From IMG/VR virus record IMGVR_UViG_3300046719_000018, positions 1 through 51,375 of that record: a stretch of DNA of 51,375 bases; one strand, given 5' to 3'. Positions 1 through 51,375 of the stretch are shown piece by piece. The stretch comes from a virus (taxonomy: Duplodnaviria; Caudoviricetes). The notes beneath the pieces are model-generated. The model saw nothing but the letters and a program-made list of their open reading frames with translations. It was not told the DNA's origin and made no database searches. A program made the translations under genes and the position numbers. The first letter of the stretch is position 1, and the number at the start of each line of letters is the position of its first letter.

Positions 1-127
1 CGGGCGGCGCCGACTCTACTTGCCAATCGAGCACGGCATACCCGCTGGTACCATCAGCAACACTCAGAGGGATGCTCGCCTTCCTGGAGCAGTGGATGAT
101 CAGGTCATCGACAGACACGCCCCTGAG
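1..127. repeat. 127-bp exact terminal overlap (copy 1), indicating a circular assembly
   Basis: 1-127 is identical to 51249-51375; 127 is a common assembler k-mer; an ORF reads through the junction. Confidence 0.95.
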
Positions 128-193
128 CGAGGTCGTAGTGACCCGCTTGGTGAGAACGAAGCTTTGTCCGGGGCTGCCGATGACCGAAAGCAC
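1..193 (-). CDS. 5' part of an origin-spanning hypothetical protein (146 aa in total; continues at 51248->51001)
   Basis: GTG at 193 lies just after the stop of 195..536; frame MLSVIGSPGQSFVLTKRVTTTSLRGVSVDDL... joins the 51001..51366 ORF. Confidence 0.7.
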   Translation of the reverse strand, partial: MLSVIGSPGQSFVLTKRVTTTSLRGVSVDDLIIHCSRKASIPLSVADGTSGYAVLDWQVESAPP

Positions 194-194
194 T

Positions 195-536
195 TCAGTC
201 CTCGGCGTCGGGCGTGTACTGCACCTTGCGGGTGACTGGAGTCTGGATCGCCTTGACGATGCTGCCGAAGTGGGTCGCGTAGTTGTCCACCTGGGCTTGC
301 AGGTTCGCGATCTCCTGCTTCGTCTTGCGCTTGTAGGAGTCGTACTCCTTCGTGATTTCGAGCATCTTCTCCTGCGCGTCCCGGTGAACGTCCTCGAGGT
401 CGGTTTCGAGCTCCGTGATGCGCTGGTACATCACCTTGGTGTCCGCAATCACCTGATTCCCGGCCGCAGAGAGCCGGTCATAGGCTGCGGAGACGTTCTC
501 GTTCGCGGTGCTGGTGCGCTGAGCCTTCTTTGCCAT
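195..536 (-). CDS. Hypothetical coiled-coil protein between the two terminase halves
   Basis: 113 aa, helical and charged; abuts the TerL-ATPase stop. Confidence 0.7.
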   Translation of the reverse strand: MAKKAQRTSTANENVSAAYDRLSAAGNQVIADTKVMYQRITELETDLEDVHRDAQEKMLEITKEYDSYKRKTKQEIANLQAQVDNYATHFGSIVKAIQTPVTRKVQYTPDAED

Positions 537-1337
537 CTAGGCTGCCTCCTGTAGGAATAGCTTCCGAGCCTCAGCGCGAGCGCGCTGGTAATTCCATGGC
601 TCGATCAACGGATCGTTGAAGTAGGAGCCTGGATTCACGGTCGAAACCGCCCAGAGCTGCCCGTGTTTCTTGCCTGAGCCGCGCATCGTGGGCAGCACTG
701 CCTCCCACATGTCCTCGGCGTTCGGCATGAACGCGATCTCGTCCCAGAACACGATCCGGTGAGTGAACGAACGGAGCTGGTGATCGCCCTGGTTGTAGGG
801 AAGGATCCAGGAACCCCACTCGACCCACTGCCCGCCGACGAACTTCGCATCGACGCGGAACTGACCTTTGCTCTCTGGTACGTGGTACATGTCCTTGAGC
901 CAAACGGGCAGCATCTCCCACATGGGCCGCTTCAGGTGCTCCTCGATGTGCCGCTCGCCATCGCCGCCCTTCTGGGTGACGTAGGCGATGGTGGTCGAGG
1001 GCATCTCGAGCACGCGATAGAGCGCGCACGCCTTCGCGATCCAGGTCTTGAGCACGCGCCGGCTCGCCGGGAGCAGAAACTTGTGCTCCACCATGAAGGA
1101 GTCGGCTGCATGACCGATGTAGGGGTACTGCGGGAAGCGCTTGATGGGGCTCGAGGCCATCTCGAGCTCGTCGCGAGTGAAGCAGGCTTCGTAGATGAAC
1201 GCCCGCTGCGCTGCGCACCGCGCCGCGTACCATTCCTCGCTCAAAGGCTCGCCTGGAAGCTCCGGAAACCACCGCGCAAGCGCGGCAGACGCCGCGGTCT
1301 TGGCGATCTGGGCTCGGAGCCGCTCGATCTCGCTCAA
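537..1337 (-). CDS. terL: Terminase large subunit, N-terminal ATPase portion (split gene)
   Basis: Deviant Walker A (PASRRVLKT), Walker B (IVFWDEIAF), motif III-like AVSTVNPG; no nuclease domain. Confidence 0.8.
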   Translation of the reverse strand: MSEIERLRAQIAKTAASAALARWFPELPGEPLSEEWYAARCAAQRAFIYEACFTRDELEMASSPIKRFPQYPYIGHAADSFMVEHKFLLPASRRVLKTWIAKACALYRVLEMPSTTIAYVTQKGGDGERHIEEHLKRPMWEMLPVWLKDMYHVPESKGQFRVDAKFVGGQWVEWGSWILPYNQGDHQLRSFTHRIVFWDEIAFMPNAEDMWEAVLPTMRGSGKKHGQLWAVSTVNPGSYFNDPLIEPWNYQRARAEARKLFLQEAA

Positions 1338-1786
1338 AGCGTCTCCTGCGGTACCTCAGAGTCCGATTCGGTCCTGCTTAGGGCTGCGAGGAGCTCTTTC
1401 CGAGCATCTTCGGAGAGGTGACTCGCGTCCTGAGCCATCTTTTCGATGGCTTCGCGCTCGCCAACGAGGACCAACGGCCCGCCACTCTTCGGGCCAGGCG
1501 GTCGGGGCGGAACGATCTGCCGCATCGTCGTTCCGATGCTGAGCATCAGCCGCTCGTAGGCGTATGCAGCCTTGGCGTTCCCCGGATCTCGATCCATGGC
1601 CGCTTCGAGCTTCGGGATGCGCGCTTCTACACCAGAAAGCCACTTCTCCATGAGGGAAAGCGCCCGCGTTTCCATGTCGAGGCGCTTCTTCCGGTTCTCC
1701 TCGTGCTGCTCGAGCTCGTCCATGTCGGGCAGCGCGCTGAGCGCACGCGGATCGAGACGATCCCCGATCCGTTTCGGACGTGGCAT
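1334..1786 (-). CDS. Putative terminase small subunit
   Basis: 150-aa helical protein overlapping the TerL-ATPase start by 4 nt; positional inference. Confidence 0.5.
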   Translation of the reverse strand: MPRPKRIGDRLDPRALSALPDMDELEQHEENRKKRLDMETRALSLMEKWLSGVEARIPKLEAAMDRDPGNAKAAYAYERLMLSIGTTMRQIVPPRPPGPKSGGPLVLVGEREAIEKMAQDASHLSEDARKELLAALSRTESDSEVPQETL

Positions 1787-1792
1787 AGCGCG

Positions 1793-1821
1793 ACTGTACC
1801 CAAACCCGACAGGTGTGTCAA
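1793..1821 (-). promoter_or_regulatory. Sigma70-type promoter TTGACA-N17-TACAGT, 6 nt before the ATG at 1786 (leaderless geometry)
   Basis: Consensus -35, 17-nt spacer, TAnnnT -10. Confidence 0.7.
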
Positions 1822-1884
1822 GAGGGACACGTTCCGTTTCGGAACAGTGGTCGCGTCTCGTTCGAGTGTGTCCGGACGGACACA
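1815..1884. promoter_or_regulatory. Two GTGTC-N6-GACAC palindromes (1815-1830, 1868-1883), operator-like
   Basis: First copy overlaps the -35 box; hairpin GTTCCG-TTT-CGGAAC lies between the two. Confidence 0.55.
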
Positions 1885-1897
1885 GGCTGAAACGGAT

Positions 1898-2101
1898 CTA
1901 CTTGGGAAGGCCTGGGGGCGGCGTTCGGGGAGCGGGCTTGGCCCGGTCGAACATGCGGCGGGCGAGGCGTGGGGAGGTGCGCATCACCTCGCGGGCAAGG
2001 ACTCCGGTACGGCCCTTCTCGGCAGCCTGCCGCAGCCGCTTCGCCAGCGCCGGCTTCTTGCGCTTCCGGCTCTTAGGCAAGCCAGTGGCTCCGCATGTCA
2101 A
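1898..2101 (-). CDS. Small basic hypothetical protein
   Basis: 67 aa, K/R-rich, overlaps the GT17 3' end. Confidence 0.45.
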   Translation of the reverse strand: MTCGATGLPKSRKRKKPALAKRLRQAAEKGRTGVLAREVMRTSPRLARRMFDRAKPAPRTPPPGLPK

Positions 2102-2864
2102 CGCCGCTTCTGACGTAGGCTGGGAAGTCCTCGGGGTGCTGCGGATCGAACTTCACCGGCCACAACTTCCTACCGGTGTACGCGATGCCGTGCTTGATGC
2201 ACCACTCGAGCGCGGGTTTCATCTCGGCGAGCTCGGGATGCGTGAAGCTGTCGATCTTCTCCCGGCACGCTGCTGCGCCACCAAACCACGACAGGTGCCA
2301 GCCGGCATCTGGGATGACCTTCGCCAGCGGCCTGGTGCTCCGCACCCGATGCAGCCCGATCTTCCTCGCGTGGGCCGCTCGGGTGATTCCTGTACCCACC
2401 CACTGCTCCGGATGAAGCCAGTTGAACCCGTAGACGTGATGCCGCATCCCTAGCGCAACCACCTCGCCGGCTCCAGGACGGACCAGCGTCATCTCGCGCC
2501 GTGGGATCTCGTCTACGTCGCCGAAGATCACCACGTCGCCGTCCTCGGCGTCCTCCATGCCGCGGAGCCCAGCCTCCTCCTGAATCAGGAAGCGGTTCCA
2601 GTGGTCGCTGTCCTTCCAGGTGCTGCCCGTGGCTGGCAGAGCGTTCGGGTCGGACAAGTCCGCGACGATGTGGTTCAGCTTCGGAGCGAAGTAGCGGAAA
2701 CGACGGGCGTGCTTGTCGAACACCGTCTCGCGCTTGGCCCCCTGGTGCGTATGCGTGCCTTCGACGATCACGAACCGATGAACGTGGTCTGCGAGCTCGG
2801 CCAGCCTGCACTCGAGCACGTCCAGCTCGTTGCTGAACGTGAACACGTCGTAGACCTTAGACAT
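2073..2864 (-). CDS. Glycosyltransferase family 17 (GnT-III-like GlcNAc transferase fold)
   Basis: YDVFTFSNELDVLECRL, FVIVEGTHTHQG, GDVDEIP (DxD), GWHLSWFGG, KIDSFTH; start moved to the TGATG-coupled ATG at 2864. Confidence 0.85.
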   Translation of the reverse strand: MSKVYDVFTFSNELDVLECRLAELADHVHRFVIVEGTHTHQGAKRETVFDKHARRFRYFAPKLNHIVADLSDPNALPATGSTWKDSDHWNRFLIQEEAGLRGMEDAEDGDVVIFGDVDEIPRREMTLVRPGAGEVVALGMRHHVYGFNWLHPEQWVGTGITRAAHARKIGLHRVRSTRPLAKVIPDAGWHLSWFGGAAACREKIDSFTHPELAEMKPALEWCIKHGIAYTGRKLWPVKFDPQHPEDFPAYVRSGVDMRSHWLA

Positions 2865-3064
2865 CAGCGGTATTCGGTCGTCGTCTCGCCGGTCAGGAAG
2901 TTGTAGACGAGTGACCGGCGCTTGGCCGGAGACAGAGCGCCGTGCCAGTGGCACTGATGGCCGTCACCCTCGGTGAACCACATCATCACGGCCGCGTACC
3001 ACGCTTCGCCTGTGGTCGCGAACGTGCGCTTGGTCCGGGCGGCTGGCGACTCGTAGTCTTTCAT
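2864..3064 (-). CDS. Hypothetical protein
   Basis: 66 aa, translationally coupled on both sides. Confidence 0.6.
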   Translation of the reverse strand: MKDYESPAARTKRTFATTGEAWYAAVMMWFTEGDGHQCHWHGALSPAKRRSLVYNFLTGETTTEYR

Positions 3065-3321
3065 CGGTTCGACCCGATATTGATCGCTCGCCCGCGGTCA
3101 TTGACCGTCCAGATACCATGCTCGGTCATCCAGTACGGCCGGCCTTCGAGCTTCATCACGCCGGTAATCGGCTCGGGGAGGGTGACTACGTGTTGCTCAG
3201 GAAAGGCTGGCTCGTACTCTCGAATCCAATCTTCCGGCTCTGGCGCTGGAGATGCCTTCCGCCAGAACGCGAGCGCACCGAGGGCGGCGGTCAGGGTGCC
3301 GACGAATCCGCGACGGGTCAT
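3061..3321 (-). CDS. Hypothetical protein with twin-arginine-like N-terminus
   Basis: MTRRGFVGTLTAALGALAF resembles a Tat signal (T-R-R-x-F-V). Confidence 0.6.
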   Translation of the reverse strand: MTRRGFVGTLTAALGALAFWRKASPAPEPEDWIREYEPAFPEQHVVTLPEPITGVMKLEGRPYWMTEHGIWTVNDRGRAINIGSNR

Positions 3322-3506
3322 CGGAGCAGGTTCCGTTCAATCGCCTCGCGGATGCGAAGGTTTCGGAGCGCGAGATTGATCTGCTCTGCCGTGTACGGCT
3401 TGTCGCCCATGGCAGCTCGAACCCTCGATTCAACCACGTCCATCTGCCGCTGAACGGCCTTCTCGAACGGAACGACGGCCGGCGCTTCGTAGCGGCGGCG
3501 GATCAT
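3318..3506 (-). CDS. Hypothetical protein
   Basis: 62 aa with ATGA overlaps. Confidence 0.55.
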   Translation of the reverse strand: MIRRRYEAPAVVPFEKAVQRQMDVVESRVRAAMGDKPYTAEQINLALRNLRIREAIERNLLR

Positions 3507-3781
3507 TCGCCCTTCCTCACCGGGTACGTCATTCCACGGCTGCCGGGAACGGGCTTCGGCCTCGAAAGGTGCTGGTATACCTCGTCGAGCCGCTGGTTGC
3601 CGACCACGAGCTCCGCTACGCTCGGGAAGAACAGCGGCTCAGGGTACAAACGCCAAGCGTCGGGCCGGGGCCGCTGCGCCTGAATCTTCTGCTCGTCCTG
3701 CACCCGCCACCGCTCCAGCATTCCCTCAATCAGCGATACCGCCTGACGTGCCCGCTTCTCCTGGAGACGTTCGTTCGTCAT
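3503..3781 (-). CDS. Hypothetical protein
   Basis: Probable start MTNERLQEK at 3781; coupled to the next gene. Confidence 0.5.
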   Translation of the reverse strand: MTNERLQEKRARQAVSLIEGMLERWRVQDEQKIQAQRPRPDAWRLYPEPLFFPSVAELVVGNQRLDEVYQHLSRPKPVPGSRGMTYPVRKGE

Positions 3782-4362
3782 AGGACGCGCCCATCCTACC
3801 ACGAACCGCTTGCGTCTCCGATCCCGACAGTCGTACACTGCCCCACAGTAGGAGCCCGGGGAACATCCGACCTGAATCGGGTACCCCGGTCTGGCGACGC
3901 AAGTAGCCACAGCGGCAACACCGGAAGCTCATACCAGCAGCGTCACGAACTCCCGACGCCAGCGAGCCGGCTCCAAGCCGCTCCCAATTCAGGCCCCGCT
4001 TCCACCGCGGGGGGATAGGGGGGCCTTCCCCTGCCCCGTCACCAGCTCATCACCCCGCTCCGGCCCACCCCGTACCGTGTCATCCCTGCAACACTGCGCC
4101 GCCGCTCGGTACTATATCCGCTCGGTCGTAACGCTCACCGACACCCGCCGGGCATTTCCGCGACGGGGCTGCCAGCGCCGGGCTGTGGGGCCCCATTGGG
4201 CCCCTGGCCTAGCGCAGCAGCAGCGCAGCGCAGCTCAGCATGTTGCGGCACGAGCACGCGCGAGCAGGAGCAGCGCATCGCATCGGACATGAGCGATAGG
4301 ACGTAGCCCGTCCGTAGCAGGCATAGCATGTCCTGCTCGAGCTGGAGCGATTCTCCGATGCG

Positions 4363-4662
4363 CTATTCTTGCTCGTCTAGTGCGGCTGCTAGGTCTAACA
4401 GCGATGGTACTGGCGTGATGGGCTTCGCGTTCGTATCGTTCGATGTTAGTGCGAGTTGTCGTTTGCGTACTTGGTCGGGTCGATTGGCAACAGCAGCTCG
4501 AGCGCGAGCGGAGCGTTGTTCTGGCGTCATGCGTTCCGCGGTTGTCCTGCCACCTTTGGAGCGGTCCCTGTTCGTAAGGGCCGTGCTCAGAATATGTGCA
4601 GCTTGGGCATACGTTATCACCTGACCGCAATGCGGGCACGTTCCTGCTCGCTTCTTTGCCAT
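4363..4662 (-). CDS. Small basic protein with CxxC and a KGG...MTPEQRS motif (putative nucleic-acid binding)
   Basis: CPHC; SKGGRTTAERMTPEQRSARARAA; has its own promoter. Confidence 0.65.
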   Translation of the reverse strand: MAKKRAGTCPHCGQVITYAQAAHILSTALTNRDRSKGGRTTAERMTPEQRSARARAAVANRPDQVRKRQLALTSNDTNAKPITPVPSLLDLAAALDEQE

Positions 4663-4668
4663 GCTTGC

Positions 4669-4697
4669 ATCCTAATCTAACTGCGCTGTCCTGTCAA
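4669..4697 (-). promoter_or_regulatory. Sigma70-type promoter TTGACA-N17-TAGGAT, 6 nt before the ATG at 4662 (leaderless geometry)
   Basis: Consensus boxes and spacing. Confidence 0.7.
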
Positions 4698-4853
4698 GAG
4701 CCCCCGTTCTGCCTGCTTCTTGCTCATTTGCCATAGTCTAAGTGTGCAGTTAGAGTGTCTACTGATAGACACGGTTTCGGTAGAGTCCGCGTCTATGCTA
4801 GGTTATTCATCTAGGAGCGCTGTGGCATTATAGTTGCTCCTATATAGGGCATC
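4698..4853. promoter_or_regulatory. AT-richer divergent control region between the two genome arms
   Basis: Strand switch; palindrome GTGTCTA-CTGA-TAGACAC (4755-4772); inverted repeat TAGGAGC/GCTCCTA around TATAGT. Confidence 0.55.
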
Positions 4854-5306
4854 ATGCAGCGAGTAACAGACGAAGTTAAGGCGGCTGGCGGTATCAGGCT
4901 GGCGGGCGGAGCGAGCGGTTGCCGTTCCGAATGGCGCGAGCTGCGGCAGCTCATGGGTAAGGCGGGCATAGGCGTATTTGCGCCGGCAGCAAGGCTACAA
5001 GCCCTCCCGCCCGACGTTATGGCCGCTCACCTAGGCCTAGAGTCCGATGAAGCGCTACGTGAAGCCCTGCTGTCCGAGTATGAAGCGCCGGCTCAGTCCG
5101 AGCGCACGTTTCTGGCTGGACTCGAGGAAGCGGAAGAGGAGCAAGTTGCTCGTCTGACGCTCGAGATCGAGTGGGATGCGGAGCGTCGAGCATGGGTAGC
5201 TCGAGATTGGTCGGGCGAGGAGTTGATCGTTCACTGGGAAGCGGAGCGGATCGTCCGCGCCGCCTTGGGCGCGGGCATGTTGCTCGGCCAATCGGAGGAG
5301 CTGTGA
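4854..5306 (+). CDS. Hypothetical early protein
   Basis: 150 aa, first gene of the plus arm. Confidence 0.6.
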   Translation: MQRVTDEVKAAGGIRLAGGASGCRSEWRELRQLMGKAGIGVFAPAARLQALPPDVMAAHLGLESDEALREALLSEYEAPAQSERTFLAGLEEAEEEQVARLTLEIEWDAERRAWVARDWSGEELIVHWEAERIVRAALGAGMLLGQSEEL

Positions 5307-5446
5307 CCTATCTCGAGCGAATCAGAAACCTCATGTCGTTTCACGCGGCAGCCCGAACCGAGAGAATGCGCCAAGTCTACCTTGGTTTGATTCGCTCGAA
5401 CGCGCGGCAGCTCGTTCGCTCGCAAGCATGGCGAGTCAGTCTCTAG
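5303..5446 (+). CDS. Hypothetical protein
   Basis: GGAGGAG RBS, GTGA overlap, 47 aa. Confidence 0.5.
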   Translation: MTYLERIRNLMSFHAAARTERMRQVYLGLIRSNARQLVRSQAWRVSL

Positions 5447-5449
5447 GCC

Positions 5450-5635
5450 ATGGCAAAGCAAGCCTATCTTCTGGCTCCCCCGGGCGAACCTGACGGCTCC
5501 GACCTAGCCTGCCCGGACTGTGGCAAGCCGGTCAGTCCGCTGTTCGGTCCTGCTCAGCGAGCGCTCATTCCCGGCGCTCCCGAAGTCCACATTCGTTGTC
5601 TCGAAGCCCGGAATCGGGCAGAACGGAAGGAATAA
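5450..5635 (+). CDS. Small Zn-binding hypothetical protein
   Basis: CPDC...HIRC. Confidence 0.55.
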   Translation: MAKQAYLLAPPGEPDGSDLACPDCGKPVSPLFGPAQRALIPGAPEVHIRCLEARNRAERKE

Positions 5636-5637
5636 CA

Positions 5638-6600
5638 ATGGCGCATCTTCTGGAATCGATGTTTTACGCGGGCGAAACGCCCTGGCACAAGCTCGGAACC
5701 AAGGTTGCCGCGAACCTGCCTTGGCAGGATGCGATCGTCGCCGCGGGACTGGATTGGACGGTCGGACTGCGCGACACGTTCACGTATTACCGCGGCGACA
5801 TGATCCCAGCGCTCGCTCAGGCTGTCATGCGCGAGACGGACGGGCGCGTGCTCGGCTCGGTTTCGGACGGATACGCGCCGATCCAGAACCGCGAAGCGTT
5901 CGCGCTGTTCGGCGAGCTGTTCGGGGATGCCGCTGTCCTCAACACGGCGGGCAGCCTGAAGGGTGGCGCGACGGTCTGGGGATTGGCCGAGATTCCCGGC
6001 GACTACGCGCCAGCCGGCGACAAGCACAAGCGCTACGTGCTCTGTACCACGTCTCACGATGGCACGCGCTCACTCCGTGCGCTTCCCACGGCGGTTCGTG
6101 TGGTCTGCAACAACACTCTGACCATGGCGCTCCGTGACCTGTCCGAGTGCAAGTCTGTGCGGCACTCGGGAGACGTGCAAGGCAAGATCGCAACCACGGG
6201 CAAGACACTCGCGGGCATCCTGAAGGGCTTTGACACGTTCGCGGATCAGGCGGAAACGCTCGCTTCGCGCCGGCTCACCGCCGCGGATGCGATGGCCGTG
6301 CTCAAGACCGTTTTCGGCGACTCCAAGCGAGCCGAGTCCAGCATCGCGGATGCCGCGGAGCGGTCCGTCTACGGGCCCGGCAACGCGACGCACAAGGGAA
6401 CGGCCTGGGCCCTTCTGCAAGGCGTGACGGAGCACGTTGACCACGCGCGCCAGCCGCGAGCAGACGCGGAACGCCGCGTGACCTATCAGACGCTCGGGAG
6501 CGGAGCCGAGATGAAGCGCAAGACGCTCACCTTGCTCCTGGACGCGCCCGAAGCCCCGGCCGGCTCGCTGCTGGACGCCGTTCTGGCCGTCACCGAGTAG
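5638..6600 (+). CDS. DUF932/DUF945-like phage/plasmid protein
   Basis: MFYAGETPWHKLG, Y.PIQN.EAF, TAGSLKGG, SHDG, VRVVCNNTL, GTAWALLQGVTEHVDH; AAGGA RBS. Confidence 0.85.
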   Translation: MAHLLESMFYAGETPWHKLGTKVAANLPWQDAIVAAGLDWTVGLRDTFTYYRGDMIPALAQAVMRETDGRVLGSVSDGYAPIQNREAFALFGELFGDAAVLNTAGSLKGGATVWGLAEIPGDYAPAGDKHKRYVLCTTSHDGTRSLRALPTAVRVVCNNTLTMALRDLSECKSVRHSGDVQGKIATTGKTLAGILKGFDTFADQAETLASRRLTAADAMAVLKTVFGDSKRAESSIADAAERSVYGPGNATHKGTAWALLQGVTEHVDHARQPRADAERRVTYQTLGSGAEMKRKTLTLLLDAPEAPAGSLLDAVLAVTE

Positions 6601-6612
6601 CACCATCCGGCC

Positions 6613-6656
6613 GAGTAGGCCGGTAGCTTGCCCCGCGGCAGGCTTCCAGCCTACTC
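6613..6656 (+). other. Long intergenic stem-loop (about 18 bp stem)
   Basis: GAGTAGGC...GCCTACTC outer stem; AGCTTGCC/GGCAGGCT inner stem; no U-tract. Confidence 0.6.
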
Positions 6657-6681
6657 CACAAACCCTACAGGAGACTGACCA

Positions 6682-7014
6682 ATGCCGAGCATCAGCAAGA
6701 CGTGGTATCCAACGAATAAAAGCCCGATCCGATGCGTCGATTGCGACTTGCTCTGCTCGACTGGCACCGCTCGAATCTGGCGAGCCAAGGGCGGACGCAA
6801 CGCCTGGAAGGGCGCGCACCGCGACAAGGATGCCTGTCCCTTCTTCAATCGCTCGCTCGACCTGACCTGTACCTGCTGCGGCTTCACCGGCCAGCAGACC
6901 AAGCCGCGCGAGACTTGGGAGACCGATCCCGAGACGCTTTGCCCAGCTTGCTCTGAGACCTTGCACCCGCCGGAACCGTTCGACGACCAAGACCCGCTCG
7001 GCCTCGGCTACTGA
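6682..7014 (+). CDS. Cys-rich zinc-finger-like protein
   Basis: CVDC, CTCC, CPAC; AGGAG RBS. Confidence 0.65.
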   Translation: MPSISKTWYPTNKSPIRCVDCDLLCSTGTARIWRAKGGRNAWKGAHRDKDACPFFNRSLDLTCTCCGFTGQQTKPRETWETDPETLCPACSETLHPPEPFDDQDPLGLGY

Positions 7015-7041
7015 CCCGAACCATCGAAAGGAGACCACGCC

Positions 7042-7224
7042 ATGACCTGCCACTACAGAGGCAACGAACGCATCAGCAACGAAACGCACGAGCTGCCCGG
7101 CGAGGACCGCCCGCGCTCTGTCCGTCCATTCGACCATGGAATCACCGAGGCGGACGTTGAGGCCGCGTTCAACGCAATCCGTTCCGACCTGACCGACGCC
7201 AGCCCGATCCCGCAGGCACGGTAG
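7042..7224 (+). CDS. Hypothetical protein
   Basis: AAAGGAG RBS, 60 aa. Confidence 0.55.
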   Translation: MTCHYRGNERISNETHELPGEDRPRSVRPFDHGITEADVEAAFNAIRSDLTDASPIPQAR

Positions 7225-7226
7225 CC

Positions 7227-7472
7227 ATGAAACTCCCGCTTAAGCTTCGAAGCGAAAACCAAAACGTTGGCCTTGAGGACGCGGCTGGTGAATGGCTCGC
7301 GTGGTTTGCGAAAGAGGACGCGGAAACTATCGTCCGCGCCGTCAACAACCACGCGGAACTGCTGAAGGGAGCGCGGGAAACCATCGAGGCGTGCCTGGAC
7401 TGTGCCGACCTGGATTGCGACAGCGCAGCCCATCAAACGTTGCGAGAAGCTATCGCGAAAAGTGAGCGGTAG
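7227..7472 (+). CDS. Hypothetical phage protein
   Basis: AETIVRAVNNHAELL and AIAK C-terminus, common in small early phage proteins. Confidence 0.65.
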   Translation: MKLPLKLRSENQNVGLEDAAGEWLAWFAKEDAETIVRAVNNHAELLKGARETIEACLDCADLDCDSAAHQTLREAIAKSER

Positions 7473-7474
7473 CC

Positions 7475-7699
7475 ATGACTTACCATCCAGCAACTTTCCC
7501 CGAACAAAGCTATTGCAAGGACTGCCGTTCAGGCCGGGGCGAGAACGATTGGATTACCCTCTGTCCGCTCCACGCATCCGCGCCGGATCTGCTCGCGGTG
7601 TGCAAGATTATTGCAGGCGAACCGGCTGGGCCGTACGGGATTAGCGCGTTCAAACTGGATGAGATGCTCCGCGCCGCCATCGCCAAGGCCGAGAAGTAG
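7475..7699 (+). CDS. Hypothetical phage protein (APDLL type)
   Basis: CPLHASAPDLL...AAIAKAE. Confidence 0.65.
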   Translation: MTYHPATFPEQSYCKDCRSGRGENDWITLCPLHASAPDLLAVCKIIAGEPAGPYGISAFKLDEMLRAAIAKAEK

Positions 7700-7827
7700 A
7701 CCGCTGTCCGGGCTCGCTCGAGACTGAGTGGCGCCCGGTCAACGGTTTCCAAACCCTGCCGATACAACGACGGTGAGCAGCGGGCAATGCACCCGCGAGC
7801 CAATCACCTGTCCCCGCAGGAGGCACT

Positions 7828-8727
7828 ATGCCGAGCGCGATAGCTACAGATCCGATCGAGACCGCGATAGCCGATTGCCTTGCGGTCATGTCCCCAACCA
7901 CGGCGCCGCGCGTCGAGTACCGCGTGCGCCGCTTCCTGGCCTCGCATCCGAGCCCCTTGGACGTGCGCCCGCCAGCAATCCAGCGATGGGCGTACGCTCC
8001 CACCCGATGGGGCCGACCAGCAGCAGCGCACACCATCCGCGGCAGACTGGTAGCCATTGGCGCCCTGTACCGGCAGCTCGTCCGGGAGGGCTTGCTAGAA
8101 CGCTCGCCCGTGGACTTGGTACCGCGGCCACGCCCGCCCGCGCTGGTACCCCGTGGCCTGTCCCTCGAAGAGACCATGCGCCTATTCCGTGCGCCCATCT
8201 GCGAGGATTGGCGCGGACTACGGACGCTGGCCCTGTTCGTGGGACTCGTGCTCACGGGCTTGCGGGTGTCCGAGTGGATCGGCATCCGTCGCTCGGACGT
8301 TGAGCACCGCCAGCTCGAGAGCGGGCAAGCGGGCTGGACGTTCCGCGTCAAGGTCAAGGGCGGAGCTGAGCGCGTCCGGGAGTGGCCCGTAGCGGCTCGC
8401 CTTGCCATCGAGGCATGGCGCGCAGCGGCTGGCCTACCCTTCGACCAACTTCCGGCGAACGCCCGCCTGTGGCCCTGGAGTCGCGACCTTGCGCTCTACC
8501 TGTGCCGCACCTATGGCGAGCAGGCTGGCATCGCTCGGCTCTGCCCCCATCGGCTCCGCCACACCTGTGCCCGGCTCCGCCGCGAGGCAGGGCAGACCGT
8601 GCAGGAGATTCAAGACACGCTCGGCCACGCCTCGGAGTTGCACACCCTTCGCTACCTGCAACGGATCGTGCCTGTGGCGGACCCCGGCGCCGCGGAACTC
8701 GCGAAGCGACTCGGGCTCAAGCTATGA
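7828..8727 (+). CDS. Tyrosine recombinase (XerC/D-like integrase/resolvase)
   Basis: TGLRVSE, VKGG, PHRLRHTCA, LGHA..HTLRY catalytic residues; AGGAGG RBS. Confidence 0.92.
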   Translation: MPSAIATDPIETAIADCLAVMSPTTAPRVEYRVRRFLASHPSPLDVRPPAIQRWAYAPTRWGRPAAAHTIRGRLVAIGALYRQLVREGLLERSPVDLVPRPRPPALVPRGLSLEETMRLFRAPICEDWRGLRTLALFVGLVLTGLRVSEWIGIRRSDVEHRQLESGQAGWTFRVKVKGGAERVREWPVAARLAIEAWRAAAGLPFDQLPANARLWPWSRDLALYLCRTYGEQAGIARLCPHRLRHTCARLRREAGQTVQEIQDTLGHASELHTLRYLQRIVPVADPGAAELAKRLGLKL

Positions 8728-8762
8728 CGCGCGCCCAGGACCACGCCCGAGCACTGGCGCTG

Positions 8763-9149
8763 CTACATGCCTTGCCATCGCCAGCCCTGGATCACTCCGT
8801 CGCGGTCAACTCGGAACTCCCGGTATCGCTGCCACCCGTAGCGCTCCGCCGGCTGGTAAACCGTGACCGCTTGGACCTGGACAGCACCCCAGCCGGTACC
8901 CGTCAAGGTGCCGCTCGTTGTGCTGTAGGCAGGATGCCCGCCGAGGTCAACATCCGAGGCATAGACCATCACGAAAGCACCCTCAACCCACGGCGAACGG
9001 AAAACCGCGGTCGGCGGACCGATGCGCGCAATGAGCTCGTCCGCCGGATGCCCGACCCAGCTTTGCATGTTGCGATTGATCGTACCCGCGCAGGATGCCA
9101 GAGCAAGGGCCAGAATCGCCCCAGGAACGATGCGAAGCAGTCTCCCCAT
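8763..9149 (-). CDS. Putative lipoprotein (possible superinfection exclusion/moron)
   Basis: Signal peptide with lipobox LASC; AGGAGG RBS; opposite strand to its neighbours. Confidence 0.7.
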   Translation of the reverse strand: MGRLLRIVPGAILALALASCAGTINRNMQSWVGHPADELIARIGPPTAVFRSPWVEGAFVMVYASDVDLGGHPAYSTTSGTLTGTGWGAVQVQAVTVYQPAERYGWQRYREFRVDRDGVIQGWRWQGM

Positions 9150-9216
9150 GGCTCGGTACCTCCTGAGCCCAGGATGCTATCACGGGCCCGCAGCTCAGAC
9201 CCGCACCCTGCCGCGC

Positions 9217-9245
9217 TTGACAAGCCCTTGGAGGCATGCCATACT
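9217..9245 (+). promoter_or_regulatory. Sigma70-type promoter TTGACA-N17-CATACT with extended TG, 6 nt before the ATG at 9252
   Basis: Consensus -35, 17-nt spacer. Confidence 0.7.
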
Positions 9246-9251
9246 CTCTAC

Positions 9252-9500
9252 ATGGAGGCTACACCAATGGCTCATACGGTCAAGGCCGATGAGGTCGCGA
9301 CCGGGCTTGGGCTCGAGGTCAGGCGGCGCCGCGAGGCGCTTGGTCTGAGCCGCGAACAGCTCGCGGTTCGGGCTGGCGTTTCGTTCGAGACGCTTGGCGC
9401 GGTCGAACGCGGAGACAACGACGCTAGAACGTCAACTGTCCTCGCAATCGCAACCGCACTCGAGACCACACCCGACGCGCTTCTAGGGCTGGAGAAGTAG
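9252..9500 (+). CDS. XRE-family HTH regulator (alternative start at 9267 with GGAGG RBS)
   Basis: VRRRREALGLSREQLAVRAGVSFETLGAVERG...IATALETTPDALLG. Confidence 0.9.
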   Translation: MEATPMAHTVKADEVATGLGLEVRRRREALGLSREQLAVRAGVSFETLGAVERGDNDARTSTVLAIATALETTPDALLGLEK

Positions 9501-9706
9501 GACCGTGAGCAGAGCGGCGGTGGAAGTGGGCTGCGGGCTTCGGTTGCATGAAGTCCTCCAGCCGGCGGAACGCCTGACGACCTCGCAGTCTCCGGCCATT
9601 GGCTGGAGTCTACGGCGCCGCCAAGACGCCGTTTGTTCCATCTCCTCCGGGGCGCCAGGGCCAGCCAGCTCGGCGCCCCACCTTTTCACCTCGAAAGGAG
9701 CCTGAC

Positions 9707-9955
9707 ATGAACGAATTGAGCAATCGCGTCTACCGCGACCACGGTGCCGCGACCACCTACACGATGCTGGCGCTCCTGGAGCTCGAGCACAGCAACGTCG
9801 AGGACGCCAAGCGCATCTTGCGCCGGGCGCATGACCAGCTCCGCGAGACTTCCGATCTCATCGCCGAGCGCGCCCGGAACTGGGGAGCCGACCTGAGCGG
9901 CGAGCAGGGTAGCGAGGCCGCGGAGCCGGAGACCGTCTCGAACGCGGCCAGATAG
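9707..9955 (+). CDS. Hypothetical protein
   Basis: AAAGGAG RBS before MNELSNRV. Confidence 0.6.
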   Translation: MNELSNRVYRDHGAATTYTMLALLELEHSNVEDAKRILRRAHDQLRETSDLIAERARNWGADLSGEQGSEAAEPETVSNAAR

Positions 9956-10011
9956 ACAACGGGCCCCGAGAGCGTTTGCGCGCCCTGGGGCCCAGAAAGG
10001 AGCTGCTGACC

Positions 10012-10557
10012 ATGACCAGTATCGAACAGATGGCTTCCCCCGTCAAGCCCGCCCGCCGAGTGGGGGGGATCTACGTGCTTACCCCGGGAGTCCCGGGCGG
10101 CGAGCCCCACTGCTACATCCGCGTTCCCTGCCCCGCCTGCCACGGCTCCGGATTCGTCCAGCCCGGACGCCACAAGGACGAGGACGAACGGTGCTCGACC
10201 TGCGACACCTGGGGGGAGGTCGAGGCCGCGGCGTGCCTGCACTGTCTGCACCCGAGCGTCCCTCTGCTCGAGGACCAGCAGCCGGCGCTTGCTGAGGCGT
10301 TCGCAGAGCAGGGCGCCTACCACGCCATGCCCCTGTGCGATGGAGCTCCGGGTAACTGCTTTCCTCGTACCGCCGTGCTCAATCCTCCGCTGCTGCTGTC
10401 CGAGGACGAGCACCGCCACGCCGTTGACTGGCTCTGCGATGCCATCGCCGATCCGGTATTCGACAAGGCGGCTATCGACCTCCTGAACAAACTGGACCGC
10501 GAGGCAGCGCGCCGCGTCATCGCCCGCTACGGAATCGCACCGGCCGAGAACTTCTAG
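10012..10557 (+). CDS. Protein with DnaJ-like CxxCxGxG zinc finger
   Basis: CPACHGSG...CSTCDTWG; AAAGGAG RBS. Confidence 0.65.
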   Translation: MTSIEQMASPVKPARRVGGIYVLTPGVPGGEPHCYIRVPCPACHGSGFVQPGRHKDEDERCSTCDTWGEVEAAACLHCLHPSVPLLEDQQPALAEAFAEQGAYHAMPLCDGAPGNCFPRTAVLNPPLLLSEDEHRHAVDWLCDAIADPVFDKAAIDLLNKLDREAARRVIARYGIAPAENF

Positions 10558-10613
10558 CCATCAACCGCAACAACCGCACTGCACCGCACACCCAAACCGA
10601 ATAGGAGAAACCC

Positions 10614-11201
10614 ATGAAGATGAACGACATGTTCCCCAGCAAGTACCTGACTTCCCAGGACATTCTCGACATGGACGAGGAACCGACCTTCCGCATCAAG
10701 AAGGTGGTTTTCGAGACTCTCAAGAATCAGGAGGGCCAGGAGGAGGAGAAGCCGATTCTGTACTTCGTCGAAGCCGAGAAGGGCATCGTGCTGAACCGCA
10801 CGAACGCGAGCACCATCGTGCAGATGTTCGGCGACGATACAGACGCTTGGAAGGGCAAGCCCATCACGCTCGGTACCGACATGGTGACCGCGTTCGGCGC
10901 CACCAAGCCCGCCATCCGCGTGCGGCTCCGCAAGGCGAACAAGCCCGCTCCGGCTGCGAAGCAGGAGCCCGACGACGACGGCGAGACCCCCGCCTACATC
11001 ACTCGCAAGGACCGCGAGGATCTGGCTCTCCTCGCCGCCGAATGCGAGATCGACGCCGACGAGGTGACCGGAATCCTGAACGCCATGGGCATCGCTAAGA
11101 GCACGATGATCCGCCTCGACCAGATCGATTCGGTCCGCAAGGCGTTCATCGCTCAGGCCCCGGCCGGTACCCTCACCTCCGACCCGATCCCGACGAAATA
11201 G
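10614..11201 (+). CDS. Putative ssDNA-binding/recombination protein
   Basis: MFPSKYL...KPILYF...LNRTN...FGDDTDAWKGK pattern; next to an exonuclease; function inferred. Confidence 0.55.
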   Translation: MKMNDMFPSKYLTSQDILDMDEEPTFRIKKVVFETLKNQEGQEEEKPILYFVEAEKGIVLNRTNASTIVQMFGDDTDAWKGKPITLGTDMVTAFGATKPAIRVRLRKANKPAPAAKQEPDDDGETPAYITRKDREDLALLAAECEIDADEVTGILNAMGIAKSTMIRLDQIDSVRKAFIAQAPAGTLTSDPIPTK

Positions 11202-11203
11202 CC

Positions 11204-12133
11204 ATGCTGGTAGACCGCATCCTCAAATGGGCGGAAGCAGAGGCCGCCACCCGCAAGCCGACCAACAAGATCGGCGCGCACAACTGCGGCAAATGCCCCC
11301 GGGCCCTCTGGTACATGCTCCACGGTGAACCCGGCGAAGCGTTCCAGCCGCGCGCGATCGTCAACTTCGCACTTGGGGATGCGGTCGAGGACATGACCTT
11401 CCGGCTCATCGAGAAGGCTGCTGTCGGTTTCGTGCGTACCGACGACAAGAAAGACACCTTCGACGTGCCGCCTGTCGGCCGCGTCCGCTCCGATGGAGTC
11501 GTCGCCGTTCCTGACGACGAGCCCGTGTTGACCCTGACCGATGCCGGAGTGGTGCGCTTCCGACCATCCGACCTTGGCATCGCCATCGGAACCGTGCTCC
11601 CGGTCGAGGTCAAGAAAATGTCTGACTTCGCCTTCGCCCGGCTCGAGCGCGGCGTCATCGACGAAACCTATCTCGCTCAGGGAGAAACCTACTCCCGAGG
11701 CTACAAGACCGGCTGGTGGCTGTTGTTCGCCGTCCGCGGCGAGACCGGCCACCTTGCCGAGGTGCTGGTGAAGCAGAGCAACCGCACCTGGGCCCGCATC
11801 GTGACCAACTGCGAGGACGCCAGAGGCGACCAACTCCCGGAGCGCCCCTACGAGGTCAGCGACGCCTGCGAGGGCTGCGAGGGCCGCGGAACGACCCTAC
11901 ACAAGACCCCCCGACCCCATCAGCCGTGCAACGGCACCGGACGCGATCCACAGGGCGCGAAACTGGTCTGGCCCTGCAACTACTGCCCCCACAAAGCCAC
12001 CTGCTGGGCCGACCGAGGAACAATCGAAATGGTCATCGACAACGACAAGCCGAAGTGGTTCGTTAAATCACCTAGTGTGTCCTCTTTTCAAACGCCGGAT
12101 CCGACCGCATCAATCAAGGCTAGTGTCGCCTAG
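11204..12133 (+). CDS. Cas4-like PD-(D/E)XK exonuclease
   Basis: CPRALWY, SDG, EVKKM, QGETY, CNYCPHKATC. Confidence 0.8.
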   Translation: MLVDRILKWAEAEAATRKPTNKIGAHNCGKCPRALWYMLHGEPGEAFQPRAIVNFALGDAVEDMTFRLIEKAAVGFVRTDDKKDTFDVPPVGRVRSDGVVAVPDDEPVLTLTDAGVVRFRPSDLGIAIGTVLPVEVKKMSDFAFARLERGVIDETYLAQGETYSRGYKTGWWLLFAVRGETGHLAEVLVKQSNRTWARIVTNCEDARGDQLPERPYEVSDACEGCEGRGTTLHKTPRPHQPCNGTGRDPQGAKLVWPCNYCPHKATCWADRGTIEMVIDNDKPKWFVKSPSVSSFQTPDPTASIKASVA

Positions 12134-12335
12134 AGGACACAGAGGACACACTTTTGCGAATGGTTCGCGTAAACCTAAGACTACCGGAGACTTACATGAA
12201 CGCAATGAGGACACATCGCAAGCGCTACGGAGGGTTCATGCCTGATAGTGTGTCCCATCGAATTATCTACGAGGCTGGGCTAGTTTCGCTCGGACTTGTG
12301 TCCTCTTGTGTCCCTTTGTCGCCGGTTGTGTCCGG
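12076..12335. repeat. Seven TGTGTCC iteron-like repeats; probable replication origin
   Basis: Direct copies at 12076, 12249, 12297, 12307, 12327; inverted AGAGGACACA at 12132 and 12141; followed by a C-rich tract. Confidence 0.65.
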
Positions 12336-12768
12336 GGTTTCCCTCCCCCTTCTTTCCCCCCCACACCCCCCTATATATCCCCCACCCATCCCCGTTTCCC
12401 CAGAGGGGCCCCCATCGGCTGTCGCCGACGCTGTTGCTCACCCCGGATCTTCGATCCCTAAAAGCCCTGATCGCGCGCCCGTCTTGCAGCGGCCGGCCAA
12501 GACCACCGAGCCGCGAATCCGCGTGGTCTACAGCGAGCGGTTCGAGGACTTCTGGCGGCACTACCCGCTCCCGGTCGGGAAGGGCGCTGCCTACCGGGCG
12601 TGGCTGAAGGCCGCGGGTACGGTCGGCGGTGAGATGGAGCTGCTCGAGGCGATCAAGGAGCCTCTGCTCGAGGCGAAGGCAAGCGCGAAGTGGCTCGAGG
12701 ACGGCGGGAAGTTCATCCCGCATCCGGCGACCTGGCTCAATCAGCGGCGGTGGGAGGACGGGCTGTGA
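12160..12768 (+). CDS. Putative replication initiator / replisome organizer
   Basis: C-terminal FEDFWRHYP..GKGAAYRAW...FIPHPATWLNQRRWED; Pro-rich linker; internal iterons. Confidence 0.8.
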   Translation: MVRVNLRLPETYMNAMRTHRKRYGGFMPDSVSHRIIYEAGLVSLGLVSSCVPLSPVVSGVSLPLLSPPHPPIYPPPIPVSPEGPPSAVADAVAHPGSSIPKSPDRAPVLQRPAKTTEPRIRVVYSERFEDFWRHYPLPVGKGAAYRAWLKAAGTVGGEMELLEAIKEPLLEAKASAKWLEDGGKFIPHPATWLNQRRWEDGL

Positions 12769-13256
12769 AGGGCGTAGGAGGCGCGTTGACGGCCGGAACG
12801 ACCCCCACCCTCACCCCGGAGCAGACCGAGACCGCAATCGAAGCCTACGCGAAGCTGCGGCCATCGCGCACGGCGGTTGCGGACGCGCTCCGGCGGCTGG
12901 CGGTGAGCTCATCCCGTGACGCCCAAGTGCTGCTCAAGATTTGGCTCGACAAGGTGGCCTCGGGAGACTGGCCGACAGACGAGCCGCGCAAGGTTGTGGA
13001 TTTCGTTGACCAGCAGGGCGTGCGGTATCTCCAGGCGCCGATTCTGGTGCAGCTCCACGACGGAACGATCCGGCAGGGCTACCGCAACTGCGCGGAGTGC
13101 AACGGGAACGGCTGGCACCACAAGGAATACCCGAACGGGACGACCACGGCAGGACGCTGCCAGGAGTGCCAGCGGGTATGGGCGGAGTACATCCGCGAGC
13201 GACGACGGAAGGAAGCTGCGACGACGAAACGCGGCAGCTCGAAGGAGGCTTGGTAA
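12765..13256 (+). CDS. Hypothetical protein with Zn ribbon (position typical of a helicase loader)
   Basis: GTGA overlap; CAECNGNGW...RCQEC. Confidence 0.55.
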   Translation: MKGVGGALTAGTTPTLTPEQTETAIEAYAKLRPSRTAVADALRRLAVSSSRDAQVLLKIWLDKVASGDWPTDEPRKVVDFVDQQGVRYLQAPILVQLHDGTIRQGYRNCAECNGNGWHHKEYPNGTTTAGRCQECQRVWAEYIRERRRKEAATTKRGSSKEAW

Positions 13257-13759
13257 TGAGCGTCAGGGTCGAAGATATCAGCCTGCTGCCGGAGTTCATC
13301 CGGAAGCAGATAGCAGCGCAGACAGGACACGTTCACCCAATCGACCAGAGGCCCACCAAGGCGCGCGGAGCGGCTGCCCCGAAGCAGACCACGGACCAAG
13401 CGCCGCTATTCCTCCAGGCGCTTTCCAAGGTCGGTACGGTGCAGCCGCTGCACGAGACGCCAGGACTTTGGCAGACGCCGGCAGGGCTCATGTGGCGCAA
13501 CTACGCCTTTTCGACCGAGCGCGGCTGGGAGTTCGACTGGGCGGAGCCGGTGAGCAAAACGGCGGTCGAGGTGGACGGAGGCCGGTGGAAGTCTGGCGGC
13601 GGACGGCATTCGAGCGACGGCGACCGGGACAAGCTCAACACCGCGAACGCCTCGGGCTGGGCTGTTCTGCGGTTCAGTCCGACACAGCTCAACAAGCAGC
13701 CGGATGCGTGCGTCGCGTTCGTCCGCGAAGCCATCGGCAGGCAGAAGGTGACCAGATGA
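13256..13759 (+). CDS. DUF559/Vsr-like PD-(D/E)XK endonuclease
   Basis: WEFDWA..AVEVDGG..GRH..DRDKLN..GWAVLRF. Confidence 0.8.
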   Translation: MSVRVEDISLLPEFIRKQIAAQTGHVHPIDQRPTKARGAAAPKQTTDQAPLFLQALSKVGTVQPLHETPGLWQTPAGLMWRNYAFSTERGWEFDWAEPVSKTAVEVDGGRWKSGGGRHSSDGDRDKLNTANASGWAVLRFSPTQLNKQPDACVAFVREAIGRQKVTR

Positions 13760-14106
13760 CCACCCTCCGCGAAACCCTCCACCGCCTGCGCGCCCTCGAG
13801 CAGCAGGCGACGAAGGCGCCATGGAAGCGTGACCCTAGCGCAAACACGTCGATGCAGGTGGTTGCTGCCGGGAACGAGGTGGTGCTGTACCACGCCCGGC
13901 ACGAACGGCAGCGCAACGAAGCGGTGGTAACGAACATGAACCTCATCGCCGCCTCCCGCAACGCCCTCCCGGCGCTGCTGGCGGTCGTGCAGGCGGTCAC
14001 CGACGCAGCGCGCATCTCGCATAACTGTAGCGATGTGGACGTGTGCTCGGCGTGCGAGGAGATGGACGACGCCCTCGCCCTGCTCGACGCGGAGGTGGGT
14101 GAATGA
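13756..14106 (+). CDS. Ead/Ea22-like protein
   Basis: LEQQATKAPW...LIAASRNALPALL. Confidence 0.65.
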   Translation: MTTLRETLHRLRALEQQATKAPWKRDPSANTSMQVVAAGNEVVLYHARHERQRNEAVVTNMNLIAASRNALPALLAVVQAVTDAARISHNCSDVDVCSACEEMDDALALLDAEVGE

Positions 14107-14605
14107 GACTCGCGTATGCCGATCCGCCCTACCCCGGCTGCGCTCACTTGTATCAGGAGAACACCGAGGTTGACCACGAGAAGTTGATTCGGCAGCTTAC
14201 TGAATACGATGGATGGCTACTGCATACGTCATCTACCGCGCTGCTCAGTCTCGCTACGTTCATTCCGAAGAAAGCTCGACTCATGGCATGGGTTAAGCCG
14301 TTCGCTGCCTTCAAGCGGAACGTGTCGGTTGCCTACGCTTGGGAGCCTGTGATCGTTATGGCCGCGAGGAAACCAGTCGTCCGGCCAGGGACTCGCTACG
14401 TCTCGCGCGACTGGATTGCGGCCAGCTGCACGCTCAAGACTGGCTTGTGCGGAGCGAAGCCATTGGACGTAGCGTGGTGGGGATTTGAGATGCTTGGAGC
14501 GGAACCGGGCGACACGCTTGACGATCTGTACCCAGGAACAAACGCAGTAGGCCGAGCTTGGACAGCATGGCGTGCGTCACGAGCCCTGCTCGACGCGGAG
14601 GTGGG
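14077..14605 (+). repeat. 23-bp perfect direct repeat GCCCTGCTCGACGCGGAGGTGGG (14077-14099, 14583-14605)
   Basis: Direct sequence match. Confidence 0.9.
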
Positions 14606-14618
14606 CGATGGGGCGTGA
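14103..14618 (+). CDS. Compact amino-DNA methyltransferase-like protein (m6A/m4C, beta-type motif order)
   Basis: YADPPY near the N-terminus, AWVKP, WEPVI, AKP, LDDLYPGT (motif I-like). Confidence 0.75.
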   Translation: MRLAYADPPYPGCAHLYQENTEVDHEKLIRQLTEYDGWLLHTSSTALLSLATFIPKKARLMAWVKPFAAFKRNVSVAYAWEPVIVMAARKPVVRPGTRYVSRDWIAASCTLKTGLCGAKPLDVAWWGFEMLGAEPGDTLDDLYPGTNAVGRAWTAWRASRALLDAEVGDGA

Positions 14619-14901
14619 TCACGATCTGAGCGTCCCAAACATCCCGGCTATTATCGCGGCGCGCGGAGGAAGCGATGCTGAGATTGCGGTCGCAGAAGCA
14701 ATGTGGAGTTACTTTCATACGACGCATATACTTCATCAGAAGTTGCTAAATGCTGTCGTGCAGGCGCGTGGGTACGGCCGAGACTACGCTAGCTACGTTG
14801 AGGGCGAGCGGATACTGTTTGAAGGACGAGAGCGCAATCTTCGCCGGGACATGCTAACCAGAGGGCATGCCAAGGTATCGGAGGTGGGTGATGGCGAGTA
14901 A
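14608..14901 (+). CDS. Hypothetical protein
   Basis: GGAGG RBS, 97 aa. Confidence 0.55.
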   Translation: MGRDHDLSVPNIPAIIAARGGSDAEIAVAEAMWSYFHTTHILHQKLLNAVVQARGYGRDYASYVEGERILFEGRERNLRRDMLTRGHAKVSEVGDGE

Positions 14902-15169
14902 ACGCGAGTCCTGCGAGGGCTTCGCCTGGAGTTGCATCAGACGGAAGGGTCACAAAGGCGAGTGTCTGTCGCCGAACGTCATCACCGATATCGAGGCCCG
15001 CGCACGCTGGGCGGCTGCGCGGCTGCGGCGGTGGGCAGCGCAGGCATCGGCGAACGAGTTGCCGTACGAGGCGGCGCACTTCACTCACGCGGCAGGGTGC
15101 ATGGATGGCGTCGCATCAGCCGAGCGCGCCAAGCGACGCAAGAAGGCCGCGCGAGCGGCGGGGAGGTAG
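14891..15169 (+). CDS. Hypothetical protein with small Cys/His motif
   Basis: C..C...GHKGEC; GGAGG RBS. Confidence 0.55.
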   Translation: MASKRESCEGFAWSCIRRKGHKGECLSPNVITDIEARARWAAARLRRWAAQASANELPYEAAHFTHAAGCMDGVASAERAKRRKKAARAAGR

Positions 15170-15170
15170 C

Positions 15171-15359
15171 GTGCGACGCAGCGACTACAACCGCATGTAT
15201 TCAGCCCGCGTCGAGCAGAGGCTTGACGATGCAGCGCGAACCCTTCCCTGCCGTGTCGGCAAATACTGCAAGGTGAAGTACAGGACCGAAGCCGACCGGG
15301 ACCAGCATGAGCGAATGCGGCACGCCGGCCCGGCCAAGGCGGGAGTGGAGCAGAGATGA
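15171..15359 (+). CDS. Hypothetical protein (C2H2-like)
   Basis: GGGAGG RBS, GTG start; C....C...H....H. Confidence 0.5.
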   Translation: MRRSDYNRMYSARVEQRLDDAARTLPCRVGKYCKVKYRTEADRDQHERMRHAGPAKAGVEQR

Positions 15360-15949
15360 TTTCGCAAGATTGTGGCACGCCGATGGTTGGAGCCTTGTAC
15401 GTGGACGAGGTCGGCATCTACAGCGAGCTTGCCGACTTCATCTACGGAATCGAGCGCGATGCTAGAACCTACGTCGGTCCTTATCCAGTTGTCGCCCATC
15501 CCCCGTGCCAACGCTGGGGCAACTGGGCCGGGGAGCGCATTGGGCAGGACGGTGGATGCTTCGCGGCTGCGCTCGCTGTCGTGAGGCAGTGGGGTGGAGT
15601 GATAGAGCATCCGGCTGGAAGCAAGGCGTGGATCTGGCATCACCTCCGGCCGCCAAGCGCTAGGGGGGGGTGGCGTTCCGCCGGAGACAACATCGGACTC
15701 ACCTGCCAGATCGAGCAGGGTCACTACGGACATCGAGCGCGCAAGGCGACGTGGCTCTACTACGTTGGCCCGCAACCGCCGGAATTGAAGTGGGGGCCGA
15801 GCGTGGCGAAGATTGGTCCGCGACCAGGGCGTGACCCGAAGCGTGAGCAGAGGATTGGAGCGGTGCAGAGGATGGGTAAGGCTGAGCGAGAGAGGACGCC
15901 GCGGGCGTTTGCTGAACTGCTGTTATCGCTGGCCGGCCCGGCCAAGGCG
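15324..15949 (+). repeat. 18-bp perfect direct repeat GCCGGCCCGGCCAAGGCG (15324-15341, 15932-15949)
   Basis: Direct match; both copies continue NNN-GTGGAG. Confidence 0.85.
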
Positions 15950-15970
15950 CCGGTGGAGGTGGGGCGGTGA
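15356..15970 (+). CDS. Minimal DNA cytosine-C5 methyltransferase-like protein
   Basis: VVAHPPCQRW (catalytic PC), VIEHP (ENV-like), YGHRARKATWLY, RERTP..FAE. Confidence 0.7.
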   Translation: MISQDCGTPMVGALYVDEVGIYSELADFIYGIERDARTYVGPYPVVAHPPCQRWGNWAGERIGQDGGCFAAALAVVRQWGGVIEHPAGSKAWIWHHLRPPSARGGWRSAGDNIGLTCQIEQGHYGHRARKATWLYYVGPQPPELKWGPSVAKIGPRPGRDPKREQRIGAVQRMGKAERERTPRAFAELLLSLAGPAKAPVEVGR

Positions 15971-16359
15971 GTGAACGAATCGAGTTGACGCCGAAGGAAG
16001 CGCATGAAGCAATCGAGACCACGCTGAACTGCTGCCTACCTCGTGCCAAATGGGACGAGGTGTTGGCCGAGGCGAACATCGCCGAAGTGCTCGGAGCCGC
16101 GTTTGATGGCGGCAACGGCATGGGCAAACTGGGATGGGGCAGCACCGATACCAGCCGAGTTATTCTTCTGCGCCTGACTGATGGTCGCTACGCAGTTTGG
16201 ACCGACAGCGAAGACTACACCGGGCACGGCTGACAGTGCTCCTCGGATGCCTCCGTGTGGGGCACGCTGAAGGAAGCGCAGGAGATGGGACTGGACGAGG
16301 CAGGCAGAGAGATGCTCGGCATCGCGCCACTAGGAAGCGAGTCCCCCGATGCCCACTAA
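15967..16359 (+). CDS. Hypothetical protein with in-frame TGA at 16231 (88 aa if it stops there; 130 aa if read through, candidate selenoprotein)
   Basis: DYTGHG*QCSS... frame stays open to TAA 16357-16359 and overlaps the next start; hairpin just 3' of the TGA. Confidence 0.6.
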
Positions 16360-16570
16360 CCCTCGTCGCGCGAAGCCCGTCCGGATGCGGCCGGTGGAGC
16401 AGTGGGCGTGGGTCGAGGCGCTGACCGGCGAGTTTCAAGAATTGGGGCATCCCGACAACGACCGCGGTGCTATGGAGCGCGGGTGCGCGGATGGTGAGCG
16501 CGTCGCCTACGTGAGTATCGCCGAGATTGACCCGCCGCCACCGCGGCGCAGGAAAGCGAGGAAGGCGTGA
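16349..16570 (+). CDS. Hypothetical protein
   Basis: 73 aa, coupled to the next gene. Confidence 0.55.
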   Translation: MPTNPRRAKPVRMRPVEQWAWVEALTGEFQELGHPDNDRGAMERGCADGERVAYVSIAEIDPPPPRRRKARKA

Positions 16571-16866
16571 GTGAGAGACCGTTGAGCGAGCGGCTAGGAG
16601 GGCTCAATAAGGCATGCGGATACCTGCACTATCCGCCCGATGTAATCGCCGAACTCCGCACGCTCGAGTCGCGGCTGGCGGAGGCGGAGGCTGCCCTCGT
16701 GCACTGCCAGTCGCAGGCCGGGCCAGACTCGTGCGCCGACGTGCTGGCCCGCCTCGCCGCCCTGGAGCGGGCGGGGGATGCGATGGTGGCAACGATGCAG
16801 TGGCACGGCGAGCAGACGCCAGGGCAAGCACTCGCCGCCTGGACTGCGGCACGGGAGGGGAAGTGA
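16567..16866 (+). CDS. Hypothetical protein
   Basis: 99 aa with overlapping start/stop codons. Confidence 0.55.
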   Translation: MSERPLSERLGGLNKACGYLHYPPDVIAELRTLESRLAEAEAALVHCQSQAGPDSCADVLARLAALERAGDAMVATMQWHGEQTPGQALAAWTAAREGK

Positions 16867-17153
16867 TGCCGAGCAAGCGAGCGATGGAGACGGCGGCACA
16901 GCTATGGTGCCTGCCTGCGCACGAGAAGAAGGAAATGGACGCAGAGTTTGCGCAAGCCATCGCCACCGCCATCGACGCCGCCGTGGCCGAAGCGCTGGAG
17001 CGGGCGCTTACTGCGGCGCGCGGTGCATTCAACGTAACGTGGCGAGAACTCGGCAAAGAGAACGCGCAGTGGGGAGGGGCGATGCAGGCGGCTGCTACAG
17101 AAACGTTCTTGACGATTGAGCAGGCCATCCGCGCCCTCAAGGAGCCCCGCTGA
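16866..17153 (+). CDS. Hypothetical phage protein
   Basis: TGATG coupling, GGAGGG RBS; AAQLWC.P....EMD motif. Confidence 0.6.
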   Translation: MPSKRAMETAAQLWCLPAHEKKEMDAEFAQAIATAIDAAVAEALERALTAARGAFNVTWRELGKENAQWGGAMQAAATETFLTIEQAIRALKEPR

Positions 17154-17359
17154 TGCCCGGCCCGATGAGCGGGGAGGAGTTGCGGGAGATTGTGGAGCGA
17201 GCGAAAACCCGCCGTGCTGGATTCCTGTCGTCGGAAATGCTTCTAGTGCTCGCACTGGTGCGGAGACTCATCACCGACGTGTGCCGTCTCGGACACCCGC
17301 AGTCGAAGGCGGTACAGGAGGCGCGAGCGCTCGGTCAGGCAATGGGATTGGAGGAGTAG
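17153..17359 (+). CDS. Hypothetical protein
   Basis: AAGGAG RBS, TGATG coupling. Confidence 0.55.
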   Translation: MPGPMSGEELREIVERAKTRRAGFLSSEMLLVLALVRRLITDVCRLGHPQSKAVQEARALGQAMGLEE

Positions 17360-17360
17360 T

Positions 17361-18809
17361 ATGACCGATGACCAGTGGGAGGCGGAGGCGTACCGGATTG
17401 CCAGCACGCGCAAGGAAGGGCTCGGCTGGCTCTCAGGCGCCCGCTGGGCTCGCTCGCACGGAGCCGCGGAGATAGCGGCAATCCAGCTTGAGCATCGGGA
17501 GGCCCTGGACGCGGCCCACAAGGAGAACGACGCCCACGTTGCGCGAGTGGCGCGCGACAGGGACGCGGCAACGGTTGCGTGCGGCAAGTGGCAGGCCCGC
17601 GCCGAGCAGGCCGAGCGGGAGAGTGCTCAGGCCATGCGTGATCGAGAGCATTTTCGCCGGGTGGCCGATACGACAGAGCGTGACCTCGCCGCCGCCCGCG
17701 CCCGGCTGGAGCGGATGCGCGCCGGGATTCTGCGCGTGCGCGATGCCCATCGTGGGTGGGACAAGTGCCTGAGTCCGGGCGCTTGCAAGGGCTCGCCGGC
17801 TTGCGTGCCGTGCGTGATTGCCGCCGCCCTCGCCGAGCCGCAGCAGGAAGTGCAGTCCGAACAGGCGCCGACCAAGGCGCGGGAGTACGGAAGGTTGGCT
17901 CCAGAGAAGTGCTGTGGCTGGCGTGCCGAGCAAACCAATTTCCTGCCGTGCCCGACATGCGGACGGTTGACGGTGGAGCCAACGATGGCGCCGGAGACTG
18001 CGGCGCGGGAGGAGACATGCTCAAGCGATGGTGGTGCTGGATCTGGCATCGACGACAGCAAGAGCCGTACTGCTGTGGAGCCTGCCCGGTCTGTGGCGGA
18101 GACTTCGGCCCATGTCTCGGGCAGCGCCACGGCTAGCCCATCGGTAGCGCCGCCGGTGGGGGCGGAGCGGCAGACGGAAGTGTGCCTGTGCGGTCATCGA
18201 CGTGGCGAGCACTTCGGCGCCGAAGGGAAACGCAACGGCCTCGGTCAATGCGGGTGGTGCGGGACTCCGGGCGCCACTACGGCAGCGCCGTGCATGGCCT
18301 TCAAGCCAGCCCCCGAGCCCGAGCCGGCCCGCTGCCCCGTCTGCAACCGCACCGACGCCGAGGGGCACAAGCGGGTGCTCGTGCCTGCCGAGCCCGCGCC
18401 GGAGCGATGCTACGTTGACCCCACCTGCACGCTCGGCAAGGCGCCGCACATGCACTACCCGTGGGGCGTCGGTATCGGGCCAAGCCCGCTCGCGCAAGCT
18501 GTGCCCGAGCCCGCGCCGGCTGCGGCGGTGGATGAATTGTGCAGGCGGCATACCTACGTGGACTTCCCCGATGTGCCGGTCAGCGAGTGCGGTCGGTGCC
18601 AGAAGGAGCGCTCGGCCGACACCAGCGCCGCGCTCGATGAGGCGGTGCGGGAGGCGCGGAGGGAATTTGAGTTGGCTCGGTGGTTTGCGCGCAAGGGTAG
18701 CGACATTTCCATCGCAACCGTCGCTAGCGGCTACAGCATGGCCGGCATTCACTCGTTGGCGAATGCGGTCGAGAAATTGGTCGAGCTGCTGGCGGGGAGG
18801 GGGCGGTGA
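17361..18809 (+). CDS. Coiled-coil protein with multiple small Cys/His zinc-knuckle modules
   Basis: 482 aa; at least six Cys/His clusters separated by PEPAP-type linkers. Confidence 0.65.
   Translation: MTDDQWEAEAYRIASTRKEGLGWLSGARWARSHGAAEIAAIQLEHREALDAAHKENDAHVARVARDRDAATVACGKWQARAEQAERESAQAMRDREHFRRVADTTERDLAAARARLERMRAGILRVRDAHRGWDKCLSPGACKGSPACVPCVIAAALAEPQQEVQSEQAPTKAREYGRLAPEKCCGWRAEQTNFLPCPTCGRLTVEPTMAPETAAREETCSSDGGAGSGIDDSKSRTAVEPARSVAETSAHVSGSATASPSVAPPVGAERQTEVCLCGHRRGEHFGAEGKRNGLGQCGWCGTPGATTAAPCMAFKPAPEPEPARCPVCNRTDAEGHKRVLVPAEPAPERCYVDPTCTLGKAPHMHYPWGVGIGPSPLAQAVPEPAPAAAVDELCRRHTYVDFPDVPVSECGRCQKERSADTSAALDEAVREARREFELARWFARKGSDISIATVASGYSMAGIHSLANAVEKLVELLAGRGR
18017..18136 (+). 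CDS. Possible nested 39-aa Cys/Trp-rich protein in an alternative frame
   Basis: GGAGGAG RBS; MLKRWWCWIWHRRQQEPYCCGACPVCGG. Confidence 0.35.
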   Translation: MLKRWWCWIWHRRQQEPYCCGACPVCGGDFGPCLGQRHG

Positions 18810-18997
18810 CTCCCGCCGAGAAGAACCTCATCGACCATGCTTTGTGGTGGTATAGGACGCGCTACTGGAGCCGGCCCGGCATGGGGCGGGACCCGTACCG
18901 GGCGGTGTCACAGCTTGATGGGGCCGTCGAGAGCTACTGCCGTGCTACAGGGTTCGTGATGGACGAGTTGATGGAACCACCGGAGCAGCCAGAATGA
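18806..18997 (+). CDS. Hypothetical protein
   Basis: 63 aa, coupled on both sides. Confidence 0.55.
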   Translation: MTPAEKNLIDHALWWYRTRYWSRPGMGRDPYRAVSQLDGAVESYCRATGFVMDELMEPPEQPE

Positions 18998-19629
18998 AGA
19001 AACCGCCGCTTGTCTCCTGCATCATGCCGACGCAACCGGAGCGGGACTCGCTCGTATCGCTTGCGATCCGCGGCATCACCAAGCAGTCCTACAGCGCGCT
19101 CGAGATTATCTCCGAACGACGCACGTCCGTTTCCATCGGTTCAACCAGGAACGCGGCGATCCGAGCGTCGCACGGCGACATCATCTATCACGCTGACGAC
19201 GACGATTGGAGCTCGCTAGACCGCATCGAGCGGTGCGTCGAGGTGCTGCGCTCAGCCCCAGGCAAGCCCGGGGCCGACCTCGTAGGCTCGAGCCGGATCT
19301 ACTACCACGAACCGCCCACGGGCAAGGCATGGCTGTACGACGGCGCAGCAGTCACGCACGGACCACCGTGGATTGCAGGCGGAACGCTCGTCTATCGCCG
19401 ATCGCTGTGGGACAAGCTCGGCGGGTTCGACCCGTGGGCACATCAGGGCGAGGATACCGACTTCGTAACCCGCGCTCGTGCTGCCGGTGCCGTCGTTGTA
19501 GACCTCGCCGATCCGACGCTGTACGTCGCGACTGTTCATCCGCAGAACACATGCAGGAAACAGACAACCGGACCGGGCTGGACTCCTGTTCCGCTCGAGA
19601 CCGTCACCAAGATCATGGGGGGAGAATGA
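18994..19629 (+). CDS. Glycosyltransferase family 2 (GT-A)
   Basis: PLVSCIMPT, SIGSTRN, GDIIYHADDDDW, GGFD...GEDTDF. Confidence 0.9.
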   Translation: MKKPPLVSCIMPTQPERDSLVSLAIRGITKQSYSALEIISERRTSVSIGSTRNAAIRASHGDIIYHADDDDWSSLDRIERCVEVLRSAPGKPGADLVGSSRIYYHEPPTGKAWLYDGAAVTHGPPWIAGGTLVYRRSLWDKLGGFDPWAHQGEDTDFVTRARAAGAVVVDLADPTLYVATVHPQNTCRKQTTGPGWTPVPLETVTKIMGGE

Positions 19630-20591
19630 AGATCGCGCTACTTGGAAACTGCGCCTGGGCAACGTACACCACGGAAAACCACTTCCGGATCAGCCTCGAA
19701 TCACTCGGGCACGAAGTGACCATTCTGGAGGAGACGCTTCGGCTCGATGGCTTGCAGTACCTCGAGCAAGCACGACTGGCGCAGGTAGACCTCCTGCTTT
19801 GGGTCCACACCCCAACGCTGGAGATTCCGCGAGTCAGCCACATGCTCGACGGCTTCAAGGGACTCGGCATCCCGACCGTGGGGTACCATCTCGACCTCTA
19901 TCGCGGCCTGAAGCGCGAGGGTCAGCACGGGTTCGATCATCCGTGGTGGCACTGCGACCACATCTTCTCGCCCGACGGTGGCGCGCCCAAGGGCTACTGG
20001 GAGGAGCGCGGGATCAATCACCACTGGTCACCGCCGGGCGTTCTGGCCGAGTCCTGCTACATGGCCGAGCCCGACTACGACAAGCACCCGGAACCGATCA
20101 TCTTCGTGGGCAGCCGCGGGTACCATCCTGAGCACCCGTTCCGAGGCGAGCTCATCAACTGGCTCGAGCGGACCTACAAGGGCCAGTTCAAGCTGTACGA
20201 GCACAACTCGAAGATGCGCGAGCACGCCCTCAACGTGCTGTACTCCTCCGCCAAGGTAATCATCGGCGACTCTTGCACGATCAACGGGGAAGCGCCGTTC
20301 CGGTACTGGTCGGATCGCGTTCCCGAAACGCTCGGCCGCGGCGGCTTCCTGCTGCATCCGACGACTCCGGGCATGGACGAGTTCTTCCAGGACGGCGTTC
20401 ACCTGGAGAGCTTCGAGCGTGGCGACTGGGAGGAGTTGGCAGACCTCATCGAATGGGCGCTGGAATCGCCGCTCGAGGTGGACGAGATCCGGCGCGCAGG
20501 CCAGAACGAGGTGAAGCAGCGCCACACGTACACCACGCGCATGATGTCCATGCTCCGGACGGTGACTCAACTGAACGGGCTGCCGCGGTGA
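19626..20591 (+). CDS. GT-B glycosyltransferase, CgeB/Glyco_trans_1_2-like
   Basis: IIFVGS, YWSDRVPETLGRGGFLL, GQ..V...HTY..R. Confidence 0.85.
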   Translation: MKIALLGNCAWATYTTENHFRISLESLGHEVTILEETLRLDGLQYLEQARLAQVDLLLWVHTPTLEIPRVSHMLDGFKGLGIPTVGYHLDLYRGLKREGQHGFDHPWWHCDHIFSPDGGAPKGYWEERGINHHWSPPGVLAESCYMAEPDYDKHPEPIIFVGSRGYHPEHPFRGELINWLERTYKGQFKLYEHNSKMREHALNVLYSSAKVIIGDSCTINGEAPFRYWSDRVPETLGRGGFLLHPTTPGMDEFFQDGVHLESFERGDWEELADLIEWALESPLEVDEIRRAGQNEVKQRHTYTTRMMSMLRTVTQLNGLPR

Positions 20592-22249
20592 AGTCCCTCT
20601 GGCCGTTCTCGATCCACGCGCCATGCTGGGATCAAGCGCTTCTGGCTGAAATCGTGTCGGGGCAGGCATGGCCGATTCCTGGGCAGCACGGAGCCACCAT
20701 CGTGGTAGCTTCCGGTTCCCTGCTGGGCGGCAGCTCTCCGGAGGCCCGGGACGGCTTCCTGGAGCGCGTAGCAGCGCTCCCGGCTGCGGTAGTGGTCCAT
20801 ACCTCGGACGAGGGGCAGGCGCACCCCTGGAGCCATCAGTGGCCCGCCTGGAGCCAATACTGGAACCCCGACACCCCGCTGAAGGACGCCAAGCCCCTGC
20901 TGCTAGGGGCGCCACCGGACGCCCGGCGCATCTTGGCAGACATTCCCCGCCGGCCGGCAGCGGAGCGGGCCCGATGGTTCTTCTCCGGGCAGGTACAGAA
21001 CAAGATCCGCCGGGCGTGCGTGGACGAGCTCAGGGAACGGTCTGATGGGGCCTTGCACGTCTCTCCAGGCTTCCTGAAGGGCTTGGGGCGGGTGGAGTAC
21101 CTATCCGGCCTCGCCGGGGCTGCCATAGCCCCCTGCCCGGCCGGGAACGTCCACCCCGACACCATGAGGCTGTACGAAGCGCTCGAGGCGGGGTGTCTGC
21201 CGGTCGCCAATCGCCGGTACGAGCCGGGCTGGCCCAACACCACGAACTACTGGTGGACCGTGCTCGGGGAGGGTTTCGAGCCGTTCCCGTGCGTGAACGA
21301 CTGGACGGAGCTGCCGGGCGTCTTTCGGAGGTACGAGGACAACCCGGGCTGGCTCCAGCGGGATACGAATCGAGCAACGGCATGGTGGATCGGCTACAAG
21401 CGCCAGCTCGCGCTCGACCTTGCCGAGGAAGGCGGGTACGACTTCGGGCCCGTCACCGTCCTGATGCCCACCTCGCCAATACCAGACCATCCGAGCACCG
21501 CCTGCATCGAGGACAGCATCCGTCGGGTGCGCGCCTACCCCGGCCTCGAGCGGGCCGACATCATCATCATGGTGGACGGGGTACGGGAGGAGCAGGAGGG
21601 CAGGACCGCCGACTACGAGGAATACAAGCGGCGGCTCATCGACCTGTGCAACTGGCATCCCGACTTCTGGGGCTGCTTCCCGCTCGTGTTCGACGAGTTC
21701 ACCCATCAGGCGAACATGGCGCGCTACGCCCTCGAGCTGGTCCGGACGCCGCTCATCTTCTACGTGGAGCACGACACGTATCCGGTCGGCGCGCTGGACT
21801 TCCCTGTCCTGTTCCGAACGTTCGAGGAGGCGCCGCAGATGAACGTGCTGCGGTTCTCCATCTTCGATGCGCACATTCCCGAGCACGCCCACCTGTTCCC
21901 GAACGGGCCAACGATCAGGGTTCCGGATGGCAGGCTGATACCTACAATCCAGTGGAGTCAGCGGCCCCACCTTGCCCGCACGGACTGGTACCGCCAGCAG
22001 ATGACGGAATGGTTCGGCTCGAAGGCGCGGACCATGATCGAAGATACGATGTTCGGCCTCGTGTTCGAGCGGGTGAAGCGCGGCCTCGACAAGTGGCAGG
22101 ACTGGGGCATCTACCTGTACGAGCCGGCGAGCGGTGGACTGCTAAGATCAGACACCAGCGACGGCAGGAAGAAAGACCCCAAGTTTTCGATGCAGTGGTG
22201 CTACGACGGTCCTGTACCCGAGGGCGCTCCGGCGCCAGGAGTCCGATGA
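20588..22249 (+). CDS. Two-domain glycosyltransferase: exostosin/GT47-like N-terminus fused to a GT-A-like C-terminus
   Basis: FFSGQ, APCPAGN..DTMRLYEALEAGCLPV; then TVLMPTSPIP, IMVDGV, TPLIFYVEHD; GTG start at 20588. Confidence 0.75.
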   Translation: MKSLWPFSIHAPCWDQALLAEIVSGQAWPIPGQHGATIVVASGSLLGGSSPEARDGFLERVAALPAAVVVHTSDEGQAHPWSHQWPAWSQYWNPDTPLKDAKPLLLGAPPDARRILADIPRRPAAERARWFFSGQVQNKIRRACVDELRERSDGALHVSPGFLKGLGRVEYLSGLAGAAIAPCPAGNVHPDTMRLYEALEAGCLPVANRRYEPGWPNTTNYWWTVLGEGFEPFPCVNDWTELPGVFRRYEDNPGWLQRDTNRATAWWIGYKRQLALDLAEEGGYDFGPVTVLMPTSPIPDHPSTACIEDSIRRVRAYPGLERADIIIMVDGVREEQEGRTADYEEYKRRLIDLCNWHPDFWGCFPLVFDEFTHQANMARYALELVRTPLIFYVEHDTYPVGALDFPVLFRTFEEAPQMNVLRFSIFDAHIPEHAHLFPNGPTIRVPDGRLIPTIQWSQRPHLARTDWYRQQMTEWFGSKARTMIEDTMFGLVFERVKRGLDKWQDWGIYLYEPASGGLLRSDTSDGRKKDPKFSMQWCYDGPVPEGAPAPGVR

Positions 22250-23154
22250 TGCGAACGCTCACGCCGCGCACGAACGAAACCGCGAAAGCGGAGTTCCATC
22301 TCACCTACGCCTGCAACCTCGAATGCTATGCCTGCTCGCGCGGTTCCTTCCTGAAGGAGCCTGTGGTCCCGCAGATGACCATGGAGGACTGCAACGAGTT
22401 CTTCGCGCAGGCAGACGCCCTCGGCTGGAAGTGCAACATCATCGTGATCGGTGGCGAGCCTACCCTGCATCCGCAGTACGAGGAAATCATCGACCGTTGC
22501 CGCCAGTGGGTCGGTAACGGCCCGTACTACGTCCAGGTGTACTCCAACGCCTACGCTCAGCACAGCCGAAGCCTGTTGCAGATCTCGAAGGCCAAGGGCG
22601 CGTCTGTCTGTCCTGACGCCCACAAGTTGCCCGGGTCCGTGATGCCGGTGAACGTGCGCACGTCTGACGGGAAGAATTGGGATACGACGCCATCGGGCGA
22701 GCGGTGGGATCCCTACGTGTTCGTCTCGCCTGTGGACGCCGGAGTGACGCCGCGGGGCGAGTGCTACATCCACGGTTCGGCAATCTGCGGCATCAGCGTG
22801 GACCACGAAGGATATGCTCCGTGCTCCATGGGCGGCGCTCTCGGTGCGCTGCTGGGCGGGGTGGGCAAGACGCGGCGGCTCGCCGACCTGTTCGACCCGG
22901 CAATCGCCGAGCGGCTCACGGACGACCTGTGCAGGAACTGCGGCTATGCCTACGAGGGCAGGCGGCGGCTGGGCGGCGATGAACACCTCGGAGTGAAGCC
23001 GGGCGGTGAACCACAGACCGAGGAGGAACGCGCCATCTCAGACGCGCGCCGGCACGAGGAGGTGCGGTTCTACGGGTACGGCGAGCAGCAGCAGCTCGGC
23101 TGGCACACCCCCATGAGCCCGACGTGGCAGAAGGCGTTCGCTGGTCGGCGATGA
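22246..23154 (+). CDS. Radical SAM protein
   Basis: CNLECYAC (CxxxCxxC), GGEPTLHP, extra C-terminal Cys cluster. Confidence 0.9.
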   Translation: MMRTLTPRTNETAKAEFHLTYACNLECYACSRGSFLKEPVVPQMTMEDCNEFFAQADALGWKCNIIVIGGEPTLHPQYEEIIDRCRQWVGNGPYYVQVYSNAYAQHSRSLLQISKAKGASVCPDAHKLPGSVMPVNVRTSDGKNWDTTPSGERWDPYVFVSPVDAGVTPRGECYIHGSAICGISVDHEGYAPCSMGGALGALLGGVGKTRRLADLFDPAIAERLTDDLCRNCGYAYEGRRRLGGDEHLGVKPGGEPQTEEERAISDARRHEEVRFYGYGEQQQLGWHTPMSPTWQKAFAGRR

Positions 23155-24020
23155 ACATCCTCCTGCTCACGAACATCCGATGCGGGAAGGGGCTCGCGAA
23201 GGACGCTGAGATTCTGGCGGAGGATCTGCGAGCGCTCGGCCACGAGGTGACGCCCTGGGACTACCGGGACGAGCCGCCGCTGCGCGGTTCGATGTTCGAC
23301 CTCGGCATCTTCCTCGAGACGCTGCTACGGTCAACGTGGCACTGGTGGCGTCCCATGTGCCGCCGGTTCTGGTGGATTCCGAACCCGGAATGGGTCGATA
23401 GCCAGCATCAAGAGCTCGTTCCGTCAATCGAGCTCATCCTGGCAAAGACGTGGCACGGACGGGCGGCGCTCCAGAAGCGTTACCCGACCGCTGCGCTCGA
23501 GTACAGTGGCTTCCGCTCGCGCGACCTCGGGTATTCGCCCAAGCTCGAACGGGTGTTCTTCCACGCCCACGCCGGGGCTAGCACGAAGGGGACCGGGGCC
23601 ATCCGTGAAGCGTGGGATCGGCACAAGCTCCCGTATCCGCTGCGCATCACCGCCGGGATGATGCCAGAGAAGGAGTACAGGGAGGTGCAGCGTTCCGCTC
23701 TGTTCCATCTGTTTCCATCTGAGTACGAAGGGTACGGCCACGCCGTGCATGAGGGGCTTGGACTCGGAGCGCTTGTCGCTACGCTACCGTCATGGGATGA
23801 CGGAGGCGGGGCCATCTGCTACTTCGATTCGGCAGCGGGACCGCGCCGCGGGTGCGTGGATACCTTCCTCGTCTCGTTCAACGACGTGGCAAAGGAAGTC
23901 AAGACCATGTGGGAGTTGACGGACGAGCAGGTAGAGCGGGAGCGAAAGATCGCTCGAGCCTCTTTCGAGGAGGACGCTCGCGAGTTTCGACGGCGGCTGA
24001 ATCTGCTACTGCGCTACTGA
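23151..24020 (+). CDS. GT-B glycosyltransferase (GT4-like)
   Basis: FPSEYEGYGHAVHEGLGLG (Ex7E motif), IPNPEW. Confidence 0.85.
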   Translation: MNILLLTNIRCGKGLAKDAEILAEDLRALGHEVTPWDYRDEPPLRGSMFDLGIFLETLLRSTWHWWRPMCRRFWWIPNPEWVDSQHQELVPSIELILAKTWHGRAALQKRYPTAALEYSGFRSRDLGYSPKLERVFFHAHAGASTKGTGAIREAWDRHKLPYPLRITAGMMPEKEYREVQRSALFHLFPSEYEGYGHAVHEGLGLGALVATLPSWDDGGGAICYFDSAAGPRRGCVDTFLVSFNDVAKEVKTMWELTDEQVERERKIARASFEEDAREFRRRLNLLLRY

Positions 24021-24023
24021 GGT

Positions 24024-24103
24024 AGGCGCGCCCCGGAGTTGGACCGAGCAGCGAGGGAAGAGAAGCCTGGGGAGGCAGACTCGCCGGCTATCCTGCGCGC
24101 GCC
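24024..24103 (-). ncRNA. tRNA-like structured element (acceptor stem plus T-arm, no canonical anticodon arm)
   Basis: GGCGCGC/GCGCGCC 7-bp stem; CTCGG-TCCAACT-CCGGG T-arm; fills the gap between convergent operons. Confidence 0.4.
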
Positions 24104-24108
24104 TGCTG

Positions 24109-24510
24109 CTAGGGGACCTTGGTACCTGACGCCTCGAGTGATGCCTTCGTATCGGCGATAACAGAAGCGTTCGGGCTCGAGAGGAGGACGGCGGCGGTTT
24201 CCTTTTCCTTCTTGCCGGCCCAGCCCATCGCCATGAGGCCAGCGCTGACGGCAGCCCAGCCCTTCATCAACTCGTCGAAGCTAAATTCACCCGAGAGCGT
24301 GTGGACGATGATCAGCGCGCCGCCCAGAACGGCTGAAAGACCGGCACCTTTTGTTTTCCAGCCCTTGATGAGACTCGTAATCTTATCCACGTCATCTCCT
24401 TTGACGCCCGCCTTGCGTAGCGCCTTCTTTACCCCGAGAAAGAAGAGAGTTTCGCGCACCTTTCGGGGAAGCAGATCCGCGACCTTGGCGAAAATCAACG
24501 CCAGCCCCAT
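24109..24510 (-). CDS. Putative holin-like membrane protein
   Basis: GWKTK followed by two hydrophobic segments; GGAGG RBS; in the lysis cassette. Confidence 0.55.
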   Translation of the reverse strand: MGLALIFAKVADLLPRKVRETLFFLGVKKALRKAGVKGDDVDKITSLIKGWKTKGAGLSAVLGGALIIVHTLSGEFSFDELMKGWAAVSAGLMAMGWAGKKEKETAAVLLSSPNASVIADTKASLEASGTKVP

Positions 24511-24674
24511 CCTCCGGCCGGCGACCATCCAGTCAGCCACGAAATGACCAACAGGACCATGAACAGGATCGCGATGACGCGAATCACCTGCTTCACAGTC
24601 CCGTCCATCGGGATGAGCTGGACGAGGTAGAGAACGACGCCCAGAATGATGAGACCGACGAGAAGGGTCAGCAT
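24495..24674 (-). CDS. 59-aa two-TM membrane protein (Thivi_2564-like), absent from the ORF track
   Basis: MLTLLVGLIILGVVLYLVQLIPMDGTVKQVIRVIAILFMVLLVISWL... Confidence 0.7.
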   Translation of the reverse strand: MLTLLVGLIILGVVLYLVQLIPMDGTVKQVIRVIAILFMVLLVISWLTGWSPAGGWGWR

Positions 24675-25016
24675 CTAGGGCAGCGCCACTGGAGGCACGC
24701 ACCCGCAGCGGGGCATGCAGATGGTTACCAAGTCGCCCTGGTTACCGTAGACGACGACGCCGAGCACTGGAGGCCCTTGGTTGTTCGTGCCGTTGTACCA
24801 CGTCGTTCCGGTAGGGGCTCCGACCATCAGGTACACGCCGGCGGCATTGCCGCGCACGATGCTCGGCGTGGCGCACGGGTCTGGCGTCGGCGCAGCCGTT
24901 GGCCTCGGCAGCGGCGGCGGGATACGAACGGTCGGGCTGTCGTCGCAGCCGGTCAGCAGCAGGACCGATAGAAGAACGCTGATTCGCAGCGTGTCGTGTA
25001 GTGCTCCACTCCACAT
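24675..25016 (-). CDS. Pro/Cys-rich lipoprotein (o-spanin candidate)
   Basis: Lipobox LTGC; downstream of the endolysin; GGAGG RBS. Confidence 0.6.
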   Translation of the reverse strand: MWSGALHDTLRISVLLSVLLLTGCDDSPTVRIPPPLPRPTAAPTPDPCATPSIVRGNAAGVYLMVGAPTGTTWYNGTNNQGPPVLGVVVYGNQGDLVTICMPRCGCVPPVALP

Positions 25017-25026
25017 AGGAAACCTC

Positions 25027-25524
25027 CTACTCCATCGCCCGCCTGAGCCAGCCGGCGGCGTACTTCTCGAAACGAGTCGTGTTCGTTGACTGGACGAGCT
25101 CCCGGTAATGAACGCCCTGCTCGAGCCTCATGGCGTACACGAGGAGTTGTTGGTTGCACATGTTTGCGGCGTGGATCGTGCTCCGCCCGATCGCCCCGTC
25201 CACCGCTACTTCTTCCGGCCGGCGAATCAGGTAGTTGATGGCGCGCTGGAGAATCTCCGAGGCTTTCTTTCGGCCGCAGTTCACGCCGATGTCGAACAAC
25301 TTGACCGCAACGTCAGACTCAAGATCGTTGCAGCCGAGCGGCTCCCAATAGTCGCGATGGTAGATTGCCTTGGCCTGCTCGAGCGTGAGCGCTGCGATGT
25401 CGATATCGGGATAGGCTCGCTTGCTGATTCCGAATTTGGTCTCTCCGCCTGGATCGTCAGGGTCGTTCACGTAGCCGCCCTCCCAGCGGAGAGTCCGTTC
25501 GATCGCGTAGGCGAACCCGCTCAC
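25027..25524 (-). CDS. Endolysin, GH108 lysozyme
   Basis: EGGYVNDPDDPGGETKFGISKR, VDGAIG..T, GWLRR; GTG start at 25524. Confidence 0.92.
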   Translation of the reverse strand: MSGFAYAIERTLRWEGGYVNDPDDPGGETKFGISKRAYPDIDIAALTLEQAKAIYHRDYWEPLGCNDLESDVAVKLFDIGVNCGRKKASEILQRAINYLIRRPEEVAVDGAIGRSTIHAANMCNQQLLVYAMRLEQGVHYRELVQSTNTTRFEKYAAGWLRRAME

Positions 25525-25823
25525 GATGAAGATTCGTCGGGCTCGGGTGAGCGTAGGCGTGCGCTCGGAGCGCGGATGCTGTCCAAGCGGCCGTGGGCTG
25601 CGGCGATAGCTCGCTCGGTCATGGTCAAGCGTGTCTCGACGCCACGAAGGCGCTCGCGCGTCTCGGCCTGGCGGGTGTTCCCATCGCCGACGGTATCCCG
25701 GATCTCGTCCACCTTCTCTCCGAGCGCTTTCACATCGTTGCGCAACCCGTTGAGCACGGCGCCGCACAGCAGAGCGATCAGAGCCGCTACCAAGCCCATG
25801 ATCCACTGAACAATAGGGTCCAA
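25521..25823 (-). CDS. Single-TM coiled-coil lysis-associated protein
   Basis: TTG start with GAGGAG RBS; N-terminal TM followed by coiled coil. Confidence 0.6.
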   Translation of the reverse strand: MDPIVQWIMGLVAALIALLCGAVLNGLRNDVKALGEKVDEIRDTVGDGNTRQAETRERLRGVETRLTMTERAIAAAHGRLDSIRAPSARLRSPEPDESSS

Positions 25824-25824
25824 G

Positions 25825-27618
25825 TCATTCCTCCTCGGGTACTCCCAGGGTGCGGCGGAACATGCTGGTACCACGCTTGCGACCGTTCGAGTAGGCCAGT
25901 TTCAGAGCCTCGCGCTTCTGCTCGTCCTTCAGCCGAGCCCACAGAGGCGTCGCCATCATCTTCTCGACCTCTCCGTGCGCTTCCGCTCCAACGAGCCGGC
26001 TCAACTGCTCATACTGTTGCGGGTTCAGTGCCAACATCTTGGCGGTGCCGAGCTTCGGCTTCTTTCCGATCTGGAGCGAGCGATCGGGAGCGTCCAGTTT
26101 CACTTTCAACGCCACCGCCGCCTGTCGAACCGGATCGTCGGTCACGGAAGAAGCCCGCACCGGGAAGAACAGCGACAGCCCCGGGGAGTCGTTCTTGATG
26201 GGCGTACCCCAGGCGTCGATGCGTTTCGCCAGCCCTTGACTCATGCCGGGAATGCGTGCTCGGAACTCGTCCATCTGCGTCTGCGTGTCGTGCAGGTACG
26301 GGTCGAACAACTGGTTCGCTTTGCTGATCTGGTTCGGAACCGCAGTAGCAACAAGCCGCTGTAGTGCTCGCTTCCCGCCGTTGTCCTTCCAGTCCGTAGC
26401 CGCGTGAACGAGATCCCCGAGCTTCGCGTAGTCGCGCATCGCTGGTAGGTTCTTGACGAACGCCATCGTGACGCGAGCGCCGAGGTTGTCAATCGTTCCG
26501 TCCGACATCTTCGGCAGGATCTCTGCGAAGTTGGCAGCAAGCCCAGCAACCGCTCCGACCGGCCCGAGCAGGCTCAGCTCGATACGCTTGTCGCCGACCT
26601 TTAGGCTGTTCTCCTTGTTCCCGGCAGCGAGCCACGCGCGGCGCTCGTCCGGGTCCACAGGTCCGTTGCCGGTGATGAGACCCTTGCTGACCATGTAGGC
26701 GACCATCGCCATGGCGGAAGTGCCAGCGTTCATCCGTCCGCGGGCAAGCGCCGCCTCGGTTCCGCCAGCCTTCAGCGCAGTGCGCACCTCGGGAAGCACG
26801 AGATGAGCAATGGGAGAATGCTCGAGTGCCGCTTTCGAGAGGTTCGCGGCGATGCGCGGGAACGGCATCAGGAAGCGGCTAGCAAGACGCGCAGCGTCCA
26901 TCATTGGAGCGCTGTTTTCGATAGGCCGACCGAAACGGTCTTTCCCTTCCCCGAATCGTGTCCACGCCTCGGCTACAGGACTACGATCCTGGAACGTCCT
27001 GTGCTTCGCGGCAGTGTCGGCGAGCTTATCGAAGCTCTTGCCGTCCATCATGAACGACTCTGGCTTCTCCTGAGCTCGCGCTCGGTACTCCTCGAGCGCC
27101 TTGCCCTTCAGGCCCTTTTGCAGCCCCTGCCGCGTGGCAAGCGCAGCCACCTCACCGTCGTAGGCCCAACGGTAGAAGAACTCGGTTTCCGCTCTGAGGC
27201 CAGCCATCGGTCCGTAGCGGTCGAGGGCGTTCATCGGCCCGTGCATCTCAGGCTGACCGCCAGCAACACCCTTCCCGCTGCCGTACATGGCGCGGGCTTC
27301 TGTCAGCGCTCGAGCGGTACTGTGGAGCATCCCGGAAATCTTGGCTGGCACCTCGGCGAACCGAACCCGCCCAGGATCTTTGCTGAACGCCTGCCCGGCC
27401 GCAGTAACCGCGGTGGAGTACAGGTCCGACGCGACGCTAGCCATATCGGAAGCCACAGCGCCGCCCAGACTCGAAACGGTCATCAACGATGACTTCCAAA
27501 CCTGGAGCGTCCGCTTGAGCGGAGGCCCCTTGTGCGTGTCGCGGATGAACTTCGCCACCTGAGCCGGATCGTCCATCTTCGCGAGCAGCATTGCCCGCTC
27601 CTGGAGAGTGCAAGCCAT
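25825..27618 (-). CDS. Large internal virion / DNA ejection-like protein
   Basis: 597 aa helical; GLITGNGP.D...R.W...G...NS.KVG motif; last structural gene. Confidence 0.6.
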   Translation of the reverse strand: MACTLQERAMLLAKMDDPAQVAKFIRDTHKGPPLKRTLQVWKSSLMTVSSLGGAVASDMASVASDLYSTAVTAAGQAFSKDPGRVRFAEVPAKISGMLHSTARALTEARAMYGSGKGVAGGQPEMHGPMNALDRYGPMAGLRAETEFFYRWAYDGEVAALATRQGLQKGLKGKALEEYRARAQEKPESFMMDGKSFDKLADTAAKHRTFQDRSPVAEAWTRFGEGKDRFGRPIENSAPMMDAARLASRFLMPFPRIAANLSKAALEHSPIAHLVLPEVRTALKAGGTEAALARGRMNAGTSAMAMVAYMVSKGLITGNGPVDPDERRAWLAAGNKENSLKVGDKRIELSLLGPVGAVAGLAANFAEILPKMSDGTIDNLGARVTMAFVKNLPAMRDYAKLGDLVHAATDWKDNGGKRALQRLVATAVPNQISKANQLFDPYLHDTQTQMDEFRARIPGMSQGLAKRIDAWGTPIKNDSPGLSLFFPVRASSVTDDPVRQAAVALKVKLDAPDRSLQIGKKPKLGTAKMLALNPQQYEQLSRLVGAEAHGEVEKMMATPLWARLKDEQKREALKLAYSNGRKRGTSMFRRTLGVPEEE

Positions 27619-30266
27619 CAGTCACACCCCGCTGCTTTTAGAATCGCTGCGATCCGCTGCGCTCGGCTAGTCCCGAGGGACACGTCCCGGAGCATGTTCA
27701 GGCCGCGTCCAAACTCGGTTGCTCCCGGCTCCACCACGCTTTGCAGCATCGCGTGGCGCTGTTCGATCTCCCAGTACCGAGCGAGGTTCTCTCCTGTGGG
27801 CTCGATCGCGACCGCCTTCGCTGCCCTGTGCAACTCGAAGTTGGCTTCGCGAAGGTGCCACGCCCAGGCAGCGAGCTGGTGCCGAGTCATTCCACCCGCT
27901 GGACGCTTCTTGTCGAGTTGTTCGGCAGTGAGACCGGTCAGTTCCTGAATGAGCGGTGCAGCTTCCTCGAGCGTAACCGCCCGCGGCTTCCTGGCCGTTT
28001 TCTCGCCCCAAAGCGCTGCCGTCTCCCGAACCGAGTTCATCGCATCGTGAACAGAGTTGATAGCACCGAGATTGACCGGCGAGCGCGGCGGTGGAGGCGG
28101 AGCGGACGGCGGCGGTGGTGCTGCTGCCGCTGGCATCGGCTGAGTAGTCGGAGAGACGGGGATGGGCTGGGTCGTAGGCGAAGCAGGCATGGGCTGCGTC
28201 GTCGGCTCGATCGGCATCGGCTGCGTGTCGAGCGAGAATGTAGGCTCAGGCCCGATCGCGTCCATGGTCTGCTCGAGGTCGGGGTAGTCGCTCAGGTTGT
28301 CCGGGTGGATCTCGTCGCCGTTGGCGAACGCCTCATTAACCGCCGCTTCATGGACCGCCCCGAGCCCTGCCTCCTCCGCAGCCGCCCGCGGCATCAGCGG
28401 CAGCTCAGCAGCAGGTACGCGCTGATCGAAGATGCGCGGCGCTTCGACGCGAACGCCCGGCTCGTCGAAGTGGGCCGGGAGCGCTTTGCCCTGAAGCCGA
28501 ACGTGGTCGTGGTAGTCCATCGCTTGCGCTTGTACGGTCTGCTTATCGAGGCCGGTCAGTTCGGACAGGGCATCCAGTTCCCCCTTGGCCGGGAACGTGT
28601 CCTTGCCCTGTACAGCGCGGCGCATCCGTCCTGCCCAATCGAACAGGCGGGCGTGGAGCGCGTCCGGAAAGATGGCTTCGACGGAATCGTGCTTGCCCCG
28701 TCCGAGCCACCGGCGACGATCTGGAGTCGGCTCCGGCGGCGGCGGGATCGGATCCGGAGCGGCGGTGGCGGATCCCTTGGTCGGACGCCCGAGCCAGTCG
28801 TTCGCATAGTTTCCGGTCCCTGGCGAGCCCTCCGATGGCAACATGCGCTCGCCCTGCCTGCCTGTAGGCGGTCGCTGAGCAGGCATAGGCTGCGTCGTTG
28901 GCCCCTGGGGCGCTTCGGCCGCAGGCATGGGCTGCGTAACCGGCCCGGACTTCGGAGCGGCTCCTGGGGCATCCTGGAGCGGCATGGGCTGGGTTCTGGT
29001 CAGCAGTTCCGCCTGCCGAGCCGCCCGGCGCTCCTCTGGCGACTGCCACTCGGGCGACTGCTCCTGTGCGAGCCGTTTTCGGAGCCCCTCGAGCACTCCC
29101 TCGAGCATCCGCTTCTGAGCCGGCGGCATCTTCACCCCGGCTACCTGAGCCCGAATGTCATCGATCTGCGCCTGCGTCTCTCCGATCGCCTTCGCCTGAG
29201 CCGGCCGGTACTGCGCCTCGAGCGAGGTCGGATCGAGCGGCGGCGGCTTGATCGGCGACGGGGCAACCTCGGGCGGAGCAGCAGCAGCGGGCGCCTCGGG
29301 ACCGCCCAGCAGCGTGCCCGGCTCGATATGGACGCTCGGACCACCCGGGCGCGGTGGAATCCTGTTCCCGCCCTGCCCTGCCAGTGGGGGCCCGCCCGGA
29401 TACCCCGGTGGGGGCGGCGGCAGCTCAATGGGCTGCGTCGAGGCGTCTGCGAACGGTGGTGGTGCTGCTGGGGGCGCTCCCGGGGGCGCTCCTGGCCTGC
29501 CTGGAGCTGGTTTGGCTGCTGGTGGTGCAGCGCCGCCCTCGAACCACATCTTGTCGAACGCTGCACCCGTGGCGAGGCCGGTCAGTACGTTCTCCAGAGA
29601 CGGAATCTCGCCCTGCATCAGGTCGCCGGCAGCCGCCATGCCTGCACCGATACCGCCACCGACCAAGCGCTTCCCTGCGTTCACTGCGAAGCTCGGTCGG
29701 CCAGTAGCGAACTGGGGCGCCGCCTCGAGCGCCCAAGCGCTGTTCGGGTGCGCTTCCTTGAGGTCTGCCGATGCCTGCCCGAGCTCGGCCTCAACGTCCA
29801 TGTCGATGCCCTGAAGCCGAGCGCTCGCTTTGGCGATCTCGTTGACGCCCTTGCCCATGTAGGCGCCGCCAGCGAAACCGGACCCTGCTGCTAGCAACGG
29901 GTTCGCGCTGACCGCACCTGTCGCTACGGCAGCGCCAGCACCAGCAGCACCGGGAAGGAGGCCCTTGGCCCACGGCAGCAGATAGGGAGCCGCGGCCTCG
30001 GTCATGCTCAGCCCCGGATCGCCCGGTTCTGCTACCACCTCGTCGTTGGGCCCGCGCGAGACAGGCTGCCCCTTCGCGCCCATCATCGCGGCAAACTCGG
30101 CGCGACGCTGTTCCCGCTTCTTCTTCTCCTCCTCCTCAAGCTCCCATGGCCGCGGCGTGTGGAAATCAACCGAAGGAAGCGCGACCGGCGAGGCGGACGG
30201 CGACGCCGTGGGCGCAATCTGCACCCCGCCGCCGAATACCGCGTTCCACTCTTCCTGGGTCGGCAT
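27618..30266 (-). CDS. Large Pro/Ala-rich ejection-like protein with TQP[M/I] repeats
   Basis: 882 aa; Gly/Ala hydrophobic segments; position in the ejectosome block. Confidence 0.55.
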   Translation of the reverse strand: MPTQEEWNAVFGGGVQIAPTASPSASPVALPSVDFHTPRPWELEEEEKKKREQRRAEFAAMMGAKGQPVSRGPNDEVVAEPGDPGLSMTEAAAPYLLPWAKGLLPGAAGAGAAVATGAVSANPLLAAGSGFAGGAYMGKGVNEIAKASARLQGIDMDVEAELGQASADLKEAHPNSAWALEAAPQFATGRPSFAVNAGKRLVGGGIGAGMAAAGDLMQGEIPSLENVLTGLATGAAFDKMWFEGGAAPPAAKPAPGRPGAPPGAPPAAPPPFADASTQPIELPPPPPGYPGGPPLAGQGGNRIPPRPGGPSVHIEPGTLLGGPEAPAAAAPPEVAPSPIKPPPLDPTSLEAQYRPAQAKAIGETQAQIDDIRAQVAGVKMPPAQKRMLEGVLEGLRKRLAQEQSPEWQSPEERRAARQAELLTRTQPMPLQDAPGAAPKSGPVTQPMPAAEAPQGPTTQPMPAQRPPTGRQGERMLPSEGSPGTGNYANDWLGRPTKGSATAAPDPIPPPPEPTPDRRRWLGRGKHDSVEAIFPDALHARLFDWAGRMRRAVQGKDTFPAKGELDALSELTGLDKQTVQAQAMDYHDHVRLQGKALPAHFDEPGVRVEAPRIFDQRVPAAELPLMPRAAAEEAGLGAVHEAAVNEAFANGDEIHPDNLSDYPDLEQTMDAIGPEPTFSLDTQPMPIEPTTQPMPASPTTQPIPVSPTTQPMPAAAAPPPPSAPPPPPRSPVNLGAINSVHDAMNSVRETAALWGEKTARKPRAVTLEEAAPLIQELTGLTAEQLDKKRPAGGMTRHQLAAWAWHLREANFELHRAAKAVAIEPTGENLARYWEIEQRHAMLQSVVEPGATEFGRGLNMLRDVSLGTSRAQRIAAILKAAGCD

Positions 30267-31397
30267 CTACTTCTTCTTCTCTCCGAATACCTCGGCGAGC
30301 GCTCGCCATTCCTCATCCGGCATGGTCCGGATGTCCGGATACTGCTGCATGGCTGCCGCATGAATGTTCTGCTTCCACGCCTCGAAGCTCTCCGGCGGCA
30401 GCGCTTTCGCGACGACCTTCAGCAGCTCAACGTCAGCCCTCAACTCCGGCTTCTGCACGATCCGCTCGGACCATTCCGCTGCCTTTTCGATCGCGAACTT
30501 CCTGCCCTGCTCGTTCACGAGCTTCGGACTGGGAAGGTTGCCTTCGAGATCTGGCTTCATGGAGGCGTTTTCCGCCGAGCGCATGATCGCGTAAGACTCT
30601 TTTACGAACTCCTTCGCTGCTGGACTCTTGAGCTTGTCCGCTCCAGACTCCTTATCCGTCCGTGCGTCGTGGATCAACTCCTGCCGCTTGATGTTCTCCG
30701 GAGTCGATTCCGTCGCCAGCCGTGCGTTCGTACCAGCAGCCGCCGTGGCGGCAGCCTGACTGGCCGCGTCCTGCCGCTTGAGCGCAGCCTCACGCCGGCC
30801 GGGAGCAGACTCAAGGAACGCCGCATCCGCCTCATTCGCCGCCTGGTGGGTAGCCTTCGTCTCCTCGACCTTGCGCAGATCCGGGCGCCACTCGAACCCC
30901 TTCAGCGCGCCCATATCGCCCTGGTGGAGCGCGAACAGCGCATGGGTAGACTCCTGCGGCGTTGCGGGGCGGCGCGTGCCGTCAGGATTGACCACCACGA
31001 TCGGATCGTCGATGTGCTGCGCTACGAACTCCTTCGACTTTTCCTGCCGCTTCTGCTCCTCGAGAATCTGCGCCTGATGCGCCTTCAACTGCTGCTGTTC
31101 CATGGACGCTTGCCCCATGGCAATAGACAGCCGCTTCTGCTTCGCTGCGCGGTCCTCGGCATCCCACCGGCCTGCGTTCTCCTGGTAGGCGCCGAGCAGC
31201 GCTGGATTCTGGAACACCCTGCCGATGAACCCCGTTGCATCGTTGAGGCTCCGACTGAGCTGCTGCCCAGGGTTCAGCACGGTCGGCTCCATCAGGCCGG
31301 GATCGATCTGGAACGCGCGTGGGAGTAGCCCGAGCTGCGAACCGCCCGGATTGAAGTCGAACATCCCCGCGTCGGGAATGCCGTAGTCGTCAGGCAT
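30267..31397 (-). CDS. Putative ejection/internal virion protein
   Basis: 376 aa helical, A/Q/E/K-rich; position. Confidence 0.5.
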   Translation of the reverse strand: MPDDYGIPDAGMFDFNPGGSQLGLLPRAFQIDPGLMEPTVLNPGQQLSRSLNDATGFIGRVFQNPALLGAYQENAGRWDAEDRAAKQKRLSIAMGQASMEQQQLKAHQAQILEEQKRQEKSKEFVAQHIDDPIVVVNPDGTRRPATPQESTHALFALHQGDMGALKGFEWRPDLRKVEETKATHQAANEADAAFLESAPGRREAALKRQDAASQAAATAAAGTNARLATESTPENIKRQELIHDARTDKESGADKLKSPAAKEFVKESYAIMRSAENASMKPDLEGNLPSPKLVNEQGRKFAIEKAAEWSERIVQKPELRADVELLKVVAKALPPESFEAWKQNIHAAAMQQYPDIRTMPDEEWRALAEVFGEKKK

Positions 31398-31400
31398 GGC

Positions 31401-31796
31401 TCAGTACCTCTGGACGCCGCGAGCGCGCTGCGTCTGCATCGCCTGCCGGCCCGGCATGGCGCCCATCCCCTGCCCCATGCCCATCCCGCCCATTCCGCCC
31501 ATGCCCTGCTCCATCTGCCCGCCGCCAGGAGCCGCCATCCGGCCCTGCCGGAAGGCGTTCATGAGTTGGAGAAAGGCGGGCGAGAGCCCGTACTGCCCGG
31601 AGAACTGTGGACCGTTGATCGGGCGGTTCCCGAACGGCAGCGGCGTCCCCTGGTTGCCGTAGTGGCTCGAGAGCAGGGTGTCCAGCATCGGATTCGTCGG
31701 ACGCGCCTGCTGCTGCATCTGCTGGTTCTGAAGGTTGTGCGCGAGGATCTGGCTCAGGAGTTGCTGAAACGAGCTGTAGTTGTTCCTGTCTGGCAT
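31401..31796 (-). CDS. Low-complexity Q/G/M/N-rich protein
   Basis: GAGGAGG RBS; fills the gap exactly. Confidence 0.6.
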   Translation of the reverse strand: MPDRNNYSSFQQLLSQILAHNLQNQQMQQQARPTNPMLDTLLSSHYGNQGTPLPFGNRPINGPQFSGQYGLSPAFLQLMNAFRQGRMAAPGGGQMEQGMGGMGGMGMGQGMGAMPGRQAMQTQRARGVQRY

Positions 31797-31805
31797 GGTG
31801 CCTCC

Positions 31806-32867
31806 TCAGTACCGCGGGATGTTGTAGGCGTAACCGCCGGAAGTGCTGTACGGTCCCGTGCTCGTCGAGGACCCCGTTTGCGTCTGCATCGGGAACGTCT
31901 GCGGCGACTGGTAGGCCGCAGGCACGCCGCCCTGCTGGCGCCCGAGGCCCTTCGCGAGAATGTCCGTGAATCCGCCGACCCAATCCATCGTCCCCGGCTG
32001 GTACTCCTGCGTTCCGCCGCCACCGACGATCTGGACGTGATCCACAGGCCGCGTGAGGTCGTTCATGTGGTTCCACAGCATCTCGGCGCGCTGGAGCCCG
32101 AGCGCAGACTGCTGCGCGCGTAGGCTCGCGTTCGCCGAACTCGCCTGGGTCGCCATCGAGGCGTTGGCGATGCTCGCCTGCGTCGCGTTCCCGGCATTCG
32201 CGATGCTGGACTGAGTATCGAACCCGGCGTTCGCCGTGCTCACCCCGGTGGCGAGGTTCGCGTTCGTGGACAGGCCACCCGCGCGTCGCCCGAGAGCGTT
32301 CTGCACGAAGCTGTCGTAGAACTGCCCCATCACGTCGTTCACGCCGCTGTACGCCTGCTGCTTGCCCTTGTTCTTCAGGTACAGCGCGAGCGGGCTGTTC
32401 ACGTCACGACCCGACAACGCGAACCCCTCGTTGATGTCCCGAGCGCCAGCCTCGTAGGACCGAGCGGCACCCTTCCCTGCCCGCTGCGCCAACGCCTCGA
32501 GCAGATAGGCTGGTGGCAGGCTCTTGAACGCCTCATCGTTCATGTCGATCAACGAGGCTTCCGCGTGGCCCGCGTTCGAGTGCCCCGCCGAGGCGTGGCC
32601 GGCGCTCACGCCGCCACCACCGAGCCCAGCACCGGACATCCAGTTGCCCAGCCCGCCCTCCCCGCCGCCCATGGCCGCTTCGAGGTCGCGCGCCGTGAGC
32701 ATGAACTGGCCCTGCGAGAGGATGTTCCGCTCGTCTGTTGGCAGGTTGTAGATCCCCGCGTCGAACGCGATCGGCTGCGTCTGCGATACCTGCTTCCCGC
32801 CGCCGCCACCAAAGAACTTGTTGACGAGGAAGCTGCCACCGGCAATTCCCGCTGCTGCCCAGGACAT
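31806..32867 (-). CDS. Putative pilot/ejection protein with 11-aa ANA repeats
   Basis: Gly/Ala-rich N-terminus; ANAGFDTQSSI-ANAGNATQASI-ANASMATQASS. Confidence 0.55.
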   Translation of the reverse strand: MSWAAAGIAGGSFLVNKFFGGGGGKQVSQTQPIAFDAGIYNLPTDERNILSQGQFMLTARDLEAAMGGGEGGLGNWMSGAGLGGGGVSAGHASAGHSNAGHAEASLIDMNDEAFKSLPPAYLLEALAQRAGKGAARSYEAGARDINEGFALSGRDVNSPLALYLKNKGKQQAYSGVNDVMGQFYDSFVQNALGRRAGGLSTNANLATGVSTANAGFDTQSSIANAGNATQASIANASMATQASSANASLRAQQSALGLQRAEMLWNHMNDLTRPVDHVQIVGGGGTQEYQPGTMDWVGGFTDILAKGLGRQQGGVPAAYQSPQTFPMQTQTGSSTSTGPYSTSGGYAYNIPRY

Positions 32868-33362
32868 CTAGCTACCCTCCAAGGCGAGCGAGCATTCGCG
32901 AACACGCTCGATCAGCGCCTTCTCAATGACGTGCGGCTGAATCAGTTGCTCCTCGAGCTTGTCGAGGTCCGTTTCGTTCGACGGGTGATAGGTCGTCCAG
33001 ATGCAATCCTCAACGATCAACAGCACCCGTCGCGTTCCAGGTTTCGTGATCCCGGTGTACGGCGCCCGGATATCGACGATCCCCTTCCCGTCGAACACGC
33101 GGGCCCAGCCCTTCGAGACGGTGTAGGGGTGCTCGGTCTTGTGGATCTTGCTGATGATAATGGCGCCCTTGGGCATGAAGATCTCGCGCACGTACAGCCC
33201 TGGAGTGAAGCGATGCACGAGGGGCGCATCGATCCGCTCCGGCAGCGTCATGAGCAGCGCCTCGAGCACGTCCACAGGATCCTCATCAGCCATCTCCGGC
33301 CAAGCCAGCCCTTGCGGAACGATGGTGGCGAGCTCCGCCTTGCCCTCACGTCCTTCGCTCAT
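32868..33362 (-). CDS. Cupin-fold protein
   Basis: HRFTPGLYVREIFMPKG...KIHKTEH...PGTRR..WTTYH. Confidence 0.7.
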   Translation of the reverse strand: MSEGREGKAELATIVPQGLAWPEMADEDPVDVLEALLMTLPERIDAPLVHRFTPGLYVREIFMPKGAIIISKIHKTEHPYTVSKGWARVFDGKGIVDIRAPYTGITKPGTRRVLLIVEDCIWTTYHPSNETDLDKLEEQLIQPHVIEKALIERVRECSLALEGS

Positions 33363-35377
33363 GACGGATTCACCCTTGGCTTCACCCGGAAGATCCCTTC
33401 GCGGACAACCGTACTGGTCAGACCACCAACGACCTTGACGATCCCGAAGCGGTAGTCGTGCGGGTCGAGCAGGCCTGTCGCGGTCGAGTTGATCGGGAAG
33501 TGCGCCGCTTCGTCGCCATCCACAGTCCCGATGACGGAAAGGACGGTCTTGTTACCGTGGCTGATGTAGAGGTGTATCACGGAGCCGGTGAAGCCCGTGC
33601 CGGTCACGGTGAGCTGGGTCGGGTAGCTGTCGCCCTGGTTCACCTCCATGAGCCCGCCATCGGGACTCGTCGGCGACACCACCTGAATCTTGTTTCGTCC
33701 AAGGTGGCCGAGGATGTAGCCAGCCTCGCCAGCCGCGTAGCTCCCCGGTACCGGCGTCGAAAGCGGATCGCCAGCAGCGCCGGCAGCGTTGAGCTTCTCG
33801 CCAGTAGAGCCCGCGTCCAAGTGGCCAGCAATCAACTCGTCCCAGACGCCATCGACAATCTGCTGAACGGTCGGAGCCGATCCACCGCTGGCGTTATCTA
33901 CGATTTCCTTGACCACGGAGCCCGCCACCGCACTCGCGTAGGTGGTGGTCGAGTCGGTGTCGAAGAAGTCCTTCAGGGCTGGAGCGGTCAGACCGCCAAT
34001 GGTCCCCGTGACGTTCCCGCCAACGTTTCCGGTCACGCTTCCGACGGCGCCAACAACGCTCGCGACGGTCCCTACTACGTTGCCACCGACGTTCCCGGTA
34101 ACAGAGCCAACCGAGCCAGACACGCTCCCGGTAAGGTTTCCAGTGATAGCGCCGCGGATATCAACGCCGCCGGTGCCAGCTTCTGCGCGGATACCGTCTG
34201 ATGTTCCGCTAGTCCCGCCACGAACGTAAAGACCGTGAGCGCTCGCACCAACTGCTAGCACGCTAATCCCATTCCCATCAGTCGTGCTAATAGACACGCC
34301 TGGACCGCCGCCAGAACTGCCAGCAATTTCTAGCCCAACGCCACCAGAATTGCCAGCGTGGATGTCCATCCCTGCTCCTGCCCCGTTACCAAGAATCTGT
34401 AGACCACTTCCGCCGCCACCAGTAGATTGCAACTTGAGCGCGGCGCCGCTTCCGGTAATCACAACGGGCGCGTTCGTACCAGCGATGAACAATCCACCAG
34501 TCGCACCAGCAACCGCATCAGGGATACTGTTGAGCGTTCCGGTCGGACTCGACACGTTGAAGAACTTCTTGAACCCACCAGCCAGCAGCCCAGCGGTCTC
34601 AGTAAGGGCTGTGGTGAGGATTTCGACAAGGCTCGCTTTCATATTGCCGTTACTCGTAAGAGCAGCAGGGAGCCGAGATTGGATGTCATCAAGATCGGAA
34701 TGAACGGTTGCCGGAGTCAGCCCAGTTACTGCTGAAGTAACGGTCACCAGCGGGATGACGTTGTTCGTCCCCGCGTAGCCGGTGCCGTCGAAGAACGCTT
34801 CCGCGTTGTCCGCAGCAGTTGCGTCAGTGGAAAGCTGGACAACGTTGACACCAACCTGCGCCGTGGTCGTACTGACGGCGGCGCCTGCGATGTCAACGGT
34901 GTCCGACTTGACCAGAGCACTCGCGCCGGTTCCGGTGTAGTTGACCGGCTGCGTCGTTCCGACGTTGGCGCTCACGGTGGTTACGCTGGTGGTGGCGACG
35001 CCGTTGACGGCAAGAGCGTCCGCCTTGATGTTCCCGGCTCCGGTCAAGGCAGCGGGGATACGCGCCTGAATATCGGCGATTCCGGTCGCGTTGTCCACGG
35101 TCTGCGGGAAGGACGTATAGACCTGGACCGTGCTGGTGATGGCCCCGGTGCCTTCGTAGGTGAACGCGATGTGGTTGTAGTTGGTCTCCGCCTGCGCCGG
35201 AAGGTAGGAGTGCAGCCCCTTCCCTTCGTGCGTGCAGATACCGGAGCCGACCGAGCCGATAGTCTGCGTCCCACCGTCGCCGGTGATGTAGACCGTCACG
35301 GTCCCGGTGAAGTTGGTTCCGTCAGCGGCGGTGGTCATCTGGACAGCGGCAACCTGGCTCGCTACGTTCTTCTTCAC
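33359..35377 (-). CDS. Gly/Thr-rich tail fibre/spike-like protein
   Basis: GSVTGNVGGNV repeats; beta-rich; GTGA-coupled start at 35377. Confidence 0.6.
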   Translation of the reverse strand: MKKNVASQVAAVQMTTAADGTNFTGTVTVYITGDGGTQTIGSVGSGICTHEGKGLHSYLPAQAETNYNHIAFTYEGTGAITSTVQVYTSFPQTVDNATGIADIQARIPAALTGAGNIKADALAVNGVATTSVTTVSANVGTTQPVNYTGTGASALVKSDTVDIAGAAVSTTTAQVGVNVVQLSTDATAADNAEAFFDGTGYAGTNNVIPLVTVTSAVTGLTPATVHSDLDDIQSRLPAALTSNGNMKASLVEILTTALTETAGLLAGGFKKFFNVSSPTGTLNSIPDAVAGATGGLFIAGTNAPVVITGSGAALKLQSTGGGGSGLQILGNGAGAGMDIHAGNSGGVGLEIAGSSGGGPGVSISTTDGNGISVLAVGASAHGLYVRGGTSGTSDGIRAEAGTGGVDIRGAITGNLTGSVSGSVGSVTGNVGGNVVGTVASVVGAVGSVTGNVGGNVTGTIGGLTAPALKDFFDTDSTTTYASAVAGSVVKEIVDNASGGSAPTVQQIVDGVWDELIAGHLDAGSTGEKLNAAGAAGDPLSTPVPGSYAAGEAGYILGHLGRNKIQVVSPTSPDGGLMEVNQGDSYPTQLTVTGTGFTGSVIHLYISHGNKTVLSVIGTVDGDEAAHFPINSTATGLLDPHDYRFGIVKVVGGLTSTVVREGIFRVKPRVNPS

Positions 35378-36150
35378 GCTGCCCTCCCGGGCATCCACAA
35401 CTTATTCGCACCGCGAGCCCATGCCGCTTGGAAACTGCCAGCCGCAGGCGCGTACAGGCCGGTAGACATGTCGTGTCCGAACCACGGACGGAGCGGCGGG
35501 TCATCCGACACCGAGCAGCCGCTCACGGTCCCGGTGCAGCCGTTGCCGCTCCAGTCTGGAACGTTGGTCGTACCATTTGAACCGAGCTTGTGAAACAGCT
35601 TGGTTCCAGCCATATTGTGAGGATTGAATTGCCACAATTGAATCTCGGCCAGCGTCAACTCAACATTGAGATACGCGAAGTCCGAAATCCTCCCTTGCCA
35701 AGCCGTGCTTCCGCCGACCAGGTTGCCGATCCCGAGCGCTCCGCCAGCGTCAGAGACAAGAGCCCCGGTCCCGACGGTCTGCGTCCCGTAGGAGACTTCG
35801 GCCATGTTGGTGCCGAGCGTCCCGTAGTAGATGCGATTTCCCGAGCCGGCCGAGTGCGTGAAGGCGAAGCAGTGCCAGGTGTTGAGCGCGAAGTTTTGGC
35901 CGGTGGAGATGGAGAGGTCGTTTGTTGTCGCTCGGAATGTGACGAAGCGAAGCTCGTTTGTATCGAGCGCATTCCAGACCGCCTGGTTGGCCTGACCCCC
36001 GACGTTGCTGTTCTTGCGCCACAGCCTCCGGTCTCCGGTCTGGGTGGTCGGGTAGGTCCAAGTGAGATACGTGTAGGCGGTGTGGCTGTCGAGGTCGGTA
36101 TCGGTTACCGATACGACATCGGTAGTCGCGCCGCCGAAGGTCAGGGCCAT
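35374..36150 (-). CDS. LamG/concanavalin A-like lectin-domain protein
   Basis: TWTYP, NTWHCFAFT, WQGRISDFAY..LTLAEI, DWSGNG. Confidence 0.8.
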   Translation of the reverse strand: MALTFGGATTDVVSVTDTDLDSHTAYTYLTWTYPTTQTGDRRLWRKNSNVGGQANQAVWNALDTNELRFVTFRATTNDLSISTGQNFALNTWHCFAFTHSAGSGNRIYYGTLGTNMAEVSYGTQTVGTGALVSDAGGALGIGNLVGGSTAWQGRISDFAYLNVELTLAEIQLWQFNPHNMAGTKLFHKLGSNGTTNVPDWSGNGCTGTVSGCSVSDDPPLRPWFGHDMSTGLYAPAAGSFQAAWARGANKLWMPGRAA

Positions 36151-36153
36151 CGT

Positions 36154-36666
36154 TCAGTCCACGTAGGAGAAGTAGCAGAGGCTCGGGAAGATGTAGAGCC
36201 CAGCAGCCAGCGTATCGGCAGCCTGCGCGCCATCGCGACCCATGAGGAAAAACACGGAGTCTCCGGCCGAGAAGTTGCCGGCAGTGGCCGCAAGCTCCTG
36301 GATGTCGGCGAGCCGCGCTGTGCCTGGAACGGTAATCAGCCCGGTGATGGACTCCTCGTGCGTGGTCGGATCTACGCTGTCGTTGTCAACGATGGTTCGG
36401 TAGTCCACGTCGTACTGCCAGTCGCCAGTTGTCGCGGTTGTCGCCACGAAGATTCCGAACTTCGGCGTACCAGCGTAATTCTGCGGGACCTTGAATGCGC
36501 CACCGAGCGTGACCTTGGTGCCGCTGTCGGCAGCCTTGAACACGAGGCCTTGGTACAGGTCATTGGCGAGCAGGTTGACAGCGGACGGCTCGGGCGTGAT
36601 GTTCCCGGACGTGTCCGGCAGAGTACTGGCGCCGAAGATCGGGATGCGGAACGTTGTGCCGGCCAT
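36154..36666 (-). CDS. Putative structural beta-sandwich protein
   Basis: 170 aa in the tail module. Confidence 0.55.
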   Translation of the reverse strand: MAGTTFRIPIFGASTLPDTSGNITPEPSAVNLLANDLYQGLVFKAADSGTKVTLGGAFKVPQNYAGTPKFGIFVATTATTGDWQYDVDYRTIVDNDSVDPTTHEESITGLITVPGTARLADIQELAATAGNFSAGDSVFFLMGRDGAQAADTLAAGLYIFPSLCYFSYVD

Positions 36667-36668
36667 CG

Positions 36669-36914
36669 TCAGTCGATCCTGAAACGGAAGGCAAAGTAGA
36701 CCTTGCCGAGCTTCTTCTTCTGGTTGTTGGTGAACACGCCGGGGGCTGCCGTCTCGATGGCGCTGCCGAACCCGGCCTTGGCGGTGTTCTGGTAGTAGTC
36801 CTCAAGCGCCTGGAAGGCAGCGTTCACTTGCGCCTTCGTATGCGAGTGCGGAGTCCGTTCAGGCTCGGACTCGTTGCGCATCGCGCGCAACTCTTCTGCG
36901 GTGAGTGCAGCCAT
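36669..36914 (-). CDS. Hypothetical protein
   Basis: AGGAGG RBS, 81 aa. Confidence 0.6.
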   Translation of the reverse strand: MAALTAEELRAMRNESEPERTPHSHTKAQVNAAFQALEDYYQNTAKAGFGSAIETAAPGVFTNNQKKKLGKVYFAFRFRID

Positions 36915-36922
36915 CGTTCCTC

Positions 36923-37822
36923 CTACGGTCCTACGAGAGTCGCTGTCGCGCCATTCCCGATGTAGAGCTTGTTGTCGTCAGAGTCCCAGCACGGATAACC
37001 CTCGGTGACCACGCCGCTGCAATCGGAGGCGGTGACGAGCTTGATTGCCGGCCCACCCTCGGCGTTGCTGTCGGCGTAGTTGCCAACCGTGTTGCTGCCA
37101 AGCGTGGGCTGACTCCATCCAGCGAGCCCCGCTCCAACCATGAGGGTGTCGCCGTTCGACCCGACCGGAACCTTGCTCCACTGGTTCGATCCGTTGGCGG
37201 CAATGAGGTCGCCGGCTACCGGATCGTTCGGCAGAGCGTCGTCATGGTCGAGTAGGCCGTGCGGGACGAGTTGCGCTGGCTGCGCGCTCACGTAGCCGCT
37301 GTACTCCATCGTGAGCACGTAGTCCGTCTGGCCGGCGCCAGGCAGGAACACGAACTCGTCATTGAGCCAGAGCGGCCCCTCGATCTGCATGGCGAACCCG
37401 GTGGTCGGGTTGTTCAGCCCGACACCGATGGGCTTGCCGAAGTCGCTGTTCCAGACGTTCGTTGCGTCCTCGGTCCATATACCGCTTCCGGCACCGCTCG
37501 GTCCGGACGGGCCTGTAGCGCCGGTAGCCCCACCCGCCCCCGTGGCTCCAGTAGCCCCGGCCGCACCAGCAGACCCGCCCGCGCCCGTAGGCCCGGATGG
37601 GCCTGTGGCGCCCGTAGTGCCCGTCCCGGTGGCCCCGGTGGCTCCGGTAGGCCCGGGGTTCGTCCGCCACTCGCCCTTGCCCGTAGCGGCGTTGTAGGTC
37701 AGCGCCTGGCCGTCGATGGTGCCGAAGCCGATTGACGATGGCGGCATCAGGGTCGAAGCACCGAGCATCGCGAATGATAGGCCTGCTCCGACCGCCAGGA
37801 CGTACCCGAGATACTTCTTCAT
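36923..37822 (-). CDS. Collagen-like (G-X-T/S) protein with N-terminal signal-like sequence
   Basis: [10 protein letters not shown]...GPSGPSG; [20 protein letters not shown]. Confidence 0.75.
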
Positions 37823-38439
37823 ACCTTCACCGCCGAGAGCGCCAAGAGCACCTCCCCTGCCGGTGGGCTACCGCCGAACGCTGGCACCGGCTCGCCCAGG
37901 TCGAACTTGAACGTCTTGTTGTCGGGCTGGAGCGTCCAATCGTTTCCGTTTGTGGTTGCCCGCCCGCCCTTCAGCACCACCAGCCAATCCACCTCGCGCG
38001 CGACCGAGAACGTGTCATTCACGCCGTTGACCGTTCCCGACGGTACCTCGAGCACGATCCCGTGGCTCGGGATGATGTTGAAGGTCGTGCCTACCTGCTC
38101 CACCATCCCGGCAAGCCGCAGAGCTCCGTTCACCGGAGGACCGTTCGCCCGCAGCGAGGTGACTCCAGACGCCGTTACGACCGTGGTCAGGTCAGACGCG
38201 GCAACGATCCCGCCCTTGAGCTCAGCGTCCATGAGCTGCTTCGTGATGGTCTGCAATCTGTCGTTGAGCAGGAACACCTCGCGCTCGGTTTCCCCGAATG
38301 CGAGCTCGAGCTTGTACAGCTCCTCCCGGTCGAGATCATCGAACACCGACGTAGCGAGGATGGCTCGGAGCGCCCGGATCAGGTCGATGGTGACCGGAGT
38401 CGGTGGGCTGTTGGCGAGAGTGACGGAATCGTTCGCCAT
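37819..38439 (-). CDS. Putative tail-associated protein
   Basis: [14 protein letters not shown] motif; position. Confidence 0.55.
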
Positions 38440-40490
38440 CAGGCCACCCGCACCGCTTCAGGCTTCGCTCCGACAACGTAGTGCGAGATCTTCGGCCGAC
38501 CGTTCTGAACCGAATGCACCCATTCGATCCGGAACCGGCGAGCAGCGCCAGACTTGCACCGATGCCGACCCGCCTGCGTTATCTTCACCCCGGCCGGCAA
38601 CTGATACGCCTTCGAGTCGAACGGAACCGCCTCGCCGTCCCGGTACACGTTCACGGTGACAAGGCCTTCATCCTGGAGGTCAGGACAGGACTCCCATTCC
38701 CAAAGCACCTCCTCGGGAATCACCGAGGTGATGCCGTCGCCGAACCACGGAGTCGAGAACCGCCATTCGTAGTCGTAGCCGTTCGCCGTGTAGATGTCAG
38801 TTCCGGACCAGACGAGATGCCCGGCGCTGTTCACCTCGGCCTCGATCGAGCGCCGAAGCCGGAAGCAGCGGCCGGTGGTATCACCCGTGTAAACGGCGAA
38901 GGTTCCATCGCCGTCCTCGCCGAGCCACGCGCAGCGGTCCCGCACGCCCGAAGCGTCCACATCCGGATCCCCGGGCAGAGAGTAGGTCCACGCCCCGCGC
39001 TGGTAGTCGTAGACGAGGTGATGGGTCAGCCCATCGTCCGGATCGCGCACGAGCCACGTCACGATCGGCTTCTTCGCCTGCCGGTTGTGGATCCCTGCGG
39101 CGTCGAGAAACGCGCCGCTGGTAGCCAGCCGCTCGTACAGCTCCGAGATCTGCTCCGAGATGATGCGGGGCGACTGGCCCAGAAACTCCACGGCGCCCTT
39201 CGTCGAGAGCCAGTAGGCGCGCGTTCCCTGAGCCACCACGATGCTGTGGTGGGAGACGCACCCGAAGTCGTCGGTCAGGCGCACCTTCGAGAAGCCGTTG
39301 CTGCCGGTCTCTGTCAGCATGTAGATGCCGCGGTTGCGCTTGAGCAGGTAGATGTGGCCCAGGATGCAGAACCCGCCCCTGAGCTCGTCGCTGTCGTCGG
39401 GCGCCACGTCCTCCTGCTGTTCTGGGGGGAACGCCCAGGGGTTGCCCTTCTTGCTCCAGTAGTACGTGTTGGGGTTGTCCGGGTCGCCGAACACCACCAC
39501 GTAGTTGCCACTCGGGCTGATGAGCACGTACCGGCCACGCGGGATCATCGCGTTGTCGTCCGGAGCCGGCCGCGTCTCGTCCAGCTCGTCGTCGCCCTTG
39601 TACAGCCAGACGAGATGCTCCCAGATGTCGAAGTTGGAGACGCCCTCGATCTCCTCTTCCAGAAACCACTCGGTAGGGTCCAGCCCGGGAATGATGGCGC
39701 CGGGGGAGCCGTAGATCCGGAGCGTGCTCCAGTTCGGCTCCCAGTTGTCGTTCGGCGGGATGATCAGAGCGACTGATGACGTGTCCGCCGGACTGGTGAC
39801 CACCGTATCCGCCGGCTCAGACACCTCAGACGAGTTGCTCTCGCGCCCAACCTCGGGGTCATAGAACGTGTACTTGAACGTGTACCTTCGGACGTTAAGT
39901 TTCGAGCCAGAATCGTTAACCCCCTCGACGTTGGCGCCAGCAAGGACGCCGAACGGGGAACCCCAGGGGCCGATCTGGGGTCCGTCCTCGTCGGTAGGGT
40001 CGAACATCGAGCGGATCTCTCCGCCATCCGCATAGTGGATTCGGTGGGCCCACTGAATGAACGTCCCGAGGTTCACCCCCGAGCCGATGATGTCGGACTC
40101 GATCGCGTCCTCGAGCCCCGAGATGGCGCCTACCCAGACCCAATCGTCCGGGTCCGTGCTCTCGACAGGAGGCGATCCGGTAGTGGTCCGGAGCCGGTAC
40201 AGGTAGATGCCGTTGACCCTGTACATGGTCTTGCGACCGCCCACCTCGCCGTACTGCCAACCGGCGTGGCAGGAAGCGAGGCCAGGCGGAGACGTGTCAA
40301 CGATCTGGTTACCGAGCTGCGTTCGACCCTGCCCCTTCTCGATGCAGTTGTTGTCGAAGCACACGTTGTCAGCGACCGTGGCTCCCTCGTTCGGAATACC
40401 AGCCACAGAGCCGTTGTCGTGGAGTCCCGCCAACGGGCGGTCGATCTCCAGGGAGACAGGATCCTTGTAGTGCGGCGTCTTTTTCGGCAT
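38439..40490 (-). CDS. Tail nozzle / tail tubular protein B-like (P22 gp10 analogue)
   Basis: 683 aa beta-rich; YYWSK.GNP.AFP, GCVSHHSIV, YWLS.KG, VYDY..GAW. Confidence 0.7.
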   Translation of the reverse strand: MPKKTPHYKDPVSLEIDRPLAGLHDNGSVAGIPNEGATVADNVCFDNNCIEKGQGRTQLGNQIVDTSPPGLASCHAGWQYGEVGGRKTMYRVNGIYLYRLRTTTGSPPVESTDPDDWVWVGAISGLEDAIESDIIGSGVNLGTFIQWAHRIHYADGGEIRSMFDPTDEDGPQIGPWGSPFGVLAGANVEGVNDSGSKLNVRRYTFKYTFYDPEVGRESNSSEVSEPADTVVTSPADTSSVALIIPPNDNWEPNWSTLRIYGSPGAIIPGLDPTEWFLEEEIEGVSNFDIWEHLVWLYKGDDELDETRPAPDDNAMIPRGRYVLISPSGNYVVVFGDPDNPNTYYWSKKGNPWAFPPEQQEDVAPDDSDELRGGFCILGHIYLLKRNRGIYMLTETGSNGFSKVRLTDDFGCVSHHSIVVAQGTRAYWLSTKGAVEFLGQSPRIISEQISELYERLATSGAFLDAAGIHNRQAKKPIVTWLVRDPDDGLTHHLVYDYQRGAWTYSLPGDPDVDASGVRDRCAWLGEDGDGTFAVYTGDTTGRCFRLRRSIEAEVNSAGHLVWSGTDIYTANGYDYEWRFSTPWFGDGITSVIPEEVLWEWESCPDLQDEGLVTVNVYRDGEAVPFDSKAYQLPAGVKITQAGRHRCKSGAARRFRIEWVHSVQNGRPKISHYVVGAKPEAVRVA

Positions 40491-41116
40491 TACCAGTCGG
40501 ACGGCACAGGAAGCGTCACGGGGGGCAGTTTGAACAGGCGGCGAAGGAAGATCGCGTACTGGTAGCGCAGAACGTTGTTGTTGACGCCGTAGAGCCCTCC
40601 ACCGATCCCAGCGGTGATGCCGAGCGCTACGAAGGTCTCCACGTACCGGAACTTGGGATGCGTCACCGGCACGTCCGAGAACTGGGCTGTGGTCGGATTG
40701 GCGAGCTCATAGTCGAACAGCGGGATCGCCGCTCGCGTCATCCAGACGGCGCACTGTCCGCGGCTGGCAGGCCCGAGCGGGCTCAGCATCCCAACGCCGA
40801 AATCGTCCCGCTCGGGACCGCCCACCACGCCGTACTTGACGACCTTCTGGATATGGGCGAAGAACACCGTTGCGTCGTTCGGCGGCACGTCCTTGACGAG
40901 CTGCGGCAGACGAGCATCCTGCCGTTCGATGTCCGGATCGGTGTAGTTGATCGCGTTGGCGAGCAGCGCGAGCAACTCCTGGTGAGTAAGCGCGTTGTTC
41001 GGGGAGAACAGCCGAGGCGGACCAATCTGGGTACCCGCAATGAGGCCCGCAGCTACGCAAGCCTCAATGTGGGCATAGCCCGGGTCCGCCTCTGCCACAT
41101 CCGCGAACGTCGCCAT
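40490..41116 (-). CDS. S-layer homology (SLH) repeat protein
   Basis: Three repeats F.DV.....I......G...G.....P....T/SR; no signal peptide. Confidence 0.85.
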   Translation of the reverse strand: MATFADVAEADPGYAHIEACVAAGLIAGTQIGPPRLFSPNNALTHQELLALLANAINYTDPDIERQDARLPQLVKDVPPNDATVFFAHIQKVVKYGVVGGPERDDFGVGMLSPLGPASRGQCAVWMTRAAIPLFDYELANPTTAQFSDVPVTHPKFRYVETFVALGITAGIGGGLYGVNNNVLRYQYAIFLRRLFKLPPVTLPVPSDW

Positions 41117-41117
41117 G

Positions 41118-41687
41118 CTAGCTCAGGTTCGCCACGCTCACGCCCGAAGGCGTGGTCTTGTTGAGCCCGCCAGAGGTCAGGTTGCCCGCAGCCGCGCCGA
41201 CACCGATCGCCCGCTGCCGGTCGATCTCCACGAGATCGGACTCCGACTTGAATCCCTTGAACGCGAGCTCGTTGTCGCTGGGCAGCACGCGCCACAGCGG
41301 CTCGACCGAGCACACGTCATCAGGAGCGAGGATCCGCAGCACGGTTCCGCCCTTGCGCATCTGGTTCGTGAGGAAGTTGGCGATGAACAGCGGCAGCTCC
41401 CAGACTGACCCGGGCGCGCCCTTCTTCGCGAAGGGGAAGTCGATGCCGTTCCACCGGGGCGCGTTCTGACAGGTCTTGGCGCGCTGGTAGGCGACGTTGA
41501 ACTCCTCCTCGATCGCGGAGAGCGGCTCCTGGTGCGTGTTCGGGTCGTAACTCGTCAGGTGGGCGCGCTGTTCGATGCGCCGGGCCTTGCGGAGCGTCGC
41601 CTCGTCGAGGTCGATTGGAGTCGGAAGCGGCCTTTCGGACGTGTTCTCGACCAGCACGCTGTCCACGAAATGTCTCGGATACGCCAT
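41118..41687 (-). CDS. Hypothetical protein (head-tail region)
   Basis: 189 aa, tightly packed. Confidence 0.6.
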   Translation of the reverse strand: MAYPRHFVDSVLVENTSERPLPTPIDLDEATLRKARRIEQRAHLTSYDPNTHQEPLSAIEEEFNVAYQRAKTCQNAPRWNGIDFPFAKKGAPGSVWELPLFIANFLTNQMRKGGTVLRILAPDDVCSVEPLWRVLPSDNELAFKGFKSESDLVEIDRQRAIGVGAAAGNLTSGGLNKTTPSGVSVANLS

Positions 41688-41692
41688 GGTGC

Positions 41693-42334
41693 CTACCTTT
41701 CTGGGGTGTAGAAGTCGATGCCGGCTCGAATCGGGCGCTGGGCATCCCGACCGTCCGGGTACAGGAAGTTGATGAGGCGGCGCTCCTGAAGCGCCATCCA
41801 GGTTTGCGCCTCTTTCGGTGCGACCAGCGCGGCACCGCGCCCGGAGAGCCGCAGCAGGGCCTTCGCCACCGCTGGCTCATGTGTCGATGTCGGGAACGGA
41901 GGTACCCAGTTGTCTGGTGCGTCGTCCGGAATGTTCGGAAGGTGAACGATCCGCAGCCCATCCTCCGCCGACACCGCAGGCGCGAACAGCAAGACAAGAT
42001 CAGTCCCGGCGATGAAGTAGCCGTTCGTGCCCTTCACGGTCGAGTTGTGCCGCTCCCGAGGCGGAATGCGCGTCAGGGGCCGCGCGTTGCTCCCCTGGTC
42101 AAGCCGCTCCACGTACCGCACCTCGCCTACCTGCGACGGAAGCGGGTACATGTTCTTGTCGGCCACGAGGTCAACGAGGTCGGTTGCATCCAGTCGATCG
42201 GAGCCAGCGTCCCGAGCGGTCTCGCGCACTTCTTGCAGCCCCTGAAACAGAGCTTGACGAGCCCGACGCCGGCCGATCGCGTCCCGGTTGCTGATGTACT
42301 CAAACAGCAACCCCTCCATCTCGAGCAGCGTCAT
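41693..42334 (-). CDS. Putative head-tail adaptor / tail tubular A-like protein
   Basis: MTL.E N-terminal helix, Y.LP, P.FP...HE; position. Confidence 0.55.
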   Translation of the reverse strand: MTLLEMEGLLFEYISNRDAIGRRRARQALFQGLQEVRETARDAGSDRLDATDLVDLVADKNMYPLPSQVGEVRYVERLDQGSNARPLTRIPPRERHNSTVKGTNGYFIAGTDLVLLFAPAVSAEDGLRIVHLPNIPDDAPDNWVPPFPTSTHEPAVAKALLRLSGRGAALVAPKEAQTWMALQERRLINFLYPDGRDAQRPIRAGIDFYTPER

Positions 42335-43029
42335 GCGACACCCGGAGCCGGTGGCGGCACCATGACCACAGTTTTGAAGATTCCGAATGCTTCAGCGAAC
42401 AGCGGCGCCGGATCGGTGCGCTGCTTCGCCAACACCTTAGCCGAGGCGTAGGTCACAGGCCCCTCGTTGTAGGGATCCGGAAGATCCACGTAGAGCGTCG
42501 GAGGAGATGCCAAGTAGGTGCGCGAGATGGTGCGGTAGTAGTGCCGCTCGAAGTTGTTCGAGACGTTGTTCTGAGGCCCGTTGCCGCGGCAGTAGATGCG
42601 CAGCCGTGGAGTCTCAGACGCCCGGCCGAGCACCGTCCAGAACGCCTCGCCGTAGTCCGGTTGCAGGTTCGGATACCGGCGGATGTAGGTGTCCTCGCCC
42701 GGATCCTTCCAGACCGCTCGGTACGGCGGAGAGTCGAGGATCATCACGTCGATGAACCGATACACGTCCGCATCAACGGTCTCGTCGTACTCCGCCACGT
42801 CCAGCGTGCCAAGCGTGACGGTGTAGAAGCGCTTGAGGTACGGATGCTGCGCCGCGCGCGCCTTGCCGCTCATGAACGCGGCTTCGATCGCCATCTCGTG
42901 CTGGTGCTGCACGCCCTCGTCATAAGCAACCTGGAGCTCTTCTAGGCTCCAGAAGTCCTCCCCGCCCTCCTCGAGCACGCGATGACGCACTCGCGCCTCG
43001 ATTTCAAGCCATGTCGGAGTCGTCGCCAT
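42331..43029 (-). CDS. Putative second adaptor-like protein
   Basis: VR.RVLE...DFWS.EEL...DEG N-terminus; position. Confidence 0.5.
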   Translation of the reverse strand: MATTPTWLEIEARVRHRVLEEGGEDFWSLEELQVAYDEGVQHQHEMAIEAAFMSGKARAAQHPYLKRFYTVTLGTLDVAEYDETVDADVYRFIDVMILDSPPYRAVWKDPGEDTYIRRYPNLQPDYGEAFWTVLGRASETPRLRIYCRGNGPQNNVSNNFERHYYRTISRTYLASPPTLYVDLPDPYNEGPVTYASAKVLAKQRTDPAPLFAEAFGIFKTVVMVPPPAPGVA

Positions 43030-43036
43030 GCTGCCC

Positions 43037-43621
43037 TCAGTTGGTCGGGATCAGAAGCCCGCTCTCGTGCTGCTGAAACCCCTGCGGAACAACAGCGCGG
43101 CTCGGGTCGGGCCCCTGAATCGCGCTCTCGACTTGCGGCATCAGCATCGCGATGGCATTGAGCCGCGCCTCGCGCTCCTCCTTCTCGCGCTGCTCACGGA
43201 TCTTGGAGAGCACGTTCGCCTCGACATCGAAGCGGACATGGAACGCCTCGCGCACAAGGTTCGCCTCGAACTCCGGACTCACCAGCCGGCACGGGCAGCC
43301 AAGGAGCGGACCGTTCGGCGTCGCCGGATAGATGAGGTCGAACTTCTTGATGAGCCTGCCCTCGAAGTCCTCGGACAGCACGAACCGGCCCTCGTTCAGG
43401 TAGTCGATCGGCACCTTCTCCCAAGTTGCAGGCTCGCCACTCGCTTTACTGAACTGCCGCCACCAGACAACATCTTCCGTGTCGATCCCGCGCTCGTAAT
43501 GCTTCCCGAACACGGGCAGCAAGGACTCAAGGTTGTCCCACGGCTCCCAGGTGATCCGGACGCGGCTCAAGACGGACTGGAGCTCCGCCAAGAGCCACGC
43601 CGGGAAGATCGGAATGCTCAT
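43037..43621 (-). CDS. Hypothetical protein
   Basis: 194 aa, coupled. Confidence 0.6.
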   Translation of the reverse strand: MSIPIFPAWLLAELQSVLSRVRITWEPWDNLESLLPVFGKHYERGIDTEDVVWWRQFSKASGEPATWEKVPIDYLNEGRFVLSEDFEGRLIKKFDLIYPATPNGPLLGCPCRLVSPEFEANLVREAFHVRFDVEANVLSKIREQREKEEREARLNAIAMLMPQVESAIQGPDPSRAVVPQGFQQHESGLLIPTN

Positions 43622-43962
43622 GTGTTGCGCCGCAGCCAGTCGGCCGTAGGCATGTCCACGAGAATCGAGGCGTAGCTCTTGGTAACCGAGCTGCCATCCT
43701 GGAGCGTGAGCGTCACATGAACGTCCGTTTTCGCGTCCGTCTCGAACATGCTCTCGCTGTCACCGCCGCCCACGGGAACAGACAGGCGGCGGAGCACAGT
43801 CCCAGTAGCGCCACCGTCGCGGAACTCGGCCCATGCCCCCTCGGCTTTGGAGACGAGCCGGAAGCCGTAGACCTTGCAGCCGCGAACGACCGGGGGAGAC
43901 GCGCTACCGTCCCCGACGAGGTATCCGGTGGCGGTAGCGACGATCTCCTTACATTCCGGCAC
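43618..43962 (-). CDS. Putative virion structural protein
   Basis: 114 aa beta-rich. Confidence 0.55.
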   Translation of the reverse strand: MPECKEIVATATGYLVGDGSASPPVVRGCKVYGFRLVSKAEGAWAEFRDGGATGTVLRRLSVPVGGGDSESMFETDAKTDVHVTLTLQDGSSVTKSYASILVDMPTADWLRRNT

Positions 43963-44357
43963 TACGTGCGCTCCTCGCCGAGTGCAGGGCGAAGCGTGAG
44001 CACGCCGTTCGCGTCTGTGACGGTTGCGCTCGGCGCCGAGGTTTTCACCTCGACGGTATCCCCGGTGACGATCTTCGCGGTCGAAAGGAACGTCCCAGCG
44101 ATGGGGGTGTCGGCCGCGGTTGCATACGGCTTGACCAGCATCACCGTGACGCCGTTCACGAGCACATCAACCTCGAACGTCCCAGACGCGATTGTCTGCG
44201 GAGAGACGGTGATGTCCACGAAACGGTACGCCCGCAGCGCCTTGAAGAAGAGAAGCCGGGACGAAGCAGTGACGCTCCCGAACTTGTTGATCGGGAACTC
44301 GTGCTTCGCGTAGTCCGGAGCGGTGTCACGATTCAGATGCTGGTCGTAGGTAGCCAT
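43962..44357 (-). CDS. Putative capsid decoration/minor structural protein
   Basis: 131 aa beta-rich, downstream of MCP. Confidence 0.5.
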   Translation of the reverse strand: MATYDQHLNRDTAPDYAKHEFPINKFGSVTASSRLLFFKALRAYRFVDITVSPQTIASGTFEVDVLVNGVTVMLVKPYATAADTPIAGTFLSTAKIVTGDTVEVKTSAPSATVTDANGVLTLRPALGEERT

Positions 44358-44361
44358 CCGA

Positions 44362-44604
44362 TCACCCCATCTTGTGAGTCAGGATGATCAGGTTGTTCCC
44401 AGCCGGCGGAGAGGGGCTCGCGATGACGGTGATCGCCGTGGTGGTCTTGCTCACCTCGACGAACGAGCCGAACGTAGGCTCGACGAGCACGGTGTACTCG
44501 TCCACGCTGTTGAACGTGAGGCCGGGGAACTCGTTCGCCAGGGTGATGGTCCCAGACCCGACGAGCTTGATCCGGGCGATGCGATGGATCGCGACTTCAG
44601 CCAT
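44362..44604 (-). CDS. Small structural protein
   Basis: 80 aa; AGGAGG RBS; directly after MCP. Confidence 0.55.
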   Translation of the reverse strand: MAEVAIHRIARIKLVGSGTITLANEFPGLTFNSVDEYTVLVEPTFGSFVEVSKTTTAITVIASPSPPAGNNLIILTHKMG

Positions 44605-44613
44605 TTCCCCCTC

Positions 44614-45876
44614 CTACCCGATTCCCTTGATCGCCCACTGCGACATCGGCCTCTTGTTGCCGAGGTTCCAGGTCGCGTAGAAGATCGCGCAGTAGGCGAG
44701 GAACTGGTTGATCCACTTGAACACGCCCTCGCCCTTGTCCAGCCAGCGCGGCATCGTGCGGTACCCGAGGAAGAAGCTCGACCAGTCGAGGCCCCAGGCG
44801 ATGCCCTTGGGACACTCCACGTCGCCGATGCACGGGACCGAGCGCTTGTTGAACACCATGCCGAGCGCCTGGAACCCGCCGGTCAGCGTCACGCCCTTGA
44901 TCGACTCGACGGGCATCAGCGCCTGCCGGTTGACCTTGAGCTGGTTGAAGTAGAGCTGTTCCGTGCGGAGGTCGTAGAGGATCACGTCCGTAGACGCGCC
45001 GCCCTTCGTCCGCTCCGCAACCTCGATCATCCGCGTCTGGAACCCGGACTCGAGATTCTGCGTGCCCCACGTCCGCTCGACGTTGCCCTGCCAGTAGGCG
45101 TTGCCCGCAGTGTTGCGGTTCAGCCCGTGCCAAGAGGCATACTCCACGCCGTCGTCCACCGCTTCCGGGAAGCCGTTCGGCATCCGGTTCTTGCTGGTCT
45201 CCGTCTTGGAGCCCCAGAAGAGGTAGTCGTTCGCCGTGAGGTCGGAAGCGTTGGTGAACGTCACCTGGATGTTCGGACCGTCGATCGCGGTCACGATTCC
45301 GGAGAACGAACGCTCCGCGTCGTAGCCCACGAGGTTGGCCGAGGCCGACATCTCGCCACCCTGGAACAGGTAGCGCGTCCCGAAGCCCTTGCCGCCGGTC
45401 TCGCCCTCGTCGTAGAGCGTCGCCACGTTGCCGACGACGGTCTTGACGCGGGCCACCGCGCCGGTCGAATCGTTCCAGAACGAGATCGAGGACTTGTACC
45501 GGAAGCCCTCCATCGTGTCGGTCATCAACTCCGTGGCCGACTCGACGAAGGCGTCGCGGTCGGTCGCCGACGCTTCCTCGCCCTCGATGTCGAACTCCAT
45601 CTGGCTCGACACCTTCGCCATGGTGAGCTCGACCTCTTCCCACTTCGGAACACCGGGACCGGCAACGCGCTCGGACCCGAGCATCCCGCGGAACGAGGGG
45701 TTCATCGCGGTCTTGAGGCTGAACAGCATGTGACGGCCACCGCGCTTGACGGTGCCCGCTTCGCGCATGAGGTTGGTCAGCGCGAAAGTGGTGGTGAATA
45801 CCTGCTTCGCCACCCTGTCGAAGATGTGGTTGTACTTCAGCACCTTCTCGAGGGCGACTACGTTCTGTTGCGCCAT
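44614..45876 (-). CDS. Major capsid protein (probable HK97 fold)
   Basis: 420 aa after portal and scaffold; AGGAG RBS; strong GC3 bias; GLNR....YWQG and terminal IKGI motifs. Confidence 0.8.
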   Translation of the reverse strand: MAQQNVVALEKVLKYNHIFDRVAKQVFTTTFALTNLMREAGTVKRGGRHMLFSLKTAMNPSFRGMLGSERVAGPGVPKWEEVELTMAKVSSQMEFDIEGEEASATDRDAFVESATELMTDTMEGFRYKSSISFWNDSTGAVARVKTVVGNVATLYDEGETGGKGFGTRYLFQGGEMSASANLVGYDAERSFSGIVTAIDGPNIQVTFTNASDLTANDYLFWGSKTETSKNRMPNGFPEAVDDGVEYASWHGLNRNTAGNAYWQGNVERTWGTQNLESGFQTRMIEVAERTKGGASTDVILYDLRTEQLYFNQLKVNRQALMPVESIKGVTLTGGFQALGMVFNKRSVPCIGDVECPKGIAWGLDWSSFFLGYRTMPRWLDKGEGVFKWINQFLAYCAIFYATWNLGNKRPMSQWAIKGIG

Positions 45877-45882
45877 CGGTTG

Positions 45883-46773
45883 TTACTCCTGCGTAGCAGT
45901 GCGCTCCCAACTCGGCTTCAGCAGCCTGGCGACGAGCTTGAAGTCCCGCGCCTTGAACGCTGCATCCAGCTCCGTATCCTTCGCGGCCTGCGATGCGGTT
46001 GGGATCCCACCGCCACCACCGCCACCGTTCTGCGGAAGTTGAGGCTTCGGCTCGTGGCCGAGTGCCTTTGCGTGGCGAGCCCAGCGAGCGAGAACGGCTG
46101 AGCCAGCCCGATCCACGCCCACGGGACCGGCATACCGCTCCGGGTCACCTTCGATGAGGCCGTTGACTTCCTCGACGAAGGACTCCGGATCGTTTGCTGC
46201 CGCCGCGTTCTTCCGCGCGAACTTGTCGATGAGGGCCGACCGCTCGAGTGCAGTCAGGGCTCCCGTGGTGAGGTTCCGTGCCTCGTTGGCGGTGTTACCC
46301 GCGGTCGTGACCTGCGACTTGACCGCATCGAACTCCGTCATCAGGCGACGCGCCCAAGAGGGCATCTCTTCGCCGGCTCCCTCCGAACCGTACCCAGCCT
46401 GCTCCCCATCGGGCTGGCCCTCCGGCTGCTGCACCTCGAGAATGCGCCGGAGCTTCCGACGCCCTTCCGAAGATGCCGCGATACCGGCGAACCATCGCTG
46501 CCCGATCTCGTCGCCGTGACGCTGCTCGAACTCGCGCATCTGTTTCGCGCGACCATCGGCGGAGTGGGTGTAGGCAAGTTTGGTCAGGATGTCGCTGAGC
46601 TTCTCCCTGCTGTATCCCTTTTCCTTGAGCTCGCGGTAGAAGGACACATCCGGGTCTTGCTCGAAAGACGCCTGCTCGGCGCCCCCTGGCGTGTTTGGCT
46701 GCGCCTCACCGGCGCTCGCCCCGGACCCCGCTGCCTGTTCGGCAACGTCTCCCGGCATTCCTGGACTGCTCAT
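45883..46773 (-). CDS. Putative capsid scaffolding protein
   Basis: Acidic disordered N-terminus, helical core, between portal and MCP. Confidence 0.65.
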   Translation of the reverse strand: MSSPGMPGDVAEQAAGSGASAGEAQPNTPGGAEQASFEQDPDVSFYRELKEKGYSREKLSDILTKLAYTHSADGRAKQMREFEQRHGDEIGQRWFAGIAASSEGRRKLRRILEVQQPEGQPDGEQAGYGSEGAGEEMPSWARRLMTEFDAVKSQVTTAGNTANEARNLTTGALTALERSALIDKFARKNAAAANDPESFVEEVNGLIEGDPERYAGPVGVDRAGSAVLARWARHAKALGHEPKPQLPQNGGGGGGGIPTASQAAKDTELDAAFKARDFKLVARLLKPSWERTATQE

Positions 46774-49040
46774 TGAACGGCTCCCTGCTCTGGCTCCACC
46801 GGCGCTTGTTCACCGCCGGGCTGAACTCCCGCCATCGCGGCGAGAGCCCCCGGATCCGATCCGGGACGATTGAGAAGCACGTCGGCCGCCTTCTCGGTGA
46901 CCGATTTCTTCGCTGCCGCTTCTTGCTTGTTCTCGTAGTCCTGTTTCTGCACTGCGATGCCCTTCTGGAGCTGCTTGTCCTGCTCCTGCTCCATGGACTG
47001 CGTGCGCTTCTCGAGCGACGCATTGAGCTGCTGAAAGTAGTCGTCCATGAGCGCGACGACCTTCTTCGGCCAAAGCTCGAAGTCGTCATCGAGAATGCGC
47101 AGGCTCAATTCCTCGAGCAGCGGTGCAGGATCCCAGCGCGGATCGACCTTGACCGGCTTCTGGTCGAAGATGATCCGGTCCTGATTCAGCTCGGCGCGGC
47201 GCCGTTCCTTCGAGAACTCCCCTTCCACCTCGGTCAGGTTCGGGAAGTTGATCCAGCGCAGGAGCTGCGCGCGCATCTTTTCGGTCATGTTCTGCGGAGG
47301 CCCGAACATCCCCTGTTGCAACAGTCCGAGCACGTTCTGAACGCGAGCGCTCGAGAGGTACTGGAGCATCGAGGTGGGCTGCACGAACACGCGGAATGCG
47401 TCGATCTGGAGCTTGTCCTTCTTGAACTCGAACACATGCGAGCGCTTCGACTCGCCCATCATCGCGACCATGGTGCCTTCGTTCTCGAACTGCTTCGCGA
47501 GGTCCAGGAGAAGCTCGCCCTGCTCCTGACGGGCCGAGGCGTGATCACGCACGATCGGCTGCTGGTCTACCGCGTCCGAGTCCTTCAGCATCGCGGCGTA
47601 CTCCGCCGCCGGGATGTTCTTCTGGTGCTGGCCGTACGACTCCGGGAACACCATCGCAACGCGCGACATGCCCTGCTCAGCCTGCGCCTTCAGCCCGAAC
47701 AGCTCGGGTGGAGCAGGAGGCGGAACGAGCCAGTGCGGCGGCGCGGAACCGGGCGCGTGCTCCATCTTGTGAAACCCCATCGCGATGTCCTCGGGGAGTC
47801 CGCTCCCCTTCTCAGCGACGAGGTTCGGGCCGCACAGAATCGCCGCCCAGGTCAACGAGTGCGACAGAGCGGAGTTGATCCGCATCTGCGGCTCACGAAG
47901 GTCAGACGCCCAAGGACGCGGCCAAAACTTGCCGGGACGGGGCAGGCCTGGATAGAGCTGGAAAGGAAGCCGGCCCCGGGACGACTGGAGCGGGGCAATG
48001 CCGAGTAGGCGCGTTCCACAGATGTGGATCTGAACGCCACGCTCCCAACCCGGGTACGGCGCCGGCTTCTGGTAGTACGTGAGCACCAGCAGGCGCCCGT
48101 CAGGGAACGCTCCGCTGTACTGAGTGGGCAGCCGCCCACCCGGCATCACGACTCCGTACCCCTCCGCCGGGCCAGGATCGAACTCCTCATCGTCCTTGAT
48201 GTTCCAGCGACGCCGAACGCTCGCCTCGGACTGCCAGGATTCCTCGATCACATAGTCGGCATTCTGGAACGACGGCTCGGTGAGGCCGACCTGGGGGAAG
48301 ATGCACCACGGGAGCATCCGGACGACGCGCATCTCGCCCTTGTGCCGAGGCAGCTTGTCGTACCACGTCGGCTTCGCATCTAGGACAGCATCCGGATCGA
48401 TGCGCTCCTCATAGATCTCGGGCTCCTTACTCTCCCGCTCCTTCTTGTCCTCCTTCTTCTCCTTCTCGTCCTTGCGCTTCTTGTAGCGTGGCGCGTACTC
48501 GTATTCGATCGTGCCAGCGCAGGGATCCCAGAACGTCTTTTCGATGCCCATACCGAACACGAGGCAGTCGAGGGCGGAGCGGTGCGCGAGCCGCGCGAGG
48601 TCGAGGTTCTTCGCGTAGACCATCAGGAGCTGTTTCGCGTCGCGAGCCGCAAGCTGCGATTCGTAGTCGCGGTTGAGCGCCACCGTGTCGTAGGCCGGCG
48701 GGTTCTGAACGATGCCTGCGGCGGCATGAGCCACGAGGCCGACCATGTGGTTCTCGGTGTACTTCTGCCCAGCGTTCACCGGCCGCGGCAGCAATTCCTC
48801 GAGCGCTTCGTTCCACCACAGCCACTGCCGGCTTTCGTGGACAAACTCGTAGTTGAGCGGCCACTCGCGCTGCTGGAGGTCGATCCTGTCGTTGTAGGAC
48901 GCCTCCTTCCGGCCCCAAACGTGCCGAACGAGGTCGTCGGGAGTGAAATCCGTCTTGGAGAGCGCCAGCTCATCCGAGATCGGACTCCCCGCGTCCACAT
49001 CCGTGGAGCGGTACCCCGACATGCTCGTGTGGACGCTCAT
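46770..49040 (-). CDS. Portal protein
   Basis: 756 aa; D..VFGMG..K..WD, PF..Y, L..PQ..IN, C-terminal Q-rich barrel; follows the terminase. Confidence 0.85.
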   Translation of the reverse strand: MSVHTSMSGYRSTDVDAGSPISDELALSKTDFTPDDLVRHVWGRKEASYNDRIDLQQREWPLNYEFVHESRQWLWWNEALEELLPRPVNAGQKYTENHMVGLVAHAAAGIVQNPPAYDTVALNRDYESQLAARDAKQLLMVYAKNLDLARLAHRSALDCLVFGMGIEKTFWDPCAGTIEYEYAPRYKKRKDEKEKKEDKKERESKEPEIYEERIDPDAVLDAKPTWYDKLPRHKGEMRVVRMLPWCIFPQVGLTEPSFQNADYVIEESWQSEASVRRRWNIKDDEEFDPGPAEGYGVVMPGGRLPTQYSGAFPDGRLLVLTYYQKPAPYPGWERGVQIHICGTRLLGIAPLQSSRGRLPFQLYPGLPRPGKFWPRPWASDLREPQMRINSALSHSLTWAAILCGPNLVAEKGSGLPEDIAMGFHKMEHAPGSAPPHWLVPPPAPPELFGLKAQAEQGMSRVAMVFPESYGQHQKNIPAAEYAAMLKDSDAVDQQPIVRDHASARQEQGELLLDLAKQFENEGTMVAMMGESKRSHVFEFKKDKLQIDAFRVFVQPTSMLQYLSSARVQNVLGLLQQGMFGPPQNMTEKMRAQLLRWINFPNLTEVEGEFSKERRRAELNQDRIIFDQKPVKVDPRWDPAPLLEELSLRILDDDFELWPKKVVALMDDYFQQLNASLEKRTQSMEQEQDKQLQKGIAVQKQDYENKQEAAAKKSVTEKAADVLLNRPGSDPGALAAMAGVQPGGEQAPVEPEQGAVQ

Positions 49041-49432
49041 CCGGCCATCCCCACGCGCTTCTTCGCGGTCTCGAGCCGCTCTTTCATCTCAGCCGCGCGG
49101 TCAGCGTCCCCACGCTCGGTCAGGATCTGCACCGCCTGCTCATACATCGCTACGTCGTCGGAACGAATGGCGAGTTGCGGCTCCGCCTGCTGCACCTTCT
49201 CCACGAAACCGTAGGAAACGCCGCGCGGAGTGAACGTGGCGGGGTCCGCATGGTGCGGAGCGACGCCCTTGACGAGCGTGAGCGCGATTTGTGCCTGCCG
49301 GGCGTGCTCCGCGAGCACCTTGTTCGCCTCACCGACCGCCTGGAGCGCTTCGCTGGTGGCGCGCCGGCCGCGGTGATCGAGCCACGCCATGAGCGAGCTC
49401 AGAATGAGCACGATCAGAAGCTCAGTGGACAT
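49037..49432 (-). CDS. Hypothetical protein with N-terminal TM segment
   Basis: MSTELLIVLILSSLMAWL; between TerL nuclease and portal. Confidence 0.55.
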   Translation of the reverse strand: MSTELLIVLILSSLMAWLDHRGRRATSEALQAVGEANKVLAEHARQAQIALTLVKGVAPHHADPATFTPRGVSYGFVEKVQQAEPQLAIRSDDVAMYEQAVQILTERGDADRAAEMKERLETAKKRVGMAG

Positions 49433-50561
49433 AGATCCCGCCTGCGGCTTTGCTGCGTGGAAGTCTGGTGATCCGGATTGCTCCAGCGTCACCTCGACCA
49501 GCCTCTGCGCTTGCGGCATCCGCCTCCATCTCCTCGAGTTCCATGAGTTCCTCGAAGGTGTCATGGCCGAACCGGCGCCGCTTCAGTGCGTCCATGCGCG
49601 CGTCCCGCATCGCCTCTTCGATGTTCTCCGGAGGATCCCAGGCCATCGTCCTGAGCACGTACCTGAGAGCGTCCGCCGCGTGGTCTGGCATCTTCACCGA
49701 CTTCTCCGGCGTCTCGAGCAACGGGTTGAGCGGCTTCGCCCGAACCATCTTCTCGAGCTGCGCCTCAAGTTCGATCGAGGCCCCCTCCATCAGGTACACG
49801 AGCGGCCGACCCTTGACCGGAACGTGGCAGCGCGTGCATTCGCTCACCGCCTGCTCGTCCTGCTGCTGGTACTGGAGCGTCCCGCAGTGGAAGAAGCTCG
49901 GGAACAGCCCGGAGTTGACGTGCGACTCCGACGCCTGGAGCCGCTGCATCGCGGTCTTGTGCGTGTTCGTCGCGATGTAGATGGGGAACGGATCGCGAGC
50001 GTAGAAGGCGACGTAGGCCGCGCCCGATGGGTCGCCCACAATCCGCTCCAGGTAGCGCTCGAGGCCCGTGATCAGCAACTCCGGCATCTCGACGCTGCGA
50101 TGCTTCGCGATGATCTCGTACACCCGCCGCTTCACGTCGTCGCTGATGCCGCGTGGCTGATAGATGCTGTCGAACACGTACACGCGGCGCGAGATCGGAT
50201 CCTGCGCAACGAACAGGAAGCACGTCGCGTTCGTCTGGCCGAAGTCCACGCCGACGCTGATGGGCCAGTCGGCCGGGATCGGAAACCGAGGAACGACGTT
50301 GCGCGAACGCTGGAACGCCCAGTAGGTGCGCTCGCCATCCGTCGCGTCCGGATCGCCTTCGTACTCCCGGAGCCACTTCGCCGAGTTCATCCCCCCGGCG
50401 TAATCGCTCGATACCTGCTTGGCCCACTCGTGCTGCTTCGTCGGGTCGGCGCTGTAGTGAATGAACATCACCAAAGCACCATTCGCCGTGCGGTACTGTG
50501 CGACACCGCGGAAGGGAGATGTGATCTCCGCCTCGGTCCTGACGACGCCGCGAACGGCCAT
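49422..50561 (-). CDS. terL: Terminase large subunit, C-terminal RNase H-like nuclease portion (split gene)
   Basis: GVDFGQTNAT, YVFDSIY, GDPSG, DHAADALRY; no Walker motifs. Confidence 0.85.
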   Translation of the reverse strand: MAVRGVVRTEAEITSPFRGVAQYRTANGALVMFIHYSADPTKQHEWAKQVSSDYAGGMNSAKWLREYEGDPDATDGERTYWAFQRSRNVVPRFPIPADWPISVGVDFGQTNATCFLFVAQDPISRRVYVFDSIYQPRGISDDVKRRVYEIIAKHRSVEMPELLITGLERYLERIVGDPSGAAYVAFYARDPFPIYIATNTHKTAMQRLQASESHVNSGLFPSFFHCGTLQYQQQDEQAVSECTRCHVPVKGRPLVYLMEGASIELEAQLEKMVRAKPLNPLLETPEKSVKMPDHAADALRYVLRTMAWDPPENIEEAMRDARMDALKRRRFGHDTFEELMELEEMEADAASAEAGRGDAGAIRITRLPRSKAAGGIYVH

Positions 50562-51004
50562 CAGAACACCTCGGTATCGGGAATCGTGGTGACGGTGAGA
50601 TCCTCGCCGCCCGGGTAGATCGCGTAATCCTCGGGAGTCTCCCCTCGCCAGAAGCGGTAACCTCCCGTCGTCGGATTCGTAACCGCGATCGGCGTCACGA
50701 CACCCTGAGAGTCCACCTCGTATCCGTCATCCGTGGTGATGAACAGCGCCGGAACGTCAACCACATCGGTCCCGTTCCACAAAACCGACATGGTGAGCCC
50801 GCCCGTCGGGAACAGCAGCAGGAACAGACGCGCATCCGCAGAGGGAATGGCAAGCAAGAGCTTCGTCTGTCCGGAGAGGCCACCCTGCTGCGGAGCGGCA
50901 CCGATCTCATAGGTCACAGTGGAGCGAGGCACCACCTCGCCTCGTTCGCCATCAGCGGAGTACGAGATGAACAGTTCATCAATGACCGTAACGCGGGTGT
51001 TCAT
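50561..51004 (-). CDS. Hypothetical beta-rich protein between the terminase halves
   Basis: 147 aa, coupled on both sides. Confidence 0.65.
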   Translation of the reverse strand: MNTRVTVIDELFISYSADGERGEVVPRSTVTYEIGAAPQQGGLSGQTKLLLAIPSADARLFLLLFPTGGLTMSVLWNGTDVVDVPALFITTDDGYEVDSQGVVTPIAVTNPTTGGYRFWRGETPEDYAIYPGGEDLTVTTIPDTEVF

Positions 51005-51375
51005 ATGAACCGCCCGTAGCTCACGATGCCGATCGCGCTCCGACCGGAGCTATTCGAGAACGCGATTGCAGGACACGAGCCGACCGACCAAGGCCCATGG
51101 CCGACACGCCACACCTGGAAGTGGAGCGGCTTGACCGTCCAGGTTGGCCCAACCTGCGGCGAAGCCGCGGTGGGAACCGCTGCATCGACGATCCAGAACT
51201 GAAACTCATCCTTCTGGCGCACGCGGAGGTCAACGAAGTAGCCAGAGCCGGGCGGCGCCGACTCTACTTGCCAATCGAGCACGGCATACCCGCTGGTACC
51301 ATCAGCAACACTCAGAGGGATGCTCGCCTTCCTGGAGCAGTGGATGATCAGGTCATCGACAGACACGCCCCTGAG
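51001..51375 (-). CDS. 3' part of the origin-spanning hypothetical protein (starts at 193)
   Basis: Open frame across the circular junction. Confidence 0.7.
   Translation of the reverse strand, partial: LRGVSVDDLIIHCSRKASIPLSVADGTSGYAVLDWQVESAPPGSGYFVDLRVRQKDEFQFWIVDAAVPTAASPQVGPTWTVKPLHFQVWRVGHGPWSVGSCPAIAFSNSSGRSAIGIVSYGRFI
51249..51375. repeat. 127-bp exact terminal overlap (copy 2)
   Basis: Identical to 1-127. Confidence 0.95.

Follow-up and report, generated by a model that had tools for sequence, protein, structure and literature searches.

Models of the terminase motor of phages rest on enzymes made of one chain, where ATP-driven movement reaches the nuclease and the DNA from the ATPase core by way of the lid or linker, and for P74-26 a rotation between the ATPase subdomain and the lid subdomain is described (PMC7617512). 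In the Jug phages, terL is found as two or three ORFs, which RNA splicing joins up again, the introns being about 206 nt long (PMC12880540). The fractured genes reported by Dassa et al. 2009 include phage enzymes, among them a gp17-like terminase, which have foreign genes between their parts and whose halves, with split-intein segments of 88-105 and 33-54 residues, lie on either side of a homing endonuclease (PMC2677866). No description of a two-gene TerL that is both intron-less and intein-less was found in the literature searched. A further case is the herpesvirus terminase ATPase gene UL15 of HSV-1, a TerL homologue with two exons that enclose unrelated genes and are spliced to one mRNA for one protein.

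The window analysed here, 51,375 nt in length, is the whole of an IMG/VR virus record and represents a complete circular phage genome with a GC content of 64%. In its classification the record has direct terminal repeats and a completeness of 100%, and the first and last 127 nt of the window are identical (an exact end overlap). Since the genome encodes an integrase together with a major head protein, a portal, an internal virion protein and tail fibres, the phage is a temperate tailed phage; it comes from a soil metagenome. A Logan contig of 51,256 nt from the sequencing run X1 contains the segment 48900-51375 of the window internally, at contig positions 24792-27267 and with 0 differences, and because a second assembler thus reproduces the junction, the latter is not an artefact of one assembler. 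The TerL of this phage is in the same family as T4 gp17 (3cpe, 3ezk, 2o0h) and the TerL of T4-like cyanophages, and the nearest cultured relatives of its family are T4-like phages, at 25-28% identity. Like in the Jug phages, terL lies in several ORFs, but the window has no intron match and the gap consists of coupled coding ORFs. It differs from the fractured genes in having neither extra residues at the break nor an endonuclease domain. The likeness to UL15 is that unrelated genes interrupt the coding sequence, the difference being that the UL15 exons are spliced.

The packaging genes form a chain of eight minus-strand ORFs placed head-to-tail: a 150-aa ORF, TerL-N, ORF113, ORF146, ORF147, TerL-C, ORF175 and the portal gene. 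Ahead of this packaging operon is a sigma-70-like promoter candidate (TTGACA-17-TACAGT; 1793..1821, minus strand), identified by a consensus scan only with 10/12 matches, and no terminator-like sites were found on the minus strand across the split region. The 150-aa ORF (1334..1786, minus strand) is a candidate small terminase, solely by its position directly upstream of TerL-N. It had no match in Pfam, PHROG or PADLOC, and an ORF of similar size is present at the equivalent position in the related loci L003 and L013. Its stop codon overlaps the TTG start codon of TerL-N (TTGA). TerL-N itself (266 aa; 537..1337, minus strand), the putative ATPase core of a T4-type large terminase, stops with TAG, which is directly followed by the ATG of ORF113 (113 aa; 195..536, minus strand), a coiled-coil-like putative cargo protein.

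ORF146 runs over the circular junction on the minus strand. It starts with GTG at 193 and stops at 51001, its 5' part falling in 1..193 and its 3' part in 51001..51375; according to the ORF list and the 127-nt overlap, the whole ORF corresponds to 193..1 plus 51248..51001, which reads in a single frame as 146 aa. ORF147 (147 aa; 50561..51004, minus strand), also putative cargo, overlaps its neighbours by 4 and 1 nt. The ATG start codon of TerL-C (379 aa; 49422..50561, minus strand), which would comprise the last beta hairpin, the lid and an RNase H-like nuclease, overlaps the stop codon of ORF147 (TGATG) and has GAGG 9 nt upstream. Between TerL-C and the portal gene, ORF175 (175 aa; 49037..49564, minus strand) is a conserved member of the module, with a homologue at the same place in L013 (E 1e-6) and a weak match in L003 (E 0.008). 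The portal protein (756 aa; 46770..49040, minus strand; phrog_156, E 1.9e-8) is 25% identical to the portal of L003. The ORF junctions along the chain are TTGA, TAG-ATG, a 1-nt spacer, ATGA and TGATG, and the distance from the stop of TerL-N to the start of TerL-C is 1,223 nt, as calculated from the coordinates and the 127-nt overlap. The GC3 values were 0.74-0.88, and thereby of the coding type, in all ORFs from TerL-N to TerL-C (0.88 for ORF113 and 0.75 for ORF146).

A sequence-only reading had taken this arrangement for a large terminase split in two genes, with three coupled ORFs in between. The ORFs are as described there, and TerL-N and TerL-C match consecutive segments of phrog_2, the terminase large subunit family of 807 positions, at 262-410 (E 1e-12) and 437-612 (E 4.5e-10), respectively. 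TerL-C also matches phrog_10250 and phrog_5653. On a profile of 519 positions (A6), built from TerL-C and one-chain relatives, TerL-N covers positions 19-209 and TerL-C 222-512, so that the halves abut, and these two are the sole A6 matches in the complete genome, with no second TerL. The N and C matches also abut in one-chain relatives, where they are on the same chain (25-245 and 274-578 in P0007, 12-236 and 247-576 in P0012), and both matches are present in 37 of the 51 long hits in the protein library. Homologues from a sister lineage are 76% (N, 266 aa) and 67% (C, 381 aa) identical at full length.

The same reading had proposed a comparison of both halves with TerL structures, and profile alignments do connect the family to T4 gp17 and G20c TerL. 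A profile of 59 sequences of N-half relatives (A7) aligned with residues 97-301 of gp17 (E 7e-26), with the P-loop on SRQLGKT and motif III on TTT. The A6 profile aligned from position 243 onwards with residues 194-417 of G20c TerL (E 1.9e-15) and also matched the nuclease domains of SPP1 and P22 (2wbn, 4dkw). No solved structure was matched by a C-half profile of 3 sequences, and TerL-N scored 11.9 bits against Pfam Terminase_6N, below the threshold of 22. As judged from these sequence comparisons, TerL-N and TerL-C are the halves of one T4-type large terminase in separately translatable genes; the ATPase and the nuclease are found in two ORFs, each with its own start and stop, rather than on one polypeptide.

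To place the break, we used the solved structures through profile alignments only, with assumed subdomain boundaries of gp17 and G20c/P74-26 TerL and with residues 194-417 of G20c TerL taken to be the lid plus the nuclease. TerL-N extends as far as the helix behind motif III and has an additional tail of 24 residues. TerL-C opens with a beta hairpin, FRGVAQYRTANGALVMFIHYSADP, followed by WLREY and thereafter by the nuclease DFG motif, and both the HYSADP and the WLREY motifs are in TerL-C. Its layout, determined in part by alignment to fused relatives, is a hairpin at about residues 17-35, the lid at about 36-75, the nuclease residues D106 and D177 and a Cys cluster at 226-245. In the fused relative P0019, the Terminase_6N domain of Pfam extends to residue 281, well beyond the break, which argues that the break is inside the ATPase module, with the core on one side and the last strands and lid on the other, and not in the linker between the ATPase and the nuclease. 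A break within the module had been suspected from the motifs at the start of the second half, and the hairpin and lid with which TerL-C begins agree with it. Whereas gp17 is one chain, TerL-N ends at about gp17 residue 300 and the rest is encoded by the second gene. Likewise, the core and lid are covalently continuous in G20c/P74-26 TerL (5oe8, 5oea) but would be on different polypeptides in the window.

Searches with the window's own proteins or with the alignment A2 yielded no close relatives in viral, metagenome and genome collections. A word-index protein search for TerL-C gave 2-4 proteins, and a library-wide protein search for TerL-N gave 255 hits at E<=1e-3. Among the best 150 of the 255, 99 were <345 aa and 51 were longer, the states here being assigned by protein length alone; the short hits mostly end 4-47 residues past the same helix as TerL-N. 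A search with the N-half alignment A3 identified 5 metagenome loci and 78 IMG/VR loci, and for the latter the state was determined by scoring plus-strand open frames with the one-chain profile. The synteny comparison suggested by the sequence-only reading was informative: 66 of the 78 loci are split at the same profile position, with the N frame ending at 211-220 and the C frame beginning at 217-241, and in every split locus a start codon belonging to the C frame itself lies shortly ahead of the hairpin. Six loci are fused (L016, L017, L023, L040, L043 and L057), five contain the N half only, three of these with <1.3 kb downstream, and one (L060) is fragmented.

After removal of 15 of the 66 split loci, the N halves of which were >90% identical to one that was kept, 51 non-redundant loci were left. 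The gap between the N stop and the C start is 80 nt or less in 19 of these, including 7 ATGA overlaps, 81-500 nt in 10, 501-1,500 nt in 11 and >1,500 nt in 11, with a maximum of 3,223 nt. The closest IMG/VR relative, L013, has the gene order 137-aa ORF, N, C (with an ATGA overlap), 250-aa ORF and portal, and the next closest, L014 (identical in sequence to L003), carries other genes, about 2 kb in all, between the halves.

The catalytic residues are well preserved in the split enzymes. Walker A K-S-R, Walker B D-E and the nuclease residues D106 (in DFG) and D177 (in GDP) are kept in 51/51 non-redundant split relatives, while the third acidic position of the nuclease, D293, which aligns poorly, is D in 9/51. 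The motifs of TerL-N are Walker A PASRRVLKT (residues 90-98), Walker B IVFWDE (D199 and E200) and motif III S232-T233. That Walker A deviates in having no Gly, as pointed out in the sequence-only reading, is real in the window; it is nevertheless a trait of the whole family, the P-loop consensus of which, KSRQxxxTW, is without the classical Gly-Lys pair of gp17. The window reads ASRRVLKTW, of which ASRRVLKT (91-98) aligns to SRQLGKT of gp17. The position of A91 is K in 51/51 non-redundant IMG/VR relatives, and the position of K97 is K in 0/51 (A in 24, V in 15, L in 4, M in 3, I in 2, T in 2 and W in 1). The Lys of the window is at the classical P-loop place, whereas that of the relatives is four or more residues upstream (KSR) in all 51. 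The sister protein P0003 has the same P-loop version as the window, and P0005, P0008 and P0016 carry both lysines. From these alignments, the P-loop lysine seems to have shifted to the classical place within the small lineage of the window.

We also examined the distribution of the split in trees. In a FastTree phylogeny of 58 DNA-verified N domains (52 split and 6 fused), there are 5 label changes, of which starred branches force 3 or more. The few fused forms are dispersed among the split ones; L023, which is fused, is nested in a starred clade that holds 15 split rows, and the window forms a starred clade with L013 and L014. Near relatives differ in the length of the gap (-4 in L055, 55 in L046, 411 in L025 and 511 in L054), with end branches of 0.13 or less. 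A length-based tree of 137 rows, from which 14 were dropped due to partial coverage and in which "split" is defined by protein length alone, contained 29 changes, of which 8 or more were forced, and split and fused rows were heavily interleaved. A careful tree of the window's own 17-row clade left the direction, fission versus re-fusion, unsettled. The pattern in the tree of 58 N domains, together with the gap lengths, fits an old split with fast turnover of the gap content and occasional re-fusion, the trees being unrooted and their deep branches weak.

A complex prediction for TerL-N and TerL-C with the alignments A7 and A6, as the sequence-only reading had envisaged for the halves, gave a score of 0.90 in three of three runs as compared to 0.00 for the best of 3 controls, a score that may reflect the model's memory of one-chain TerL structures and that shows likeness to these rather than binding. 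Of the solved complexes, 116 of 157 attained this level, as did 2 of 215 mismatched pairs. The runs agreed in at least 87% of the contacts, with a partner pLDDT of at least 72. Confident contacts were predicted between residues 86-90 of the N half (KFLLP, the strand leading into the P-loop) and residues 29-34 of the C half (ALVMFI), and between the N tail at 250-257 and residues 21-35 of the C half, with residues 65-74 of the C half also touching. In the model, these contacts would look like strand complementation of a split Rossmann-type sheet.

It is likely, in our view, that an old gene fission of a T4-type TerL, kept by selection, gives a two-chain packaging motor. Two polypeptides would be made from one operon, TerL-N providing the RecA-like core of the ATPase, on which the P-loop, Walker B and motif III lie, and TerL-C adding the last beta hairpin of the same ATPase fold, the lid subdomain and the nuclease. 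The chains would most likely reassemble by strand complementation, with the C strand 29-34 pairing with the N strand 86-90 and the helix of the N tail (244-265) clamping the hairpin of the C half. On the portal, the heterodimer would then take the part of a single TerL protomer in the packaging motor, and since the core and the lid are on separate chains, the movement between them would cross a non-covalent interface. The sequences themselves show the two genes, how these complement each other, a common and conserved point of breakage, the preserved catalytic residues and a gap of varying content, and the assembly, stoichiometry and activity of the two chains are inferred. The cargo ORFs would sit at what became an ordinary gene boundary, subject to fast gain and loss. 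The two-chain motor put forward in the sequence-only reading is the best reading of the locus, given the break shared by 66/78 loci, the retained residues and the complex model, while the accompanying idea of accessory subunits is unsupported. For the group as a whole, the balance leans towards a large uncultured phage clade in which TerL is cut inside the ATPase fold into strand-complemented chains, one the RecA-like core and the other the lid plus nuclease, so that the ATP-driven movement would pass over a non-covalent interface, through an ancient and stable fission with occasional re-fusion and with a boundary that rapidly gains and loses cargo such as methyltransferases, cytidylyltransferases and ORFans.

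An unlikely alternative is that the halves work apart, such that TerL-N alone is the translocating ring and TerL-C a free nuclease and lid factor brought in for cutting only, with no stable heterodimer formed. Up to 3,223 nt with much cargo between the halves would be compatible with such a separation, as would the locus L021, where a C half was looked for and not found in the 6,973 nt downstream of the N half. However, with the break inside the ATPase fold, TerL-N would lack the final strands as well as the lid, to which the coupling of hydrolysis to movement is ascribed (PMC7617512), and the predicted interface is a strand pairing beside the P-loop.

From the 30 loci whose gaps measure 200 nt or more, 80 gap ORFs (45 aa or longer) were compared with Pfam (E<=1e-4). 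Nine matched methyltransferase families, five CTP_transf_like (cytidylyltransferases), one HTH_3 plus Sigma70_r4 (a regulator) and one HNH_3 (an HNH endonuclease), and 64 had no Pfam match. In the window, ORF113 had sub-threshold coiled-coil matches only (Pfam, PHROGs and PADLOC), ORF146 had no family match (Pfam, PHROGs and PADLOC) and no match in the protein Atlas, and ORF147 had no family match (Pfam, PHROGs and PADLOC) and a poor Atlas model. A single relative of ORF147 in the protein library, P0162, is 63% identical and 147 aa in length, and ORF147 is therefore a real gene in the sister lineage. The suggestion that ORF146 and ORF147 are paralogues was rejected, as they have no similarity.

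The sequence-only reading had considered the intervening proteins as possible accessory subunits. It is highly improbable that they are dedicated to the split motor, even though the three ORFs are translationally coupled within the same operon and ORF147 is conserved at 63% in one relative. A search of 10,314 frames from all related loci gave no homologue of ORF113, ORF146 or ORF147, 19/51 split relatives have halves that adjoin or overlap without anything in between, and the gap genes elsewhere are unrelated, being methyltransferases, cytidylyltransferases, a regulator and unknowns. Since homologues are missing from the related loci, the three ORFs are best regarded as lineage-specific cargo and not as conserved subunits.

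We consider it just as improbable that removal of the insert from the RNA or the protein, through an undescribed intron, trans-splicing or a split intein, restores one TerL chain. There are precedents in the group I introns that split the terL genes of Jug phages (PMC12880540) and in the gp17-like terminase fractured by a split intein in marine metagenomes (PMC2677866), and inteins are present in the family at other sites, the fused relatives P0028 and P0054 carrying LAGLIDADG inserts. Against this, Rfam, which finds described intron families only, matched neither the window nor any of 12 related loci, and loosening the thresholds did not change this. The whole window was without a match at the gathering threshold, the gap gave nothing at E<=1 but an irrelevant weak match to ylbH upstream, and 7 relatives with gaps of 200-520 nt gave no match at E<=0.1. 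No ribozyme core of a group I or group II intron was thus found between the halves by Rfam, and the five ORFs from TerL-N to TerL-C leave no non-coding space between them. Homology of the N half extends to residue 242 of 266 and that of the C half begins at residue 9, which leaves at most 24 and 8 residues beyond the homologous parts and no room for an intein. No Hint, LAGLIDADG, HNH or GIY-YIG domain was identified by Pfam in the window ORFs at E<=1, the gap contains no free-standing endonuclease, and the HNH endonuclease mentioned above is the only one among the 80 gap ORFs of the relatives. In the 19 relatives with adjacent halves, these are in different frames and each has its own start.

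That the terminase gene is broken and decaying, or that the split is an assembly artefact, is scarcely credible, even if the genome is metagenome-derived and the second assembly, of run X1, may share the sample, because the genome is complete with no other TerL, a second assembler yields the same sequence across the junction and the same break recurs in 66/78 related loci with the catalytic residues intact.

The interest of a two-chain terminase would lie mainly in the position of the cut, inside the motor domain, and in the prevalence of this state, which most members of a large uncultured clade share. An enzyme that nature has divided between core and lid, as in 66/78 related loci, would be a ready system that could show which contacts are needed for force generation, and it could also show whether the stoichiometry of motor to cutter varies and how the chains find each other. 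Two-gene terminases break phage classification based on TerL as well as completeness checks that expect one long ORF, and the split junction of terL is a place to look for phage accessory genes.

Read-through of the TAG at the end of TerL-N into the in-frame ATG of ORF113 was considered and rejected. TAG terminates 22 of 64 GC3-filtered ORFs and is therefore an ordinary stop codon, which gives no indication of recoding. Also rejected was a short duplication where the gene is broken, since the alignment score of the N tail versus the C head was not above that of shuffles at either the DNA or the protein level. Run X1 is possibly the source sample itself, and run X2 contained just two contigs of 151 nt, both within TerL-C; among the sequencing runs listed as holding the sequence, none was of RNA. 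In the fused relative P0028, the LAGLIDADG-bearing insert follows the DFG motif of the nuclease, as read from the sequence.

One observation concerns the Walker A motif of the ATPase chain, TerL-N (residues 90-98; window positions 1044-1070, minus strand). In the alignment, the window and its sister protein P0003 carry an alanine at the Walker A position where all of the 51 non-redundant split relatives from IMG/VR carry a lysine. At the classical GK[ST] position the situation is reversed, with a lysine in the window and P0003 and A, V, L, M, I, T or W in the relatives. Judged from these aligned sequences, the Walker A lysine appears to have been relocated in the window and its sister, and the library proteins P0005, P0008 and P0016, in which both lysines are present, could represent an intermediate state of the move.

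At its C-terminus (window positions 537-548, minus strand), TerL-N ends in alanine, as do 13 of 13 N halves in the clade to which the window belongs, with endings such as EAA, EVA, VAA, RGA and KVA; the N half of the related locus L013 terminates in PAA. A terminal GCA codon can sometimes be explained by an ATGA overlap, but this does not account for the GCC-TAG-ATG junction at the end of TerL-N in the window. The terminal alanine may serve as a docking or stability signal, and residues 264-265 are placed at the interface in the predicted complex of the two halves.

In TerL-C, which contains the nuclease domain, alignment identified an insertion within this domain that holds a cluster of cysteines (residues 226-245; window positions 49826-49886, minus strand). 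C226, C242 and C245 were invariant across 6 aligned sequences, and the cluster reads CCG...C..C in most relatives. It looks like a small putative zinc-binding insert.

The gaps between the halves in other split loci contained recurrent gene types. A cytidylyltransferase-like gene immediately follows the N half in L052, L068, L069, L076 and L079. The gap ORF that comes after it encodes a methyltransferase in L052, L076 and L079. The L068 gap has a methyltransferase of the TylF type at its opposite end, and no methyltransferase was detected in the L069 gap. FkbM-type methyltransferases were found in the gaps of L070, L078, L085 and L090. These genes may constitute a conserved modification cassette inside the split terL.

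Two fused relatives, P0028 and P0054, contain inserts of about 330 amino acids bearing a LAGLIDADG_3 domain. By reading of the P0028 sequence, its insert follows the DFG motif of the nuclease. The inserts are of the intein type and sit at a catalytic motif that is conserved, whereas the split site is located in a variable linker.

The TerL matches in the related locus L060 are spread over four short frames (profile positions 12-42, 46-132, 259-290 and 408-470), probably representing a decayed or frameshifted copy. For L021, another relative, an N half was found, but the 6,973 nt downstream of it contained no C half in that orientation; the two may be far apart, or the C half may be on the other strand.

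The phage is temperate, and its other genes include an integrase (7828-8727, plus strand; phrog_1), a Cas4-domain exonuclease (11204-12133, plus strand), a major head protein (44614-45876, minus strand) and an internal virion protein (25825-27618, minus strand), the match to which hints that the particle may be podovirus-like. Between TerL-C and the portal gene is ORF175 (49037-49564, minus strand), a conserved but unnamed component of the packaging module. A homologue occupies the equivalent place in L013 (E = 1e-6), and another related locus, L003, has a weak one.
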